A DNA stretch of 64,000 nucleotides. Source: a virus. Shown here one piece after another: positions 1 to 64,000 of this stretch; the stretch's first letter is position 1; the number at the start of each line of letters is the position of its first letter. Where the stretch lies: the IMG/VR virus record IMGVR_UViG_3300008113_000012, positions 1 to 64,000 of that record; one strand, given 5' to 3'. The notes under the pieces are model-generated. The model was given only the letters and a program-made list of their open reading frames with translations, was not told the DNA's origin and did no database searches. Made by a program: the position numbers and the translations under genes.

Positions 1-1020
1 ACCTTTTTTCACTGCGCCAATAACTCGAACAGGTACACGCCCTTTTAGTGCAACATAAGTACCGCCTTCTAATTCGCTATTCATCATGTAAGCAGGATTT
101 GTACTTACTGCACCAATTGCACGTTTGCCCCATGAACTAGCAGTTACTTCTTTTTCTCCACCTACTACCATAACAGTACCTGGTGCATATTCTGCATCTG
201 CAAGATATTTTTCTGCTAAGTCAGCAAATCTAGCTGTTGAAGCTATACCTTGGAATACATTAGCAAATAAATCTCCAGACCCGTCTCTAGCTGCAATAGT
301 ACTTGCGGTTGCTGCTGTAGCAGCAGTTCTTGCTGTTCCTGCAACATTTATACTATTTGCCTTTGTTGCATAACTAGCGGTTCCCCAAAATGTATGAGCT
401 GATCCTGTTGTAATACCTGTTATTCCGGTATTAACTAAAGTTAACCCCTGCTTAATAACTGAGAAACCTGTAAGATCTGTTTCTATTGCAGTGTCAACTG
501 TAAATTCATCTGCTGAAATAATATAAACAGTTTCATCATCGATTACTGCTTCTACAATAGCATGAATTCCTCCGCCTGGGGTATCTACTACTGTTCTAGA
601 TCTCATCTGTGTAGTGCCAAGACCCGGAGCAGTTTGTGGTCCAATTAACACATAATCGTCTGCATCAGTACGTGCATACAATTGATTATTACCATTATCA
701 AACCAAAGATCGCCAGTGCTTAACCCTGCAGGAGCAGTTGTTTTTACTTCTGCACCGCCTGTTGTACGCCAAACATTGTTTTTATCATAAAACTTTAATT
801 TGTTTTTTTCACTATCAAACCAAAGTTGTCCACTAGTAGGACGTGGAGGTGCGCTAGTGCCTGAGAAATTCTCCAGCAAATGTAAGAAATTCTCATTTTG
901 TACTTCACCATAACCTGCGTAGTTCTTACCGATAAGTTTAATATCGAGTGTACTGTCGATCGTACCGTCTTCTACTACTGTTAGTGTTGTACCATTATAC
1001 TTGTCAATACTATATGGCAT
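1..1020 (-). CDS. Baseplate/tail-fibre structural protein with C-terminal intramolecular-chaperone (Peptidase_G2/IMC-like) domain; 3' end runs off the window
   Basis: Not in the ORF track (no stop). Translated by hand from ATG at 1020: MPYSIDKYNGTTLTVVEDGTIDSTLDIKLIGKNYAGYGEVQNENFLHLLENF...ADLAEKYLADAEYAPGTVMVVGG...STNPAYMMN...VALKGRVPVRVIGAVKKG. N-terminus is paralogous to 1048..2166 and 2166..4292; C-terminus is paralogous to 4950..5537. Confidence 0.8.
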   Translation of the reverse strand, partial: MPYSIDKYNGTTLTVVEDGTIDSTLDIKLIGKNYAGYGEVQNENFLHLLENFSGTSAPPRPTSGQLWFDSEKNKLKFYDKNNVWRTTGGAEVKTTAPAGLSTGDLWFDNGNNQLYARTDADDYVLIGPQTAPGLGTTQMRSRTVVDTPGGGIHAIVEAVIDDETVYIISADEFTVDTAIETDLTGFSVIKQGLTLVNTGITGITTGSAHTFWGTASYATKANSINVAGTARTAATAATASTIAARDGSGDLFANVFQGIASTARFADLAEKYLADAEYAPGTVMVVGGEKEVTASSWGKRAIGAVSTNPAYMMNSELEGGTYVALKGRVPVRVIGAVKKG

Positions 1021-1047
1021 TTAGTTCCACCCCTTAACTTTATATAT

Positions 1048-2166
1048 TTAGTTCAAATCAGCCCAAGTGCCTGGTGCGCCTGCAACAGTGCAAACTTGAA
1101 CTACATTATCTGTTGTGTTATATATTAACTCGCCTTCTTCTGCATCTATTGCATCTCGATCGCCAGTAGTATATAACGGTAATTTAAATTTTGTACTTGC
1201 TCTAAAACTGCCTGCAACATCTAGCGTGTACGCAGGTGATGATTGAAAAATACCAATTCTTTCGTTTTGACAATCAATCTTAATAGCATCTTTAGTTCCA
1301 CTACCGTTTTTAACACGGATAGCAAACTCTGTAACACTTGAATTGATTGATTCTATTTTAAATTGAGATGTTGAAACATATACTTCAATTTTTCCGCCTA
1401 GAAGCATTAACTTTCCTGGAGTTGCAATACCAACAGCATCACCAGGAAGGGACAATGTGCCTCTCGCATAAATGAAAGGATCAGTCGTACTTAAGAAATC
1501 ATTAGTAGTTTTTAAGGTTTGTGAACTTACATCAAACAGTGCATCAGATTCTGTAGCTCTTACATTGAATTTCATACCTGCCAAAGTACCTGCATTAAAT
1601 CCTGGTTTAATTGTTCCAGTAAATCCTGGAATAGCAGTTATTGGTTGAAATGCAACGGTATTTTTACTAAAAATTCCAAGTAAAGTTTGTGCTACCCACA
1701 AATAAACAACTACTCGCAATGCACCATTGCTATCGTAAATAGACTCAACAGTAAATCCAGAAAGTCCTTGTGTATCTTTGTATATAGGACCTGCTAGTTG
1801 TAAATCTGTACCGTCAAAGAAATGTAATTGATTTTCTGCACTATCGATCCACAAATCACCTTGTACTAGATTTGTTGGTGCTGTACCAGTAACTAGTGGG
1901 CCGCTACCTATTCGAAAACCGTTGCCGTCGTATACTTTTAGTCTATTTTCAGCAGTATCAAACCATATTTGTCCAGTAATAGGATTGTTAGGTTCACTTG
2001 TATTTGCAAAATTTTCTAATAGCTTTACTAAGTTTTCGTTAATAAACTCGCCGTATCCTGAGACATTCTTACCAATAAGAGTAAGATCCGTAGCTATCTG
2101 ATCAATTGCACTATCTACAACTTCTGCTAACAAAGAACCGTCTGTTTTATTAATCTTATAAGTCAT
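1048..2166 (-). CDS. Baseplate/short-fibre-associated structural protein (GKNxxGY..EN paralog family)
   Basis: Shares the N-terminal MxYxI..D..I..L.GKN.SGYG...ENL..LLENF and GQ(I/L)WFD / GDLW.D motifs with both neighbours; C-terminal GELIYNTT fibre motif. Confidence 0.7.
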   Translation of the reverse strand: MTYKINKTDGSLLAEVVDSAIDQIATDLTLIGKNVSGYGEFINENLVKLLENFANTSEPNNPITGQIWFDTAENRLKVYDGNGFRIGSGPLVTGTAPTNLVQGDLWIDSAENQLHFFDGTDLQLAGPIYKDTQGLSGFTVESIYDSNGALRVVVYLWVAQTLLGIFSKNTVAFQPITAIPGFTGTIKPGFNAGTLAGMKFNVRATESDALFDVSSQTLKTTNDFLSTTDPFIYARGTLSLPGDAVGIATPGKLMLLGGKIEVYVSTSQFKIESINSSVTEFAIRVKNGSGTKDAIKIDCQNERIGIFQSSPAYTLDVAGSFRASTKFKLPLYTTGDRDAIDAEEGELIYNTTDNVVQVCTVAGAPGTWADLN

Positions 2167-4292
2167 TAGATAATCCTACCAGTAAAAATTATGTAGTTTA
2201 TTGTTAAGTATGGATTCATAACATTTAACGGAACATCAGTTATTACTGAATCTACGCCACCTGCGGTGGTTAAGAATTTAGTAAAACCTGGAATCATCTG
2301 TGCAGTACGGCCAACTGAATCACTATCAGTTATGCTGGCTGCTCCGCCTGTATCATCACTTGGAGCATAAAACTGTGTGCCGCCTGCTCCAGTTAAATCA
2401 TGAGTATGATCAGGCAAGTTATTAGTTAATATTGAGCGTTCTTCAACTCCATTTCCTAATCCTACTTGATCGGCTGTGATTTCTGTTACTCTATCTGCAC
2501 TAGATCCAATAGTTGGTCCAGCAGTTACCCCCGATGGTAATAAGGGAACAACTAATCCGTTGTTCATGTTATCAGCACCTAGCGGGAATCTTCCTCTAAG
2601 ATCAGGCAACCTAAATGTAGCTAGTCCCAAATAATCAGCAGGACCTTTATAAGTATTACCTAAAATTGCATACAATTCAGGGTACGAACTAATCTGAACT
2701 TCAGCGCCATCGCATAGCAAGTATCCGTTAGGAACAATTGATCCAGCAAATGGCATAATGCAACCTGCAGGAACAGTTGCTACTGTCGATAAGAAACTAG
2801 TCTTTGATAATTTTCTTACACCAGTTCCAACTCTATTAATTAAAAATTCATCAGTGCCTAATGATTCAAAAACTTCAGTTTTAGATGAAATTAAAGTTGG
2901 ACTTAGTGCTGTGGTAAACACTGCAACGCCTCCTACTTGTTGTCCATTAAAACTAATTGTGTTACTAGTAATGTCTCCAGTAATTGAAAAATTTGTTGGG
3001 CTAGTTAGTGTAGTGGCTGTACCTGTTACTGATCCATTAAATGCTCCGGAGAATTCTCCGGTAAACACAGTAGAACCATCTAAGTTTCCAACAGTGTTAG
3101 CAAATATTCTTTGATAACGTTTATCTTCAGCACCTAAATCCCAACTATCATCGTCGATAGGTTTAACAGTATTAGTTAAAGTAGTTCCTTCAATGCTTGC
3201 GCCGGTCCCTACTCGCAAAGTTTTACCAATACTAGCACCACCTGTTGTTGTGATACTACCGTTTGTAAGTGTAGTAGAGTCGTTAATGGCTGTAATTTTA
3301 AGGCCGCCAGTAGCTGCAATTTTTCCGATAATGTCCAGTGCTTCAGTCGGTGCTTTGTTTATACCAACTTTAGAATCTACAACAGTAATAACATCGGTCG
3401 CTGTTCCGCCTTGATTAGTTCTAATAAAAATACTAGAACCTTCATTCTTATTGTACAGAACTGCTGCACCATTTTTAACAGTTAAAGATGTAGTTAAGTC
3501 GGCTCCGATAGTTAGCCCTGCATCATTACGAAGGTTAAGTCCATAATTTGAAGTACCAGTAACGTCAGTACGGAGGAAACTATTTGCATCTAACCCGTCT
3601 GGATACCCGGACACAATTAATTTAGATGCTCTATCTGCTGTACCCCAAAATTTATTAAGTACAGTACCATCAAGGTCAAAGTCTTTACTAGACATATTAA
3701 TACCTTGATTAATTGTAGTAAATCCAGAGATAACTGACTTCGGAGTAAATGCATCTTTACTAACAATTGCTATTATTTCTCCACTAACTATAAAATTTAA
3801 AATAGTATGATCAATATTAAAAGTATCAGTTGCTATTTCAATTTTTGGTCCGGATTGTGCGCCTTCACTAAACTGTGGGCCTACTAAAATCCAGCTAGAA
3901 CCAGACCATAGATATAATTGTTGATTTGCAGTATCGACCCATAGATCGCCAATAACTGCCGTAGTTGGCTGTAGTGTTTTCTTTGTAACATTGCCGGCAG
4001 CTACCCAACTAGTGGCGCCACCGCCATCGACAGTACAAATTTTTAGCTGAGGCTGTGGTGGATTATTATCAGAATCTGTATCGTACCATAACTGACCAAT
4101 TACTGGATTTACAGGTGCTGTAGCACTGGCAAAGTGTTCTAATAAATGTAGGAAATTTTCTGCTAGAACTTTAGAATAACCTGTATAGTTCTTACCTACA
4201 AATCCTAAACTTGTTTCGACATTGATTGTTTGATCTTCTACAGTAATACTACCGTAGTTCGGTTTGTCTGTGCGGTCTATTTCATATGACAT
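2166..4292 (-). CDS. Tail-collar-domain protein (T4 gp10/gp12-like baseplate or short tail fibre)
   Basis: C-terminal phage tail collar motif PAGCIMPFAGSIVPNGYLLCDGAEVQISSYPELYAILG...FRLPDLRGRFPLG, then LPDHTH and MNPYLTINYII. Confidence 0.8.
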   Translation of the reverse strand: MSYEIDRTDKPNYGSITVEDQTINVETSLGFVGKNYTGYSKVLAENFLHLLEHFASATAPVNPVIGQLWYDTDSDNNPPQPQLKICTVDGGGATSWVAAGNVTKKTLQPTTAVIGDLWVDTANQQLYLWSGSSWILVGPQFSEGAQSGPKIEIATDTFNIDHTILNFIVSGEIIAIVSKDAFTPKSVISGFTTINQGINMSSKDFDLDGTVLNKFWGTADRASKLIVSGYPDGLDANSFLRTDVTGTSNYGLNLRNDAGLTIGADLTTSLTVKNGAAVLYNKNEGSSIFIRTNQGGTATDVITVVDSKVGINKAPTEALDIIGKIAATGGLKITAINDSTTLTNGSITTTGGASIGKTLRVGTGASIEGTTLTNTVKPIDDDSWDLGAEDKRYQRIFANTVGNLDGSTVFTGEFSGAFNGSVTGTATTLTSPTNFSITGDITSNTISFNGQQVGGVAVFTTALSPTLISSKTEVFESLGTDEFLINRVGTGVRKLSKTSFLSTVATVPAGCIMPFAGSIVPNGYLLCDGAEVQISSYPELYAILGNTYKGPADYLGLATFRLPDLRGRFPLGADNMNNGLVVPLLPSGVTAGPTIGSSADRVTEITADQVGLGNGVEERSILTNNLPDHTHDLTGAGGTQFYAPSDDTGGAASITDSDSVGRTAQMIPGFTKFLTTAGGVDSVITDVPLNVMNPYLTINYIIFTGRII

Positions 4293-4903
4293 TATGCTAC
4301 CTCACTTAAACCAGTTAAACTTTGAATACGCACAGTATAGTCAATTTGAATTAGACGATTTAATGATTTTTGAACTGGGTGAAAAATAACGTGAGTTAAC
4401 AACCGTCCTGAACCAGTTGGATCATAAGATTTTAATCCTAATTCATCAAATACAAATGTTCCATTTGTATTAGTAGAGTTATCAAATGCATCTTGTACGC
4501 CGGGCTCGCCGTAGTCAAGTAAACAAGTAATAAAGACATCAGTATAGTTTGTACCAGTAACATGACGTGTTTCAATTTTATTACGAATTGGATCAATGTT
4601 TATGCTTGACTGATCATCAACAACCTTAGAGTAAGTTTCGTTATATAAACTTGCATTAGTTCCTGTTGAATTTGGTGTTAAATATGTAATAATACCAGTA
4701 GGATCAATTGTTGTCCCGCCGTTACCAAACGCCATTTGATAGATAAATCCTTGTCCAGCATTTGCAATGCTCTCTGCTAGAGAAATACTCATGTTTTCAT
4801 AATGAATTGCATTACGCTTATTAATATACACTTCGCCTGTTTCAGGGTTATGTATTTTAATATGTCCTTCGATGTGGATTCCTGTTAAGTCTTTACCTTG
4901 CAT
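4292..4903 (-). CDS. Hypothetical virion (baseplate-region) protein
   Basis: 203-aa ORF coupled to the downstream gene; GHIKI..NAIH..MAFGNGG..FDELGL..LLTHVIFHPVQKS..IDYTVRI pattern resembles tail/baseplate attachment proteins. Confidence 0.6.
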   Translation of the reverse strand: MQGKDLTGIHIEGHIKIHNPETGEVYINKRNAIHYENMSISLAESIANAGQGFIYQMAFGNGGTTIDPTGIITYLTPNSTGTNASLYNETYSKVVDDQSSINIDPIRNKIETRHVTGTNYTDVFITCLLDYGEPGVQDAFDNSTNTNGTFVFDELGLKSYDPTGSGRLLTHVIFHPVQKSLNRLIQIDYTVRIQSLTGLSEVA

Positions 4904-4949
4904 AGTTGTTCTCTTTTGTGTATTTACCTAATAATATTAAGTACGTAGA

Positions 4950-5537
4950 TTATAATACTACTGCCATTACGATTCCTGCTTCTAAATCATCTTTAGATTC
5001 TAAACTTTTTGCAAAAACAGCATTAGCAGAAAAATTAGCCAGTGCAACTTGCGCAAAACCAGGAACATTACTAGTAACTAATAAATCTCCTTTAGCAACT
5101 GAACCTACTACTTTTACAGGAACCTTACCTCTAAGAGCCACTGCTTGTCCGGTACTTTCACTATTCATTACATATGCCGGGTTAGTAGAAATAACGCCAG
5201 CAACTCTAGTATCTGCAAATTTTTCTGTAATAGTAATTTCATCACTTCCGCCAAATACTACAACAGTACCTGGGTCATATGGCATATCACTAATATATTT
5301 TTCTGCTAAGTCAGCATATTGTGCCGACGATGCAATTCCTCTAAATACAGTTGCATATATATCTGCACTACTGTCTCTAACAGGAATAGTATTTGGTATT
5401 GCTGCAACTGATGCAGTTCTATTAACCCCAGCAACTCTTAAGCTGTCAGATGTTTCTGCTGTGCCTGCAAGACTATCTCCTTCTTGCAATTCTTGTATAT
5501 TTGATCCGTTTAATACTAGAGGATATCGGAGTGTCAT
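4950..5537 (-). CDS. Small fibre protein with IMC/Peptidase_G2-like chaperone domain
   Basis: ADLAEKY..YDPGTVVVFGG..EIT..AGVISTNPAYVMN..VALRGKVPVKVVGSVAKGDLLV. Confidence 0.65.
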   Translation of the reverse strand: MTLRYPLVLNGSNIQELQEGDSLAGTAETSDSLRVAGVNRTASVAAIPNTIPVRDSSADIYATVFRGIASSAQYADLAEKYISDMPYDPGTVVVFGGSDEITITEKFADTRVAGVISTNPAYVMNSESTGQAVALRGKVPVKVVGSVAKGDLLVTSNVPGFAQVALANFSANAVFAKSLESKDDLEAGIVMAVVL

Positions 5538-5547
5538 GTTGTTGTCC

Positions 5548-6222
5548 TTACGAAATTAAAGTTATGTTAGTTATCACTCCGATCCTCGAAGTGACTGGGA
5601 GAAATCCTGTAGCAATATTAATGTTAACTACTGTTCCTTGATTCTGTGTGATTGGCAAAAAATTATAAATTGTAGACCAAACTGGGGGTCTTGATACAGA
5701 CCCTGTACCAGTCTGTGCAAGAAATTTCTTAACATTGGTTAAGTTTCCAGGTAATAGTACAGTTTGGCTTGAGCTTAATTGGTAGGGGATAGAACCTAAA
5801 CTTCCTCCAGCTATATTCGAAGTTTCTGCTGAAATAACTCCATCGGTTATCGAGATGCCCGCGCCAATTTTTACGCCACCTAGTACAGTAGAACTAGCTG
5901 TTGGCAATGCATAATCTACACTTAAAACACTTGTTTCACTAATATTTAGACCCGAGCCGATTCTAACGCCACCTAATGCTTCTGCTGTAGCTGGTGGTAA
6001 AACGTAATCACTGTAATTTCTTACAGACAATACACCAGTATCGCTAATATTTAGACCGCTGCCTACTTTAACTGACCCTATAACAGTAGAAGAAGCTTGT
6101 TTTACTATAGCAGTCTTTAAATTAGCCAGAGTAATTTTTTTAGTGATAACTCCATCACTGATAGGAAACACAGCATTTTCTGCAGGCTGTTCAATTTTTG
6201 CTAGGTCTGATATTCGTGCCAT
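5548..6222 (-). CDS. Tail-fibre-like protein with three GxV(K/R)(V/I)GxG(L/I)xI repeats
   Basis: N-terminal MARISDL..TKKITL fibre-type motif; repeats GSVKVGSGLNIS, GGVRIGSGLNIS, GGVKIGAGISIT. Confidence 0.65.
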   Translation of the reverse strand: MARISDLAKIEQPAENAVFPISDGVITKKITLANLKTAIVKQASSTVIGSVKVGSGLNISDTGVLSVRNYSDYVLPPATAEALGGVRIGSGLNISETSVLSVDYALPTASSTVLGGVKIGAGISITDGVISAETSNIAGGSLGSIPYQLSSSQTVLLPGNLTNVKKFLAQTGTGSVSRPPVWSTIYNFLPITQNQGTVVNINIATGFLPVTSRIGVITNITLIS

Positions 6223-6224
6223 GT

Positions 6225-9200
6225 TTAATCAAGCTCCAATGGTTCATTATCGTCTGTTAATAGTGTTACACCTTCGTCAGTTGCTAACACATATTGATAT
6301 TTATCAACCAAATACTGTGAGAATATTGTCTCAGTATTTTTAATAAAGTTGGCAATATCAGTGTTTGCGTAGGTTAAATCTTCATCATTTCTGTTCCAAA
6401 TGTGTCCAACTTTTTTAACTACTGTTACTTGTGCTTCTTCGTCTGCGGCAGTAGTTAATGTAACATTATTTGACGAATTATTGATTGTAAATTCAGCAGC
6501 TAGTTTTATATCGCCTTCTTTTGTTGTACCAACAGGGCTAAGTTCTGATATTGGTACTGCTGGGCTATATGGGTAACCGTTAGATTCTTTAAACAATGTA
6601 TAATTGTTTTTCTTTAATCTATATCCGCTAGCAAATACTTCCACAGAATTCTTAACAAGAGTAGTAGTTTCGTTAGCTGTCATTTCTCTACCTTGATATT
6701 GATATTCTGTTGTAAATGTGCTCGGTGTAAAGTTTAATGATATTGTTGCATCGACCCCATTACTAATCACAGTATCTGATATAATTCTATCTTTATACGG
6801 AATAGTTTCAGATGGTCCAATATCAAGTACAATAGTTCTAACTCTATGTAGTGCTGGTGCACCTGTACCTAATGTTGCTCTACGAAGTTGTCCAAGAACA
6901 TTACCTACCTTTGTAAAGTATTCAATACGCTCGCCGTTGATTTCAATAATACCGGGCAAGTTTAATGCAGGATTAGGCGGACTTAGATTATTACCGTCAA
7001 CTAGATAGATATTAAGATCTTTTTGTTGCAAGTCTCTAGCAAGTCTTGTAGATTTAGCTTTTGAAATACGTTTGTAATGTACACGATTTAACATGTCTTT
7101 AAACTGCATGTATCCATAACTAGCATTAACAATCCTATCACTAAAACAAATAACGTCTAACATATCAGATGTTAGAAGAGCAGTTTTTAACTTAATAGTT
7201 ACTAGATCAGAATCTAAATAATAATCAATACTATGTGTTAATAATTGATTGTTTTTAATGATCCAAACATAATCATCAATTGCAACAGTTCTATTCAGTT
7301 TAAATCTTTTACCAAGCAAGTTCTCATAACGGTAATAATCGTAAGAACCAGGTACAATTGATCCTGAAAAACTTGTAAACTCCGCAGTTCTTTGAATTTC
7401 CTCAACATCATGATTGAAGAATGAAATAACTTCTGTTGAACTTAAAGTCGGAGGAGCTGTAACAAATCTAATAAATCCAGAATCAATCGTATAATCAGCA
7501 TTGGCAAAAGATGAGACTGTTAATAATGCGCCGTCTTTATATACAGATTTTCTTAAATTTACACTCATAACTGCAATGTCAAAAATGTAATCTGAACCAT
7601 ATGCTAACTCAATACCGTCTACATACACCTTATAGTCTGTAGGTGTTGACACATATGGTCGAGATTTGTAAGTTGTTAGTGCATAATTTAAAACATCATC
7701 TGCAAGAGTAAAATACTCTGTTACGGATGGTTGTAAAATTTGTCCGTCTTGGATAACTAATACATTATTAGCAGCTGGTTCTTTTATACCTACAGGATTT
7801 GTCAAAGCAAACTCTTTATTAAGTCCGTTGCCAGCAATAGTTTCACTTCTAATAATAGAAGCTGCCTGATTTTGATCACTTGTTATCATATAAGTGATTA
7901 AAGATCCTTCAGCTATGCTAGATCCAAATCTAATACCTACCTTTCCTGGAGAGTCGTATGAATCGTTAGTGTTAAACAATTCATATGATACAGCCAATCC
8001 ATCAACTAGAACCACTGAGCCTAATCCTTGTAGTTGCCAGGCGGCTGCTGTTATATACTCTGATGTTGTGCCGTCAGCTACAAAATAATTAGTATCCATT
8101 AGATTATCAGCAGCTACACCAAACGATATTATGCTAACAATCTTCATACTAGCAGGTATTACTGTTAAAGTAATTGTTTGAGCTTGCCAGTTTACTGTGT
8201 AATCAATACCTTGTTTTAATATAACATTATCAATCTTAACAAATATCGATGCAAAGTTATTTAAAATTTGTCCAATAGTGAATTCATTAGTAACGCCGTT
8301 ACCGTATTGATTCTTAAAGTAAATTTTTGCAGAACCAGATGTAGGTAACTGATAAACTTTAATTGCCACTGCGTCTGTAATGTATCCTGGAACAATTTCT
8401 TCAGGAGCAGCACTTGTCATTGGAGTTACAAAGCCGTCACCGTCTAATATAATGTCATCAGGAGAAATACCTGTTGCGCTTGAATAAGCAAGGTCACCAC
8501 CACTTAACTGCGTATCATATTCGCCAGGTTGAGGAGCAAAACTTCCATCGCTTGTGCTCTTACGGAAAATAATTTTATCTCCGTTATTAATAGTTAAGTT
8601 TAAGCTAGGCAAATTAACTATAGAAGTTGTGCCGTTTCCAACAATAGTATCCATAACTACGTTTGGTTTGTTAGCCATAGGATATGATACAAAATCTGGG
8701 TCGTCAATTCTTATAAACGGATCATATGAATAACCAACAACAGCGCCGCCAGTACCTAGTACTGCAATAGCATCTAATGTGATTGAGAATCTGTTGTCAG
8801 CAATTACTTGACGAATTCTGTATGTTCCAGTGTAGTTACCAGTTGTTACTCCTGTAATTCTAACAAACATGTTGTCGGTTAAGTTATGAGGTGTAGCTGT
8901 AGTAATCCACACAGATGTAGTATCTAACGGAGATACTATTACAGAACTTATATTAACTGATACAAGCGGATTGTATCTAGAAATATAAACGTTAATTTTT
9001 TCTCCGTTTGACGGAGTATACGGTAATTTGAAGGACTGATACTGAGGTGTAGCTGTTCCAGTACCGCCTAGATTCTTAACTACTAACACTTGTGTGCCAA
9101 CAGTATAAGTTACATTGGTTGTACCTGCAACGGCATTCCAGTCAGTTGTACCAAGTGATACAATAGTATAATATCTGCCTTCAAAGAAGTTTCCAGCTTT

Positions 9201-12200
9201 TACAACAGTTGTACTTACAACAACAATATAGTCGTCAAGTGCCGAATCAAACCCGTCCCACGAATCAGTGAACCAAGGCAAACTATCCCAGCCTCCGCTA
9301 ATGTTAAATCCTAATCCAGTAACATTTACGCCACCGTAATCAATTCCGGTCATTAGCTGTGCTAAATCTTTACCATACATTCCGCTTTCTGGACTGTAGT
9401 AGAAATTAATTCTGTCAGTAGCTGACAAGTGAACTACGTTTTTCTTATAAGTTATCTCAACTACTGCACCAACTTCAGGCGCACTAGTTAATGTTAACAA
9501 TCCAGAGTAGCTAGTGTACCCTCTTGCTGTTGACGTTTTAGTTGATAGTGCATAGTCGTCTCTTAACAAGTCAATGCCGTTTACTCTAACATAACAATCT
9601 TTGTCAATTTTAATTTCAGGACTAAACTTTAACGGCCACTGCAATCTTGATCCAGTGCCTGTAAATGATTCAGTTTCTGTAATTTCAGATATAAAGTAAG
9701 TTTTAGTAATTCTATCAAACTTAATGCTAATCTTATTGGCCCTTACAACTTCACTTTCAATTATTACCGATGCTCTAGCTGCTGTTCCACCGACTGCTAA
9801 TCCGCCTTCAATTGTTATTGTCGGTGCTTTTAAATAACCAGTACCATTTGATACTAGTTGTATTCTATTAACTTTGCCATTGGCAATATATGCGTTAGCA
9901 GTTGCACCTTGTCCGAATCCGCCTTCAATTTTAACAACAGGATTTTCAATGTACCCGGCGCCGCCGTCAACAAGTTCAATACTTTTAACAGTAAAGCCAA
10001 CATGATCGTACCAATGTTTCCAGGGATATGTAAGAAGCTCAGGTGATTCTGATTCAATTTCTCCTAAACTATTAATTTTAACATCAATAGGTGTAACTTT
10101 AAATCTAAGATCAATTGTAGGTAATAAATCAAAATCTGTTACTGAAGTTTGAGAATTATCTAATCCAGTATAAGAACTGACATATTCTCTAACTTGTGTT
10201 CTGTATGGTTTAACTTCTTTAATGTAATCTTCAAAGTTTTCTAAATTATCACTATTATAATTTACTTTTTGTTTTAAGCTACCAACATTATGAGTAGCTT
10301 TTACAAAACTAGTTTTGAACGCCCAGTCAATAAATGTTTGTTCGTGTAGTGCATATCTTACAGATGCAAAGAATAGTTTTAAATAATCTACTCTTAATTC
10401 GTCAACAAGAATTTTGTCTCGTAGTGTATAGATAATTATTTTTAATTCAGCTTCTGCTAGATTGTCATAAATTTCAGAATCAAATAGCGCACTATCAAAA
10501 CCAATAGATCCGTAGTTGTATAAAATATCTGAGAATTGTATTGTTCCGTTATTTCTTCCTATAACTTTATAGTTCTGTGTATAATCAATAGTAACCAGAG
10601 TGTTATATTTTTCTAACAATAACCATCCACCAGTACCGATGTTATTAACTTTTACAATGCTGTTAACTGATACATCAAGTGTGGCAAGCTCATATGTGTT
10701 TTCAACAACGTAATCAATTTTAGTAAACTGATTGTATCCGGTTGCATACCAATCAATGTATTTCCAATATCTAGTAACATCATAAGACTGTCCTTTAGAA
10801 CGATCCCATTTTAATGTATTAGCATTCCAGGTATGTGTACTCCACTTATTAAAAGTATTTGAGTCACTAATAACTAGAACAGTGAACGGTCTTACAATTA
10901 ATCGTGTTTCTAAAATACCTTCTAGATATCCTTCTCCAGAATTTACTACTTCCACACTAGCAACTTGTCCGTTGGCATTTATTTGTGTGCGCAGAATGGC
11001 GTTACGTCCTTGAGTATTAGTCTCAATAGATACATAAGGTGCGTTAACATAACCACGGCCAGCCTTAATTATATCGGCGCCGACAATTCTACCATTTTCA
11101 ATGATAGGTATTAATTGAGCCTGTTCTAATGTAGCTACTCCGACAAATCTTAATTCGGCATCGGTATCAATAGTAATGTCCCATGTACCAGAAGATGCGG
11201 TTGGTAAAGCATCAAATTGTTCAAGGTCTGATAAATCATAATCATCAGCAAGCAATTTAGTAGACAGTACAGAATTAACACGCTCTATATATTGTTTCAA
11301 TGCTTCAACACGATTAACAAACATGCTTTGTCTTGGTCTAAATCCTACACCGTATCGTTGTTTGAAAGGTAGTTTAATGTCAGGCACAACACGATCATTA
11401 TCGTCTTTTCCAATTAAACTGTGTATCCATTTCTTTTCAATTTCTAAAGGTAATACAGTATTAGGATGCTCACTTACAATTTTCCATTGATTGTGTGCAT
11501 TTGTAGTAGTATAATTCATATCTACAGTCCAATATTGAACTGTAAGATTAAAGTTAGTACCGTCTATTAAGTTAGCTGCATTAACAAGGCTAAAAGAATT
11601 AGATCCAGTTAACGCCAAGCAGGTGTATCCTTCAGATATAGGATCTGAAATAAGTCTCGAAATGTTATGTGCAGAAAGAGAACGTCCTATAATGTCAGGA
11701 GCAACTGTAGGGTTCTTAACCCAGTAATAGTAAGTCTTTTGGAATGATTGCGATATCGAATCGTACTTTTTCTTAACGCTGTATGCAGAGTTTCCGTATC
11801 GACTTTTACCAGTAATGTTTAATGAGTCGCCCTTATCAGTGCCCGATAATGCATCCCACTCAGAAGGCTTGTATTTTGTCTCTATCCATTCATAGATATC
11901 AATGCTAGCAGTTTCATAAAGTTTATTCCATGTACTTGATCTATAAACAATATTACCGCACTGGTTATCAATAAACTTAGCTCTAGTTAAATCCCACCAC
12001 AACATTCCTACTTGCGATTTAGTCCAGTTCATACCATCATCATAATTTAATAATGAATTATTAGGAACAGTTCTATCAGTATCAAAGCTGTATGTTGCAG
12101 GGTCAAAGTAAGTTTTGTAACTTAATTCTTGATCAGCCGGGCCTGGAATTTTGCCTTGTATTGGATCAACAACATCAATGTAAGATGTTAATTGATTGTT

Positions 12201-15200
12201 AGTTCTATCATAGATAAAAGATTTTTTAATCTTATATGCATTAGGGCGTAGAGTTTCTTGATATAAGACTTGCCAAGATGTTTTTCCAACAGCTCTAGAA
12301 TATGCATAGATCTTTCCATCTCTTGAGTAATTAACAGATTCGTTAGGAGCACCAACAAGAATTATGTTATTAGCTAAAGCAATTGAATGTCCGTAATCAT
12401 CTTGCGAACTGTTATTCAAGCTAGTAACTAAACTTTCTCCATATACATATTTTGTATTATAGCAATCGTAAATATCCACTCGGCCAGCATCAACTTGTGT
12501 ATTTGAAATTCTAGTTGAATTGTTATCAAATGTTGTAGAGAAACCAGTTAACGGCGACAACGGATCGTTAATGTATCTAGTTCCATACGTTGCCAATGCG
12601 CCGTCGAGTAAATCAGAGTATACATCTAATGTTGCTGTATATTCAACATCACCATTGGCGGAAAAAATCGCCAACGTATTATTTGCGCAAACTACACTTA
12701 CACCAAAATGTTCATTTAGTTCTTTTTCATTACTGAATATTACTTGTAATAACTCATAATTAGTAGAATTAAGAACTAAAACTTTTCCAGAGTTAGCAGT
12801 TAATGTATTAGAAAACGGTGCGCTAGCTATTATCTTTGAGCCGTCTGGAGTTACTGCTAGCGATTCTCCAAATCTATCTCCGCTTACAATGGATGCATCC
12901 GTATTATCAAATACTGTAGAAGTATTAATAGTTGCATCTAAGCTGTATGCAGTGCCGTTTATTTTGTAAATGTAAACCGCACCAGAATTGGTACTTGTGG
13001 CCGGTGCAGATACTGCTAACAAGGCGCCACTACTAGACATGCTAATAGAATAACCAAACTCATTACCACTACCTACAGATAACGATGTCCCAAATGATGC
13101 CCATCCAGATTCATTATTAGTTGTAATATTTGTAATATTGTTAGAGGTAATTGTTACTGTATTTTTATAAGTATATACCTTGTTGGCTGCAGAAACTGCC
13201 ATATAATATACAGTTGTAGTTCCAGTAATAGCTGATGTACTCACATCAGTTACTGTATTTCCAATAACAACTTTACTTCCAAATCTTTCATTTGCTTGAG
13301 GCGATTGGCTTGTAATGATGCTATCTAGAGAATAAGTGTTATTACCAGTTCTGTTATATATTCCAACATATCCCTGGGCAGTTAATCCGCTGCCGTCAAC
13401 ATCAGATGCACCGGCTGCTGAAATTGCAATCCATGTACCATCTGGAGAAAATGCAATGTTATTTCCAAATTCCAATCCAACGCTATCTGAACGAGTAATA
13501 TCAGGTAGTATCTGTGCATTAGGAATCCAAGTAGTAGATGACGGATCCTTTGTATATGTATAAACAATATCGTCAGCTACTGTAATTGCTGCAAACTGTC
13601 CGTTTGGTGACAGCGCGACGTGCTGACCAAAATGTGAATTAATACTAGAGTTAAAATTATTAAATGTATTTGATTTAAAAACTTTATTGTTTTTATAAAC
13701 AGTAAATAGCCCTTGACCGTTATCGTCTACCCAAACTTGCTCTCCATCTTTTAATGTAGTAGGCATTGTTGCATTAATATCGTCAATACTATTTGATCTT
13801 ACTGATACAAAATTGTAAGTTAACACTTGCGACAAGTATTCAAAAGGACTAACCCAACCTACTATGGTTGTATTAATTTTGATTAATCTATCTGAAACTT
13901 CTGTAATTTCATAAAAGCCGTTAATGAACGATGCGTTTTCAATCCCAATAACATTGCCAGCTTGTAATAAAGGTATTCTGTCACATTCAATTGTTAAAAC
14001 GTTAGCTAAGTATGTTACGTTAACTATTTTAAAATTGTTACTAGTAAATCTGTAAATGTCCCAATTCCATACTACCGTAGTTCCGTTAATGTCCACTGGC
14101 TTATTTTCAAATGCACACCAAACATAATCACCTTCTGTAAAAGTTGATATGTCTGTCCCGACAACATCAGTTAACGTATCAACATTTAATTTAACATCTT
14201 CGTATCTAACATATCCCGGTGTTCGTAAATATGGTGCAGTACCAACCATAGGCCAAGGATTATTATTGTAACCTACAGGTTTAATATATACATCAGATGG
14301 TACTTGTCTATACACAAAATCTACTACAGAAGAATCAATCGCTGATGTTAACTCAAACGGTTGTGGATTTAATTTAAATTTACTTTCATCAAGTTTAAAT
14401 TCTATTTCATCAAATATTGCAGTCGATCCGTAGTTGCCTACACGGATTGCCCATTCTTCATTGAATGTTAGACTTTCTTGATTATCTGCACTCAGTACAT
14501 CAAACAATTTACTAAAGACATTTTGTGTGCCTTTTTCAATAATCATTCCTTGATAAAATTTATATTGGCTTACATCATCTTGAATAATATTTTCAAGGTA
14601 TTGACGCTTTTGATATCCAATTAAATGCTGAGCCATTTTTTGCTGACCGGTATCAAAGTTATCGCTGTCAAGACTATAGAAGTCAGTAAACTGCATAGTC
14701 TTATATTCCCAGTTAGGCAATAATTGAGCTTCTGGTTTTTCCTCTAGTCTAATCCAATTAATACTTTCAAAATTTTCAGTTCCTACTAAAAATACACTAG
14801 CAGAATAATAAAATTCTTTGTATTTGACAATGTCACCTAAATTATAATCTGTCCAAGGTTCCCAATCTTGTAATCTGGCTTGGTCGTAGATAAATCCAGG
14901 AATGTTATATCCTCCAGTCCAGTTAGTAGAAATATATCCTAATACTTTAATGCGCTCTTGCCTGTATCCAGGTTCTAAGTCATATATTATATCATTGAAC
15001 AGTGTACTGTTATCTAATAGAACTACATGTTCTTTCTGTACAAGATAGAGAGATGCACCATAAATTCCATAGTTAGTATTAGATGGTGTTAATACAAATT
15101 TTCCACCTTCTCTAAAAGTGTTAGTAAAATCAGAATCTAATTTTTGACCATCTACTCTAAATATTTTATATTCAAAGAATTTGTCTTTAATATCATTAAC

Positions 15201-18200
15201 TACTGCATCTGTTGTGTTTAACACTAAACTATTTGCAGCAGGACTTAATGAAATGACTGCACCCACTGACCAGTTTTGTGTTGTCCAGAATAAAAATTCT
15301 TTAATTGCACTTTCCCAGTTGTTGATGTTTCTTAGATTATCATTGTATTCATCAAATACAAATCCTTGTTTTTCTAAATAAACACCGTAACCTTGTATAA
15401 AATCAACAATACTTTGTATTGTTGTAAATTTTGTACCGTAACCAATGTTTAATTCAGTTCCAGTATCCCATGCACGTCTTAATTCTGCGTCTCGTCCGCC
15501 TGTTATTGGCAATTCTGCAATTCGAGTAAAATTAGAAGTATTGAAGGTATCTTCACTTGTATGAGAAACTTTAACTCTATAATATAATCCAGATGATCTA
15601 ACTATCTTCCCAACAACATAATACTTGTTAGATTCCCATACAGAATAACTTTCAGACATTCCACCAACATTAATTGTTTTGCCAGGTAATGTATAAGGAT
15701 AGTATGTAAAGTAAGGTTGATCAATATTATATCCTCTCACTTCATATCCATCAGGATATTTGGTAATTGCTATTCCACTGTAGACAATTTTCTTAATAGG
15801 AGATGAAACGTTTGAAACAATTTGATAATTTTCTTCAGGTACAAATACACCACCTGAGCTTGCAATACTCTTACTATCTAATAACAATTTAAATTTAGGT
15901 TTCGATGTAAATCCACCTAGTTTAGAGCCTATATTGTTTGTTAATAGAGACAAGTTACTTGCATATTCTGTTACTAATAAAGTAGTGTCGCTAGAAATAT
16001 AATCAATTATATAATTGATTAATCCAGAAGTAATTGTTCTAGTTGAGCTTAGAGCAGTTGATGGTAGTTTGATATCGGCTAGTCGAATTCTTAAACCAGT
16101 ATCGGCATACACTAATTGATTATTAAGATTTCGAACAATCCTACTACGATCTAAACAAGTAGCTAAAACATGATTAGGTTTTAATAAAAGAGCAGTCTGT
16201 ATTAAAGCAAACGCATAATACGAACTTCTACGCCATGCAGATTCAACTGGGCCTACATCGCCAAAAGTATAAAATCCTTCAGCAGTTGGATTAATATAAC
16301 CTTCAACATGACTTGCATCATAAGGTGCAACTAGTTCACCGCTTTCATTAACAGGGTATCCTGATGCTAAAATTGATTTAGCAAATCGAGGTAATGTTCT
16401 AATAGGGAAGCCGGGCTCTCTAATAATACCGTTTTTAATATCATCCCATAAAATAAAGTTGTCTTTTGTATACGGCACTGGTCCGTATACTGAAGTCCAC
16501 CAACTAGGTTGAATGCTAAATCCTAAACATTCCCAAGGATGTGTGTGAGGGCGATCTGTATCTAATGTCCAGCGATATATGCCTCTCCAAAAAGCAGGAG
16601 TTGATCTACTGTCTGGAAAAGAATTATTTCTATAATTCCACGTAAATGGATTTAATCTATCCCATAATGTATTATCTTGTTTTGTATAATCTTGACTAAT
16701 GTTAGTAGTCCAGTCAAAGAAATATTGACTTAGCACTAGATCAAATTCTTCTTTTGAATAATCTGTTTCTCTACTATATCCTGGGATGAACTCATAGATA
16801 TCAAATATACTAGCGTCATACTTAATTTTAATATTATTAAAAATTCGTTTTTCTAATTCTAAAATTAATTCATCACGGTAATCATTGTATGCAACTGTTA
16901 TACTGCCATCGTGTCCTTGAATTACTCGAGTAGGTTCAAGATATGAGTCGTCGACATAGATGCTAGGCTCAAACGCAGGATATAAACCTAACTTTGTAGG
17001 TGTTGCTGGACAGAATGAACCGTCAGTTGTTTCAAACTCAAATGCTTCAATTATATCACCTTCAGCAAGTGTTGATTTAATTTCAAAAAAGTTTTCTGAA
17101 CCAAATATATAATCTCTACCGTGTACTAGCTGTTGTTCGTTTACATAAATGTTTACTGCACGATTAGTTAGAGAATTTAAATTAAATGCCGTAATTAACG
17201 GATATGTTTTTACTCTTACATCTAATACTACATATTCTGATCGAACAGCTCCCGAATGTGCAAACATGTCGGACAGGTAATAAGGTTGTGTTTTTGTTTT
17301 ATCTTTTGATAATTCTTCTAGAATATAATCAACATGTCGTCTAGGATCAGTATCTATGCCTGATTCTGAGGCAAGTGTAATAAATGCTCGTTTAAATTTT
17401 CCGTAATCTTGTCTTGATTGATTTAGTCCTTTTAACACGTTTGCAGTTTTAGAACCAAAGTGATATAAACTTAAATTTAGCGGACCACTATGCTGTACAA
17501 ATCTTGTACCATATGCAGTTAAGTTGCCTAAATTTCTAAGATTACTATACCCCGGAAAAGCTCCGGAAAAACCGTTAATATTTTCTACAATAGAATCAAC
17601 ATGATCTATTACTTCTCCAAGTGTAAATTGAGAAATATCATTGTTCAATGGATTATTTTGTAAATTTAAAGGTATTTCGTAATAACCGTTTTCATTTTTA
17701 GGTTGTGATGAATAGCATTTTAAAGTTACTATGTCGTCAGCAGTAACCGCAGTTGTTAATACTACAGACTTTCTAGCTACACCATCGACAATAGCAAATG
17801 TTTCTTTATTTTGTCTGCGTCCATTAATATAAACTTTAATTTCTAGATCATCAAGATTATCTTTAAAGTCATACATGTCTAGTGGAAAATTATTTAATAA
17901 TCCGCTTTCTTTAAAAACTCTAACAATAGGTTGCGAATTGGCAATTTCAGAAGTTGTCCATCCGTTCTGATAATTAAAACTTGCTAAGTCTTTTACAATT
18001 TTTAAAAATCCAATATTTGTATTTTTTGTTAAAACTGCTGCAATTTGTTTATAATTGAAACTGTCATTTAGTAAATTAAATTCAAAAACAATATCGCCAG
18101 TGTTACTTACATTCCTGTAACTTAATGGAAATCCTAGAGCAGTATCGTTGCTACCTGTTCCAATTTTGTAAGAAAACAATTTTGTTCCTGCAAAGTTAGA

Positions 18201-20186
18201 TCCATCATATGCTAGTGTATCTCCGTAGCTGTTACCGTTATTGTCAAAAATATCAAAAAGCGGCGGCTGATTAATTGTAGTTTTACGTTGTCCCAATTTC
18301 CAAGTAGTACCATTATACCAATACATAGTACCCTGATTTTCAAAACCTCTATTAACTAATACTGTTTCGTTTAATAGTGGTTGAGCGTCAGATTCTTCTA
18401 CTAGATTAATTTGTCTACTAAGTCCTGAGAAAACTTCAAGTTTATGAGCACCGTTGCCAGTGGCAAATATATCTGCACGAACAGAAAGAGATTTATCTGT
18501 AAATAGTCTTAATTGTGTATTGTTAACTACAAATGCATAATAAATTTTTCTATTAACTAAACCGTCAATAGAATCATTACCATTATTTAAATATGTTATT
18601 TGATTGCCTGTAGTTAACCCATGAGGAGTAGTGCAGGTTATAATATCGTTTGCAATGTCAATTCCTAACAATGCATTAAATTCTATCTGTCGTCCAGGAT
18701 TTGTAACTGTTAAAAATTTAACTTTATAAATTTTATCATTGACAAATCTATCAGTGTCAGCAGTAAATAAAATTCGCATACCGTCAGACACATTGACTCC
18801 GTCAATGTTGTATCCTGGTGTACCTTCGATAGTAGAAAATACATCAGTAGTAAATGTATCGATCAAATCAACATTAAGTTTAGCCTTGTGACCAAAATTA
18901 AATAATTTAACGCCAGCTTCAAATTCAATAATTGGTCTGATTGCTCGTTGTGCTTGATCTAACTCGGGAACAACTCCTTGAGCTTTTGCCGTTGCAATAA
19001 CTACATCTTGATGGAACCATCGATTATATCTTGCCCATTGATTTCTATCAGGACTTGCTCTGTTTACTAGGACATAGTCTTTATCGCGTGGAAACGATGT
19101 AAGAGTACTAAACGGTGAAGCATCAAACGGTTCGTCATCAAATAATAGAGATGTCTCTTGAGAATAATCACTTATAATTTCAAGGTCATCACTTGATACT
19201 AATTTAATTGACGAACCAACTCCCTCTACATACCAGTATCCGGTAGCGTATTGTTCAGGAACAACTACGCCTGTGAAGAATAATTTCATTCCATTAGTTA
19301 ATTCTGTACCACTAGATAAAGTATAAGTTTTTTTGCCAAGTACATCTGCAGTTACATCTAAAAATGCGTTTTCATCAATGTCTTTTATTTCAAATACACC
19401 TCCAGTGTTTGCGTCTGCTTCACTAACGTAAAATAATACATCAGGAGAATTTAACGGAACTTTAAAAGTAATCACTCCGTTAGTAACACCTGATGCAGAA
19501 ACTCCATTTGTATATTTTTCCAACTCACCAGCAACTCTAGTAGTTTTAATTGTAAAAGGATTATTATTTGCAGAAATTTCAAAATAATAAGTTTGTCCTC
19601 TGTACAAAGTTAATGTAGGATTACGAGACAGGCTATTGAACAAATAAACATAATTGTCGCCTTGATCTTCAATGGTAATAGTATAAGTGCTCTCAATGTC
19701 TTGTTGCTGTCCTTGAACTTCTAATGATGCAGGACCGTAAGGTAACCAGTAGTACTGTTGAAAGTTTACAAATTTGTCCCAGCAAATATGAGGATTCCAT
19801 GAATAAAATTCTTGTTTGTTTAATCTTTCGTGATTTGTTACATTGCCACCAGCAACATTTATATGATTAATATGATCAACATAATCTTTATAAAAATTTG
19901 TATTTCCGAGATAATCTTGAATTACTGCTACAGGTTCTAATTGATAATTTTCTCTGTTGTTATCAGTGCCTGAAATAAAAACGTCAGACGCTTTTGCTGC
20001 TTTAGAATTTTTTCTTCCAACATAGCCTGTTATTTTTTTAGCTTTACCTGGCTGCAATAACTGATCTAACGTAGCTGAAAAGAATTTCTTATTGCTGTCA
20101 GTTCTATAAAAACGAGGCAATAGATCAGATGTTTTTCTTTCATCACTATTAGATAGTGGCAATTTTGGTTCGTCTTGATTAGCCAT
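6225..20186 (-). CDS. Giant (4653 aa) baseplate wedge/scaffold protein at the gp7 position, carrying accessory adhesin-type domains
   Basis: Uninterrupted 13.96-kb ORF directly downstream of and coupled to the gp6 homolog. Contains FG-GAP-like repeats, W..Y..G.IV.(Y) CBM-like motifs and GxGY...P.(V/I).I repeats. Confidence 0.75.
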   Translation of the reverse strand: MANQDEPKLPLSNSDERKTSDLLPRFYRTDSNKKFFSATLDQLLQPGKAKKITGYVGRKNSKAAKASDVFISGTDNNRENYQLEPVAVIQDYLGNTNFYKDYVDHINHINVAGGNVTNHERLNKQEFYSWNPHICWDKFVNFQQYYWLPYGPASLEVQGQQQDIESTYTITIEDQGDNYVYLFNSLSRNPTLTLYRGQTYYFEISANNNPFTIKTTRVAGELEKYTNGVSASGVTNGVITFKVPLNSPDVLFYVSEADANTGGVFEIKDIDENAFLDVTADVLGKKTYTLSSGTELTNGMKLFFTGVVVPEQYATGYWYVEGVGSSIKLVSSDDLEIISDYSQETSLLFDDEPFDASPFSTLTSFPRDKDYVLVNRASPDRNQWARYNRWFHQDVVIATAKAQGVVPELDQAQRAIRPIIEFEAGVKLFNFGHKAKLNVDLIDTFTTDVFSTIEGTPGYNIDGVNVSDGMRILFTADTDRFVNDKIYKVKFLTVTNPGRQIEFNALLGIDIANDIITCTTPHGLTTGNQITYLNNGNDSIDGLVNRKIYYAFVVNNTQLRLFTDKSLSVRADIFATGNGAHKLEVFSGLSRQINLVEESDAQPLLNETVLVNRGFENQGTMYWYNGTTWKLGQRKTTINQPPLFDIFDNNGNSYGDTLAYDGSNFAGTKLFSYKIGTGSNDTALGFPLSYRNVSNTGDIVFEFNLLNDSFNYKQIAAVLTKNTNIGFLKIVKDLASFNYQNGWTTSEIANSQPIVRVFKESGLLNNFPLDMYDFKDNLDDLEIKVYINGRRQNKETFAIVDGVARKSVVLTTAVTADDIVTLKCYSSQPKNENGYYEIPLNLQNNPLNNDISQFTLGEVIDHVDSIVENINGFSGAFPGYSNLRNLGNLTAYGTRFVQHSGPLNLSLYHFGSKTANVLKGLNQSRQDYGKFKRAFITLASESGIDTDPRRHVDYILEELSKDKTKTQPYYLSDMFAHSGAVRSEYVVLDVRVKTYPLITAFNLNSLTNRAVNIYVNEQQLVHGRDYIFGSENFFEIKSTLAEGDIIEAFEFETTDGSFCPATPTKLGLYPAFEPSIYVDDSYLEPTRVIQGHDGSITVAYNDYRDELILELEKRIFNNIKIKYDASIFDIYEFIPGYSRETDYSKEEFDLVLSQYFFDWTTNISQDYTKQDNTLWDRLNPFTWNYRNNSFPDSRSTPAFWRGIYRWTLDTDRPHTHPWECLGFSIQPSWWTSVYGPVPYTKDNFILWDDIKNGIIREPGFPIRTLPRFAKSILASGYPVNESGELVAPYDASHVEGYINPTAEGFYTFGDVGPVESAWRRSSYYAFALIQTALLLKPNHVLATCLDRSRIVRNLNNQLVYADTGLRIRLADIKLPSTALSSTRTITSGLINYIIDYISSDTTLLVTEYASNLSLLTNNIGSKLGGFTSKPKFKLLLDSKSIASSGGVFVPEENYQIVSNVSSPIKKIVYSGIAITKYPDGYEVRGYNIDQPYFTYYPYTLPGKTINVGGMSESYSVWESNKYYVVGKIVRSSGLYYRVKVSHTSEDTFNTSNFTRIAELPITGGRDAELRRAWDTGTELNIGYGTKFTTIQSIVDFIQGYGVYLEKQGFVFDEYNDNLRNINNWESAIKEFLFWTTQNWSVGAVISLSPAANSLVLNTTDAVVNDIKDKFFEYKIFRVDGQKLDSDFTNTFREGGKFVLTPSNTNYGIYGASLYLVQKEHVVLLDNSTLFNDIIYDLEPGYRQERIKVLGYISTNWTGGYNIPGFIYDQARLQDWEPWTDYNLGDIVKYKEFYYSASVFLVGTENFESINWIRLEEKPEAQLLPNWEYKTMQFTDFYSLDSDNFDTGQQKMAQHLIGYQKRQYLENIIQDDVSQYKFYQGMIIEKGTQNVFSKLFDVLSADNQESLTFNEEWAIRVGNYGSTAIFDEIEFKLDESKFKLNPQPFELTSAIDSSVVDFVYRQVPSDVYIKPVGYNNNPWPMVGTAPYLRTPGYVRYEDVKLNVDTLTDVVGTDISTFTEGDYVWCAFENKPVDINGTTVVWNWDIYRFTSNNFKIVNVTYLANVLTIECDRIPLLQAGNVIGIENASFINGFYEITEVSDRLIKINTTIVGWVSPFEYLSQVLTYNFVSVRSNSIDDINATMPTTLKDGEQVWVDDNGQGLFTVYKNNKVFKSNTFNNFNSSINSHFGQHVALSPNGQFAAITVADDIVYTYTKDPSSTTWIPNAQILPDITRSDSVGLEFGNNIAFSPDGTWIAISAAGASDVDGSGLTAQGYVGIYNRTGNNTYSLDSIITSQSPQANERFGSKVVIGNTVTDVSTSAITGTTTVYYMAVSAANKVYTYKNTVTITSNNITNITTNNESGWASFGTSLSVGSGNEFGYSISMSSSGALLAVSAPATSTNSGAVYIYKINGTAYSLDATINTSTVFDNTDASIVSGDRFGESLAVTPDGSKIIASAPFSNTLTANSGKVLVLNSTNYELLQVIFSNEKELNEHFGVSVVCANNTLAIFSANGDVEYTATLDVYSDLLDGALATYGTRYINDPLSPLTGFSTTFDNNSTRISNTQVDAGRVDIYDCYNTKYVYGESLVTSLNNSSQDDYGHSIALANNIILVGAPNESVNYSRDGKIYAYSRAVGKTSWQVLYQETLRPNAYKIKKSFIYDRTNNQLTSYIDVVDPIQGKIPGPADQELSYKTYFDPATYSFDTDRTVPNNSLLNYDDGMNWTKSQVGMLWWDLTRAKFIDNQCGNIVYRSSTWNKLYETASIDIYEWIETKYKPSEWDALSGTDKGDSLNITGKSRYGNSAYSVKKKYDSISQSFQKTYYYWVKNPTVAPDIIGRSLSAHNISRLISDPISEGYTCLALTGSNSFSLVNAANLIDGTNFNLTVQYWTVDMNYTTTNAHNQWKIVSEHPNTVLPLEIEKKWIHSLIGKDDNDRVVPDIKLPFKQRYGVGFRPRQSMFVNRVEALKQYIERVNSVLSTKLLADDYDLSDLEQFDALPTASSGTWDITIDTDAELRFVGVATLEQAQLIPIIENGRIVGADIIKAGRGYVNAPYVSIETNTQGRNAILRTQINANGQVASVEVVNSGEGYLEGILETRLIVRPFTVLVISDSNTFNKWSTHTWNANTLKWDRSKGQSYDVTRYWKYIDWYATGYNQFTKIDYVVENTYELATLDVSVNSIVKVNNIGTGGWLLLEKYNTLVTIDYTQNYKVIGRNNGTIQFSDILYNYGSIGFDSALFDSEIYDNLAEAELKIIIYTLRDKILVDELRVDYLKLFFASVRYALHEQTFIDWAFKTSFVKATHNVGSLKQKVNYNSDNLENFEDYIKEVKPYRTQVREYVSSYTGLDNSQTSVTDFDLLPTIDLRFKVTPIDVKINSLGEIESESPELLTYPWKHWYDHVGFTVKSIELVDGGAGYIENPVVKIEGGFGQGATANAYIANGKVNRIQLVSNGTGYLKAPTITIEGGLAVGGTAARASVIIESEVVRANKISIKFDRITKTYFISEITETESFTGTGSRLQWPLKFSPEIKIDKDCYVRVNGIDLLRDDYALSTKTSTARGYTSYSGLLTLTSAPEVGAVVEITYKKNVVHLSATDRINFYYSPESGMYGKDLAQLMTGIDYGGVNVTGLGFNISGGWDSLPWFTDSWDGFDSALDDYIVVVSTTVVKAGNFFEGRYYTIVSLGTTDWNAVAGTTNVTYTVGTQVLVVKNLGGTGTATPQYQSFKLPYTPSNGEKINVYISRYNPLVSVNISSVIVSPLDTTSVWITTATPHNLTDNMFVRITGVTTGNYTGTYRIRQVIADNRFSITLDAIAVLGTGGAVVGYSYDPFIRIDDPDFVSYPMANKPNVVMDTIVGNGTTSIVNLPSLNLTINNGDKIIFRKSTSDGSFAPQPGEYDTQLSGGDLAYSSATGISPDDIILDGDGFVTPMTSAAPEEIVPGYITDAVAIKVYQLPTSGSAKIYFKNQYGNGVTNEFTIGQILNNFASIFVKIDNVILKQGIDYTVNWQAQTITLTVIPASMKIVSIISFGVAADNLMDTNYFVADGTTSEYITAAAWQLQGLGSVVLVDGLAVSYELFNTNDSYDSPGKVGIRFGSSIAEGSLITYMITSDQNQAASIIRSETIAGNGLNKEFALTNPVGIKEPAANNVLVIQDGQILQPSVTEYFTLADDVLNYALTTYKSRPYVSTPTDYKVYVDGIELAYGSDYIFDIAVMSVNLRKSVYKDGALLTVSSFANADYTIDSGFIRFVTAPPTLSSTEVISFFNHDVEEIQRTAEFTSFSGSIVPGSYDYYRYENLLGKRFKLNRTVAIDDYVWIIKNNQLLTHSIDYYLDSDLVTIKLKTALLTSDMLDVICFSDRIVNASYGYMQFKDMLNRVHYKRISKAKSTRLARDLQQKDLNIYLVDGNNLSPPNPALNLPGIIEINGERIEYFTKVGNVLGQLRRATLGTGAPALHRVRTIVLDIGPSETIPYKDRIISDTVISNGVDATISLNFTPSTFTTEYQYQGREMTANETTTLVKNSVEVFASGYRLKKNNYTLFKESNGYPYSPAVPISELSPVGTTKEGDIKLAAEFTINNSSNNVTLTTAADEEAQVTVVKKVGHIWNRNDEDLTYANTDIANFIKNTETIFSQYLVDKYQYVLATDEGVTLLTDDNEPLELD

Positions 20187-23100
20187 TAGTTATTTCCTGC
20201 ACTTGTTATTGTTTGTTGACTTGTTATTCTTGCGGTAGTTGTAATTAATCCGGAACTCTTTATCTTACTAGCTGTGATTGCAGTAATAACTTCAATGTCA
20301 TCTACTGTTGCACCGTTAATAAAAATTTGATCTTTTTCAGCTCTTATTTCGTACAAACTACCAAATGTAAGAGTTGACTGTTTAGGAACTATGATAAAAT
20401 TTACTATGTTAGGCGCTAGTCTATTCATAACATACGCTGAAAGCTCTGTAAAGTAAAAGTTGCCGCCAAAATCCCAATTTTCTAATGCAAAAAATTCGTT
20501 GATTGCAGATAAAACTTTCGACTTAGCATCGTTGTCGCTGATAACAACTTCTGCATTTTTAACAATTTTAAAAACTGCTTGCACATCTGGACTAGCTTTT
20601 GATCCAAATAATACTTTATATTTTACTGGATGATAAATGATCTCATCTGAAATTGATTTAATTTTATTCAAATCAGTTGATAACATATTGTATAGAAAAT
20701 CAGAACTAGGTGCTAGAGGCTCTGTTGCAATAGTGTCATCTAACCATTCTCTAAATGTCTTGTCATAGTCTTTAGTTAAAATAAACACATCGACCATATT
20801 AGTCAATCCTGGATCAATTCTTGACTCATAGTCTGCATTATGAATATATTGGAATTTAATATTTGCTCGGCCGAAGTACACTCGATAATTTAAAGACACT
20901 ACAAATCCATTTACTAGACTATATTGTTTAACAACATTTGTATCTATAAAATAATAATACTGTCCGTCAACTCCACTTAAAGGTTGTGTGTTTAAAATTA
21001 ATACAGTGTTATTAGAATTATCAATCCAGCGGTAGTCTTCTTGTCCTTGCTCAATTATATACAATTCAAGTACTACATATTTTTCATTGTTTGCAACAGG
21101 ATTTAAAGGATCTGCAGGATCAACAATTTCATCAAAGATATTAGGATCGTCAACAATGCTGTCATCGTCAGTATCTGCAAAGGTTACTTCAATTTTTTTA
21201 GTATCAACATAACCGTCAAGTCCTTTGAACTCTTCAGTAATTTCCCATTCTCTATCATAGGTAAAAGGTATAGTGTCACTTGGCTGTGTGTTAATGCTTA
21301 AAATTTTAATTTTATCTTTAACAATTGTATTTGTTCTAGTATCATAAATTTTATCACTAGCATCAAAATAGAAACGTATTTGCTGATCACTTTCAAATAT
21401 AAATCTTAGTAGTCTAGATTTAACAGTATAAAATTCAGTATCAGTAGTAAACAATATCATCCAACTAGAATCTGATTGTTGGTTACTGTTGCTTCCTTGA
21501 TTACCTAGGTTAAAATTACTAGCAGTGTCTAAATTAACTTCAAAGATAATTTTCCAGACTCTGCTCTCAACATCATATCGAAGTCCAAACGGCTTGTTCG
21601 AAAATACTAGGTCGACCATTGTAGCAACTGTACTGTCATCGATCGTTGTTCTCCATGCAGGTACAATCTGTGCAAGTCTAGCCAATGTTGGTACTATATC
21701 ATTTAATATAATTGTGCCTGACCCGTCAGCTAATATGCCAGTGCCATTGTTTGTTCCGTCGCCACTAATTGATACAATCTTACACCATATAGTAGTTGCA
21801 GCATTAAGAGGAAACTGTGTTCCTGATAAGACTGTTACTATCTGATTATTATTACTTCTATCAAAGTATTGGGTAGTAGGATCAGCAACTGTAAATTTAA
21901 CCAATGCGCCAGGTGTAGCAAATCTTAATAATGTACTTGTGTATACTCCTGTTTTGTAAGGAGTATTTGGTTCAGGTGCGGTGCCACCAATATAACCAGT
22001 TGATTGATTAACATCTGTTGTTTTATTATACCAAGAAACACTTAGTGACTCGGTTGCAATTTTAGTAAATTTTGAATAATAGAAATCTCTAAGTTGTTTT
22101 GATTTTAAAGTTTCCAACAGTTGATTATAGATTACTGCTTGTATATCTGTACGAGTAGCATAACTGAATCTAAAACTGTCAGTGTATTCTTCTTTATACA
22201 GGGCACCATCGTCAGCAAATAAGTTTGTTTTAGAGTATTTTCCAGTTGGGTCAACTAGATCAAAATAACGACTAATACCGCTAGATGTGCGATTAATTGC
22301 TTTAACTTTGACTACTTGTTGATTAACACTTAAGGGAGTAATGTTGTAATCTTCCCCAGTAATCATACGATTCTGCGTGTAATACGTTGCAGGTGCATTA
22401 GCTTTAATGCTGTCGTTTGATTCTGTAGCTGCTGAATTTGCTACAGATGTTTGAAGGCTTACAGTTACTGATAATGTTTCTACTTGATTAAAATTAGAAA
22501 CATAAGGTATTTCAATTGTTACATTTCTAATGTCTTTAGGATTAATAGTAAACGCAATTCCAGTGCTTTGTCTGTAATATGTACGGAATGTGCCTCTTGG
22601 TAGATTACCAAAAGTACCGTCACTAAAAGACAAACTAACTTTGTCTTCGGCTTTTGTAATAACAGAATAAATGTTTCTTATAGATTTTTTTAGACTGTTA
22701 TAGATTGTATTGTTGCCTTCTAAAGACGAAATTTTAGCCCAATATTCCGACTCTTGGCCTTGACTATCAAGTTTGTATAACCAGACGTCATCATTATTAA
22801 TATTAATTGCATCAATATCAACAATTTCGTTCGTGCTAGGCTGGTCAATGGTAAATGTGCCTTGATTTAAAATGCCCTGACGGAAATGTATAAAGAATCC
22901 AGTATTAGTGCTACCGTTTCCTTTTCCGTCATTTCGGTAGATAAATGCCAGTCTATTTCCTACAGCAGGTGGTTCTTCATACAAATAAGTCTGATCCTTA
23001 AATGTTGTTGATACGATTTCAAAAGGTAAATTCCTGCCGTCTACTGATTTGTTAAATCCATAAACAGGAACATCAAGATTGCTGGCTTGAAAACGATATT

Positions 23101-23656
23101 GTTCTGTAGGAATACCGTAAATTTCATTTTTATCGTCTGGATTACCAAATTGACGATTAACTGGCAATGCTGCATTAATTACTTTAATAAATTGATCGTA
23201 CCAATTGGCATTTGAAGGATCGTTCCACGATACTGTCTGTCCTGAAAGATTTCTTCCGTTAGAATCGTATATAATTTGCGTGGTAGAAACTGTAGTAAAC
23301 TTTAATAATCCGCTAGCTGCAATATTTCGCTTGGCATTATAGCTTAATAGACGGGCAAGACGTATAATACTTTCTCTACGTTCAGATAACTCTAAAAAGT
23401 TATCTCTAGCATTCATGTCAATACGGAATGCAATACTTTGTCCAAGGAATGCGATAAGATCAATTAGAGCAAGATATTCGCTAGATTCAATATAATCGTT
23501 AAAATCTTCAGGATAATTTTCACGGATATACTGAACCATTACCCTACGTAGGTTCTCAAAGTCGTAGCTTTGAAAGTCTGCATTGCGGAAACTTTGGTAG
23601 ATACGTTTCCAATCTTCCGCTACTAGTAATCTATTTTGTCTATCAGTTGTTGACAT
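20186..23656 (-). CDS. gp6: Baseplate wedge subunit, T4 gp6-like
   Basis: DFENLR..YIRENYPEDFNDY..LIDLIAFLGQ..ARDNFLELSERRES..LA..LSY, SFSDGTFGNLP and QNRMITGEDY motifs; follows gp25. Start moved from the track's TTG (23668) to ATG 23656, which has a GGAAGG Shine-Dalgarno. Confidence 0.85.
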   Translation of the reverse strand: MSTTDRQNRLLVAEDWKRIYQSFRNADFQSYDFENLRRVMVQYIRENYPEDFNDYIESSEYLALIDLIAFLGQSIAFRIDMNARDNFLELSERRESIIRLARLLSYNAKRNIAASGLLKFTTVSTTQIIYDSNGRNLSGQTVSWNDPSNANWYDQFIKVINAALPVNRQFGNPDDKNEIYGIPTEQYRFQASNLDVPVYGFNKSVDGRNLPFEIVSTTFKDQTYLYEEPPAVGNRLAFIYRNDGKGNGSTNTGFFIHFRQGILNQGTFTIDQPSTNEIVDIDAININNDDVWLYKLDSQGQESEYWAKISSLEGNNTIYNSLKKSIRNIYSVITKAEDKVSLSFSDGTFGNLPRGTFRTYYRQSTGIAFTINPKDIRNVTIEIPYVSNFNQVETLSVTVSLQTSVANSAATESNDSIKANAPATYYTQNRMITGEDYNITPLSVNQQVVKVKAINRTSSGISRYFDLVDPTGKYSKTNLFADDGALYKEEYTDSFRFSYATRTDIQAVIYNQLLETLKSKQLRDFYYSKFTKIATESLSVSWYNKTTDVNQSTGYIGGTAPEPNTPYKTGVYTSTLLRFATPGALVKFTVADPTTQYFDRSNNNQIVTVLSGTQFPLNAATTIWCKIVSISGDGTNNGTGILADGSGTIILNDIVPTLARLAQIVPAWRTTIDDSTVATMVDLVFSNKPFGLRYDVESRVWKIIFEVNLDTASNFNLGNQGSNSNQQSDSSWMILFTTDTEFYTVKSRLLRFIFESDQQIRFYFDASDKIYDTRTNTIVKDKIKILSINTQPSDTIPFTYDREWEITEEFKGLDGYVDTKKIEVTFADTDDDSIVDDPNIFDEIVDPADPLNPVANNEKYVVLELYIIEQGQEDYRWIDNSNNTVLILNTQPLSGVDGQYYYFIDTNVVKQYSLVNGFVVSLNYRVYFGRANIKFQYIHNADYESRIDPGLTNMVDVFILTKDYDKTFREWLDDTIATEPLAPSSDFLYNMLSTDLNKIKSISDEIIYHPVKYKVLFGSKASPDVQAVFKIVKNAEVVISDNDAKSKVLSAINEFFALENWDFGGNFYFTELSAYVMNRLAPNIVNFIIVPKQSTLTFGSLYEIRAEKDQIFINGATVDDIEVITAITASKIKSSGLITTTARITSQQTITSAGNN

Positions 23657-23711
23657 ACGCCTTCCCAATTATTGAGTATTTAGCGTATATTATTATGTGT
23701 GTAGTTAATTA

Positions 23712-24155
23712 TTAAGCAATTAAACCGTTATCTTGATCGAATTTAAACTGTATTGACTCTTGTATGTTGTAAGGAAAATAGACTAAGGTACACTCAACTT
23801 GTAAACCTGTTTCGTAAGGTGTTACTATAATTTTTTCTGCACGTACTCTGGGATCATAGTTAATAACTGTTTCTACATCTTTTGTAATCATTTCTACCAT
23901 TTCATTTGTTAACGGTTCAAAGATAACGTCCCAAATAATAGTTCCAAATGTAGGTTGCTCTAATCTTTCACCCAATCGTATGTGAAAATGATTTATAATA
24001 TCCTGTTTGATTAAGAATAAATCATACAGCGCAAAGCTCTCAGTAGCCGTAGATACTGTGCTAAAACCTTTGTAAGTCTTAGATCCTGTAATAACTTGCT
24101 GTTGAATAGAACCTCTTAATGTGATTCTATCATATAGTTGAGAACTTGTTGCCAT
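23712..24155 (-). CDS. gp25: Baseplate wedge subunit/sheath initiator, gp25-like
   Basis: IKQDIINHFHIRLGERLEQPTFGTIIWDVIFEP...YDPRV is the GPW_gp25 signature. Confidence 0.9.
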   Translation of the reverse strand: MATSSQLYDRITLRGSIQQQVITGSKTYKGFSTVSTATESFALYDLFLIKQDIINHFHIRLGERLEQPTFGTIIWDVIFEPLTNEMVEMITKDVETVINYDPRVRAEKIIVTPYETGLQVECTLVYFPYNIQESIQFKFDQDNGLIA

Positions 24156-24162
24156 ACTTTAT

Positions 24163-26010
24163 TTAACCTTGTTGAGACGGGCCAACTTTAGAGAACGTAT
24201 CAGTTGATGTAGAATATGTTCTCCAAGCGCCTGCTGGTTCTTTCATATCTAATGTAAAATCGCCTTGTGCGTTTAATTCTTCGCCGTCTGTAGACTCGTA
24301 CCTACCTTCTTTATCTCTATCAAGTTTATCTGGCTTATAGTTTAACGGATCTAAATTTTCATGATGCGGGTAAGGTTCTGGAGTAGGCATTCTACGTACT
24401 ATCGCTTCTGTACTAATTAAAGATTGCCATTCATCTTGACTGGTTAAATCTACTATTGTATGCAACTTTAATCTCTGTGGTAAGCCTGCTTCAGCAGCAT
24501 CAGGGCCGCCAGCGGCAGCGGCAGCCGGTTGTGCTGGGTTGCCACTACTGTTCATATGAATCTGACTAGCAGTTTCCAAATGATTTCCTGTAGTTTTGAT
24601 ATGATGCGTTCCGCCAGTTGTAACCTTCCTATCTCCAGTAACTGTGTGATCAAATGTGCCGTTGTGTGTTATCTTAATGTTTCCATTGATAATAACATCT
24701 GTATTTCCACCAGTAGTAGTTTTTACAGTTCCGCTTTGTGTAACAAAATTTTCAATTACACTGTTATAAACAGTGTGTAAGAAATCTTTTTCGTACAATT
24801 TATCTACTTGCAACTTTACATGATGTTTGTAATTTTGTTCGTAAGTTTTATCTACATCTTGTTTGATTTGTATTTTTTGATTGCCGTCTACAATTAAAAT
24901 TTGATCGCCTATAACATGGGTGTGCTTTTCACCTTTAACTTTTGTATTAAAGTTTCTACCTGCTTCCATGTTGATATCGCGGTCTGCATAAAAATTAAAG
25001 TCTTGCTTGGTCCTAAAACTGATGCTGTCTTCTGCATAGACTTCCATCTTACCGTCACTGGTTAATTCAATCCATGCTGTGCCGCGGCTGTTACTAATAT
25101 AAATCAAATCTTCACTATTATGCATTAAAATTTGATGCCCTGTACGTGTACGCAGTCTAATCAGTTCATTGTGCAAGATATCTTTTATACCTGACTCACC
25201 TTGTTCAACTGCACCGTATTCTGGCGGACCTTCGTGTGCTTTAGTTTTACGCAGAAACTTGTCGTCACCGTCATCCATGACAAAACTTGAGCCGCCTAAT
25301 CGACTAACATAAGCATTAGGAATCTTATGTTCGTGTTTTCCTACTTTTCCTTGTTTGCCTGTTTTATCTACCGGGCCCGGAGTACTGATGCCAAATACCA
25401 TGCTAGGTACTTCTCGACGAGCACTTGAGGTTGTAATACCTCTAATGTCGTCTTTTAACAATCCTTGTGCTTCTAACTTCTTAGCACTTGGATGTTCAGG
25501 TTTTAATTTTTTAGTAGTGTCAGATTGCGTTTCACTGTGTATAATTTTATTATATTCAGTAACTGGTACTCTAGTTTTTTCAGTATCAGTTTCTCTACTA
25601 CTGTCAACAACATACTGTGTAGCAGCATATCCCGGCAGGCTAAAATTTATATCTTCGTTTTGTACACAACCAAACCAAAAACCTTTTCTAGTGTCGCCGC
25701 CAATGAAAATACAAGCAACAATTTGCCCTACATCTGGCGGAACAAACCACATGCCGTAGGACTTCTGTGTATTATTATGAGTATCTGGATCTTCACTTAC
25801 ATAATCAATACTAGTAGATCCGTAGAAAGGATTAAGATACTTTACAGTCCTTAATTGTCCTTCACGATCCTCGTCATTACCTGATTCAAGTAAGAGTTGT
25901 ACTTCAAGTGTTCCCATATAACTAGGATCAAGATGACTAACAACTTTTGCAAGAAACGGTCCTGCGTCGGGTGTAGTGGCGTTTGCGCCTTTTCTAAAAT
26001 TTTCTGCCAT
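24163..26010 (-). CDS. gp5: Baseplate central spike, gp5/VgrG-like (OB-fold plus beta-helix, no lysozyme domain seen)
   Basis: N-terminal DP..MG.L.V..GMWFVPPDVGQ.V..F..GD OB-fold, RTRTGHQI, and about 8-residue V.G repeats; lies upstream of gp25. Confidence 0.75.
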   Translation of the reverse strand: MAENFRKGANATTPDAGPFLAKVVSHLDPSYMGTLEVQLLLESGNDEDREGQLRTVKYLNPFYGSTSIDYVSEDPDTHNNTQKSYGMWFVPPDVGQIVACIFIGGDTRKGFWFGCVQNEDINFSLPGYAATQYVVDSSRETDTEKTRVPVTEYNKIIHSETQSDTTKKLKPEHPSAKKLEAQGLLKDDIRGITTSSARREVPSMVFGISTPGPVDKTGKQGKVGKHEHKIPNAYVSRLGGSSFVMDDGDDKFLRKTKAHEGPPEYGAVEQGESGIKDILHNELIRLRTRTGHQILMHNSEDLIYISNSRGTAWIELTSDGKMEVYAEDSISFRTKQDFNFYADRDINMEAGRNFNTKVKGEKHTHVIGDQILIVDGNQKIQIKQDVDKTYEQNYKHHVKLQVDKLYEKDFLHTVYNSVIENFVTQSGTVKTTTGGNTDVIINGNIKITHNGTFDHTVTGDRKVTTGGTHHIKTTGNHLETASQIHMNSSGNPAQPAAAAAGGPDAAEAGLPQRLKLHTIVDLTSQDEWQSLISTEAIVRRMPTPEPYPHHENLDPLNYKPDKLDRDKEGRYESTDGEELNAQGDFTLDMKEPAGAWRTYSTSTDTFSKVGPSQQG

Positions 26011-26022
26011 AGTTTATTTGAT

Positions 26023-28281
26023 TTAAGGATCTGGTGGTTGATCCGGCATAGGATTCTTATCAGGATAGTTACCAGATGACGGGGTGGATACAGCTGACGG
26101 TTGTCCTGGAATTCTATACAATGTTATTCGTTGGGTAAATTTACCTCTGTTAAATGTGCTTTCAACTTCTTGGACCCTGTACTTACCTGTAAACTCTCTT
26201 ACAATTTTTCCACCAGCAAAGTCATAAAATCCAGTGTCAGTATTAGCATCTTCTGGAGTTCTAAAAGTTACTTTTACAATAATCTGCCCTTCTTGCCAGT
26301 TCATTGAACCTTCTGAATTGATAGGACCGCTTCCTGGAATTGTAAAGTTGCCCATGCCACTATTTCCTATGAAGTACGGGTCTCCTAGTATAGTTAAATC
26401 AAGCTTCATTAAGTCGTTACCATTAGTGGCCAAATCGTGAAACTGTCTAGCTGCTTGAGTCGCATAGTCGTCAGGTACGCCAGCGCCGCCAAATTTAGCT
26501 GTTGAAGTTCCTGTTTTATCTCTACGAACTACTTCTGCACCAGTTCCGCCCGATGGTTGCTCTGATGGCGGGGATCCACCAGCTGGAGGTGGTACAGCAT
26601 TTCCAGTAGCAGGAGATAGCACAGTAGTTTCAGAATTCCTGCCGCCGTCAGCATTAAATGCTCTATAAAAATCAGTATTATAGTTAATCTGAAAATCTAA
26701 TATATCGTAATTTTTACCAGTGTAGATATAATTAAATTCTCTAGCAACAGGAGGATCATCTGGGGCTTTAGATTTTGTGTTTGGAGGCAAAAAGATTGTT
26801 GCGTCTACTTCGTAAGGCACAACTCTAAAAATTACTTTCTTAGCTTTTTCTCCGGTTTTTGGATCTTCGTCGGATATATTATGAAAATGCGTTTCAATAC
26901 GCCACCAAATAACTTTACCCTGTGCGGTTTGATTAGCTTCTTCTAACGCCTTTCTACCATAGTCACTTGTTAAAATAACCTGATTAATAATATCTTGAAC
27001 TGTAGATCCTTGAGCAAATTTAAAATCAGCATTTCTTGTATTAATTTTTATTTCGCCTCGAGTATAAACTCCTGAAGCTGGATCATAAGTTGCGCCATCT
27101 TTAGCAAATTGACTATCTGCTTTATTGTACTGATTTAACCCTAATTCTGATTCTCCAATTAAATTGCCGTCACTGTTGCTAGTGTACGGTGCTGGAGGAA
27201 ATACTATATCAATTTCATGTGCATAAGTGACATTCTTTTTTCTGTCTTTGTCATCTTTAAGTTTATCATTAATAATTTTCTTTAAGCTCTTAGCAGAATC
27301 TTTCAATAGTGCCTTAACTGTTTTTGGGCCGCCATCGTCGCAACTAAAACTAGCATCTGTTTTTATTTCTGCAAAACTAGTTGACATGCCACCTTCATTC
27401 CAAGGAGATGCAGCAATTTCATATTCAGAACCTTTTGCAGTAACTTTCATTGCAACATCTCGTATCTTTATATGAATAGCTTTATTAGTATTAGGTATAG
27501 TTTGAGATAGACTGTCTGCGTCAAAGTGTCCTGTAAACTCAATCTTTAACATGTATGACGCAGCGGCATAATTTTTGTTGCCTGCTTGTAGTGCCGCTGT
27601 TTGTAAACTTTCCCAAAATTTACCCATACTGTAGGGCTCAATTACTTTAAAAGTAATATCATGTACATTAGAATTTCCAGCTTGTTGATCTAATCCAACA
27701 GTTCCGCTTAGTCGTACATTGTCAATAAATGTAGTTGCACCAACTACAGGTTGACTGTGTTTTTCGCTAATGATACAGATTGATCCGCCTCTATCTCCGC
27801 CATTTACTTCACCGTCAGTTAATGCCCATAAAGAAAATAGATAGTTATATGATGCGTAGGCATGTAAGGGGTTAGACATGGCACTACCAGTAAATCCTGC
27901 CATACCTATACCAGAGCCGCTGCCGCCAAACAAATTAGCAATATTATTAACTGCACTTGTAATTGCTCCAACGGCTGCACCTGCTGCGGCAACTGCTCCT
28001 ACGGCACCCATAATTTTTCCAGCAGCATTTGTTAAGCCTGCATTGCCTGTTAGTGCTCCTAGAGCACCTACTGCGGCTGCGGCAGATCCTGCTCCGGCAA
28101 CTACTCCTGGAATTGAACCAACTATTCCAGTGCCAACATTAGTTAACCCGTTAACCGCAGAATTACGTATATCGGCAGCTGAACGACCAATTGAACTTAA
28201 TCCAGCGGCAGTCTGTTGAACTCCACTTACTACTCTTGAAGTAGTGGCGGCTGCTGTAGTTGCGGCATTTAATAACCCCAT
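26023..28281 (-). CDS. Probable baseplate hub protein (gp27/late-control-D-like) with Gly/Ala-rich N-terminal extension
   Basis: C-terminal LTILGDP...FTGKYRVQEVESTFNRGKFTQRITL pattern of hub proteins; located between the gp53-like and gp5 genes. Confidence 0.55.
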   Translation of the reverse strand: MGLLNAATTAAATTSRVVSGVQQTAAGLSSIGRSAADIRNSAVNGLTNVGTGIVGSIPGVVAGAGSAAAAVGALGALTGNAGLTNAAGKIMGAVGAVAAAGAAVGAITSAVNNIANLFGGSGSGIGMAGFTGSAMSNPLHAYASYNYLFSLWALTDGEVNGGDRGGSICIISEKHSQPVVGATTFIDNVRLSGTVGLDQQAGNSNVHDITFKVIEPYSMGKFWESLQTAALQAGNKNYAAASYMLKIEFTGHFDADSLSQTIPNTNKAIHIKIRDVAMKVTAKGSEYEIAASPWNEGGMSTSFAEIKTDASFSCDDGGPKTVKALLKDSAKSLKKIINDKLKDDKDRKKNVTYAHEIDIVFPPAPYTSNSDGNLIGESELGLNQYNKADSQFAKDGATYDPASGVYTRGEIKINTRNADFKFAQGSTVQDIINQVILTSDYGRKALEEANQTAQGKVIWWRIETHFHNISDEDPKTGEKAKKVIFRVVPYEVDATIFLPPNTKSKAPDDPPVAREFNYIYTGKNYDILDFQINYNTDFYRAFNADGGRNSETTVLSPATGNAVPPPAGGSPPSEQPSGGTGAEVVRRDKTGTSTAKFGGAGVPDDYATQAARQFHDLATNGNDLMKLDLTILGDPYFIGNSGMGNFTIPGSGPINSEGSMNWQEGQIIVKVTFRTPEDANTDTGFYDFAGGKIVREFTGKYRVQEVESTFNRGKFTQRITLYRIPGQPSAVSTPSSGNYPDKNPMPDQPPDP

Positions 28282-28282
28282 T

Positions 28283-28588
28283 TTATAATCCTAATACTTT
28301 CATTAACCTATCGCCTTTAGGAATATAAATCTGTGTACCTGGTATAAAATCGTAGATAGGATCTTGTAGTACATCAAGATTTCTCTGCATAAACACCCAC
28401 CATAATTTAGAATTTTTATACAAGTCAAATGCTAGTAAATCTGGACGGTGATTATATTGTGACTCAATAGTATAAAGAAAATCGTCAGGCTCTGCAGGCA
28501 CAGGGCGAATCTTTAAAAAGTCTAGATAGCCTTCTTTTATAGAAGTTTCTTTCCAAAGACTTGTAGGTTTATATGTTGCTGTTGTCAT
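28283..28588 (-). CDS. gp53/LysM-like baseplate wedge protein
   Basis: Y.I...RPDLLAFDLY....LWWVF..N....DPIYDF.PG..IYIP. Confidence 0.7.
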   Translation of the reverse strand: MTTATYKPTSLWKETSIKEGYLDFLKIRPVPAEPDDFLYTIESQYNHRPDLLAFDLYKNSKLWWVFMQRNLDVLQDPIYDFIPGTQIYIPKGDRLMKVLGL

Positions 28589-29400
28589 TATACGAATCCT
28601 GCACTTCCGCCATTAATAAAAGATTGTAAATTAAATGTTTTGATTTTTTCTCTACTATAGATAGGTTGTAAACTTACACTAAAGTTACTCTTAATAGGTA
28701 CATGACTTGATCCTGTACTAATGTAATCTACGCCACTTGGTAAATCAACACTATAAGATTTAATAATTACTGGGATGTCTTTAAAAACATAATTACCGTA
28801 AGCATTAAATTTTAAAATAATAGGCGGATTGCCGTCTGAAAACATTTTAGTGGTAGCTCTTAAAAAATTAACTGCTTTGATCCAAACATCTGCTTGCATT
28901 GCATCTTCAACATAAAATGGTGCTGAAATTGATATACTTTCAGCTTTGCTATTTTGATAAGAGAAAAAACTGTAATTCTGGTGTGTAATTGGTTGCTCGT
29001 CATAAGTAGCACCACCCTGAATTTGAATTGTTGGAGTATAGGGGAATACTAGTTCACCTAGGGGGCAAGTTAATCTTGCTCTCCAGTCGCCACTACCGCC
29101 ACCTCCACCAAATATACTAGCGATTGCGCCCAAAGCTCCGGCGGCTTGGCCGATAGCTCCGTTAAATAGTGCTGCTCCGGCTGCAAACTTAGCAACTGGA
29201 TTTCCGCCCGGGGGAAGACTAATACTTCTTAACGCACTAACAGACGCAACTGCACCTTGTGCAGAATTAATTGCACCTGAAATTCTTCCTGCGGTACCGG
29301 CGATCGTACCTAATGTACCCATGGCTTGTGTACCAATTGAACCTATTGTTGATGAGGCTTGGCCTACTGCTCCGGAAAAACTATCAAATGGACCTGGCAT
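28588..29400 (-). CDS. Probable tail-tube initiator/baseplate protein (gp48/gp54-like) with Gly/Ala-rich N-terminus
   Basis: LVFPYTPTI..PPIILKFNAYG..PVIIKSYSVDLP..VP...SVSLQP tube-fold pattern; first gene of the baseplate unit. Confidence 0.5.
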   Translation of the reverse strand: MPGPFDSFSGAVGQASSTIGSIGTQAMGTLGTIAGTAGRISGAINSAQGAVASVSALRSISLPPGGNPVAKFAAGAALFNGAIGQAAGALGAIASIFGGGGGSGDWRARLTCPLGELVFPYTPTIQIQGGATYDEQPITHQNYSFFSYQNSKAESISISAPFYVEDAMQADVWIKAVNFLRATTKMFSDGNPPIILKFNAYGNYVFKDIPVIIKSYSVDLPSGVDYISTGSSHVPIKSNFSVSLQPIYSREKIKTFNLQSFINGGSAGFV

Positions 29401-29422
29401 TATTTGGACTCCTTTGTCATAC

Positions 29423-29429
29423 TATTTAG
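29423..29429 (-). promoter_or_regulatory. Late (gp55-type) promoter CTAAATA for the baseplate unit
   Basis: TATTTAG on the plus strand, 22 nt upstream of the GGAG-led ATG at 29400. Confidence 0.6.
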
Positions 29430-29458
29430 TTGACAAAATTAAGTACATAGTTTATAAT
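29430..29458 (+). promoter_or_regulatory. Consensus sigma70 promoter for gp55
   Basis: TTGACA (29430-29435), 17-bp spacer, TATAAT (29453-29458): perfect consensus. Confidence 0.85.
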
Positions 29459-29477
29459 TATAGGAACTTGGACTATT

Positions 29478-30302
29478 ATGACAAAAGTTAATTACTTAAA
29501 CAACAAAGATTTACTAGAAGAAATACACAAAAGCAAAAATACATTCTGCTCATTTACGCAACCAGAGTATCATCGTTATGATTTGATATTGCCAAGTGTA
29601 GATAAAATTAATATTCGAACTATTGCTGAAGCTAAACGAGCGCAGGCAAAACGACAAAGCCAAGAAGCATATGTTGCCCGTAAGGCAGCTGGTGAAAAAG
29701 TTAAACAGGCAGATTGCGAAGTAGATTATAAAAAGATTCAAAAGACTGATGTTGTGTTTCGCATTATGACGTTTGATCATATTCCCCTGAACAATACCCG
29801 TAAAAAGAATCCTAAGACACTTGCTGACCATAGAGATAAAGTTAACTTTCCTCCGTTTCAACACTGGAAGTTTGATGATAAAGACATACTAGTGTGTGTT
29901 GGAAAAAGTCATTGGAAGGGTGATTTAGAAAAAGGCAAGTTTAATAAAGATCACGGGCAAATCACCAATACGCTAGCCCGCATGTATATTAAACTATGCG
30001 AACGCTATGCTACCCGTGGTAATGTTCGTGGCTACACTTACAACGATGAGATGCGTGGGCAGGCTATTCTACAGCTAACACAGATTGGCCTACAATTTGA
30101 CGAATCAAAGTCAGATAATCCATTTGCTTATTTTACTGCCGCAGTTACTAACAGCTTTGTTAGGATTATTAACTTAGAAAAACGTAATCAAAACATCCGT
30201 GATGACTTGTTAGAAATTAATGGCATGAACCCGAGCTATTCTAGAACTGGTTCTGGAGAACATGCTGCCGCTGTTAAGCGTTTCGACGAAACAACTGATT
30301 GA
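29478..30302 (+). CDS. gp55: Late-transcription sigma factor, T4 gp55-like
   Basis: NYLNNKDLL..., ATRGNVRGYTYNDEM, FDESKSDNPFAYFT...NSFVRII..EK; synteny with gp47-gp46. Confidence 0.9.
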   Translation: MTKVNYLNNKDLLEEIHKSKNTFCSFTQPEYHRYDLILPSVDKINIRTIAEAKRAQAKRQSQEAYVARKAAGEKVKQADCEVDYKKIQKTDVVFRIMTFDHIPLNNTRKKNPKTLADHRDKVNFPPFQHWKFDDKDILVCVGKSHWKGDLEKGKFNKDHGQITNTLARMYIKLCERYATRGNVRGYTYNDEMRGQAILQLTQIGLQFDESKSDNPFAYFTAAVTNSFVRIINLEKRNQNIRDDLLEINGMNPSYSRTGSGEHAAAVKRFDETTD

Positions 30303-30327
30303 CCTGTAGCCTTAAAACAACTATAAT
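30299..30327 (+). promoter_or_regulatory. Sigma70-type promoter for gp47-gp46
   Basis: TTGACC (30299-30304), 17-bp spacer, TATAAT (30322-30327). Confidence 0.75.
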
Positions 30328-30347
30328 AGTGCAACGGAGATACTATA

Positions 30348-31361
30348 TTGAGTAACCTTTTTAAACGAGTAGCCTGCTTTACTGACATTCATTTTGGATT
30401 GAAGTCAAATAGTCAAGTACACAACCAAGACTGCGAAGATTTTGTAGATTGGTATATTGCTAAAGCCAAGGAGCAAGGATGTGACACAGGTATTTTTATG
30501 GGCGATTGGCATCACAACCGCAATAGTCTTAACATTACTACTATGGACTACTCACTTCGAGCACTGGAGAAACTTGGACAGGCTTTTGATCAGTTTTTCT
30601 TTTTTCCAGGTAATCACGATCTTTATTATAAGGATAAGCGTGATATTCATTCAGTAGAGTTTGGCAAGTATATTCCTGGAATTACTGTAGTTCACGAACC
30701 CACTACTATTGGCGACGTTACCTTATGTCCGTGGCTTGTAGGAGACGAATGGCGATCAGTAGGCAAAAAAGGCGGAAAATATATCTTTGGTCACTTTGAA
30801 TTGCCTAGCTTTTTCATGAACGCAATGATACAGATGCCAGATCACGGTGAAATTAATCTCGACAGCTTTAAAGGTTACGAAATGGGATTTAGTGGACACT
30901 TTCACAAGCGTCAGAGACAGCGTAATATGATCTATATTGGAAATGCATTTCCGCATAACTATGCAGATAATTGGGATGACGATCGTGGCATGATGATCTT
31001 AGAGTGGGACGGTGAGCCTGAATATCATACTTGGCCTATGCAGCCTACATTCCGCACAGTTAAATTAAGCGAACTAATTGACAATGCCGATACTATTATT
31101 AAACCTAATCAGCATCTACGTGTCAGTCTCGATATTGATATTAGTTATGAAGAAGCTAGCTTTATTAAAGAGAAGTTTATGGCAGACTATACCATACGTG
31201 AACTTACGCTAATTCCAGAAAAGAAAGAAATTGAAATCAACACAGACATTGACATTCAAGCGTTTGAAAGTGTAGATCAAATTGTCAGCAATCAATTGAT
31301 TAATATTGAAAGTGATACATTTGACAAAAAAGTACTGTTGGAGATTTATAACAGCTTATGA
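30348..31361 (+). CDS. gp47: Recombination endonuclease subunit (Mre11/SbcD-like)
   Basis: Metallophosphoesterase motifs DIHFG, GDWHH, GNHD, GHF, SGHFH; TTG start with GGAG upstream. Confidence 0.93.
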   Translation: MSNLFKRVACFTDIHFGLKSNSQVHNQDCEDFVDWYIAKAKEQGCDTGIFMGDWHHNRNSLNITTMDYSLRALEKLGQAFDQFFFFPGNHDLYYKDKRDIHSVEFGKYIPGITVVHEPTTIGDVTLCPWLVGDEWRSVGKKGGKYIFGHFELPSFFMNAMIQMPDHGEINLDSFKGYEMGFSGHFHKRQRQRNMIYIGNAFPHNYADNWDDDRGMMILEWDGEPEYHTWPMQPTFRTVKLSELIDNADTIIKPNQHLRVSLDIDISYEEASFIKEKFMADYTIRELTLIPEKKEIEINTDIDIQAFESVDQIVSNQLINIESDTFDKKVLLEIYNSL

Positions 31362-33136
31362 TAAAAATTAAAGATTTAACAGTAAAAAACTTTATGAGTG
31401 TGGGCAATCAAACTCAGGCAGTAGATTTTGGTCGAGAGCAATTAACCCTTGTGTTAGGTGAAAACTTAGATCAAGGCGGGGATGACAGCGGCTCGAGAAA
31501 CGGAACTGGTAAAACTACCATTGTTAATGCACTAAGTTTTGCATTATTCGGCACTGCACTAACTAACATTAAAAAAGACAATCTGATTAATAAGATAAAC
31601 AACAGGAACATGTTAGTTACCTTAACGTTTGAAAAAGACGGTAACAAATATAAGATCGAGCGTGGGCGTAAACCTACAATCATGAAGTTCTATGTTAACA
31701 ATCAAGAGCAGAGTGCAGAGTCTACTGATGATAGTCAGGGTGACATGCGTGAAACGCAAAAGGATATTGACGAGTTGTTAGGAATGAGTCACGATATGTT
31801 TAAACACATTGTAGCTCTTAACACCTATACAGAACCGTTTCTCAGCTTGAAAGCTAATGAGCAACGTGAGATCATTGAGCAGTTGTTGGGCATTACTCTG
31901 TTATCAGAGAAAGCAGACACGCTTAAAGAACAGATTAGACAGACTAAAGAAAATATCTTTCAAGAAACAGCAGATATTGAAGCTGCTAAAAAGTCTAACG
32001 AAAAAATACAAGTAAGTATTACTGGTTTAGAAACTAGGCAATCAGCCTGGTATGCTCAACAGAAGACAGACTGTGCAAAAATTGAACAGAGCATTGCAGA
32101 ACTGCAAAGTGTTGATATTGAAAAAGAGCTTGTGCAACATGCTAAGTTAAAACAATATGACGAACATGCGGCTAAGATTAAAAGCCTTAACAAAGAAAAG
32201 GCCACACTAGAAACTGCTGTTATACAAGCTGACAAGACTGTAGCAAAATATACTAAAGAAGTAGAGCAGTTAAAAAATAAAACTTGTCCTGCGTGTGAGC
32301 AAGGGTTACATAGCCACAAGCACGAAGAAATGACTACCGGTGCTGAAAAGAACTTAGCAGATGCTGTTGCATATTTAGAAAGTATTAGTGATAGCTATGC
32401 AACTGTGCTTCAAGAGTTAGAGACTATAGGTGATATCAACGGCAGACCGCAGACTTACTACGACACTGTCGAAGAAGCATTAAAGCATCAAAACAATCTA
32501 ACAAGTCTAGAAGAAGCATTGACTAGGAGACATACAGAAACTGATCCTTATCAAGAACAAATTGATGATCTTAAGCATACTGCTATGCAAGATATCTCAT
32601 GGGATAATGTTAATTTGTTGAATAGTATGAAGGATCATCAAGAGTTCTTGTTAAAATTACTAACAAACAAAGATAGTTTTATCCGTAAAAAGATCATAGA
32701 TCAGAACCTTGCCTATTTGAATAACAGGCTTACGTACTATCTTGACAAGATGGGATTACCGCATCAAGTTAGTTTCTTAAACGACTTAAACGTTGAGATT
32801 ACACAGTTAGGACAGGATCTAGATTTTGATAACTTGTCTCGTGGCGAACGCAATCGTTTAATCTTAGGATTAAGCTGGGCGTTCCGTGATGTGTGGGAAA
32901 GTCTGTATCAAAGCATTAACTTATTGTTTGTTGACGAGCTTATCGACAACGGATTAGATGCAAACGGTGTAGAAAATGCGTTAGGTGTACTTAAGAAGAT
33001 GGCACGTGAACGTAAGAAGAACATTTTCTTAATCTCACACAAAGATGAATTGATTGGTCGTGTTAATAATGTACTTAAAGTTGTTAAGGAAAACGGCTTT
33101 ACCAGCTATGCAAACGATATTGAGGTTACAGAATAA
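31358..33136 (+). CDS. gp46: Recombination ATPase subunit (Rad50/SbcC-like)
   Basis: KNFMSVG, Walker A NGTGKTT, coiled coil with CPAC zinc hook, signature LSRGE, Walker B LLFVDE, ISH. Confidence 0.95.
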   Translation: MIKIKDLTVKNFMSVGNQTQAVDFGREQLTLVLGENLDQGGDDSGSRNGTGKTTIVNALSFALFGTALTNIKKDNLINKINNRNMLVTLTFEKDGNKYKIERGRKPTIMKFYVNNQEQSAESTDDSQGDMRETQKDIDELLGMSHDMFKHIVALNTYTEPFLSLKANEQREIIEQLLGITLLSEKADTLKEQIRQTKENIFQETADIEAAKKSNEKIQVSITGLETRQSAWYAQQKTDCAKIEQSIAELQSVDIEKELVQHAKLKQYDEHAAKIKSLNKEKATLETAVIQADKTVAKYTKEVEQLKNKTCPACEQGLHSHKHEEMTTGAEKNLADAVAYLESISDSYATVLQELETIGDINGRPQTYYDTVEEALKHQNNLTSLEEALTRRHTETDPYQEQIDDLKHTAMQDISWDNVNLLNSMKDHQEFLLKLLTNKDSFIRKKIIDQNLAYLNNRLTYYLDKMGLPHQVSFLNDLNVEITQLGQDLDFDNLSRGERNRLILGLSWAFRDVWESLYQSINLLFVDELIDNGLDANGVENALGVLKKMARERKKNIFLISHKDELIGRVNNVLKVVKENGFTSYANDIEVTE

Positions 33137-33409
33137 ATGAGCGAGAGTCTGCATGATCAGTTAATGAAAGAGTTTCGAAAGTATTTTGAAAATTATCAAG
33201 ACTGGGCTATGAATCAGACTCACGCAGCAGGCATGAGAACTAGGGCAAACTTATTAGAAATTAGACGACTTTCTAGAGAACTTAGAATAGATATTCTAGA
33301 AACTCGCAGAACGTTTCCAAAAATTAAATCACCAAAATATAGAGAAGCAAAGTTAAAAGAACAGCTCGCTCAAAAACAACAGGCACAAGGCGACAGCGGC
33401 ACTAACTAA
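33137..33409 (+). CDS. Small basic protein resembling histone H1-like Hc1 family
   Basis: HAAGMRTRANLLEIRRLSRELRIDI resembles the Hc1 core AAxxRxRxxxxE/L..K..R; basic tail. Confidence 0.5.
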   Translation: MSESLHDQLMKEFRKYFENYQDWAMNQTHAAGMRTRANLLEIRRLSRELRIDILETRRTFPKIKSPKYREAKLKEQLAQKQQAQGDSGTN

Positions 33410-33413
33410 GTGC

Positions 33414-33851
33414 ATGTCATGGTATTATCAAGGAACTTTAATCGAAGCTTTACCCGAAGAGTGTATTGGCTTTGTTTATTGCATCACTAATAACATAACT
33501 GGTCGCAAATATATAGGCAAGAAATTAGCAAAATTCTCTAAAACAACTTATAAAACAGTAAAACTCAAAAACGGCAACAAGAAGAAAAAGAAGATTCGTT
33601 CTAAAATTGATTCTGACTGGCGTGAATACTATGGCTCAAGCGACCATCTAACAAAAGATATAGAAACTCTAGGCGCAGAGAATTTCAAAAGAGAAATACT
33701 TTACTACTGCACATCAAAGGCTGAATGTTCATACATCGAGGCAAGAGAACAATTTACAAGACGTGTTCTCGAAAGTGACGACTACTACAACGGACACATT
33801 GCTGTTCGTGTACACGGAAGTCATATCAAAGGCAAACAACTAAACGGTTAA
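33414..33851 (+). CDS. Stand-alone GIY-YIG family nuclease (145 aa)
   Basis: GFVYCITN...RKYIGKK, YYGSS, F.REIL, catalytic-type E (YIEAREQ) and YYN; lysine-rich insert; no C-terminal NUMOD/HTH domain visible. Confidence 0.85.
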   Translation: MSWYYQGTLIEALPEECIGFVYCITNNITGRKYIGKKLAKFSKTTYKTVKLKNGNKKKKKIRSKIDSDWREYYGSSDHLTKDIETLGAENFKREILYYCTSKAECSYIEAREQFTRRVLESDDYYNGHIAVRVHGSHIKGKQLNG

Positions 33852-34290
33852 AGCTCGCACAGGCTAATTTCGTGTGCCGAACAGTAGAAACCTGGACTCA
33901 GTGTCGCAGGGATCCGTAGACTCTTGCCGTTAAGAGCACTCAATCAGTATCCTTTACAGGACCAGGATCGCAAAGCTGCCGCGGTTTGATTGTTTTAAGG
34001 AAATAAAGGCAAAAAGAGGGGAAATAAGCCCCACGTTTGCATGTATGTTAGCGTATGCATGTAGGCCGCCGTCATAATAAAGACACAGCTCGAGGTACCG
34101 GATGACCGCCTCTGTAACTGCTGTAACGCTAAGTGGATTGTGCAACTCAGATAATGTTCAATTTTCTTTGCCCGCAAGGGCAAAGTGTGACTGAACAATC
34201 TAGATAATATTTAAACTGCTTCGCAGCAATTAATAAAAGAAAAATAGTTCGAGCTGAAAAGCGAAGAACTGATGTACGCAAGTACATCAT
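33852..34290 (+). ncRNA. Candidate large structured non-coding RNA (unassigned family)
   Basis: Longest intergenic region in a densely coding window, with about 10 hairpins. These include CTTTGCCC-GCAA-GGGCAAAG, TGATGTAC-GCAA-GTACATCA, and a long G-U-rich stem at 34035-34066 that pairs well only as plus-strand RNA. Confidence 0.6.
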
Positions 34291-34292
34291 TA

Positions 34293-34299
34293 ATAAATA
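34293..34299 (+). promoter_or_regulatory. Late promoter ATAAATA (probably leaderless transcript)
   Basis: 7 nt upstream of ATG 34307; no Shine-Dalgarno in between. Confidence 0.6.
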
Positions 34300-34306
34300 C
34301 ACTACT

Positions 34307-35383
34307 ATGAAAATATATGAAATTGTTACTGAAGATCGTGCTAATGAAGGGATAGCTGACATTGCTAAAGGGGCAGCTACGGGTATAGCTAAAGGGGCTA
34401 AATGGGCTAAAGATGCTATTACCGGAACTAAAGCAGGTGCTGAAGTAGCTAAGGATGCTGGAAAAGCAAAGAAAGGTGTTGAAGTAGCTAAAGATGTGGC
34501 AAAAAATGCTGACAAGCTAAAGGTATCTGCAGAAGCAATGTCCAAAGTTAAGTCATTTGGCAGTGCTTTCATGTCTATATTAAGTGCGCTAGGTATAACA
34601 TACTTTGTCTATGAGTACTGGACTGAGATATTAAAACTTGAAGCAGAGTGGACTGAGTATAATAATGCAATTAAATCAAAGACTCAAGTGCCGTCAACTA
34701 ATAAATTTGCTGGCAAAGATTACGAAACAGCACTAAACGAAGCAGAGAACATGCGTTCGGACCTATTAGGTAAAGCAGTTGCTGGATGTTTAACGTCTGC
34801 AGGAATATTTGGAAAAGTAGTGCAAGTGTTTGGAACATTATTTAAAGCACTTCCTGTATTTGGTCCGCTAATAGGATCAACTATTGTAGGCGCAGGCTGG
34901 ATTATATCTAAAATAGAAATTGCACGAGCACCGTTTTTAATTTGGTTAGAAACTACTGACTCTGGTAAAGAGTTTATGAAGAATGTTTTTGTAGTGCTTA
35001 TTCTCGGCGGAACTGGCAAAGTTGCCGCCGATGCGGTTGATGCTCTTATGAAGTTAGCTGATATTGCAGTTGAGTTTATTAACGAAAAGTTTGGAACTAA
35101 CATTAAGAAACCTTCTGATACAGGTTTAGGTACAAAAATTAAACCAGATGCAGAAGCAGAAAAAGAAATAGATGCAAATATAAAAACTATTGACGGTGTT
35201 CCTGCTACTACAGCTGATGGTTACTTAAGATCTGATAGACCGTTCTGGGTACACAATAAAGTCAAATGGGAAATTGAAAAGCAAATGAATAAAGGACAGC
35301 CTAATCCTTTAGATAGTATCCCTAAGAATCCAAAATTAACTTATCCAACTGACTTGTTTAGAAATCTAAACTATGCAGGTTAA
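34307..35383 (+). CDS. Hypothetical late protein with Ala/Lys-rich N-terminus and several hydrophobic helices
   Basis: 358 aa; hydrophobic segments AFMSILSALGITYFVY, GIFGKVVQVFGTLF..IVGAGWII and VFVVLILGG. Confidence 0.7.
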   Translation: MKIYEIVTEDRANEGIADIAKGAATGIAKGAKWAKDAITGTKAGAEVAKDAGKAKKGVEVAKDVAKNADKLKVSAEAMSKVKSFGSAFMSILSALGITYFVYEYWTEILKLEAEWTEYNNAIKSKTQVPSTNKFAGKDYETALNEAENMRSDLLGKAVAGCLTSAGIFGKVVQVFGTLFKALPVFGPLIGSTIVGAGWIISKIEIARAPFLIWLETTDSGKEFMKNVFVVLILGGTGKVAADAVDALMKLADIAVEFINEKFGTNIKKPSDTGLGTKIKPDAEAEKEIDANIKTIDGVPATTADGYLRSDRPFWVHNKVKWEIEKQMNKGQPNPLDSIPKNPKLTYPTDLFRNLNYAG

Positions 35384-35610
35384 ATTAAGTTAATGCCGCT
35401 TTTCTTAGTGGCTTCGATATTTTCTTTAATTATTTCGTTTATAATTGTGCGATCTTCATACGAGTATGTATGAAACAGTAATTCGCTACTAACACCACCT
35501 CGCATATACCAACTTATGCGAAATATCTCGTCTTTTATACTTTTTATTTCGAATTCTAAGCCCTTAACAAATCCCTCAATCTCAGAGTTTGAGAGACGTA
35601 AGAGCTTCAT
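35380..35610 (-). CDS. gp51-like baseplate hub assembly catalyst; possibly the -1 frameshift extension of the upstream gene
   Basis: WYMRGGVS......SYEDR.II..IIKEN pattern; ATGA overlap with the gp26-like gene. Confidence 0.6.
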   Translation of the reverse strand: MKLLRLSNSEIEGFVKGLEFEIKSIKDEIFRISWYMRGGVSSELLFHTYSYEDRTIINEIIKENIEATKKSGINLI

Positions 35611-36431
35611 ACGAAAAAATTTGCTTGGTCCAATGTGATAGTAATAGAGTTTTCAGCACTGCAACTAGAGCATAGAACAGGCTGCGGCGGCATACCCCAA
35701 GCTTCTTTGTTTTCTTCTAATTTGTTCTTAATTAATTTATAAGTATCTCGCTCAGTGTTGCGCAACCATTCTTCGATATGCACTTTTTCAGTTACTAGTA
35801 TACCTTCAACTTGAACGCTTTCGATTGCAGTTAAAAACAATTGCAATTGCAACTCCGATAAATCTTTATAAATTTGATCTACTTGTTGTTGTCTATTGTC
35901 ATCAGTTAAATCGGCAGTTTGAAACAATGTCTTTTGTAATTTAAAGTTCTCAATACTAAAATAACTCATTTCTTCATACTGTAACGGACGTATTCTAATA
36001 GTTAACGTATCAGAAACGGCAATTGCATTAACAAATTTTAAATTATTAAAGTGATCTAACAGTTTACCTAACTCAATCTCATATTCATTTTCTGATTCAC
36101 ATTTTTGACAAGTCTGTGTAACAGTCATTTTTTCGCCAAAGGTAGCAATACGTATAGCAATTAACAGTGCATCAATATCAATACTAGGCATTGTTTTTGC
36201 ATTTTTAATATATGGACAGCAACTTTCAATTACTTTAGCAGTAGCTTCTCCAGTAAATAATGCGTCTGGAGTTTTCATAATGATTTCGTCCATGCCGCTC
36301 ATAGCAAACACGGGAACATTGTTATAATCGCCGATTAACGAACCAGGTTCATAGTATAAACCCTTGCTAGGCAACGAAACATAGACTTTTGGCTGTCTAA
36401 AAAACTTTTGTAATGGATTTGGCTGGCTCAT
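35607..36431 (-). CDS. gp26: Baseplate hub assembly protein, gp26-like
   Basis: P.VYVSLPSKG, DEIIM, DIDALLIAIRIATFGE, two CxxC pairs (CQKC, CSSC), IRIRPLQY, C-terminal NFF. Confidence 0.75.
   Translation of the reverse strand: MSQPNPLQKFFRQPKVYVSLPSKGLYYEPGSLIGDYNNVPVFAMSGMDEIIMKTPDALFTGEATAKVIESCCPYIKNAKTMPSIDIDALLIAIRIATFGEKMTVTQTCQKCESENEYEIELGKLLDHFNNLKFVNAIAVSDTLTIRIRPLQYEEMSYFSIENFKLQKTLFQTADLTDDNRQQQVDQIYKDLSELQLQLFLTAIESVQVEGILVTEKVHIEEWLRNTERDTYKLIKNKLEENKEAWGMPPQPVLCSSCSAENSITITLDQANFFV
35613..35619 (-). other. Putative -1 programmed ribosomal frameshift heptamer T-TTT-TTC
   Basis: Minus strand reads GCA AAT TTT TTC GTA TGA. A -1 slip gives TTT TTT CGT ATG AAG, in frame with 35380..35610. 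Confidence 0.6.
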
Positions 36432-36442
36432 GATTAGTTCCG

Positions 36443-36466
36443 ATAAATATATTAACCGTATTTATA
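36443..36466. promoter_or_regulatory. Pair of opposed late promoters: ATAAATA (+, 36443-36449) and TATAAATA (-, 36459-36466)
   Basis: Both motifs lie in the 60-bp gap between the divergent gp26-like and tape-measure genes; the minus copy is the exact T4 late consensus. Confidence 0.65.
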
Positions 36467-36491
36467 TACGCAGATTTCACCTGGAAAAATA

Positions 36492-39374
36492 ATGGCAGAA
36501 CGAAATTTTACTGACGGAGACGTTAAAGCACTAGGCAAAGAAATTGCCAGCGCCATCCGTGGCGGGGGTGGCGGAGGGGGTGGCTCTGGTGGAGGGGGTG
36601 GCGGAAAGGCAGATACAACACCTTCAAAAGAAGCAGCTACTACGTTTAATTCCATGATGAAAGACTCTGCTGATGCCGCTAATAAAGTCACAGCAGCGTA
36701 TAACAAAGTAGCTCCCGGTATTGAAATAGGTCTTAACACTTGGAGAGATCTAAGTAAAGTTGGCGCAGGATTTAGCAATGACATTGTAGGAATGACAGCG
36801 GCGGCTGCTGGAACACGCATGCCGTTAGGTGAATTTGCAGGCGTTATTAAAGAAAACGCTGCAAACTTGTCTGGATTTGGTGGAAATGTTACTCGAGGTG
36901 GAGAAGAATTTGCTAGATTGAGCAAGCGAATGTTTGATGATTATGCACCAAACACTGATCAACTGCGTCAAATGGGCCTTACTAACAAGGACCTTAACGA
37001 ACTTCTAATGATACAGAGCGTATCTACTCGTGCTAAAATGAAAGACGGGGACGAAAAAGATAAGAAACTAATTGAAAACGCAATGGCATTAGGTACAGAA
37101 ATGGATCTAATGGCCAAGCTAACTGGTAAGAGTCGAGAAGCTCAAATGGAGCAACAGCGTAAGAATCAACAAGACATGGCGTTTGAAGCTGCTATCCGTA
37201 GAAAAACTATTGGGATGAGTGCAGACGAAGCTATGGAGTTTGAGAAAAATGCACGTAATCAACTTCGTGATGCCCAACTGCGTGGACAAGAAGCAGTTTT
37301 CAAAGATGTATTTTCGACAGGAACTATTAAAAGTAAAGAAGCAGCAGCACAAGCAAGTATAAATCAAGAACAAGCCGCTGCTACAATGAAGCAAGCACAA
37401 GTATCCGCTGATAAAACAATGGATTCTAAAGAAAGAGAACGTCAAGCTAACGTTGCTGCTGCTGAAGGTCGTAGAGCATTTGATAAAGACATGCAAAACG
37501 ATACCAAGTTGATGTATGCATCTCTAGGAGAACAAGGCGGCACAGTAGGCAAAGTCATGCGTGACAGCATGGGCGCCAACATTGAATACCAACGCAACTT
37601 AGAAGCTACTGCAACTAAAATGAACATCGTCATGAAAACTGACGAAGACCGTGCTAAAGTGCAAAAACAAATGGAAGAAGATGCTAAATCAGCAGCCGCG
37701 GGCAAGAAAGCTGACGGTACACAAGCTGATGCATCAACAAAAGCTCTAGTCAATCTTGGAGCAAGAGCAGGCGATGTAGAAAGTGCCTTTATGAATAAGA
37801 TAGTTAAACCTTTAAATGAAAAAGTTAACCCGGCATTTGAAAAACTAGCAGAGGGCGCATTAGGTGCAACTAAGAAAGGTGCTACTGAAACTAGAGTCAA
37901 CGCAGCAGAACGTGAGTTAGCAGAAGGAGCAGCAGGAAAAACTACTACCGGATTAAACAAAGTAGGTGCAGTCGTTAACGAAACTGGTGACATAGTTAAT
38001 CAACTAGCTGGAGTTAAAAATCCTCCTAAGCCAGCGCCTACAAAATCAATTCCACAAAAAGCTCTTGGAGGCCCAGTTGAAGAAGGTGAACCGTATATTG
38101 TAGGTGACGGTGGCGAAGAAGAAATATTCGTACCTAAGACAGCTGGAGAGATCATTCCTAAGAGTATGCTATCACCAAAAGGATTAGGTAGCCGTTCTCA
38201 AAATATGGATGGTGCTTATAAGTCAATGCAGTCAATGAATCCTGCTAAAATGTTTGAAGAACTTAAAGCTAAAACTAGCGGTGGTGGATTAAATCTTAAC
38301 GAGATTTCTAAAGACATTAGTACAACAGTCAGTGGCGGCGGCTCGAGCACTGTAAAAGTTCCAGACATGGCAGAGATGACTAAGAAGTTTGAAACTTCCT
38401 TTGCTGAGTTTGATAAAGTTGCTATAAAAAATATCAAGTTTGATGACTTATCAAGTTCTTTTAAAACTTCGTTTGATGATTTTGGATCTGAAATATCAAA
38501 CTATGCAGATCTTAACGATCTAATGTCTCCGTTTGAAGAATCGTTTAGCAGTTTCAATAACGATTTTGAAAGTATGATTGTATCCTCAAGTGAGGATATT
38601 GCTGATGCAATGGGCGGCTCAAAAGCATCGGCTGCACAAGCAAAGATTGACGATGCAATTGCAGAAAAACAGAAAGCACTAGATAAAATAACCTACATGT
38701 TAAATGAAGTATCTGACGAAGATTTTGATCAATCTGCATGGGATGAAGCTATTGCAGAACGTGATGCGGCTCAAGAAAAGTTAGACAAAGTTATTGAAGA
38801 GTCGATAAGTGATCTAGCAGGAGGATTTGACGATTTTAGTGATAACTGGGAAGAATCATTAGATAAAGTTAGTGCAGATATTACAGATGCTATCCCGTAT
38901 GACGAATTTGGCGGACTCGATGAAGCTATTGCACGAAATCAAGCAGACGATAAACAAAGAGCAAAAGCAACTAGTGGTGCAATGCAAGAAGTTGTTACTG
39001 GCTCTAGCCCTGCAAAGTTAGATCGAGGTATCACTACAGACAGCTTTACTTTAGGACCAAACGGATTACCTATTGCGAAACCAAAATCAACAGCAGCCGC
39101 TGTTCCAGAAAAGAAAAATGAAGGAAAAACTGCCGAAGAACAAGTTAAAGAACGAGAAGAACAAGCCAAAGCTGACATGGCAAAAGGTGACAAAGGCGAA
39201 AAATCTATTAAGAAAGAAGGCAGTGACAGCAAAGGCGCTACTCTAGATGACCTACTTAAGAGCATGAATGCGTTAAATACTAAGGTAGGTCAACTGATTT
39301 CTGTTAATGAAGATGGTCATAAAGCCTCAGCCAAAGCTGCAAAAAGCAATAATGCTAACCTATATACGAGATAA
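36492..39374 (+). CDS. Tail tape-measure protein (gp29 equivalent)
   Basis: 960 aa, helical and A/E/K/M-rich; ALGGPVEEGEPYIVGDGGEEEIFVPKTAGEIIP motif typical of tape measures; next to the gp26/gp51 pair. Confidence 0.75.
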   Translation: MAERNFTDGDVKALGKEIASAIRGGGGGGGGSGGGGGGKADTTPSKEAATTFNSMMKDSADAANKVTAAYNKVAPGIEIGLNTWRDLSKVGAGFSNDIVGMTAAAAGTRMPLGEFAGVIKENAANLSGFGGNVTRGGEEFARLSKRMFDDYAPNTDQLRQMGLTNKDLNELLMIQSVSTRAKMKDGDEKDKKLIENAMALGTEMDLMAKLTGKSREAQMEQQRKNQQDMAFEAAIRRKTIGMSADEAMEFEKNARNQLRDAQLRGQEAVFKDVFSTGTIKSKEAAAQASINQEQAAATMKQAQVSADKTMDSKERERQANVAAAEGRRAFDKDMQNDTKLMYASLGEQGGTVGKVMRDSMGANIEYQRNLEATATKMNIVMKTDEDRAKVQKQMEEDAKSAAAGKKADGTQADASTKALVNLGARAGDVESAFMNKIVKPLNEKVNPAFEKLAEGALGATKKGATETRVNAAERELAEGAAGKTTTGLNKVGAVVNETGDIVNQLAGVKNPPKPAPTKSIPQKALGGPVEEGEPYIVGDGGEEEIFVPKTAGEIIPKSMLSPKGLGSRSQNMDGAYKSMQSMNPAKMFEELKAKTSGGGLNLNEISKDISTTVSGGGSSTVKVPDMAEMTKKFETSFAEFDKVAIKNIKFDDLSSSFKTSFDDFGSEISNYADLNDLMSPFEESFSSFNNDFESMIVSSSEDIADAMGGSKASAAQAKIDDAIAEKQKALDKITYMLNEVSDEDFDQSAWDEAIAERDAAQEKLDKVIEESISDLAGGFDDFSDNWEESLDKVSADITDAIPYDEFGGLDEAIARNQADDKQRAKATSGAMQEVVTGSSPAKLDRGITTDSFTLGPNGLPIAKPKSTAAAVPEKKNEGKTAEEQVKEREEQAKADMAKGDKGEKSIKKEGSDSKGATLDDLLKSMNALNTKVGQLISVNEDGHKASAKAAKSNNANLYTR

Positions 39375-39377
39375 TAA

Positions 39378-41093
39378 ATGAGCTGGAAAAAATATTTTAC
39401 ACCTGTGCAAGTAGACGCAACGTCTAGTAGCTATAGTCCAATGGGCAATGGCGCATCTCGTCCAGGACCAGCTCGAGCAAACTATTCTAGTTTTTTACCT
39501 GATGTCTATACTGGTGCTCCTAATCGTGTTGACCGTTATTTGCAGTATGATACAATGGATATGGACAGTGAAGTCAATGCTGCCTTAGATATTATTGCAG
39601 AGTTTACTAGCCAAAAAAATAGAGAAAACCACACTCCTTTTAACTTATTCTACAGAAATAAAGCCACTAACAGCGAGATTACTATCCTTCGCGAGTACCT
39701 ACAGCAGTGGTGTAAACTACAAAAATTTGAAACTAGAATCTTCCGTATTGTGCGTAACGTGTTCAAATACGGTGATGCGTTCTTTGTTCGCGATCCTGAA
39801 ACTAAAAAATGGGTCTACATTGATCCAGGTAAGATTACTAAAATTATTGTAAATGAAAGTGACGGCAAGCGTCCTGAGCAGTATGTTATCCGTGATTTAA
39901 ATCCTAACTTTCAAGATTTAATTGTTACAGCTATTAATCCTAACACTACTAACACAAACAATCGTGGCACTGCCTATGTAGCTGGCGGAGCAGCAGCTAG
40001 AGGACAAGCTGGTGCATACCCTGCTAGTAACGGTACACGTTTTAGCAATAATCAAAACGAAGTAGCAATTGATGCTAAACACGTTATACATTTGTCATTA
40101 TCAGAAGGTTTAGACAATAATTTTCCGTTTGGAAACAGCTTGTTAGAAAACATTTTTAAAGTTTTTAAACAAAAAGAATTGTTAGAAGACGCTATTATTA
40201 TCTATCGTGTACAACGTGCTCCTGAGCGTCGAGTGTTCTACGTTGACGTGGGTAACATGCCAAGTCACTTGGCTATGAGCTTTGTTGAAAGAGTTAAAAA
40301 CGAAATACATCAACGTAGACTTCCAAGTGCTACTGGCGGTGGTACTAATGTTATTGACAGTGCGTACAATCCATTAAGTATCAATGAAGACTACTTCTTT
40401 CCGCAGACAGCAGAAGGTCGCGGAAGTAAAGTTGAAACTTTACCAGGCGGCACTAATCTAGGTGAAATTGACGACTTGAAGTATTTTACCAACAAGTTAT
40501 TCCGCGGGTTACGTATTCCGTCAAGCTACTTACCAACAGGTGCAGATGACAGCGCATCTCAATATAACGACGGGCGTGTGGGTACTGCGTACATTCAAGA
40601 ACTGCGTTTCAATAACTATTGCCAACGACTACAAAGTCTAATGCAAGATGTATTTGATCAAGAATTTAAATTGTATTTGTATGATCGCGGAGTTAACATT
40701 GACTCTAGTTTGTTTGAAGTACAGTTCCAACCGCCACAAAACTTTGCTACATACCGTCAAGCAGAACTAGATGGACAACGTGTGCCACAGTTCCAAACTA
40801 TGAGTCAGATCCCGTTTATGAGCAAACGATTTGCTATGAAACGTTTCTTAGGCATGACAGACGAAGAGTTAGCAGAAAACGAACGTATGTGGGCAGAAGA
40901 AAACGGCAAAGGTAAATCCACGCCAACTGATAGCTCAGGCGAACTTCGAGGTGCTGGCATTAGTTCAGCAGGTATTGAAAGTGATCTAAGTGACTTATCA
41001 GATGAAACTGCTTCTCCAGAAGCCGGCGGAATGCCTGGCGCTGAAGGAACAGCACCTCCTCCAACCGCAGCAACACCAGCACCTGCTGCATAA
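39378..41093 (+). CDS. gp20: Portal protein
   Basis: LLEDAIIIYRVQRAPERRVFYVDVGNMP, EDYFFP..EGRGSKVETLPGG.NLGEIDDLKYF..KLFRGLRIP. Confidence 0.97.
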   Translation: MSWKKYFTPVQVDATSSSYSPMGNGASRPGPARANYSSFLPDVYTGAPNRVDRYLQYDTMDMDSEVNAALDIIAEFTSQKNRENHTPFNLFYRNKATNSEITILREYLQQWCKLQKFETRIFRIVRNVFKYGDAFFVRDPETKKWVYIDPGKITKIIVNESDGKRPEQYVIRDLNPNFQDLIVTAINPNTTNTNNRGTAYVAGGAAARGQAGAYPASNGTRFSNNQNEVAIDAKHVIHLSLSEGLDNNFPFGNSLLENIFKVFKQKELLEDAIIIYRVQRAPERRVFYVDVGNMPSHLAMSFVERVKNEIHQRRLPSATGGGTNVIDSAYNPLSINEDYFFPQTAEGRGSKVETLPGGTNLGEIDDLKYFTNKLFRGLRIPSSYLPTGADDSASQYNDGRVGTAYIQELRFNNYCQRLQSLMQDVFDQEFKLYLYDRGVNIDSSLFEVQFQPPQNFATYRQAELDGQRVPQFQTMSQIPFMSKRFAMKRFLGMTDEELAENERMWAEENGKGKSTPTDSSGELRGAGISSAGIESDLSDLSDETASPEAGGMPGAEGTAPPPTAATPAPAA

Positions 41094-41101
41094 ATACTCA
41101 T

Positions 41102-41341
41102 ATGATTTTAAGAGAATTGTTTTACGCTGATAAAGATTTAAAAAGTGTTTCTAACGACATGCAATATTCTGCAGGTCGTGATAGCAGTGCTATGAAACGT
41201 AAAGATACACGTAAAACGAGATTAACATTACGTCAAATTAATGAGCTCCGTAAGGCTAGCGAAGCTCACATTCTTGAACAAGAAAAAGATTTAGAGTTAG
41301 TGTCTGCAATGTATATGACACCGGCAGCACCTGCTGTATAA
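41102..41341 (+). CDS. Small prohead-region protein (gp67/gp68 position)
   Basis: 79 aa between portal and protease; DTRKTRLTLRQINELRK; ATAAATA motif at 41090-41096. Confidence 0.65.
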   Translation: MILRELFYADKDLKSVSNDMQYSAGRDSSAMKRKDTRKTRLTLRQINELRKASEAHILEQEKDLELVSAMYMTPAAPAV

Positions 41342-41357
41342 TAAATAACTCGATGAC

Positions 41358-41426
41358 GATTTTTTTACAAAATTGTCAAAAAATCCACCATTATACGGTA
41401 TATATTACAATTAAGTGTAAATATAT
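41358..41426 (+). promoter_or_regulatory. Intergenic region with two imperfect inverted repeats and a GTAAATA late motif (a second ATAAATA lies at 41341-41347)
   Basis: GATTTTTTTACAA..TTGTCAAAAAATC and ATATATTACA..TGTAAATATAT. Confidence 0.4.
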
Positions 41427-41462
41427 TTGACAGCCTTGCAATATAACATATAGGAGATAAAC

Positions 41463-42347
41463 ATGACTGATCGAAATAAGTTCGAACAGATGCTCGAGCA
41501 TCTAATTAATGAAGATAGTGACAAAGCCAAAGAGCTTTTCCACCAACTAGTAGTTGAAAAATCTCGTGAAATTTACGAGAACATTTTAGCTGAAGACTTT
41601 ACTGTTGAAGGTGAAGAAGAGGAAGAAATGGACGAAGCAGCTGAAGGCGACGACGAAGAACAAGTCGACGAAGCAGCTGAAGACGACGAAGACATGGACG
41701 AGAGTTTTGGTTTTGCCGAAGGCGGAGATGAAGAAGATTCAGGCGACATTGGCGGCGACGCTAGTGATGACTTTATTGATGACATCGATGCAGAAGGCGG
41801 CGACGAAGGTGACGAAGAAGGCATGGGCGGCGAAGGCGATATTGAAGATCGCGTAGTTGACCTAGAAGATGCTCTTGATGACCTACGTGCTGAATTTGAA
41901 GCATTAATGGGTGACGACATGGGTGGTGACGACATGGGCGGAATGGAGGACATGGGTGATGACGACATGGGCGGAATGGACGGCATGGAAAAAATGCCAG
42001 AAGATGCTTTCATGCGTGAATACGTAGAGAAAGTTGGTAACCCAAAGCATGGTGACAATGGTGCAAACGCCAAGTCAGTCATGGCAAAAGCAAACAATAT
42101 GGGCGGTACAACTGCTAATATCGTAAAAGGTGGAGAAAGCACAACAGGCGGCACAAAAGGCGGTTTGTTAAATCCATCGACTAAAGAAGAAAACTTTGGT
42201 AACGTTAATGTCCCAGGCGGCAACGCAGGTAAGACAGCGTTTAAGAAGAAAGAACCTGGACACGGCGCAGAAAAGAAAGCAACTGGCGACAATGGCGACA
42301 GAAGTGCTGACAGCCCGTTAAATGGCGCTCCTAAAAGAGCAAAGTAA
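41463..42347 (+). CDS. Highly acidic prohead core/scaffold-type protein
   Basis: AGGAG SD; D/E-rich low-complexity middle with DDMGG repeats; LEDALDDLRAEFEALM coil; lies upstream of gp21. Confidence 0.7.
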   Translation: MTDRNKFEQMLEHLINEDSDKAKELFHQLVVEKSREIYENILAEDFTVEGEEEEEMDEAAEGDDEEQVDEAAEDDEDMDESFGFAEGGDEEDSGDIGGDASDDFIDDIDAEGGDEGDEEGMGGEGDIEDRVVDLEDALDDLRAEFEALMGDDMGGDDMGGMEDMGDDDMGGMDGMEKMPEDAFMREYVEKVGNPKHGDNGANAKSVMAKANNMGGTTANIVKGGESTTGGTKGGLLNPSTKEENFGNVNVPGGNAGKTAFKKKEPGHGAEKKATGDNGDRSADSPLNGAPKRAK

Positions 42348-42351
42348 GTAA

Positions 42352-42984
42352 ATGACGATGAACTATCTTCGTGAAAACCTGAGTTTCGACCAAGCAAAAG
42401 TGGTCGTTGAATCCGATGGCGAGAACGGAAAGAACCTTTATATGAAGGGAATTTTCATTCAAGGCGACAAGAGGAATCAGAATCAGCGAGTTTATCCTGG
42501 AAGAGAGATTGCCAGGGCTGTCAAGACCCTGAACGATCAAATTGCAGGTGGCTATTCAGTTTTAGGCGAAGTAGATCATCCAGACGACTTAAGAATCAAC
42601 CTTGACCGTGTAAGCCATATGATCACAGAAATGTGGATGGATGGTGCAGACGGTTATGGAAAATTAAAAATCCTTCCAACACCCATGGGACAACTAGTGA
42701 AAACTATGTTAGAAGCTGGAGTGAAGTTAGGAGTATCAAGCCGCGGATCCGGAAATGTCAGCGATGGCAGTTCCGGTGAAGTATCAGATTTTGAGATTAT
42801 CACAGTAGATGTGGTAGCTCAACCTAGTGCCCCTGGCGCATATCCTACACCAATTTATGAACACCTGATTAATAGTCGTGGTGGTTATAATGCCTTACGC
42901 ATAGCGCAAGAGGTTAAAGATGACCCTAAAGCACAAAAATATCTCAAAGAGAGCTTATTAGGTATAATAAGCAAACTCCAATAA
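42352..42984 (+). CDS. gp21: Prohead core protease
   Basis: GIFIQGDKRNQNQRVYP, LGEVDHP, VSH, GVSSRGSG, DVVAQPSAPGA. Confidence 0.95.
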   Translation: MTMNYLRENLSFDQAKVVVESDGENGKNLYMKGIFIQGDKRNQNQRVYPGREIARAVKTLNDQIAGGYSVLGEVDHPDDLRINLDRVSHMITEMWMDGADGYGKLKILPTPMGQLVKTMLEAGVKLGVSSRGSGNVSDGSSGEVSDFEIITVDVVAQPSAPGAYPTPIYEHLINSRGGYNALRIAQEVKDDPKAQKYLKESLLGIISKLQ

Positions 42985-42997
42985 GAAGGAGAATCAC

Positions 42998-44095
42998 ATG
43001 TTGGACGCACTTAAAAATTTGTTTGAAAACAACGTGGTTTCGGAAGAGATCAAAGCTGACATTGAGGCTGCTTGGGAAACTCGTATCAACGAGAATCGTA
43101 CACAAGTAACTCAACAACTACGTGAAGAATTTGCACAACGCTACGAGCATGACAAACAAGTTATGGTTGAAGCGATTGATCGCATGTTGGGCGACCAACT
43201 ACGCGAAGAAATTCAACAGTTTGTAGAAGATCGTCAACAGTTGGCTGAAATGAAAGCCAAGTATGCTGTTAAAATGCAAAGCAACACAAAACTAATGCAA
43301 GAGTTTGTAACTCGTCAATTAGCTAGTGAAGTTAAAGAATTGCATGAAGATCAAGTACAAATGTCCGCCAAGTTTAAAACACTTGAGCGTTTCGTAGTAG
43401 AAGCTCTGGCTCAAGAAATTGCAGAGTTCCACACAGATAAGCAAGACATTGCAAACGCTAAGGTACGTTTAGTTCGCGAAGGCCGTGAGGCTTTAGCTAG
43501 TATGAAAGAACAATTCATCAAACGTGCTGCTAAACTTGTCGAATCTACAGTTGAAAAGACTCTTACCAAAGAGATCGGTCAATTGAAAGAAGACATTGAA
43601 GTAGCTCGTAGAAACGACTTCGGTCGTAAGTTGTTCGAAGCATACGCTAGCGAATATCAAAACAGTTATCTTAACGAAAAATCAGAAACAGCTAAATTGC
43701 TCAAAGTCATAGACAAGAAAGATTTCGAGGTTGCAGAGGCTAAACACGCTGTAGCACAAGCAACAAAAATCTTAGAAAGCAAAGAAGCAGAAGTAAAATC
43801 TCTAATGGAGAGCAAAGACCGTCAAGAAATTATGAACGAACTAGTAGCACCTTTGGCTAATACCCAGAAAGCTATTATGATCGAATTACTTGAGAGTGTA
43901 CAGACTGCAAAACTACGCGGTAGTTTTGACAAGTACCTTCCAGCAGTTATCGCTGGCGAAGCTCCTCAGAAGAAAAAACAGGCATTATTAGAGGCAAAAG
44001 AAGTAACAGGCAACAAGGAAACCAACAGCGTAAGTAGAAGCGAGCACGAGCACAATATTTTTGATATGCGTCGTCTTGCTGGAATTAAACATTAA
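42998..44095 (+). CDS. gp22: Prohead core scaffolding protein
   Basis: Long coiled coil between gp21 and gp23; GRKLFEAYASE; AGGAG SD. Confidence 0.85.
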   Translation: MLDALKNLFENNVVSEEIKADIEAAWETRINENRTQVTQQLREEFAQRYEHDKQVMVEAIDRMLGDQLREEIQQFVEDRQQLAEMKAKYAVKMQSNTKLMQEFVTRQLASEVKELHEDQVQMSAKFKTLERFVVEALAQEIAEFHTDKQDIANAKVRLVREGREALASMKEQFIKRAAKLVESTVEKTLTKEIGQLKEDIEVARRNDFGRKLFEAYASEYQNSYLNEKSETAKLLKVIDKKDFEVAEAKHAVAQATKILESKEAEVKSLMESKDRQEIMNELVAPLANTQKAIMIELLESVQTAKLRGSFDKYLPAVIAGEAPQKKKQALLEAKEVTGNKETNSVSRSEHEHNIFDMRRLAGIKH

Positions 44096-44109
44096 TTAGG
44101 AGAAAATAA

Positions 44110-45279
44110 ATGTCGGAACTACTAACAGGCCGTTGGGCAGAAACAAAAGAAGCACTTCTTGAAGGTCTATCAGGCACCAAGAAATCCGTAATGGCATCAA
44201 CACTAGAGAACACTCGTAAGTATCTAGCTGAAAGTGCTAGCGTGGGTGCCACTTCTGCCGGCAACGTCGCAACATTAAATCGTGTGATCCTTCCAGTGAT
44301 CAGACGTGTCATGCCAACAGTTATCGCTAACGAGTTGGTCGGTGTACAACCAATGACTGGTCCAGTTGGACAAATCCATACTCTACGTGTTCGCTACAGC
44401 GATACAAACGGTAGCGGTACAGGTGATGCTACAGCTGGTGAAGAGGCACTAAGCCCATTCAAGATTGCAGAAAGCTATTCTGGTGCTGCTGGCACTGGTA
44501 AGGCAGCTTCTACAGCCGCTCTAGAAGGTGCAGCTGGTAAGCGTCTAAGCATTCAAATCTTGAAGCAAACTGTAGAAGCTAAGACTCGTAAGTTATCAGC
44601 TCGCTGGACTTTCGAATCTGCACAAGATGCACAAGCCCAACAAGGTATTGACATCGAAGCAGAAATCATGGCTGCTCTTGCACAAGAAATCACAGCAGAA
44701 ATTGATCAAGAAATTATTTCTTCATTAACAACTCTAGCTGGTACACAGAACCAACAGGCTTATAACCAAGCTGCTGTTTCTGGTACTGCTACTTTCGTTG
44801 GTGACGAACATGCTGCTTTAGCAGTTATGATCAACCGTGTTGCTAACACAATCGCCCAACGTACACGTCGTGGCGCTGGTAACTGGGCAGTTGTAAGCCC
44901 AACAGCATTGACAATTCTACAATCTGCTACTACAAGCGCATTTGCTCGTACAACAGAAGGTACATTCGAAGCACCTACAAACACTAAGTTTGTTGGTACA
45001 TTGAACAATGCTATGAAAGTTTATGTTAACACATATGCATCCAACGATACAATTCTTGTTGGTTACAAAGGTGCTAACGAGAGCGATGCAGCAGCATTCT
45101 ATTGCCCATACATTCCATTGATGAGCAGTGGTGTTGTTCTTGACCCATCAACATTCGAGCCAGTCGTATCATTCATGACACGTTATGGTTATGTTGAGTT
45201 GTCAAACACAGCTAGTTCTCTAGGTAACGCAGCTGATTACCTAGGTACAGTTACTATCAGTAACGCTGTATTCAGCTAA
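44110..45279 (+). CDS. gp23: Major capsid protein
   Basis: RRVMP..IA.ELVGVQPMTGPVGQI..LR, VEAKTRKLSARWT.E..QD, EITAEIDQEII, TRRGAGN, FYCPYIPL, TRYG. Confidence 0.97.
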   Translation: MSELLTGRWAETKEALLEGLSGTKKSVMASTLENTRKYLAESASVGATSAGNVATLNRVILPVIRRVMPTVIANELVGVQPMTGPVGQIHTLRVRYSDTNGSGTGDATAGEEALSPFKIAESYSGAAGTGKAASTAALEGAAGKRLSIQILKQTVEAKTRKLSARWTFESAQDAQAQQGIDIEAEIMAALAQEITAEIDQEIISSLTTLAGTQNQQAYNQAAVSGTATFVGDEHAALAVMINRVANTIAQRTRRGAGNWAVVSPTALTILQSATTSAFARTTEGTFEAPTNTKFVGTLNNAMKVYVNTYASNDTILVGYKGANESDAAAFYCPYIPLMSSGVVLDPSTFEPVVSFMTRYGYVELSNTASSLGNAADYLGTVTISNAVFS

Positions 45280-45307
45280 TCAACTTACCGCAAGGTACGT
45301 TAATTAT

Positions 45308-45332
45308 AAAGGGCTCTTCGGAGCCCTTTCTT
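45308..45332 (+). terminator. Rho-independent terminator after gp23
   Basis: AAAGGGCTC-TTCG-GAGCCCTTT followed by CTT; cUUCGg tetraloop. Confidence 0.85.
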
Positions 45333-45340
45333 ACGAACGG

Positions 45341-45434
45341 ATAAATATATTGTATGATTCACACAGGGTGAATTTTATGCGGAAATCCAACCGCGTATGG
45401 CCTAGAACGCCATGTTTCTTAAGGAGAAAATAAA
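45341..45434 (+). promoter_or_regulatory. Late promoter ATAAATA plus multi-hairpin 5' leader
   Basis: ATTCAC/GTGAAT, TATGCGG/CCGCGTA, ATGGC/GCCAT and TTTCT/AGAAA, the last covering the AAGGAG SD. Confidence 0.55.
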
Positions 45435-46145
45435 ATGGGACGTCCTTTACATAAAAAATATTTTGGTAATACAATTACCCCGTTCAACAACTATGCACAA
45501 GGTGGCAACACTGGTGTAGGCGGAGAAGGCGTTGCTAGTGTAACAATCGCAGCACCAATCACGGCAGATCTAACAGGAACAATTACTGTTACATTTTCAG
45601 CTCCTCAAATTTCAGGCGGCATTACTGCAACAGGTACTGCACAAGTTAACGGCAGCAATGACCTAACAGGTATTTTGATTACTAATGCTGGTTCTGGTTA
45701 TACTTCAGTTCCAACATTCACAGTTGCCGACGGTAACGAGACTGCAACTTATACTAGTGGTTCAGGCGGCGTTACAGTTGCATTGACTAGCGGTGCAAGT
45801 GCTCGTCAAAACGCAATTAAATTTGAAGCACAAATTGGTTCAGGTACTGAAGTTACTACAGGTGACATTATCAAACAAGTTGGAAATCACAGATTTAGAG
45901 TTAGAACAAGTGATGGTACAGAAACATGTAAACTAGTTGCTAGTGCAAATCTTGGTGTAAACGAAATGAGCATTACTGCTACTGACTCAGCAACTAACAC
46001 TTATTTTGTAACTAAAATAACTGCCCGCCGTGTACAGCTAACTCAGATTGCAGGCGGTTCAAACTATGTATACGCAACCGGTGAAAGTGCTCCTTGGAAG
46101 TTTGATGCAGCCGCTGGTATCTACGTACAGATTGAAAATCAGTAA
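45435..46145 (+). CDS. Virion structural protein (possible head decoration or neck-associated)
   Basis: Strong SD, T/G/A-rich, ITNAGSGYTSVPT repeat-type module; directly after gp23. Confidence 0.6.
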   Translation: MGRPLHKKYFGNTITPFNNYAQGGNTGVGGEGVASVTIAAPITADLTGTITVTFSAPQISGGITATGTAQVNGSNDLTGILITNAGSGYTSVPTFTVADGNETATYTSGSGGVTVALTSGASARQNAIKFEAQIGSGTEVTTGDIIKQVGNHRFRVRTSDGTETCKLVASANLGVNEMSITATDSATNTYFVTKITARRVQLTQIAGGSNYVYATGESAPWKFDAAAGIYVQIENQ

Positions 46146-46150
46146 TTAAC

Positions 46151-46172
46151 ATAGGGACTACGGTCTCTATTT
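46151..46172 (+). terminator. Stable intergenic hairpin (weak terminator or RNA-stability element)
   Basis: ATAGGGAC-TACG-GTCTCTAT then TT; cUACGg tetraloop. Confidence 0.55.
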
Positions 46173-46182
46173 AGGAAAATAA

Positions 46183-47232
46183 ATGAAAGTAGTTAATGTA
46201 TCCAATGGCGATTATAAACTGATTGTGCAAAGCGGTGGCGAGATCACTTTTAACACTGGCAGTCAAACGGGTTTAGTTCGCATCACTGGTGACTTGCTAG
46301 TTGAAGGTAATACTACGACTGTACAGTCAGAAACAATGACTGTTAGAGACAACATTATTGTTGTCAACGCAGGCGAAACTGGTAACGGTGTTTCATTAAC
46401 TACTTCTGGTATTACTGTTGACAGAGGAAATTTTTCTGATGCATCATTATTGTTCGACGAAAGTGTGTCGCACCGCAATGCAGCAGGTAGTGCAACAAAT
46501 GGTACATTTACATTTGTAAATGATTTAAACGCACTAGTTGGAATTCAGACCTGTAGTATTAATACCAGAGGTGACAACTTATATTTGATTAATGCGCCAG
46601 GATCAGGTTATGTGACTGTTACTGGTACAACAAATTACGAAACTAATATGTTAAGTTATGCTGCATATTGGCCTACATACCCAACAGGTTCTCCAACTTA
46701 CAGTGGTCCTATTACTATCGTAGAGGATGATACTATTCCAAACATGAAGGCAGTGGCAGATTACTTAACTTCTGGATTATACTTCTTTGACGACTGGAGA
46801 ATTATTGAAGCTAACACTAGTGTGTCAGTTTATGATAGTGCTGGTGGAAATACATACAGACCAACAGGTTACACACCACCTGTTACTAGTAACATTAGTT
46901 TTACTGTTGACGGAAATGAAAGAGGAAAATTTACTCCTTTAGGATTAGATGTTGATAATATTAACGTTTATACAAATACTATCAATAACGCAACTGCTAA
47001 TTTAGTACTAACATCAACTGCAACTGATAATATTGTTCAAGTTGATGCAGTCTTACAATTAGACGACACTGGGTTAAGTCCAACTGCTGTTACAGGATCA
47101 ACAAAGATTTATACAGTGAATTCAAATACAACTCCTGCTCCGGGAAAAACCGGTATATATTTTACCAACCAAGGTAACTCAGACGAACTAGTTGCTAAGA
47201 ATAGAGCACTATTGTTTAGCGTACTATTTTAA
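46183..47232 (+). CDS. Fibre-like virion structural protein
   Basis: ITGDLLVEGNTTTVQSETMTVRDNIIVVN..GITVDRG motif of phage fibre proteins. Confidence 0.65.
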   Translation: MKVVNVSNGDYKLIVQSGGEITFNTGSQTGLVRITGDLLVEGNTTTVQSETMTVRDNIIVVNAGETGNGVSLTTSGITVDRGNFSDASLLFDESVSHRNAAGSATNGTFTFVNDLNALVGIQTCSINTRGDNLYLINAPGSGYVTVTGTTNYETNMLSYAAYWPTYPTGSPTYSGPITIVEDDTIPNMKAVADYLTSGLYFFDDWRIIEANTSVSVYDSAGGNTYRPTGYTPPVTSNISFTVDGNERGKFTPLGLDVDNINVYTNTINNATANLVLTSTATDNIVQVDAVLQLDDTGLSPTAVTGSTKIYTVNSNTTPAPGKTGIYFTNQGNSDELVAKNRALLFSVLF

Positions 47233-47241
47233 GGAAAGAAC

Positions 47242-47574
47242 ATGGCAATTAAGAATACAGCAATTCCAGCAACAACAGATACATCAATTTATACTAGTAG
47301 TGGTGTTAACGCTATTACAACTATTATTGTATGCAACACTAATACAACTCCTAGTACTGGAGATAGAACACTAACTTTATATGCAGTAGAAAACAATGCA
47401 GGTGCTGTAGGTACTCCTGCTACTGGAAATATGATTGTACAAACACTAACAATTCCTGCCGGAGATACAATTAGTTTTGATCAAGAAAAAATGGTGTTAA
47501 TTAATAACGATGCTATTTTTGCCTATACTAGCGGAACCGGATTAACAGCAACAGTAAGCACATTACCGGTATAA
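47242..47574 (+). CDS. Small virion structural protein
   Basis: 110 aa, beta-rich; IPAGDT....EKMVL motif shared with 57542..57871 (IPPNSS....EKLIL). Confidence 0.6.
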   Translation: MAIKNTAIPATTDTSIYTSSGVNAITTIIVCNTNTTPSTGDRTLTLYAVENNAGAVGTPATGNMIVQTLTIPAGDTISFDQEKMVLINNDAIFAYTSGTGLTATVSTLPV

Positions 47575-47579
47575 TACAC

Positions 47580-48311
47580 ATGAGATTTCTAAAAACACTA
47601 ACGCTTAATCGTAGAGCAATTTATGATGACAGACTTGCAATTGATACTGCAAGTGGTGTTATAATGAATACTCCTAATAATCTTTTAATTCCTAAAGGAT
47701 CTACTGCTGACAGACCAGTTAGTCCTGTTAACGGGATGATTCGTTACAATACTACATTAAACGAGATACCCGGATCACCAGGAACGTATTACGGCGATTT
47801 TGAAGTATACCAAGGAAGTTCTTGGAGAGTCGTTAGATTTAAAGAATCTAACGGAGTTACTCTTCAGGACGCTGGCACCGGAAATGATGTATGGACAACG
47901 TTTGGTCCTCTAACTCCTGATCCTTTTGATAATAATTATCAAGCTGAAGTTACATGGAACGCAGCTCAGATTGCAAAAAATATAACAGTTATTGTAGAAA
48001 ACGTTTATCAAATAGGTACAGTAAACTTTGAAATTGTACAAAACCCAACCACTACTGGCACAGGTGCTGAGATTACAACAGGTGCATTTGTAGAAGGAAC
48101 TCAGTATATAATTACCAACGTAGGCGATACTGATTTTACAACATTAGGTGCAAGTGCCAATACTGTTGGAGTTGTGTTTACTATTCCTGTAGCAGGAGGC
48201 ACTGGCAACGGCACTACAGGTAAAGTAAGAAAAACAGGAACTTATCTAGAGTTTTACACTTTTGTTCCTGACACAAAGAAAGTATACGTTCTCCAAAAGT
48301 TTGATCAGTAA
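47580..48311 (+). CDS. Fibre-associated structural protein
   Basis: IPKGSTADRP..PVNGMIRYNTT..FEVY.G..W motif, also found in the large fibres downstream. Confidence 0.65.
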   Translation: MRFLKTLTLNRRAIYDDRLAIDTASGVIMNTPNNLLIPKGSTADRPVSPVNGMIRYNTTLNEIPGSPGTYYGDFEVYQGSSWRVVRFKESNGVTLQDAGTGNDVWTTFGPLTPDPFDNNYQAEVTWNAAQIAKNITVIVENVYQIGTVNFEIVQNPTTTGTGAEITTGAFVEGTQYIITNVGDTDFTTLGASANTVGVVFTIPVAGGTGNGTTGKVRKTGTYLEFYTFVPDTKKVYVLQKFDQ

Positions 48312-48342
48312 AACCTCGCTAAATAGTGTAATGGAGCACTAA

Positions 48343-51300
48343 ATGGCAAATGCATTAGGTAGAATTTCTGGTCAACTTTTAAAAGATAATCTAACCCGCA
48401 GCGGCAATGATTTAAAGTTTGACGAGTTTGGATCAACTGATCCGTTACTAAACCTTAATGTTACTGGACGTTATATTAGTGTCAACTCAGACACTACATT
48501 TAGACCGCTGTTTGTTAACGGCAAAACATTTACATCTAATTTAATATCTTTAGACGGACTGCAAGGCTCTTCAAATTTAAAATTAAGTGTCAACGGAAAT
48601 ACAATTGTATCAATACAAGATTTAAATCTTTTTGCAGCTACGCAAGTAAATGCAAACATTATTGATACTGATAACATTCGTATCGACGGCAATGTTATAT
48701 CAACTAAGACTCTTAATACAGTATTAGATATCACCCCAGCTGGCTCATTAGACATTTACAACAAGCTAAATGTTACAGGTAATCTATGGGCAAAAGAAAC
48801 AGCTCCAGGTAACGGTACAGGTAGAATTACTCTAGATGGTAATATTACTTTTGGAAGTGATGGCGCAGATACTATAAGTTTTGCCGCTGATATTAATACA
48901 GATATTAATCCAAATGTAGACGAATTATATAGTATAGGATCTACATCTCAAAAATGGGAAGGACTATATACAGCATTAATCAACGGCCAGCAAGTTTCAT
49001 CTACTAGCATTGCATCTGGCGGAATTGATTTAGCATCTAGACAAGGTAAAATTTGGTACGTAGCTTCCAATGGATTAGACACTAATGTTGGCGATCATCA
49101 GAACGGTGCATTTGCCACCATCAGAGAAGCACTATTAAACGCAACTGCTGGCGATACCGTTTATATCTATCCAGGCACTTATACTGAGATAACCCCGTTA
49201 ACTATTCCTGTAGGAGTTACAGTTAAAGGTACAGGCATTAGATCAGTCACAGTAGTTCCAGATGCAACAACTGACACTGAAACAGTATTTTTAATAAACG
49301 GTGAGTCAACTATTAGCGACTTAACTGTTAAAGATTTTTATGCACCAGGTTATGCATTTGCATTTGCTCCGGGATTTACAGTAACAAGTCGCAGCCCGTA
49401 TGTACAAAACATAACTGTAATTACCAAAGGTAGTGTAATATCACCAAGTGATCCAAGAGGTTTTGATGAAGGAGATGCTGGTGGCGGTGCCCGTGTTGAT
49501 GGTAGTCTAGCAACAGCATCTAGCAAAGAAGCTAGTATGTTATTCCACAGCGTGACATTTATTACACCAGGTGTAGATGCGCTGGTAATGACTAACGGTG
49601 TACGTGTTGAATGGCTTAACTCTTTTAGTTACTTTGCTAACAGAGGAATATATGCTACACAAGGCACACTTGGACTTGCAAGTTTAGGTGTTAGATTTGG
49701 TGCTGAAATTCGAAGCATTGGATCTGCTAACGTATATGGTAACTACGGAGCCGAAGCTAACGGCGCAAGTACATTAATGTATTTGATACAGCACAACTTT
49801 GCCTATATTGGTGCAGGCAAAGATGTTACTAATGATCCAAGTTTAAATATTGCTGCTAATGAAACAGTTGAACTTGCAGCAGGTAAAATCTATTATCAAA
49901 GTTTAGACAACAAGGGTAATTTTAAAGTTGGAGATGCTTTTGGAGTTAGTTTTGATACTGGGCGTGTTACTATTAGCGGAGTGTCTGTCTCAGCTGGCGG
50001 AGTAACATCAATTAATTTTGCCGCAGGAACTGACGAAACTGTTATCGACGCTACACAAGTAACTGTTAACAATGTTACATTTAGCGATAATCTTATATCA
50101 ACACTATCAGGTCCTGTTAATTTAGATAGCGGTACTGGTGAAATTAAATTAAATGCCAATACAGATGTAACAGACAATTTAATTATTGATGGTAATTTTA
50201 ATATAGATGGACAATTAACAATCGGTAATGCGTACATTGATATCGTTAGATTTGAAGCACCTGTTGAATTTGATCTACGCCCAGTAACAGATGATGACTA
50301 CACACTCGGCGGTCCTACAAACAAAAGTTGGGATTTTGTTTATCTTGATACATCGTATATTGGCAGCTACAAGTTAGAAAATGCAACTATTTCTACACTG
50401 CCTACTAATGCAGATGTTGAACTAAGAGCAGATACTACTGGTAAGATTTATGTTCCTACTAATAATGTAGAGTTCGATAATGACTTAACAGTTGATACTA
50501 CTACTGCTTTAAAACTTACAATAGTTACAGGCGAGATAACGCAATACGGCGACTACTACCAAACTGGAAATACTCTACAAACCGGCAATCGTGAAATAAC
50601 TAACACTCTAGATGTAACAAATAACATTTATTTTGACAATATAAACATTGTTGATAATAGAATTTTTACAACTAATTTAAATGATAGTCTAGAGCTAAGA
50701 GCGGCTGGCACAACTGGCAAAGTTATCTTCAATGAAATAACAGAGTTTAGCCAAAATGCACTATTTGGAACATTAGAATCTAATGGTTTAGGCAACTCTG
50801 GTACTATTACTTCTGATATATTCTCAGACAGTGATATAGAAATTAACGACAACTATATTACCACTACAGTTGGTAATAACGATCTTAGACTAGTTCCTAA
50901 CGGCATTGGAAAATTATTGTTGCCTTTAGATCCTTTAGCAATTGATCAAGCATTAACAGTAGAAGATACATCTACGCTAAAGAGCGTTAACATGAACGGG
51001 AATTTAGTGCATGTTGGCACTACTAGTCAAACAGGAAATGTAACACAGACTGGTAATTTTGATTTATCTAATGACCTAACAGTAACAGGTACTAATGCGT
51101 TCTTTACTGATGTTCGTATAATTAACAATAGTATTGCTACTTCAACAGGTAATAATAATTTAGAGTTACGTGCTAACGGAACTGGTATTATTAACATTAC
51201 AGATTTTGCTGCATTTGGTCAAACATTAACAGTTAACGGTATAACTTCTACTACTACTCTTAGTACAGTAACTGGTACTATTACTTCAGATATTTTTACC

Positions 51301-52149
51301 GACAGCGATATTGAAATTAATGACAACTATATTACCACTACAGTTGGTAATAATAATTTAATACTAACTGCAAACGGAACAGGCGGCCTAAGGTTAGAAA
51401 AACTTAAATTCAATGCAGGAACACTCAGTACAGAAAGCAATAATGACAGTATTATTTTATCAATACCTGCAGGCAATTTACTAATTGACAGTGCAACTGC
51501 ATTAAAAATTCCTGTTGGAACTACTGTAAATCGTCCTACGCTAACACAAGGTGAATTGAGATTTGACACGACTGATAATTTGTTTAGAGGATACAGTGCA
51601 TCTACAGTTACCTTTGCAGGTGTGTATTCTGCAGATAGATTAACAAAAGTTTTGGCTCATCCAACTAATAACACTATAGGATTTACTACTAATAATAGTA
51701 CATCAATGACTGTTAGCTCTACTGGATTTAATATTAATGCCTTAGCTGTAGATAACTTGTTATTTAACAACAGTACAATTTCTTCAACAGCTACAAACAC
51801 AAACATTACTTTAAATTCAAACGGCACTGGCTATGTTAAAATTGGAGATATAGCATTAGAAACAAACGAGTTTCTAAACTTAAATGCAACTAATCCATTA
51901 ATATTACAAAATACTGGAGCAGGTTATATCAAATTTGCTGGCACATATGGACTAGCAATTCCTTCAGGTGATATTAATTCTAGACCACTATCACCTGAAA
52001 CAGGAGACTTACGTTGGAACACTGAACTAAGTGAAGCAGAAGTGTTTAACGGAGTAAACTATCAAGCTCTGTCAGGTAGTGGTGGAGATCTTCTTAGCGC
52101 AGAAGAAGTACAAGAAGCAACTAATCTTTGGGCCCTTGTACTAGGCTAA
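48343..52149 (+). CDS. Long tail-fibre/spike protein with beta-helix (pectin-lyase-like) segment
   Basis: WYVASNGLD...FATIREAL..A..GDTVYIYPGTYTE, RSPYVQN, repeated N.I.T...N.DL.L...GTG units, two P.G....RP...G.LR(F/W) modules; CTAAATA at 48319-48325. Confidence 0.8.
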   Translation: MANALGRISGQLLKDNLTRSGNDLKFDEFGSTDPLLNLNVTGRYISVNSDTTFRPLFVNGKTFTSNLISLDGLQGSSNLKLSVNGNTIVSIQDLNLFAATQVNANIIDTDNIRIDGNVISTKTLNTVLDITPAGSLDIYNKLNVTGNLWAKETAPGNGTGRITLDGNITFGSDGADTISFAADINTDINPNVDELYSIGSTSQKWEGLYTALINGQQVSSTSIASGGIDLASRQGKIWYVASNGLDTNVGDHQNGAFATIREALLNATAGDTVYIYPGTYTEITPLTIPVGVTVKGTGIRSVTVVPDATTDTETVFLINGESTISDLTVKDFYAPGYAFAFAPGFTVTSRSPYVQNITVITKGSVISPSDPRGFDEGDAGGGARVDGSLATASSKEASMLFHSVTFITPGVDALVMTNGVRVEWLNSFSYFANRGIYATQGTLGLASLGVRFGAEIRSIGSANVYGNYGAEANGASTLMYLIQHNFAYIGAGKDVTNDPSLNIAANETVELAAGKIYYQSLDNKGNFKVGDAFGVSFDTGRVTISGVSVSAGGVTSINFAAGTDETVIDATQVTVNNVTFSDNLISTLSGPVNLDSGTGEIKLNANTDVTDNLIIDGNFNIDGQLTIGNAYIDIVRFEAPVEFDLRPVTDDDYTLGGPTNKSWDFVYLDTSYIGSYKLENATISTLPTNADVELRADTTGKIYVPTNNVEFDNDLTVDTTTALKLTIVTGEITQYGDYYQTGNTLQTGNREITNTLDVTNNIYFDNINIVDNRIFTTNLNDSLELRAAGTTGKVIFNEITEFSQNALFGTLESNGLGNSGTITSDIFSDSDIEINDNYITTTVGNNDLRLVPNGIGKLLLPLDPLAIDQALTVEDTSTLKSVNMNGNLVHVGTTSQTGNVTQTGNFDLSNDLTVTGTNAFFTDVRIINNSIATSTGNNNLELRANGTGIINITDFAAFGQTLTVNGITSTTTLSTVTGTITSDIFTDSDIEINDNYITTTVGNNNLILTANGTGGLRLEKLKFNAGTLSTESNNDSIILSIPAGNLLIDSATALKIPVGTTVNRPTLTQGELRFDTTDNLFRGYSASTVTFAGVYSADRLTKVLAHPTNNTIGFTTNNSTSMTVSSTGFNINALAVDNLLFNNSTISSTATNTNITLNSNGTGYVKIGDIALETNEFLNLNATNPLILQNTGAGYIKFAGTYGLAIPSGDINSRPLSPETGDLRWNTELSEAEVFNGVNYQALSGSGGDLLSAEEVQEATNLWALVLG
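50848..51353 (+). repeat. 32-bp exact direct repeat within a longer intragenic duplication
   Basis: GACAACTATATTACCACTACAGTTGGTAATAA at 50848-50879 and 51322-51353; both copies encode part of GTITSDIFxDSDIEINDNYITTTVGNN. Confidence 0.85.
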
Positions 52150-52161
52150 AACTCAAAACGG

Positions 52162-52295
52162 CTAAATACTACTGATTACAAGAAATGGCATTTCTTGTAT
52201 GGTTAAACTGTGGTAAACCAGCAAAGAGCCCTCAGGGATGCAGACTCAAGTCTAAACTAGGTTAACCGTGAAACACGGGGTCTAAAGGAGCGCAC
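52162..52295 (+). promoter_or_regulatory. Late promoter CTAAATA plus structured 5' leader of about 120 nt
   Basis: TACAAGAAAT/ATTTCTTGTA, TGG-TAAA-CCA, AGAC-TCAA-GTCT, CCGTG-AAA-CACGG, long-range GGTTAA/TTAACC, then AAGGAG SD. Confidence 0.55.
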
Positions 52296-55200
52296 ATGAG
52301 CCAGCTTGGTCGAATTTCCGGTCAACTTTTAAAAGATAACCTAACCCGCAACGGCCATGACTTAACGTTTGATGCAACTGATGCACACCCAGAAGGCTTA
52401 CTCCATTTAGACGTTAATAATCGTAGAGTTGGTATTAAAACACTTACTCCTGATCACGAACTAGACGTAAACGGTACAACAAGAACAACAGATTTAGAAG
52501 TTACAAATCAAGCAGTGCTTGATGACTTAACATTTTCTACAGACACTATTACTAGCGGTACAGGCACGTTAAATTTAACCAACGGTACAGGCGATCAAAT
52601 TAACTATCAAGCAAAACTAGTAGTTGACAATGTTGAACTTGAAAACAACGTAATTAGAACTAATAGTGCTGCAAATTTAGAACTCCGTCCAAACGGCACA
52701 GGAACTGTTGATGTCTACGCAGATACAAACATCTACGGTGATGTTTACGTATCTGGTAATATTCGTGCGGATGGTAATATTACAGTTGGTGATGCTAATA
52801 CAGACAATATTACAATTAATGCAGATGTTGCAAGTGATATTATTCCAAATACCGATATTACATACAAGCTAGGTAACGGCGGAACTAGTTATATAGAAGG
52901 TGTAGAATTTACACTAGGTGATGTTACTTTAACTGTTAGCGGAACAGGAACAACTGTTGTGTTGTCTATACCAGCAGCTGGTCCAACTTGGATTAATACA
53001 TTAGTTGCACATACTACCGGTAAATCATATCAAATAGTTTTAGACAACGAGCCAGGCAGCTATTCTCTAGTTACATTAGGATCGTGGACTGGAACTAATC
53101 CACAAACAGTATCAACTAGTAACGACGGATTAATAGATGGCGTTTACAATGTTGCGTCAATTAGATTTGATCAAAAACGTTGGTTAGACTTATGGGTTAA
53201 AAATGTTTATACAGATGCAGTAGTATCTGGAGACATTACCATTGACGGAATCAATTTAAATTCTACACAGGGTAAAATTTATTATGTTGCTACAAACGGT
53301 TCAGATTCTAATGCAGGCGAACATCAAAATGATCCGTTTGCCACAGTTAAGAAAGCTCTAAGTGTAGCAACTAGTGACGATGCTGTTTACATTTATCCAG
53401 GAACCTATACCGAAATATTTCCGTTAACTGTTCCTGTAGGAGTAGATCTTAGAGGCGCTGGAATACGTTCAGTAAAGATTACTCCAACTACTGCAACTCG
53501 CTATAACGATGCGTTTTTAATTAATGGCGAATCAACAGTTGAAGACATTACCATTGCTGATTTCTTCAGCGGCGGAAATTATTTTACAGTAACAGCAGCT
53601 AGTCTAAACTCAACAACAGTTAATGTTGGAACAGCACCATACGCTCACACATATGTAAGTGGCGGAACTATTAACATTGGCGGAACAGATTACACAATTA
53701 CAAATGCTGTTTACACACATACAACTGGAGTTTTAGTACTAACTCATACTGGCGGTACAGCAACTCCGACTACTACAGTATTTTTATCTAATCTAACATT
53801 CAGCTGCAATGGTGGCGAAAGAGTATTTCCAGACAACGGATATGCATTCCGCTTTGCAACAGACTTTGCAGTTACAAGTCGTAGTCCATACATTAGAAAC
53901 ATAACTGTATTAACTAAGGGTAGTGTTACTAGCTTATCAGATCCATTAGGCTACAACGAAGGTGATGCTGGTAAAGGTGCGTACATTGACGGTGCTTATG
54001 CAACTGCATTGAGTAAAGAAGCGTCAATGCTATTCCACAGTGTGACATTCATCTGTCCGGGTGTTGATGTAATTGTTGCTACTAACGGCACTCGAGTAGA
54101 ATGGCTAAACTCGTTCACTTACTATGCAAATCGCAGTATGTATTTGTACAGCAGCAACGATGGATTTGCTGGCGCAGGTTTAACTAGATTAAAACTACCA
54201 GTAGCTACTCGAACAGGCACCTGGGCAGTAGGCAATACTGTTAGCTATTATGATACCAATGGAACTACCGTATTAACTTCAGGTACTGTTACTAGCGTTG
54301 ACGGTGACTGGGTTAACTTAACAGGAAGAGTACAAGGATTTTTAATTCCAGATGATCGTGCTCCTAAGACTGTAACACTAAACGGTGATGCAAAATTAAG
54401 CACTGCACAGAAAAAGTTTGGTACAGCAAGTCTTGTATTAGATGGCACTGGTGATTTTATCACATTAAGCAGTCAAGTTGACTTCGGCTACGGAACTGGT
54501 GATTTTACTATTGAGTTTTTCTGGAGACCTACTGCCATTGGAGTAGCTCAAGTTTTATTAGATTGTAGAACAGCAACTAACGATACTGCATTGTACTTGG
54601 AAATGAATGCTGCTGGCAATGTTAGATTATTTGTTAGCAATGCATATCGAATAACATCATCTGTAGTTTGTACAGCAGGAACATTTAATCACATAGCGTT
54701 ATTCAGAACTGGAGGCACTACTAAGTTAGCAGTTAACGGAACTATCACTCCAACAACATTTGCTGATGCTACAGACTATCCAGCAAGACCATTTAGACTA
54801 GGAGCCACTTGGGTAGGAACTGCTCCATGCACAGGATATTTTGACGAACTGCGTGTAGTAAAAGGTGTAACCAAATATACTACTACCGTTACTGTTCCTA
54901 CAATACCATTCTTAGCTGACACATCAACAGTTCTATTATTGCACTTTAACGGATTAAACAACAGTACAAACGTTGTTGACGACGGTGTTACGTTTGTTGA
55001 TATCCGCAGTTCAGCAGGCGGCGCAACTACAGACCTAGCTGTCGCAGACTATTCAGACTTTGGTGTTGAACTACGCTCAATTGGTTCAGCTGCTGTCTAC
55101 GGTAACTACGGTATCTACGGTGACGGTGCTGGTGTTATTGCTTACCTAATTGGACAAAACTTAGCCTACATTGGTAACGGCAAAGAGACTACAAACGATC

Positions 55201-57536
55201 CTACTACTGTTATACAAGCTAACGAAGTTGTTGAACTTGATAATGCCAAGATTTTCTATAACAGTGTGGACCACAAAGGTGATTTCCGTATCGGAGATTT
55301 ATTCTACGTTAATCAAGCTACAGGTGAAGTTAGCTTTACAAACTCGGCAGTTAGTATTGGCACAAGCCTGACATTTGACGACGGCGGCGGCAACATTACT
55401 TACATCGATGCTACTAAAATTGAAACCGGTGATTTTAGAATCAGCGATAACACAATTGAAACATTAAGTTTAGATTTCAATGTTGATTCTGCGACTAATC
55501 AAATTAACCTACAGAGTAATGTTACTGTAACTGGCAACTTAGATGTTACAGGCGATGTTACCGTTGGCGGCAATGTTACAATTGGTAACGAGTCAACTGA
55601 CACTGTGCAATTTGTTGCCGGAGTTGACAGTGATATTTTACCTGCATTACCTAGTACATATGATTTAGGTACCCCTACAGAACGTTGGAGTACATTATAT
55701 TCTACAACGTTAATTAATGCTAACATTCAAATTAGCACTAATGTTATTACAACTACTGATTCTAATTTAGATTTAACTTTACAAGCTAACGGCACAGGAC
55801 GCATCTATGTACCTGCTAACAATGTTGAAATTACTAACAATCTAACAGTCAACGGAACTACAAATCTAGCAACAACCAACATTGGTGTAGTTGGTACCCC
55901 TGCGACTGTTACACACGTAGGCGGAGTAACTCAAACTGGAGACTTGTTCCAAACTGGTAACACTGAAATTACTGGAACATTAACTGTTGGGTCAACTGCA
56001 CAGTTTGAAGACATACAAATAGATAATAATATTATTACTACTACAATTGGTAATAATAATTTAGTATTAGAAGCTGCTGGTACAGGTAAGATTATTGTTC
56101 CTTTAGATAATGCTGAGGTAACAGGCACACTTACAGTAACAGGAACAACTAGTACTACTACAATTAACAACTCTGGTACTGTTACTTCTACTATTTTTAC
56201 TACTGGTAATTTAAGAATTACCACAAATAATATTACCACAACTGTAGCTGATACTGATCTAGTTTTAGAAGCAAGTGGTACCGGACGTATATATGTTCCA
56301 AGTAATGATGTTACACTAGGTAAAACACTAACTGTCACAGGCTTAACAACTCTAGTTGATACTGGTATTACTGGAACACTAACACATATTGGTGCAACTA
56401 CACGAACAGGCGACGTTAATCAAACTGGCAACTATGTATTAACTGGAAACTTAACAGTATCAAACATTGCACAGTTCAAAGATGTTAACATTACCAACAA
56501 TGTAATCACAACAACTTTAACTAACAGCAATTTATTATTAGGTGCAGCCGGAACTGGAATTATTTCTGTACCTACTAACAACGTTACAATTGATAACAAT
56601 CTAACCGTTACAGGAACAACATTCACAGCCAATATTAATAACAGCGGAACAGTTACAGCTGGAACATTCAGCACTGGCAATATTAGTATAAATGGTAATA
56701 CTATCCAGACTACTTCTACTAATAGTAATTTACAATTGCAAGCCGCTGGCACTGGATTTATTGAACTTGAACAATTTGATGTACAAGAAAATGAATTAAG
56801 AATTAACAGCGGCACTGATATGACTATTGCGCCAAACGGCACAGGTATAGTTAATATCAATTCTACACAGAGTATTAAGTTACCAGTTGGTGCTACAGGA
56901 GATCGCCCTACACCAGTAACTGGTATGATTCGTTTCAATAATTCATTGAATAGATACGAAGGATACGATGGTGCTAATTGGATTAGACTAGACGGTGTTA
57001 GTGACAGTGACGGTAATACCTATATTACAGCTGAACTAACACCTGGTGCAAACGATAACACTATTAGATTCGTCATCGATGGAACACAGGTTGCAGATTT
57101 AACATCAACAAGATTAGATGTTATTAACGTAGATGTTGATAGTATTAACATTAATAATAATACTATTTCTACAACTACTACAAACACTGATTTGATCATA
57201 GCACCTAACGGTACCGGTGCACTAAGAATTGGGAACTTTGCCTTTCGTAGTAACTTGATCACAAATACTGTAAATAACAGTATCACATCATTTAATCAGA
57301 CCGGTGACGGTTACGTTAAAATTAACAGCACTGGTGGATTTGTTATTCCTGTTGGTGAAACAGGACAACGCCCTGCACTATTTGAAGTTGGTATGATGCG
57401 CTACAACACAACAGATCAACGTGTTGAAATTTGGGACGGCGCTTTATGGGTAGGCGCAGGACAAGGCGCAGGCGGCGGAGTAACAGCTAACGAAGCACAA
57501 GACATTGGTATTGTTAGTGCAATTATATTTGGATAA
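52296..57536 (+). CDS. Long tail-fibre/spike protein, paralog of 48343..52149, with an inserted LamG/ConA-like domain
   Basis: Same GRISGQLLKDNLTR start and beta-helix; extra KFGTASLVLDGTGDF..GTGDFTIEFF..GYFDELRVVKG..TVLLLHFNG domain. Confidence 0.8.
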   Translation: MSQLGRISGQLLKDNLTRNGHDLTFDATDAHPEGLLHLDVNNRRVGIKTLTPDHELDVNGTTRTTDLEVTNQAVLDDLTFSTDTITSGTGTLNLTNGTGDQINYQAKLVVDNVELENNVIRTNSAANLELRPNGTGTVDVYADTNIYGDVYVSGNIRADGNITVGDANTDNITINADVASDIIPNTDITYKLGNGGTSYIEGVEFTLGDVTLTVSGTGTTVVLSIPAAGPTWINTLVAHTTGKSYQIVLDNEPGSYSLVTLGSWTGTNPQTVSTSNDGLIDGVYNVASIRFDQKRWLDLWVKNVYTDAVVSGDITIDGINLNSTQGKIYYVATNGSDSNAGEHQNDPFATVKKALSVATSDDAVYIYPGTYTEIFPLTVPVGVDLRGAGIRSVKITPTTATRYNDAFLINGESTVEDITIADFFSGGNYFTVTAASLNSTTVNVGTAPYAHTYVSGGTINIGGTDYTITNAVYTHTTGVLVLTHTGGTATPTTTVFLSNLTFSCNGGERVFPDNGYAFRFATDFAVTSRSPYIRNITVLTKGSVTSLSDPLGYNEGDAGKGAYIDGAYATALSKEASMLFHSVTFICPGVDVIVATNGTRVEWLNSFTYYANRSMYLYSSNDGFAGAGLTRLKLPVATRTGTWAVGNTVSYYDTNGTTVLTSGTVTSVDGDWVNLTGRVQGFLIPDDRAPKTVTLNGDAKLSTAQKKFGTASLVLDGTGDFITLSSQVDFGYGTGDFTIEFFWRPTAIGVAQVLLDCRTATNDTALYLEMNAAGNVRLFVSNAYRITSSVVCTAGTFNHIALFRTGGTTKLAVNGTITPTTFADATDYPARPFRLGATWVGTAPCTGYFDELRVVKGVTKYTTTVTVPTIPFLADTSTVLLLHFNGLNNSTNVVDDGVTFVDIRSSAGGATTDLAVADYSDFGVELRSIGSAAVYGNYGIYGDGAGVIAYLIGQNLAYIGNGKETTNDPTTVIQANEVVELDNAKIFYNSVDHKGDFRIGDLFYVNQATGEVSFTNSAVSIGTSLTFDDGGGNITYIDATKIETGDFRISDNTIETLSLDFNVDSATNQINLQSNVTVTGNLDVTGDVTVGGNVTIGNESTDTVQFVAGVDSDILPALPSTYDLGTPTERWSTLYSTTLINANIQISTNVITTTDSNLDLTLQANGTGRIYVPANNVEITNNLTVNGTTNLATTNIGVVGTPATVTHVGGVTQTGDLFQTGNTEITGTLTVGSTAQFEDIQIDNNIITTTIGNNNLVLEAAGTGKIIVPLDNAEVTGTLTVTGTTSTTTINNSGTVTSTIFTTGNLRITTNNITTTVADTDLVLEASGTGRIYVPSNDVTLGKTLTVTGLTTLVDTGITGTLTHIGATTRTGDVNQTGNYVLTGNLTVSNIAQFKDVNITNNVITTTLTNSNLLLGAAGTGIISVPTNNVTIDNNLTVTGTTFTANINNSGTVTAGTFSTGNISINGNTIQTTSTNSNLQLQAAGTGFIELEQFDVQENELRINSGTDMTIAPNGTGIVNINSTQSIKLPVGATGDRPTPVTGMIRFNNSLNRYEGYDGANWIRLDGVSDSDGNTYITAELTPGANDNTIRFVIDGTQVADLTSTRLDVINVDVDSININNNTISTTTTNTDLIIAPNGTGALRIGNFAFRSNLITNTVNNSITSFNQTGDGYVKINSTGGFVIPVGETGQRPALFEVGMMRYNTTDQRVEIWDGALWVGAGQGAGGGVTANEAQDIGIVSAIIFG

Positions 57537-57541
57537 AGAAC

Positions 57542-57871
57542 ATGGCATCATTTTTTAGAAATAAGGTATTGAAGGATGTGGGCGTGACCCCAGTAACTGC
57601 ACTAACAACGGCAGCAAATACTCGTATGACTATCATCGGTATGAGTTTTGCTAACTTAACAGAAAGTATTGTACTGCTTGATGTAAAACTTACAGATGCT
57701 ACACCTACTACAGGTTACTATGCTAAACAAGTTTTAATACCTCCTAACTCTAGTTTAAGATTAGTAAATGGTGGTGAGAAATTAATTCTTGCAGAAAGTA
57801 ATTCATTAATTGTTAATGCAAATGTAGCAGCAGGATTAGATGTTATTATCAGCTACGTTGAATTAGTATAA
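57542..57871 (+). CDS. Small virion structural protein
   Basis: 109 aa; GGEKLIL..LDVIISYVE; paralog of 47242..47574. Confidence 0.6.
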   Translation: MASFFRNKVLKDVGVTPVTALTTAANTRMTIIGMSFANLTESIVLLDVKLTDATPTTGYYAKQVLIPPNSSLRLVNGGEKLILAESNSLIVNANVAAGLDVIISYVELV

Positions 57872-57881
57872 GGAACATATC

Positions 57882-58256
57882 ATGGCATATTACGTTGGAC
57901 AAAATAACAATTTAAATGAGATATTAGGGGAAGGAAATGCAAGATATTTTTATGCTTTGCGTAGAGACGACGATGGATTACTTTTCTTTGCAAAAATTGA
58001 TCAATTAATTGATGAAGATACTATTACTATTAACAATTCTGGACTAACAGAAGATGATTATACTGAATTTGAATACGGTGTTGACTTTTTTGACGGACGA
58101 TTAGAAGAAGACCACAGCAGACCCTATGCAAATTTGCAATGGGATCAATTTAGATGGGACAGCAAGAATGTGTATTATTATATAAACACTTCTGGAGAAC
58201 TAATTGTAAGAATAAATCAAGCGTACACTTATCCACCTGAATTAATTGTAAGCTAA
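57882..58256 (+). CDS. Hypothetical virion protein
   Basis: AAGGA SD; YFYALRRDDDGLL..QFRWD..YYYIN..GELIVRIN; lies within the fibre gene run. Confidence 0.6.
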   Translation: MAYYVGQNNNLNEILGEGNARYFYALRRDDDGLLFFAKIDQLIDEDTITINNSGLTEDDYTEFEYGVDFFDGRLEEDHSRPYANLQWDQFRWDSKNVYYYINTSGELIVRINQAYTYPPELIVS

Positions 58257-58277
58257 AAGACATAAGGAAAATTTAAA

Positions 58278-61200
58278 ATGGCAGCAGAATTTAAAATTGG
58301 CAGATTGCGTTACACATGGAAAGGCGCTTGGGGAACAGCAACTTTTTATAATAGAGATGCGGTTGCATCATTTGACGGTAAAACTTATGTTTGTTTAGTA
58401 CCTCACACATCTAGTCAGTTTTACAGCGATTACAATTACGTCGATCCAGTAAACGGTAGTGCTCCTCGCTGGACATTAATGTTAGATGGAACTTCTTGGA
58501 AGGGTGAATGGCAACCTCTTACATCATATACACTAGGTGCTATTGTTCTTTATGGCGGAAGTTTATATAAGCGTATTGTTAATGCACCTAGCGGCCCAAC
58601 ATTTAATACTGCTAATTGGGAAATTTACATCGATGTAAACAGTAATTGGGCAGGAGAGTGGATCACAGCTACGCTATACAAATTAGGTGATATTGTAAAA
58701 TATGGCGCAACTACTTACAGATGTATAGTTCAACATACTTCTGCACTCCTTCTTGAAACTAATTTAGCAAATTGGGAAATTGTAGAAGCTGGTATCGAAT
58801 TTAAAGGCACATGGAATCCTAGCGCAGTGCGCTATAAAGTTAACGACATAGTTAAATACGGCCCAGACTTGTGGATTGCTAACGTAGGCCATACTTCAGC
58901 ACTGCCATTTAATGCCAGCACTGACATTGAGAATACATTACTGTCATGGCGCCTATGGCTTCCAGGCGCAGAGTATACAACATCGTGGAGTTCGACTACA
59001 ATTTATCAACCGGGCGAAGTTGTAATGTATGGAGGTTATTCATACGTTAACTTAACTATTAATAATCAAAACATTTTACCAACTGCTCCGGGTAGTGATT
59101 GGGAAGTAGTCACTACTGGATATAGTTTTCAAAATGATTGGTTAGTAGGAACAGCATATAAAATTGGTTCAGTTGTTAGACGCGGCGGCAATTTGTTCGA
59201 AGCAATAATAGATACTCAAGGTGAAGATCCTACAGAGGCCACTGTTACCGTAAATTATACCGCTGCCGGCAGTAGCGGAACTACATTAGTAGTTAATGAT
59301 ACAACTGGAATATACCCAGGCATGATAATTTCTGGAGACGGATTCGGATTAGGACAATTTGTTACGGAAGTAGTCGACGGAACTACACTAGCTATTAGCC
59401 TCGCACCAGACAATACAATTATTGACAATTACCCATTATCGCTAACAGGAGTTAACGGAACAGACTGGAAATTAATTACACCTGGAATTAGATGGAGAAA
59501 TAGATGGCTAGCTGGCAGCACTTACGTAGTTGGTGATATTGCAATATGGAATAATGCAACATATAAGTGTGTTAAGACAAATGTAGCAAGTACACCTAAT
59601 AGACCAGATAATAATATAACAAATGATATTTGGATTCTACATCTCCCACATGACCAGTACAACGTTTTAAATCTACCTGGAGATATGGTTGTTAATACAG
59701 ATGGTACTAATGAAGCATTGTCTATCGGCCCTGAAGGTTTCTTATTAAAATCAATCAACGGTATTCCAACATGGTCAAACGTATTCCAAACCCCAGCAGT
59801 ATATTATGTCACTCCAGACGGAACTGATTTACCAGGCAGTGGCAGGACTTGGGACAACCCGTACAAGTCTATAAAATATGCATGTGATCAGATTAATACA
59901 GGTATTTTTAATCTTTTTGCTAAAACTAGATTATTAAATAACAAAGAATTTTTAGTAGAAGAAGTAGTGCAATGGCAAATCTATCAAGTTGCTCAAGGTA
60001 ATGCACCCTTTACTATTAATGTATTTCCAGACGAATTTAAAACTAGACGAGATACTGGGTATCTAATTGATGCAATTATATTTGATTTATCTCGCGGAGG
60101 TAATAGTCAAACTGTTGCATTTGTTTTATCATTTTTTGATAGAGAATCAGATAACAAGTTTGTCACTGACGAAGTAGCAGACGAAATTGATACATTTATT
60201 GCAACTTTAAATCATTTATTTGATATTATTCTTGATGTATTAAACGGGGTAACAGTCACTCCTTCATACATTGATCTTAACAACGTTGTTACAGATCTAG
60301 TACAAGTTATTGGCGCTCCAGTCGAAGTATTAGTCATTAATCTTGTAAATGATTATAGATCAATAATCATTACACCACTAGTTGATGCTAACACTAATAA
60401 CGTTCCTCCTGAAAATCAAGGATTAACATCAACCGTTATGGTTAAAACTGGCGCTTTCTTTGAAGACCTTCCTATTGTTGTTCCATCAAATACTGCATTA
60501 GTTGGCGATGAGTTACGAGGAACAGTAGTTTCTCCAAAAGTAACAATTAACACAATTATTACTAGAACTTTGGCCAGCACTAACGTTTTTGTAACAGTAT
60601 CTACAGTAGGAATGGTTGAAGGAATGGGAGTACAATTTGTATCATCAAATCCTGTAGACGACAAAACTACAATTTTTGGCGGAGTGACTGCAGGACAGAC
60701 ATATTATATTGTTGGAGAAATTACAGCTACTCAATTTCAAGTTAGTGAAACAGTAGGCGGTTCTCCAATAACAGTTACAAATAATATAGGTGTTATGAAA
60801 ATTTACGGAGGCGATGCACTAAAAGATATGTTTTATGTGCAAAACGCTACAGGTATTCGCAATATGACACTTACAGGATTGTTAGGTACGTTGACAGATG
60901 TAAATGATTTTAATACACGTAGACCAACAGGCGGCGCATATGTTAGTTTAGATCCAGGTTCTGGACCAGATGATACTAGTGCATGGATTATTAAACGAAG
61001 TCCTTATATACAGAACGTAACAACATTTGGCATTGGCTGTGTTGGGTTGAAAGTAGATGGAACACTTCACTTAGGTGGAAATAAATCAGTAGTTGCTAAC
61101 GATTTTACGCAAATTTTAAGCGACGGCATAGGTGCGTGGATCACTGGACCAGATGCGTTATCAGAACTTGTTTCAGTATTCAGTTACTATAACTATGCTG

Positions 61201-64000
61201 GATATTTTGCTGAAGATGGAGGACGTATCCGTGCTACTAACGGTAACAGCTCATATGGAACATTTGGTGTTATTGCTGAAGGATTTAATGAAGACGAAGA
61301 CCCTATTTTGGGAAATATTTTCAATAGGTACTTTGAAGCAACAGCTGAACCGTTTAGCTCATTAGGTTCAAACGCAGAAATTTTAAAATTACAATATAGT
61401 CACGCAGGAGAAATGTATGTAGTTCCCACTACTAATCTGTTAAACTATAGTAATTTATTTACTAACTGGTCGAGTGACGGTGGTGTTACATTAATCCAAT
61501 CTATAGTTTCACCGTTTGGAATATCTAACGCATGGTTATCTATCGGAAATACGTCAGCAGCAGATGCTAATTTATTTTATCAAGATATTACGATAACTCC
61601 ATCTGGGGCACAATACACAGAAGTTGAAGGTACAAACGTACCTGGTGAAGGTTCAGGATCAGGCGCTAAATTTAATATTACAGTAACTAGTACTGAATAT
61701 CTTATTGCCGTATTTGATGGAGGTACTGGTTATGTTGCTACTAACAAGATTAGAATCCTTGGCTCACAGTTAGGAGGAGTTGACGGAGAAAATGATCTAG
61801 TCATTACTGTTACTGGACTTCTTGGTACTGCCATTTCAACCGTAAGCATTACGCCAACGGGCGAATATCCAAACACTGTGCAAGTAGGAAGCATACAACC
61901 TTACACATTTAGTATCTACTGTAAAAAGGGTACTGCGACATTATTTGAAGTAATAGCAACCTTTAGCGGATATTCTACAGCATCAAGTGGAATTACTTTT
62001 AATTTTAATACATTAGAAGTAACGCCTTTTGCATTAACAGGCGGCCTTACACCTACAGTGTATTCTGCTATTCCTGTATCTGGAGCCGAAGGATGGTATA
62101 GATTGTCTTTTAGATTCAACGATGTATCTGCACTTAACAGCTCGTTAAGAATAACCATATATCCAAGATCAAGAAATGGTAGTAGTAGCTATACATTATT
62201 ATATGGATCACAATTAGAACTTGGAAATACTATAGGATTCTATCTAGATACTACTACAAATAAATTTACTTCATATGCAAATTTTGAAATTACAGGCGCA
62301 GGCACTGGAGTTAGTGTAGTAGGAGACGAAATTAGAACTAAGAGTGTATATCAGACTCGATTGTTAGAAGTTAACTCAGTTACTGGCGGTCAAAACTATT
62401 TGGTATCTACTAACAATGGACAAGCTGGTACTTTTGCTACCTTCACTATTGCGGCTTCTGACCAAGCTGGAGAAAAAGAATACTTAGGAATGCGACTATT
62501 CATTAATAGCGGAACAGGAGCAGGACAATACGGTACTATTTCATTCTTTGACACACTACTTAAAACAGCGTCGATAGTAAAAGAATCTTTTATTCCAGTT
62601 GAAATCACATCAACAGAGACTACAACAGATACGTTTACACTAAGCGGTCCAAGTGATGTAAATTCTCTATATGTTGGACAAATAGTTCAATTTGTTCCTA
62701 CTACATACAATGTATCTGTAGGTATTGTTTCTCAAAGTAGTGTTAGCGCAACAGCAACAACAGGTGGCACTGTAAATACTATCACAGTTACTAGTACTTC
62801 AAGCCTAACAGTAGATATGCCTATAGTATTTACAGGAGTAACTTTTGGTGGAGTAACTTCAAATTTTACATACTATGTGTTGACAATTATTGACGATACT
62901 AACATTCAAGTGTCTACTTTAATAGGCGGCGCAGTAGTATTATTAACAACAGTTTCACCTGGGTTAATGCAATTAAATTATCCTAATAACACCAGTTACC
63001 TGCAAGGTATTACTACAAATATGCAAGTAAATTTACCAATTTACTTTACAGGAAATCCGTTATCATCTATAGTTGCAGGAACTACTTATTTTATTAATGA
63101 GATTTATGACGGAACTAATTTTACGATCTCTCCCTCATTAATTACACTAACTGCAACCAATACTACAACAGTTAGCAATACAATAACAGTGAATGACACT
63201 ACTGGGTTAAAGTCATTAACTCCAGTAATATTTACAGGAACTTCATTTGGAGGAGTGTTAGCTAATACCAAGTATTATATTAATCATGTAGTTGATGCAA
63301 GTAAAATTACTATCTCTGCATCTGTAACAACAACTACAATTACTTCTACAAAGATAACAAGTAATTTAATCACAGCAACATCTACAACAGGATTTATAAT
63401 TGGAAACCCAATTGTATTTACAGGTACAACATTTGGAGGTATTGTCAATGATCAAACTTATTTTATATTGTATGTTGCAAACAGCACAAAGTTTACCGTA
63501 AGTAATACCTCAGTTGCATTGAATATTGCAGTATCTGAAACAACAGTATCTACAGATCCAACACGACCAAATGAACTTACTGTAGCATCGTCTAACAACC
63601 TAACGCCGCTAAATCCAATTGTATTTACAGGTACAACATTTGGAGGTATAACTGCAAACATAACATATTTTGTAAACAGAATTATTGATGCACAACATAT
63701 AACTGTTTCACCTAGTATTATTAGTGCAACGGCAACAGAAACTGAAGCAGTTTCTAATCTTATTACAGTAAATGATACCACTGGCTTTGTTCCTAATAAT
63801 CCTGTAATATTTTCAGGTGATACTTTTGGTGGTCTTGTATCTGGAACCGTGTATTATGTTTCGGCTGTAAACTCCATAACATCATTTACTGTTAGTACAG
63901 TTCCTTCAGGTTCGGCAGTTACATTAACTGATGGATTTGGTATTATAACAGTAAGAACTACTTCTGCAAATGTAACATTAACTTCAGCAACAGGTTCTTT
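58278..64000 (+). CDS. Giant multidomain adhesin/tail-fibre protein (>1900 aa, runs off the window): CBM5/12-like repeats, beta-helix, tandem ~65-70-aa repeats
   Basis: Not in the track (no stop). Start and several internal segments were translated by hand, not every codon: MAAEFKIGRLRYTWKGAW..., repeated W....Y..GD(I/V)V.YG...Y, YYVTPDGTD..WDNPYKSIKYA, RSPYIQNVTTFG, repeated PIVFTGTTFGG....TYY. Confidence 0.8.
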   Translation, partial: MAAEFKIGRLRYTWKGAWGTATFYNRDAVASFDGKTYVCLVPHTSSQFYSDYNYVDPVNGSAPRWTLMLDGTSWKGEWQPLTSYTLGAIVLYGGSLYKRIVNAPSGPTFNTANWEIYIDVNSNWAGEWITATLYKLGDIVKYGATTYRCIVQHTSALLLETNLANWEIVEAGIEFKGTWNPSAVRYKVNDIVKYGPDLWIANVGHTSALPFNASTDIENTLLSWRLWLPGAEYTTSWSSTTIYQPGEVVMYGGYSYVNLTINNQNILPTAPGSDWEVVTTGYSFQNDWLVGTAYKIGSVVRRGGNLFEAIIDTQGEDPTEATVTVNYTAAGSSGTTLVVNDTTGIYPGMIISGDGFGLGQFVTEVVDGTTLAISLAPDNTIIDNYPLSLTGVNGTDWKLITPGIRWRNRWLAGSTYVVGDIAIWNNATYKCVKTNVASTPNRPDNNITNDIWILHLPHDQYNVLNLPGDMVVNTDGTNEALSIGPEGFLLKSINGIPTWSNVFQTPAVYYVTPDGTDLPGSGRTWDNPYKSIKYACDQINTGIFNLFAKTRLLNNKEFLVEEVVQWQIYQVAQGNAPFTINVFPDEFKTRRDTGYLIDAIIFDLSRGGNSQTVAFVLSFFDRESDNKFVTDEVADEIDTFIATLNHLFDIILDVLNGVTVTPSYIDLNNVVTDLVQVIGAPVEVLVINLVNDYRSIIITPLVDANTNNVPPENQGLTSTVMVKTGAFFEDLPIVVPSNTALVGDELRGTVVSPKVTINTIITRTLASTNVFVTVSTVGMVEGMGVQFVSSNPVDDKTTIFGGVTAGQTYYIVGEITATQFQVSETVGGSPITVTNNIGVMKIYGGDALKDMFYVQNATGIRNMTLTGLLGTLTDVNDFNTRRPTGGAYVSLDPGSGPDDTSAWIIKRSPYIQNVTTFGIGCVGLKVDGTLHLGGNKSVVANDFTQILSDGIGAWITGPDALSELVSVFSYYNYAGYFAEDGGRIRATNGNSSYGTFGVIAEGFNEDEDPILGNIFNRYFEATAEPFSSLGSNAEILKLQYSHAGEMYVVPTTNLLNYSNLFTNWSSDGGVTLIQSIVSPFGISNAWLSIGNTSAADANLFYQDITITPSGAQYTEVEGTNVPGEGSGSGAKFNITVTSTEYLIAVFDGGTGYVATNKIRILGSQLGGVDGENDLVITVTGLLGTAISTVSITPTGEYPNTVQVGSIQPYTFSIYCKKGTATLFEVIATFSGYSTASSGITFNFNTLEVTPFALTGGLTPTVYSAIPVSGAEGWYRLSFRFNDVSALNSSLRITIYPRSRNGSSSYTLLYGSQLELGNTIGFYLDTTTNKFTSYANFEITGAGTGVSVVGDEIRTKSVYQTRLLEVNSVTGGQNYLVSTNNGQAGTFATFTIAASDQAGEKEYLGMRLFINSGTGAGQYGTISFFDTLLKTASIVKESFIPVEITSTETTTDTFTLSGPSDVNSLYVGQIVQFVPTTYNVSVGIVSQSSVSATATTGGTVNTITVTSTSSLTVDMPIVFTGVTFGGVTSNFTYYVLTIIDDTNIQVSTLIGGAVVLLTTVSPGLMQLNYPNNTSYLQGITTNMQVNLPIYFTGNPLSSIVAGTTYFINEIYDGTNFTISPSLITLTATNTTTVSNTITVNDTTGLKSLTPVIFTGTSFGGVLANTKYYINHVVDASKITISASVTTTTITSTKITSNLITATSTTGFIIGNPIVFTGTTFGGIVNDQTYFILYVANSTKFTVSNTSVALNIAVSETTVSTDPTRPNELTVASSNNLTPLNPIVFTGTTFGGITANITYFVNRIIDAQHITVSPSIISATATETEAVSNLITVNDTTGFVPNNPVIFSGDTFGGLVSGTVYYVSAVNSITSFTVSTVPSGSAVTLTDGFGIITVRTTSANVTLTSATGS
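63408..63649 (+). repeat. 35-bp exact direct repeat within the tandem protein repeats
   Basis: CCAATTGTATTTACAGGTACAACATTTGGAGGTAT at 63408-63442 and 63615-63649 (207-bp period). Confidence 0.85.

What the first reader, a model, noticed from the sequence alone, without database searches (positions are those of the whole stretch)
33414..34290. Minimal GIY-YIG nuclease followed directly by a ~440-nt highly structured non-coding RNA candidate: possible phage nuclease-RNA system
Seen: the longest non-coding stretch of the window starts right at the stop codon of a 145-aa GIY-YIG gene. It is visibly more GC-rich than other intergenic DNA and folds by eye into consecutive and nested helices: GCACA/TGTGC (33857-33877); CCTG-GAC/GTC-G-CAGG (33891-33910); CTCTT/AAGAG (33921-33936); CAATCA/TGATTG enclosing ATCCT/AGGAT (33941-33992); GGGG/CCCC (34018-34032); a ~14-bp stem with many G-U pairs (34035-34066); ACAGC/GCTGT enclosing GAGG/CCTC (34085-34124); GTTCA/TGAAC enclosing CTTTGCCC-GCAA-GGGCAAAG (34156-34196); AGTTC/GAACT with a purine-rich GA internal loop; TGATGTAC-GCAA-GTACATCA. 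The G-U pairs and GNRA loops favour a plus-strand RNA co-transcribed with the nuclease. Known: GIY-YIG homing enzymes such as I-TevI use C-terminal DNA-binding modules, and compact nucleases paired with structured RNA exist (IscB/omega-HEARO, TnpB/reRNA). Inference: this protein shows no specificity domain but has a very basic insert (KTTYKTVKLKNGNKKKKKIRSK) that could bind the RNA, giving an RNP that may be RNA-guided or RNA-regulated. A structured replication origin or an independent phage ncRNA are alternatives. I cannot assign it to tRNA, tmRNA, RNase P, SRP or group I/II intron by eye.
Basis: partly seen in the sequence, partly recalled or inferred. Interest (0 to 1): 0.85.

Follow-up and report, generated by a model that had tools for sequence, protein, structure and literature searches.

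The report
Large twin-box phage RNA, nuclease neighbour
The gene-free gap behind a small nuclease gene of this uncultured freshwater T4-like phage encodes a real, doubly knotted RNA of about 440 bases. Only its first third was catalogued (the orphan motif Polynucleobacter-1), it carries one 7-letter word twice, and the nuclease looks like a fixed neighbour, not the RNA's partner.

Summary
Window 33852-34290 encodes a plus-strand structured RNA that starts at the stop codon of a 145-aa GIY-YIG gene. Its first 144 nt are a full-length match to Rfam RF01718 (Polynucleobacter-1, 83.5 bits). Weinberg et al. (2010) already noted that this motif follows genes like PSSM2_218. I show that PSSM2_218 is the homologue of this nuclease.

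The RNA-guided or RNP reading is not supported. Four Burkholderiales genomes carry the same architecture, three with RF01718 hits over Rfam's cut-off and one weak. None has a SegE-type GIY-YIG gene anywhere. The nuclease family is common in phages that lack the RNA. No guide-like segment was seen.

The strangest feature is two direct-repeat boxes, ACUC-X7 and AUCU-X7, on either side of a hairpin. The 7-nt words are identical in 132 of 132 phage RNAs and in the bacterial copies, although the word itself changes. No third partner was found.

Most likely this is an autonomous non-coding RNA, transcribed in phages as the 3' end of the early gp47-gp46-GIY operon. What it does remains unknown. Earlier follow-ups of this scan described the same "twin-box" RNA on other genomes.

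The parts
30299..30327 (+). sigma-70-type promoter-like site (TTGACC-17-TATAAT, 11 of 12) ahead of gp47; likely start of the transcription unit that ends in the RNA
   Evidence: it is the only strong promoter-like site on the + strand between 30000 and 34300. This is a consensus match only, not shown to be active.
30348..33136 (+). gp47-like (Metallophos) and gp46-like (AAA_23/SMC_N) recombination nuclease genes, upstream members of the operon
   Evidence: conserved upstream of the GIY gene in most related loci
33137..33409 (+). 90-aa basic ORF (weak Hc1-like match, below the Pfam cut-off); present only in the closest relatives
33414..33851 (+). 145-aa stand-alone GIY-YIG nuclease domain (Pfam SegE_GIY-YIG, PHROG 447); homologue of P-SSM2 PSSM2_218
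33852..33995 (+). RNA domain 1 = Rfam RF01718 Polynucleobacter-1 (helices P1-P6)
   Evidence: 83.5 bits, cut-off 37, model 1-141 of 141; covariation
33996..34135 (+). RNA central domain: linker AAGGC-AAAAGA, hairpin P7, long hairpin P8 (34035-34066) and P10 (34085-34124), with two pseudoknots. PK1 pairs the P8 loop 34048-34053 with 34127-34132; P9 pairs 34071-34075 with 34102-34106. Invariant core GGUACCGG..ACCGCC.
   Evidence: 96.5% of cells paired against 29-51% in slid controls, 26 of 34 pairs with compensatory changes, 0 of 500 shuffles as good. Also.
34144..34155 (+). box 1: N-ACUC-X7 (X7 = AGAUAAU, 34149-34155)
34166..34185 (+). hairpin P12 (CUUUGCCC-GCAA-GGGCAAAG) between the boxes, followed by the invariant GUGUGAC; conserved in sequence within this RNA type and replaced by other hairpins in types II/III and in bacteria
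34197..34208 (+). box 2: N-AUCU-X7 (X7 = AGAUAAU, 34202-34208), always identical to the X7 of box 1
34216..34226 (+). small hairpin P13 (CUGC-UUC-GCAG), followed by a variable A-rich linker
   Evidence: weaker support; absent in some relatives
34247..34268 (+). P14: stem, GA, GC, GNRA-type loop, GC, GAA, stem (tandem G.A internal loop)
   Evidence: many distinct complementary stem sequences; also present in bacterial copies
34271..34288 (+). P15 terminal hairpin (GAUGUAC-GCAA-GUACAUC); probable 3' end of the RNA, but no U tract follows
   Evidence: 96-99% paired, 3-59 compensated sequences per pair; no canonical terminator found
34290..34297 (+). AATAAATA, similar to T4-type late promoters, conserved as TAAATA after P15 in close relatives; would drive the next gene (34307-35383) separately
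   Evidence: seen in the sequence and in the alignment; its role as a promoter is inferred from knowledge of T4-like late promoters

Best explanation
Window 33852-34290 encodes an autonomous structured non-coding RNA of about 440 nt, the 'twin-box RNA'. Its 5' third is the orphan Rfam motif Polynucleobacter-1.

Shown:
- The fold is conserved and compensated on the plus strand. It has about 15 helices and two pseudoknots.
- The family exists in at least three phage versions with different 5' domains. It also exists in bacterial genomic islands.
- In phages it always follows the small GIY-YIG gene. In bacteria it stands alone, beside a DUF6641 gene.

Inferred:
- In the phage it is made as the untranslated 3' end of the early gp47-gp46-GIY transcript, from the promoter-like site at 30299.
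- It ends at hairpin P15, and the next gene has its own late promoter.
- The nuclease is a conserved co-transcribed neighbour, not a subunit.

Mechanism I commit to, at low odds: the RNA acts in trans as a folded scaffold. Its working part is the module box1-hairpin-box2, where the same 7-nt word is displayed twice for one partner or process that requires the two copies to be identical. My rough split for what enforces that identity:
- about 25%: two equivalent sites for one dimeric or repeated partner
- about 15%: direct non-Watson-Crick contact of the two strands in parallel register
- about 10%: a copy-and-re-anneal step, that is take-off and landing of a polymerase
- about 10%: a DNA-level identity requirement
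- the rest unknown
For: RNA identity and extent:
- RF01718 full-length hit.
- The whole 455 nt are conserved downstream of GIY in 54 of 80 loci by blastn, and by nhmmer in every locus with at least 500 nt of downstream sequence.

Structure:
- RNAalifold gives 37 of 62 pairs with compensatory changes.
- Central domain with both pseudoknots: 96.5% paired against 29-51% in slid controls, 26 of 34 pairs compensated, 0 of 500 shuffles as good.
- P1, P4, P6, P8 and P15 are 93-98% paired with many double changes. P14 stems covary.
- Strand: many G-U pairs, for example 41 of 42 at the top of P8. MFE z-score is -3.8 on plus and -2.4 on minus.

Place at the end of the operon:
- A promoter-like site lies only ahead of gp47.
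- In many relatives the RNA is followed directly by the convergent 76-aa gene.
- The 4 loci with an extra ORF between GIY and the RNA have it on the same strand, overlapping the GIY stop.
- RNA-library contigs from four studies cover GIY and the RNA, and some bridge the stop codon (weak).

Autonomy from the nuclease:
- RF01718 hits in 4 of 151 Burkholderiales genomes, 3 over Rfam's cut-off and 1 weak.
- Those copies carry the boxes, P14 and P15, and none of the four genomes has PF19835.
- GIY homologues without the RNA occur in 495 phage records, including P-SSM2 and Melnitz.

Twin boxes:
- Identical at all varying positions in 132 of 132 RNAs.
- 7 of 8 possible haplotypes occur, with roughly 8-23 parsimony changes per site.
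- The next-best mutual-information partner is far weaker.
- The same rule holds with other words in types II and III (ACAUGAA) and in bacteria (AGCGAAA, GGCGAAA, AGCGAUG).
Against: - No transcript ends are mapped. The RNA-library evidence is contigs only and could include DNA.
- No intrinsic terminator follows P15.
- In phages the RNA and GIY are never apart, and insertions between them are rare (4 of 69). The basic beta-hairpin of the protein is longest in the lineage that carries the RNA. A phage-specific functional link therefore cannot be excluded.
- All phage loci share one synteny. The co-occurrence may reflect a single ancestral event and neither proves nor disproves a link.
There is no complementary copy within 3 kb, no enrichment elsewhere in the 108-kb record, no co-varying GIY residue, and no reverse transcriptase in the carrier genomes.
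- The bacterial sample is small: 4 genomes, 3 with usable context.
Confidence: 0.7

Rival explanations
1. Nuclease-RNA particle: the GIY-YIG protein binds the RNA through its basic beta-hairpin, and the RNA guides, regulates or inhibits cleavage.
For: - Strict adjacency in phages: all 69 RNA-first loci with the RNA and enough upstream DNA.
- Co-transcription is likely.
- GIY is more conserved than gp46.
- Residues 40-66 form a confident, long, lysine-rich beta-hairpin. It is 6-11 residues longer than in homologues without the RNA.
- HEARO/IscB, found in the same 2010 survey, sets a precedent.
Against: - The RNA exists in four bacterial genomes with no SegE-type GIY-YIG gene.
- The protein family is widespread without the RNA.
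- No hypervariable guide-like segment of 16 nt or more. The only fast-changing words are 7 nt long, have no complementary site nearby, and do not co-vary with any GIY residue.
- An ORF can sit between the gene and the RNA.
Confidence: 0.1
2. Template or strand-transfer RNA: the two identical words are take-off and landing (alignment) sites. A strand copied from one box re-anneals at the other, as in telomerase RNA or the DRT2 non-coding RNA, giving tandem copies of the 52-59-nt unit.
For: - An identity rule that accepts any sequence and shows only two-way covariation is what re-annealing of a copied strand predicts.
- The word flanks a hairpin inside a pseudoknotted RNA. In DRT2 a template flanked by two ACA motifs sits in a pseudoknotted RNA, and its authors compare this to the telomerase alignment region (PMC12039810).
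- One bacterial copy (G051) lies beside an integrase and an SNF2+Mrr gene.
Against: - No RVT_1 reverse transcriptase in the phage record or in the four bacterial carrier genomes, while the control genomes do give hits.
- Unit length is not a multiple of 3, and both strands of the unit carry stop codons, so there is no neo-like ORF (my reading).
- No back-joined contigs in the RNA runs (contigs only).
Confidence: 0.07
3. Purely cis-acting 3' UTR: the fold only terminates the early operon or protects it from 3' exonucleases, or it is a 5' leader that regulates the next gene, as Weinberg et al. tentatively classed the motif.
For: - Its position at the operon end.
- The terminal hairpin P15.
- The 2010 survey scored the motif 'cis-reg: probably'.
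Against: - 440 nt with two pseudoknots and invariant single-stranded blocks is far more than a terminator or a protective hairpin needs.
- The downstream gene is not conserved and is often convergent, so it is not a 5' leader.
- Bacterial copies stand in their own intergenic region, diverging from DUF6641, with different downstream genes.
Confidence: 0.1
4. DNA-level element: the boxes are directly repeated sites whose 7-bp cores must match, like the overlap regions of tyrosine recombinase sites or slipped-strand repeats around a palindrome, or the region is a structured replication origin.
For: - A 7-bp identity that ignores the sequence itself resembles the overlap rule of tyrosine recombinases (from general knowledge).
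- A tyrosine integrase lies about 0.9 kb from the RNA in one bacterial locus.
Against: - Helix covariation keeps G-U pairs, which would be C-A on the other strand.
- GNRA loops and tandem G.A motifs are RNA features.
- No integrase lies near the phage loci, and no inverted arms flank the boxes.
- Excision would give a circle of only 52-59 bp.
Confidence: 0.05

Closest known systems
Polynucleobacter-1 RNA motif (Rfam RF01718; Weinberg et al. 2010, Genome Biol 11:R31, PMC2864571)
   Same: Window 33852-33995 is a full-length member (83.5 bits). The paper's supplement already says most examples lie downstream of genes like P-SSM2 PSSM2_218. That gene is the homologue of this GIY-YIG gene. Freshwater and Burkholderiales distribution also match.
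   Different: The Rfam model covers only 141 nt. Here it is the first third of a ~440-nt RNA with two pseudoknots, twin boxes and the P14/P15 module, and none of these is in Rfam 15. The paper found no example in any sequenced phage and did not recognise the gene as a nuclease. Other phage versions (types II and III) replace this domain altogether.
HEARO / IscB omega-RNA and TnpB reRNA (nuclease-associated guide RNAs)
   Same: A large structured RNA directly next to a small nuclease gene, found by comparative genomics.
   Different: Those RNAs carry a long variable guide at one end and move with a transposon. Here there is no guide-like segment, the genomic position is fixed, the RNA occurs without the nuclease, and the nuclease occurs without the RNA.
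Large ornate bacterial and phage RNAs of unknown function (GOLLD, ROOL, OLE, raiA)
   Same: Size, complexity, pseudoknots, presence in phages and mobile regions, and unknown biochemical role.
   Different: No sequence or model match to any of them. None is known, to my knowledge, to carry two co-varying identical words.
DRT2 non-coding RNA / telomerase RNA (template flanked by a repeated alignment motif)
   Same: A pseudoknotted RNA in which a short identical sequence brackets an internal segment (PMC12039810).
   Different: No reverse transcriptase in the carrier genomes. The unit is 52-59 nt and is not an open reading frame. No product has been detected.
I-TevI / SegE-type GIY-YIG homing endonucleases
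   Same: The protein matches Pfam SegE_GIY-YIG over the whole catalytic domain. The best, though weak, fold matches are the I-TevI catalytic domain 1LN0/1MK0.
   Different: It has no C-terminal DNA-binding domain. It sits at a fixed syntenic position, is more conserved than gp46, and belongs to PHROG 447 of about 145-aa stand-alone proteins, mislabelled 'NAD synthetase'. It therefore does not behave like a mobile homing gene.

Membership tests
Rfam RF01718 Polynucleobacter-1 | Covariance-model score above the curated gathering cut-off (37 bits) over the full model | tested here: met
   83.5 bits, model positions 1-141 of 141, window 33852-33995 +
Rfam RF01718 Polynucleobacter-1 | Consensus helices kept through compensatory changes | tested here: met
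   P1, P4 and P6 are 96% paired with 17-56 doubly changed sequences at several pairs; P3 compensated in alignment A1
Rfam RF01718 Polynucleobacter-1 | Gene context reported by the authors: downstream of PSSM2_218-like genes | tested here: met
   PSSM2_218 aligns with the window's GIY protein at 39% identity, E 1e-24
RNA-guided nuclease systems (IscB/HEARO, TnpB/reRNA type) | RNA and nuclease are obligately linked: neither occurs without the other | tested here: not met
   The RNA occurs in 4 bacterial genomes without PF19835. The nuclease family occurs in 495 phage records, with no RNA in the examples checked.
RNA-guided nuclease systems (IscB/HEARO, TnpB/reRNA type) | A variable guide segment of about 16 nt or more next to a conserved scaffold, matching a target | tested here: not met
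   The only concertedly variable words are 7 nt long. No complementary site at a consistent place within 3 kb or enriched in the 108-kb record.
RNA-guided nuclease systems (IscB/HEARO, TnpB/reRNA type) | Physical binding of the RNA by the nuclease | not testable with these tools
   Needs co-purification. No protein-RNA prediction was available.
GIY-YIG nuclease superfamily (SegE / I-TevI branch) | Profile match to the catalytic domain with GIY and YIG motifs and conserved Arg, Glu and Asn | tested here: met
   PF19835 E 2.8e-33. GFVY...KYIG, R93, E109/E112 and N126 are invariant in 24 homologues. Which of these residues is catalytic is inferred, not tested.
GIY-YIG nuclease superfamily (SegE / I-TevI branch) | GIY-YIG alpha/beta fold | tested here: inconclusive
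   Model pLDDT 81.6. The top Foldseek hits are I-TevI catalytic domains, but at E 0.13-0.2, prob 0.9-0.96 and TM 0.39-0.60.
Homing endonuclease genes (mobile seg-like genes) | Sporadic distribution and variable insertion sites among related phages, plus a DNA-binding domain | tested here: not met
   Same syntenic place in about 150 loci, 70-96% identity, no extra domain
Group I/II introns, RNase P, tmRNA, SRP, 6S, hammerhead and other known ribozymes | Rfam covariance-model match | tested here: not met
   No hit even at E up to 10 in 33700-34400 apart from RF01718; no tRNA or tmRNA
DRT2/telomerase-like template RNAs | A reverse transcriptase encoded with the RNA | tested here: not met
   No PF00078 in the phage record (a 29%-complete fragment) or in 4 carrier bacterial genomes; the control genomes gave hits

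The most novel reading that the evidence does not exclude
The twin-box module is the working centre of a new kind of RNA machine. The two always-identical 7-nt words would be either take-off and landing sites for a strand that is copied and re-annealed, giving repeat synthesis or strand transfer without a classical reverse transcriptase, or two strands that pair with each other base-for-base in parallel register. Either would be a mechanism or structural motif not yet described in natural bacterial or phage RNAs.
Probability: 0.12. Interest if true: 0.9.

Novelty: new variant of a known kind. Interest (0 to 1): 0.6.

Why it matters
Polynucleobacter-1 has been an orphan Rfam motif since 2010, classed as a possible cis-regulator. 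This locus and its roughly 150 relatives show it is only one interchangeable 5' domain of a much larger pseudoknotted RNA shared by abundant freshwater T4-like phages and by islands in small Burkholderiales genomes. That puts it among the few large bacterial and phage RNAs whose complexity suggests a ribozyme or RNP-like job.

The twin boxes give a sharp experimental handle. Two 7-nt words changed many times yet stayed identical in all 132 phage RNAs and in the four bacterial copies examined. This rule is not explained by ordinary base pairing within the RNA. The result also removes an attractive but unsupported idea, an RNA-guided GIY-YIG nuclease. Finally, it corrects the widespread 'NAD synthetase' label on this nuclease family.

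Tried and rejected
- blastn of the 455 nt against 50,697 isolate phage records: no match. The RNA is so far known only from uncultured phages.
- Rfam on Melnitz and P-SSM2 loci: nothing. nhmmer with the RNA profile: nothing there either.
- Rfam on type II and III 5' domains: no family.
- The pattern scan of genome contigs with GGTACCGGNNNACCGCCNC was a poor choice. It returned only chance hits in GC-rich genomes, none with the RNA.
- Four of the 80 listed RNA-pattern hits in viral contigs (L107, L115, L120, L149) are chance matches without the RNA.
- Third strand for the boxes: no RNA column with comparable mutual information, no reverse-complement copy at a consistent place within 3 kb, and no enrichment in the 108-kb record.
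- Co-evolution of GIY residues with box states: maximum MI 0.29 of 1.0.
- Mini-ORF or translational bypass between the boxes: rejected. Box spacing is 52-59 nt with all residues mod 3.
- Hammerhead reading of P14 (UGAUGAG...CGAAA in some variants): rejected. The flanks pair with each other, the motif is not conserved, and there is no Rfam hit.
- Box C/D, group I P1-like and palindrome-dimer readings of the boxes fail in type III or in the bacterial copies (my reading).
- The count of structure pairs on the MAFFT alignment of the 3' domain (A3) gave only 68.7% paired. P14 and P15 are mis-registered there, and the -1 slide scores higher. I rely instead on the 132-sequence alignment and on anchor-based counts.
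- RNA-library contigs give no cover beyond 34239 or over 33168-33368. No conclusion can be drawn from that.
- Other DUF6641 copies (9 loci) have no twin-box RNA beside them.
- The ORFs inserted between GIY and the RNA in L078, L026 and L031 have no Pfam family.
Full report
**What is there.** The window is part of a 108-kb IMG/VR record of an uncultured T4-like phage. Runs that hold the stretch are mostly lake and freshwater metagenomes. A sigma-70-type promoter-like site at 30299-30327 (TTGACC-17-TATAAT) precedes four plus-strand genes:
- gp47-like
- gp46-like
- a 90-aa basic ORF
- a 145-aa ORF at 33414-33851

The 145-aa ORF matches Pfam SegE_GIY-YIG over the whole profile (E 2.8e-33) and PHROG 447. 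From its stop codon to the next ATG at 34307 lie 455 nt without a conserved ORF. This stretch has 43.5% GC, against 37.0% for the window and 36.6% for other gaps. It folds better than shuffled sequence on the plus strand (z -3.8) than on the minus strand (z -2.4).

**Known part.** Rfam places a full-length Polynucleobacter-1 RNA (RF01718; 83.5 bits, cut-off 37) at 33852-33995. The remaining 310 nt match nothing, even at E up to 10. Only one paper in the library mentions the motif, Weinberg et al. 2010 (PMC2864571). Its supplement says three things:
- Most examples lie downstream of genes of family GOS11034, possibly homologous to PSSM2_218 of cyanophage P-SSM2.
- No example was found in a sequenced phage.
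- The 3' half is not always detected.

PSSM2_218 is a 145-aa protein annotated 'NAD synthetase'. It aligns with the window's GIY-YIG protein at 39% identity, E 1e-24. The gene-RNA association was therefore recorded in 2010, but neither the nuclease nature of the gene nor the true size of the RNA was recognised.

**Extent and structure of the RNA.** I retrieved 80 viral loci through the protein and 119 through an RNA-only pattern, 80 of them listed as L084-L163. Every protein-retrieved locus with at least 500 nt downstream of GIY has the RNA. In most loci the RNA starts at the first base after the stop codon.

A 49-sequence alignment shows conservation and compensation over about 440 nt. For the central domain I counted a structure I named myself on a structure-blind MAFFT alignment of 42 sequences that share under 90% identity:
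- 96.5% of cells are paired, against 29-51% when partners are slid by 1-3 columns.
- 26 of 34 pairs show changes on both sides.
- 0 of 500 shuffles reach the observed values.

That structure includes two pseudoknots. PK1 pairs the loop of the long hairpin P8 (34048-34053) with 34127-34132. P9 (34071-34075 with 34102-34106) crosses P10.

In a 132-sequence alignment P1, P4, P6, P8 and P15 are 93-98% paired with many double changes. P14 has the layout stem, GA, GC, GNRA, GC, GAA, stem, and shows many different complementary stems. P12 is an almost invariant 8-bp hairpin. Frequent G-U pairs fix the strand as plus.

**Twin boxes.** Two direct repeats flank P12: N-ACUC-X7 at 34144-34155 and N-AUCU-X7 at 34197-34208. 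Across 132 non-identical RNAs the three variable positions of X7 are identical in both boxes in 132 of 132 cases:

| Position pair (nt from RNA start, 33852 = 1) | States (box 1 / box 2) |
|---|---|
| 298 / 351 | A/A 61, G/G 71 |
| 302 / 355 | A/A 84, G/G 48 |
| 304 / 357 | U/U 112, A/A 19, G/G 1 |
| 299 / 352 | G/G 131, C/C 1 |

- Mutual information equals the column entropy. The next-best partner is far lower, 0.26 against 1.0 for position 298.
- Seven of the eight possible haplotypes exist and are always matched. That requires at least six coordinated double changes. Parsimony on a tree built without the boxes gives 23, 8 and 8 changes.
- The register is parallel (constant offset), not antiparallel.

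I found none of the following:
- a complementary copy nearby
- enrichment elsewhere in the phage record
- a co-varying GIY residue
- a conserved reading frame (spacing 52-59 nt)

The rule survives large divergence. Type III phage RNAs have ACUC-ACAUGAA and AUCU-ACAUGAA. Bacterial copies have AGCGAAA, GGCGAAA or AGCGAUG, again the same word twice. This is unexplained.

**Family and autonomy.** Behind the same GIY gene there are at least three RNA types with different 5' domains. All share the core GGUACCGG..ACCGCC, the box-hairpin-box module, P14 and P15. Types II and III have no Rfam match.

RF01718 also hits 4 of 151 sampled Burkholderiales genomes, all 1.7-1.9 Mb; three hits are over Rfam's cut-off and one is weak. 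Those loci carry the whole ~470-nt architecture. They have no SegE-type GIY-YIG gene anywhere in the genome and no reverse transcriptase. In all three loci with usable context the RNA diverges from a DUF6641 gene, and one locus lies beside an integrase and an SNF2-Mrr gene.

Conversely, GIY homologues occur in 495 phage records. The examples checked (P-SSM2 and Melnitz) have no RNA.

In phages the pair is never separated. Of the 80 listed RNA-first loci, 7 had too little upstream DNA and 4 were chance pattern matches without the RNA. In the remaining 69, GIY lies directly upstream in 65 and behind one same-strand ORF in 4. All these loci share one synteny, so the count may reflect a single ancestral arrangement.

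**Expression context.**
- No promoter-like site lies between gp47 and the RNA, and no canonical terminator follows it.
- In many relatives the RNA abuts the 3' end of a convergent gene.
- After P15, close relatives conserve TAAATA, which resembles a T4-type late promoter, in front of the next gene.
- Contigs from four metatranscriptome studies cover GIY and the RNA, and some bridge the stop codon. This is weak evidence, because contigs cannot show ends and DNA carry-over is possible.

**The protein.** The family is very conserved: 80% mean identity, more than gp46 in the same loci. The AlphaFold model (pLDDT 81.6) puts the lysine-rich 'insert' in a long beta-hairpin. The best fold matches, though weak, are I-TevI catalytic domains. 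The hairpin belongs to the Pfam profile, but it is 6-11 residues longer here than in homologues without the RNA.

**Verdict.** The best reading is an autonomous large non-coding RNA that phages express as the tail of an early operon. Its function is unknown, and its twin-box module is the most informative lead. After my own analysis I read earlier notes of this scan. Several follow-ups on other genomes describe the same 'twin-box / extended Polynucleobacter-1' RNA, so this is a further member of something the scan has already found.

Noticed in passing
window 45357-45437 (+): Full-length match to Rfam RF02980 'freshwater-2' RNA (72.2 bits, cut-off 49.9), a second catalogued orphan motif in the same phage.
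   Followed up: no
phage records, e.g. AY939844.2 PSSM2_218; PHROG 447: The ~145-aa SegE-type GIY-YIG family is annotated 'NAD synthetase' in many phage records and in PHROGs. The Pfam match and the conserved motifs show this label is wrong.
   Followed up: partly
L326 10873-11340 (G051), L327 1466-1966 (G004), G093:C1:649832-650215: In all three bacterial loci with usable context the RNA diverges from a DUF6641 gene. DUF6641 has several copies per genome (16 places in 8 of 151 Burkholderiales genomes), and the other copies lack the RNA.
   Followed up: partly
L326 8730-16257 (G051:C4): The bacterial RNA copy sits in an island with a short tyrosine integrase (212 aa) and a 1331-aa SNF2 helicase fused to an Mrr-type restriction nuclease domain.
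   Followed up: no
L078 3426-4451, L026 3426-4274, L031 3443-4453: In a few phages a 280-340-aa ORF with no Pfam family is inserted exactly between the GIY stop and the RNA, overlapping the stop codon. In L078 a radical-SAM gene precedes GIY.
   Followed up: partly
window 33534-33611 (GIY residues 41-66): The lysine-rich insert is modelled with high confidence as a long beta-hairpin arm. It is 11 residues shorter in the P-SSM2 homologue and 6 shorter in Melnitz, both of which lack the RNA.
   Followed up: partly
bacterial RNA in L326 (minus strand, about 10272-10428): In the G051 bacterial copy the box word AGCGAAA occurs four times within the RNA: both boxes, the core ACAGCGAAACCGCC, and the 3' side of P14. 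This may be chance or part of the puzzle.
   Followed up: no
window 58257-63457: Several long stretches lack ORFs of 75 aa or more (up to 1.3 kb). They are probably clusters of very small genes and were not examined.
   Followed up: no
window 34149-34155 and 34202-34208: In every phage version the word reads NNA-URA, that is positions 4-6 are UAA or UGA. Bacterial words do not follow this, and no conserved reading frame fits. I treat it as coincidence.
   Followed up: partly
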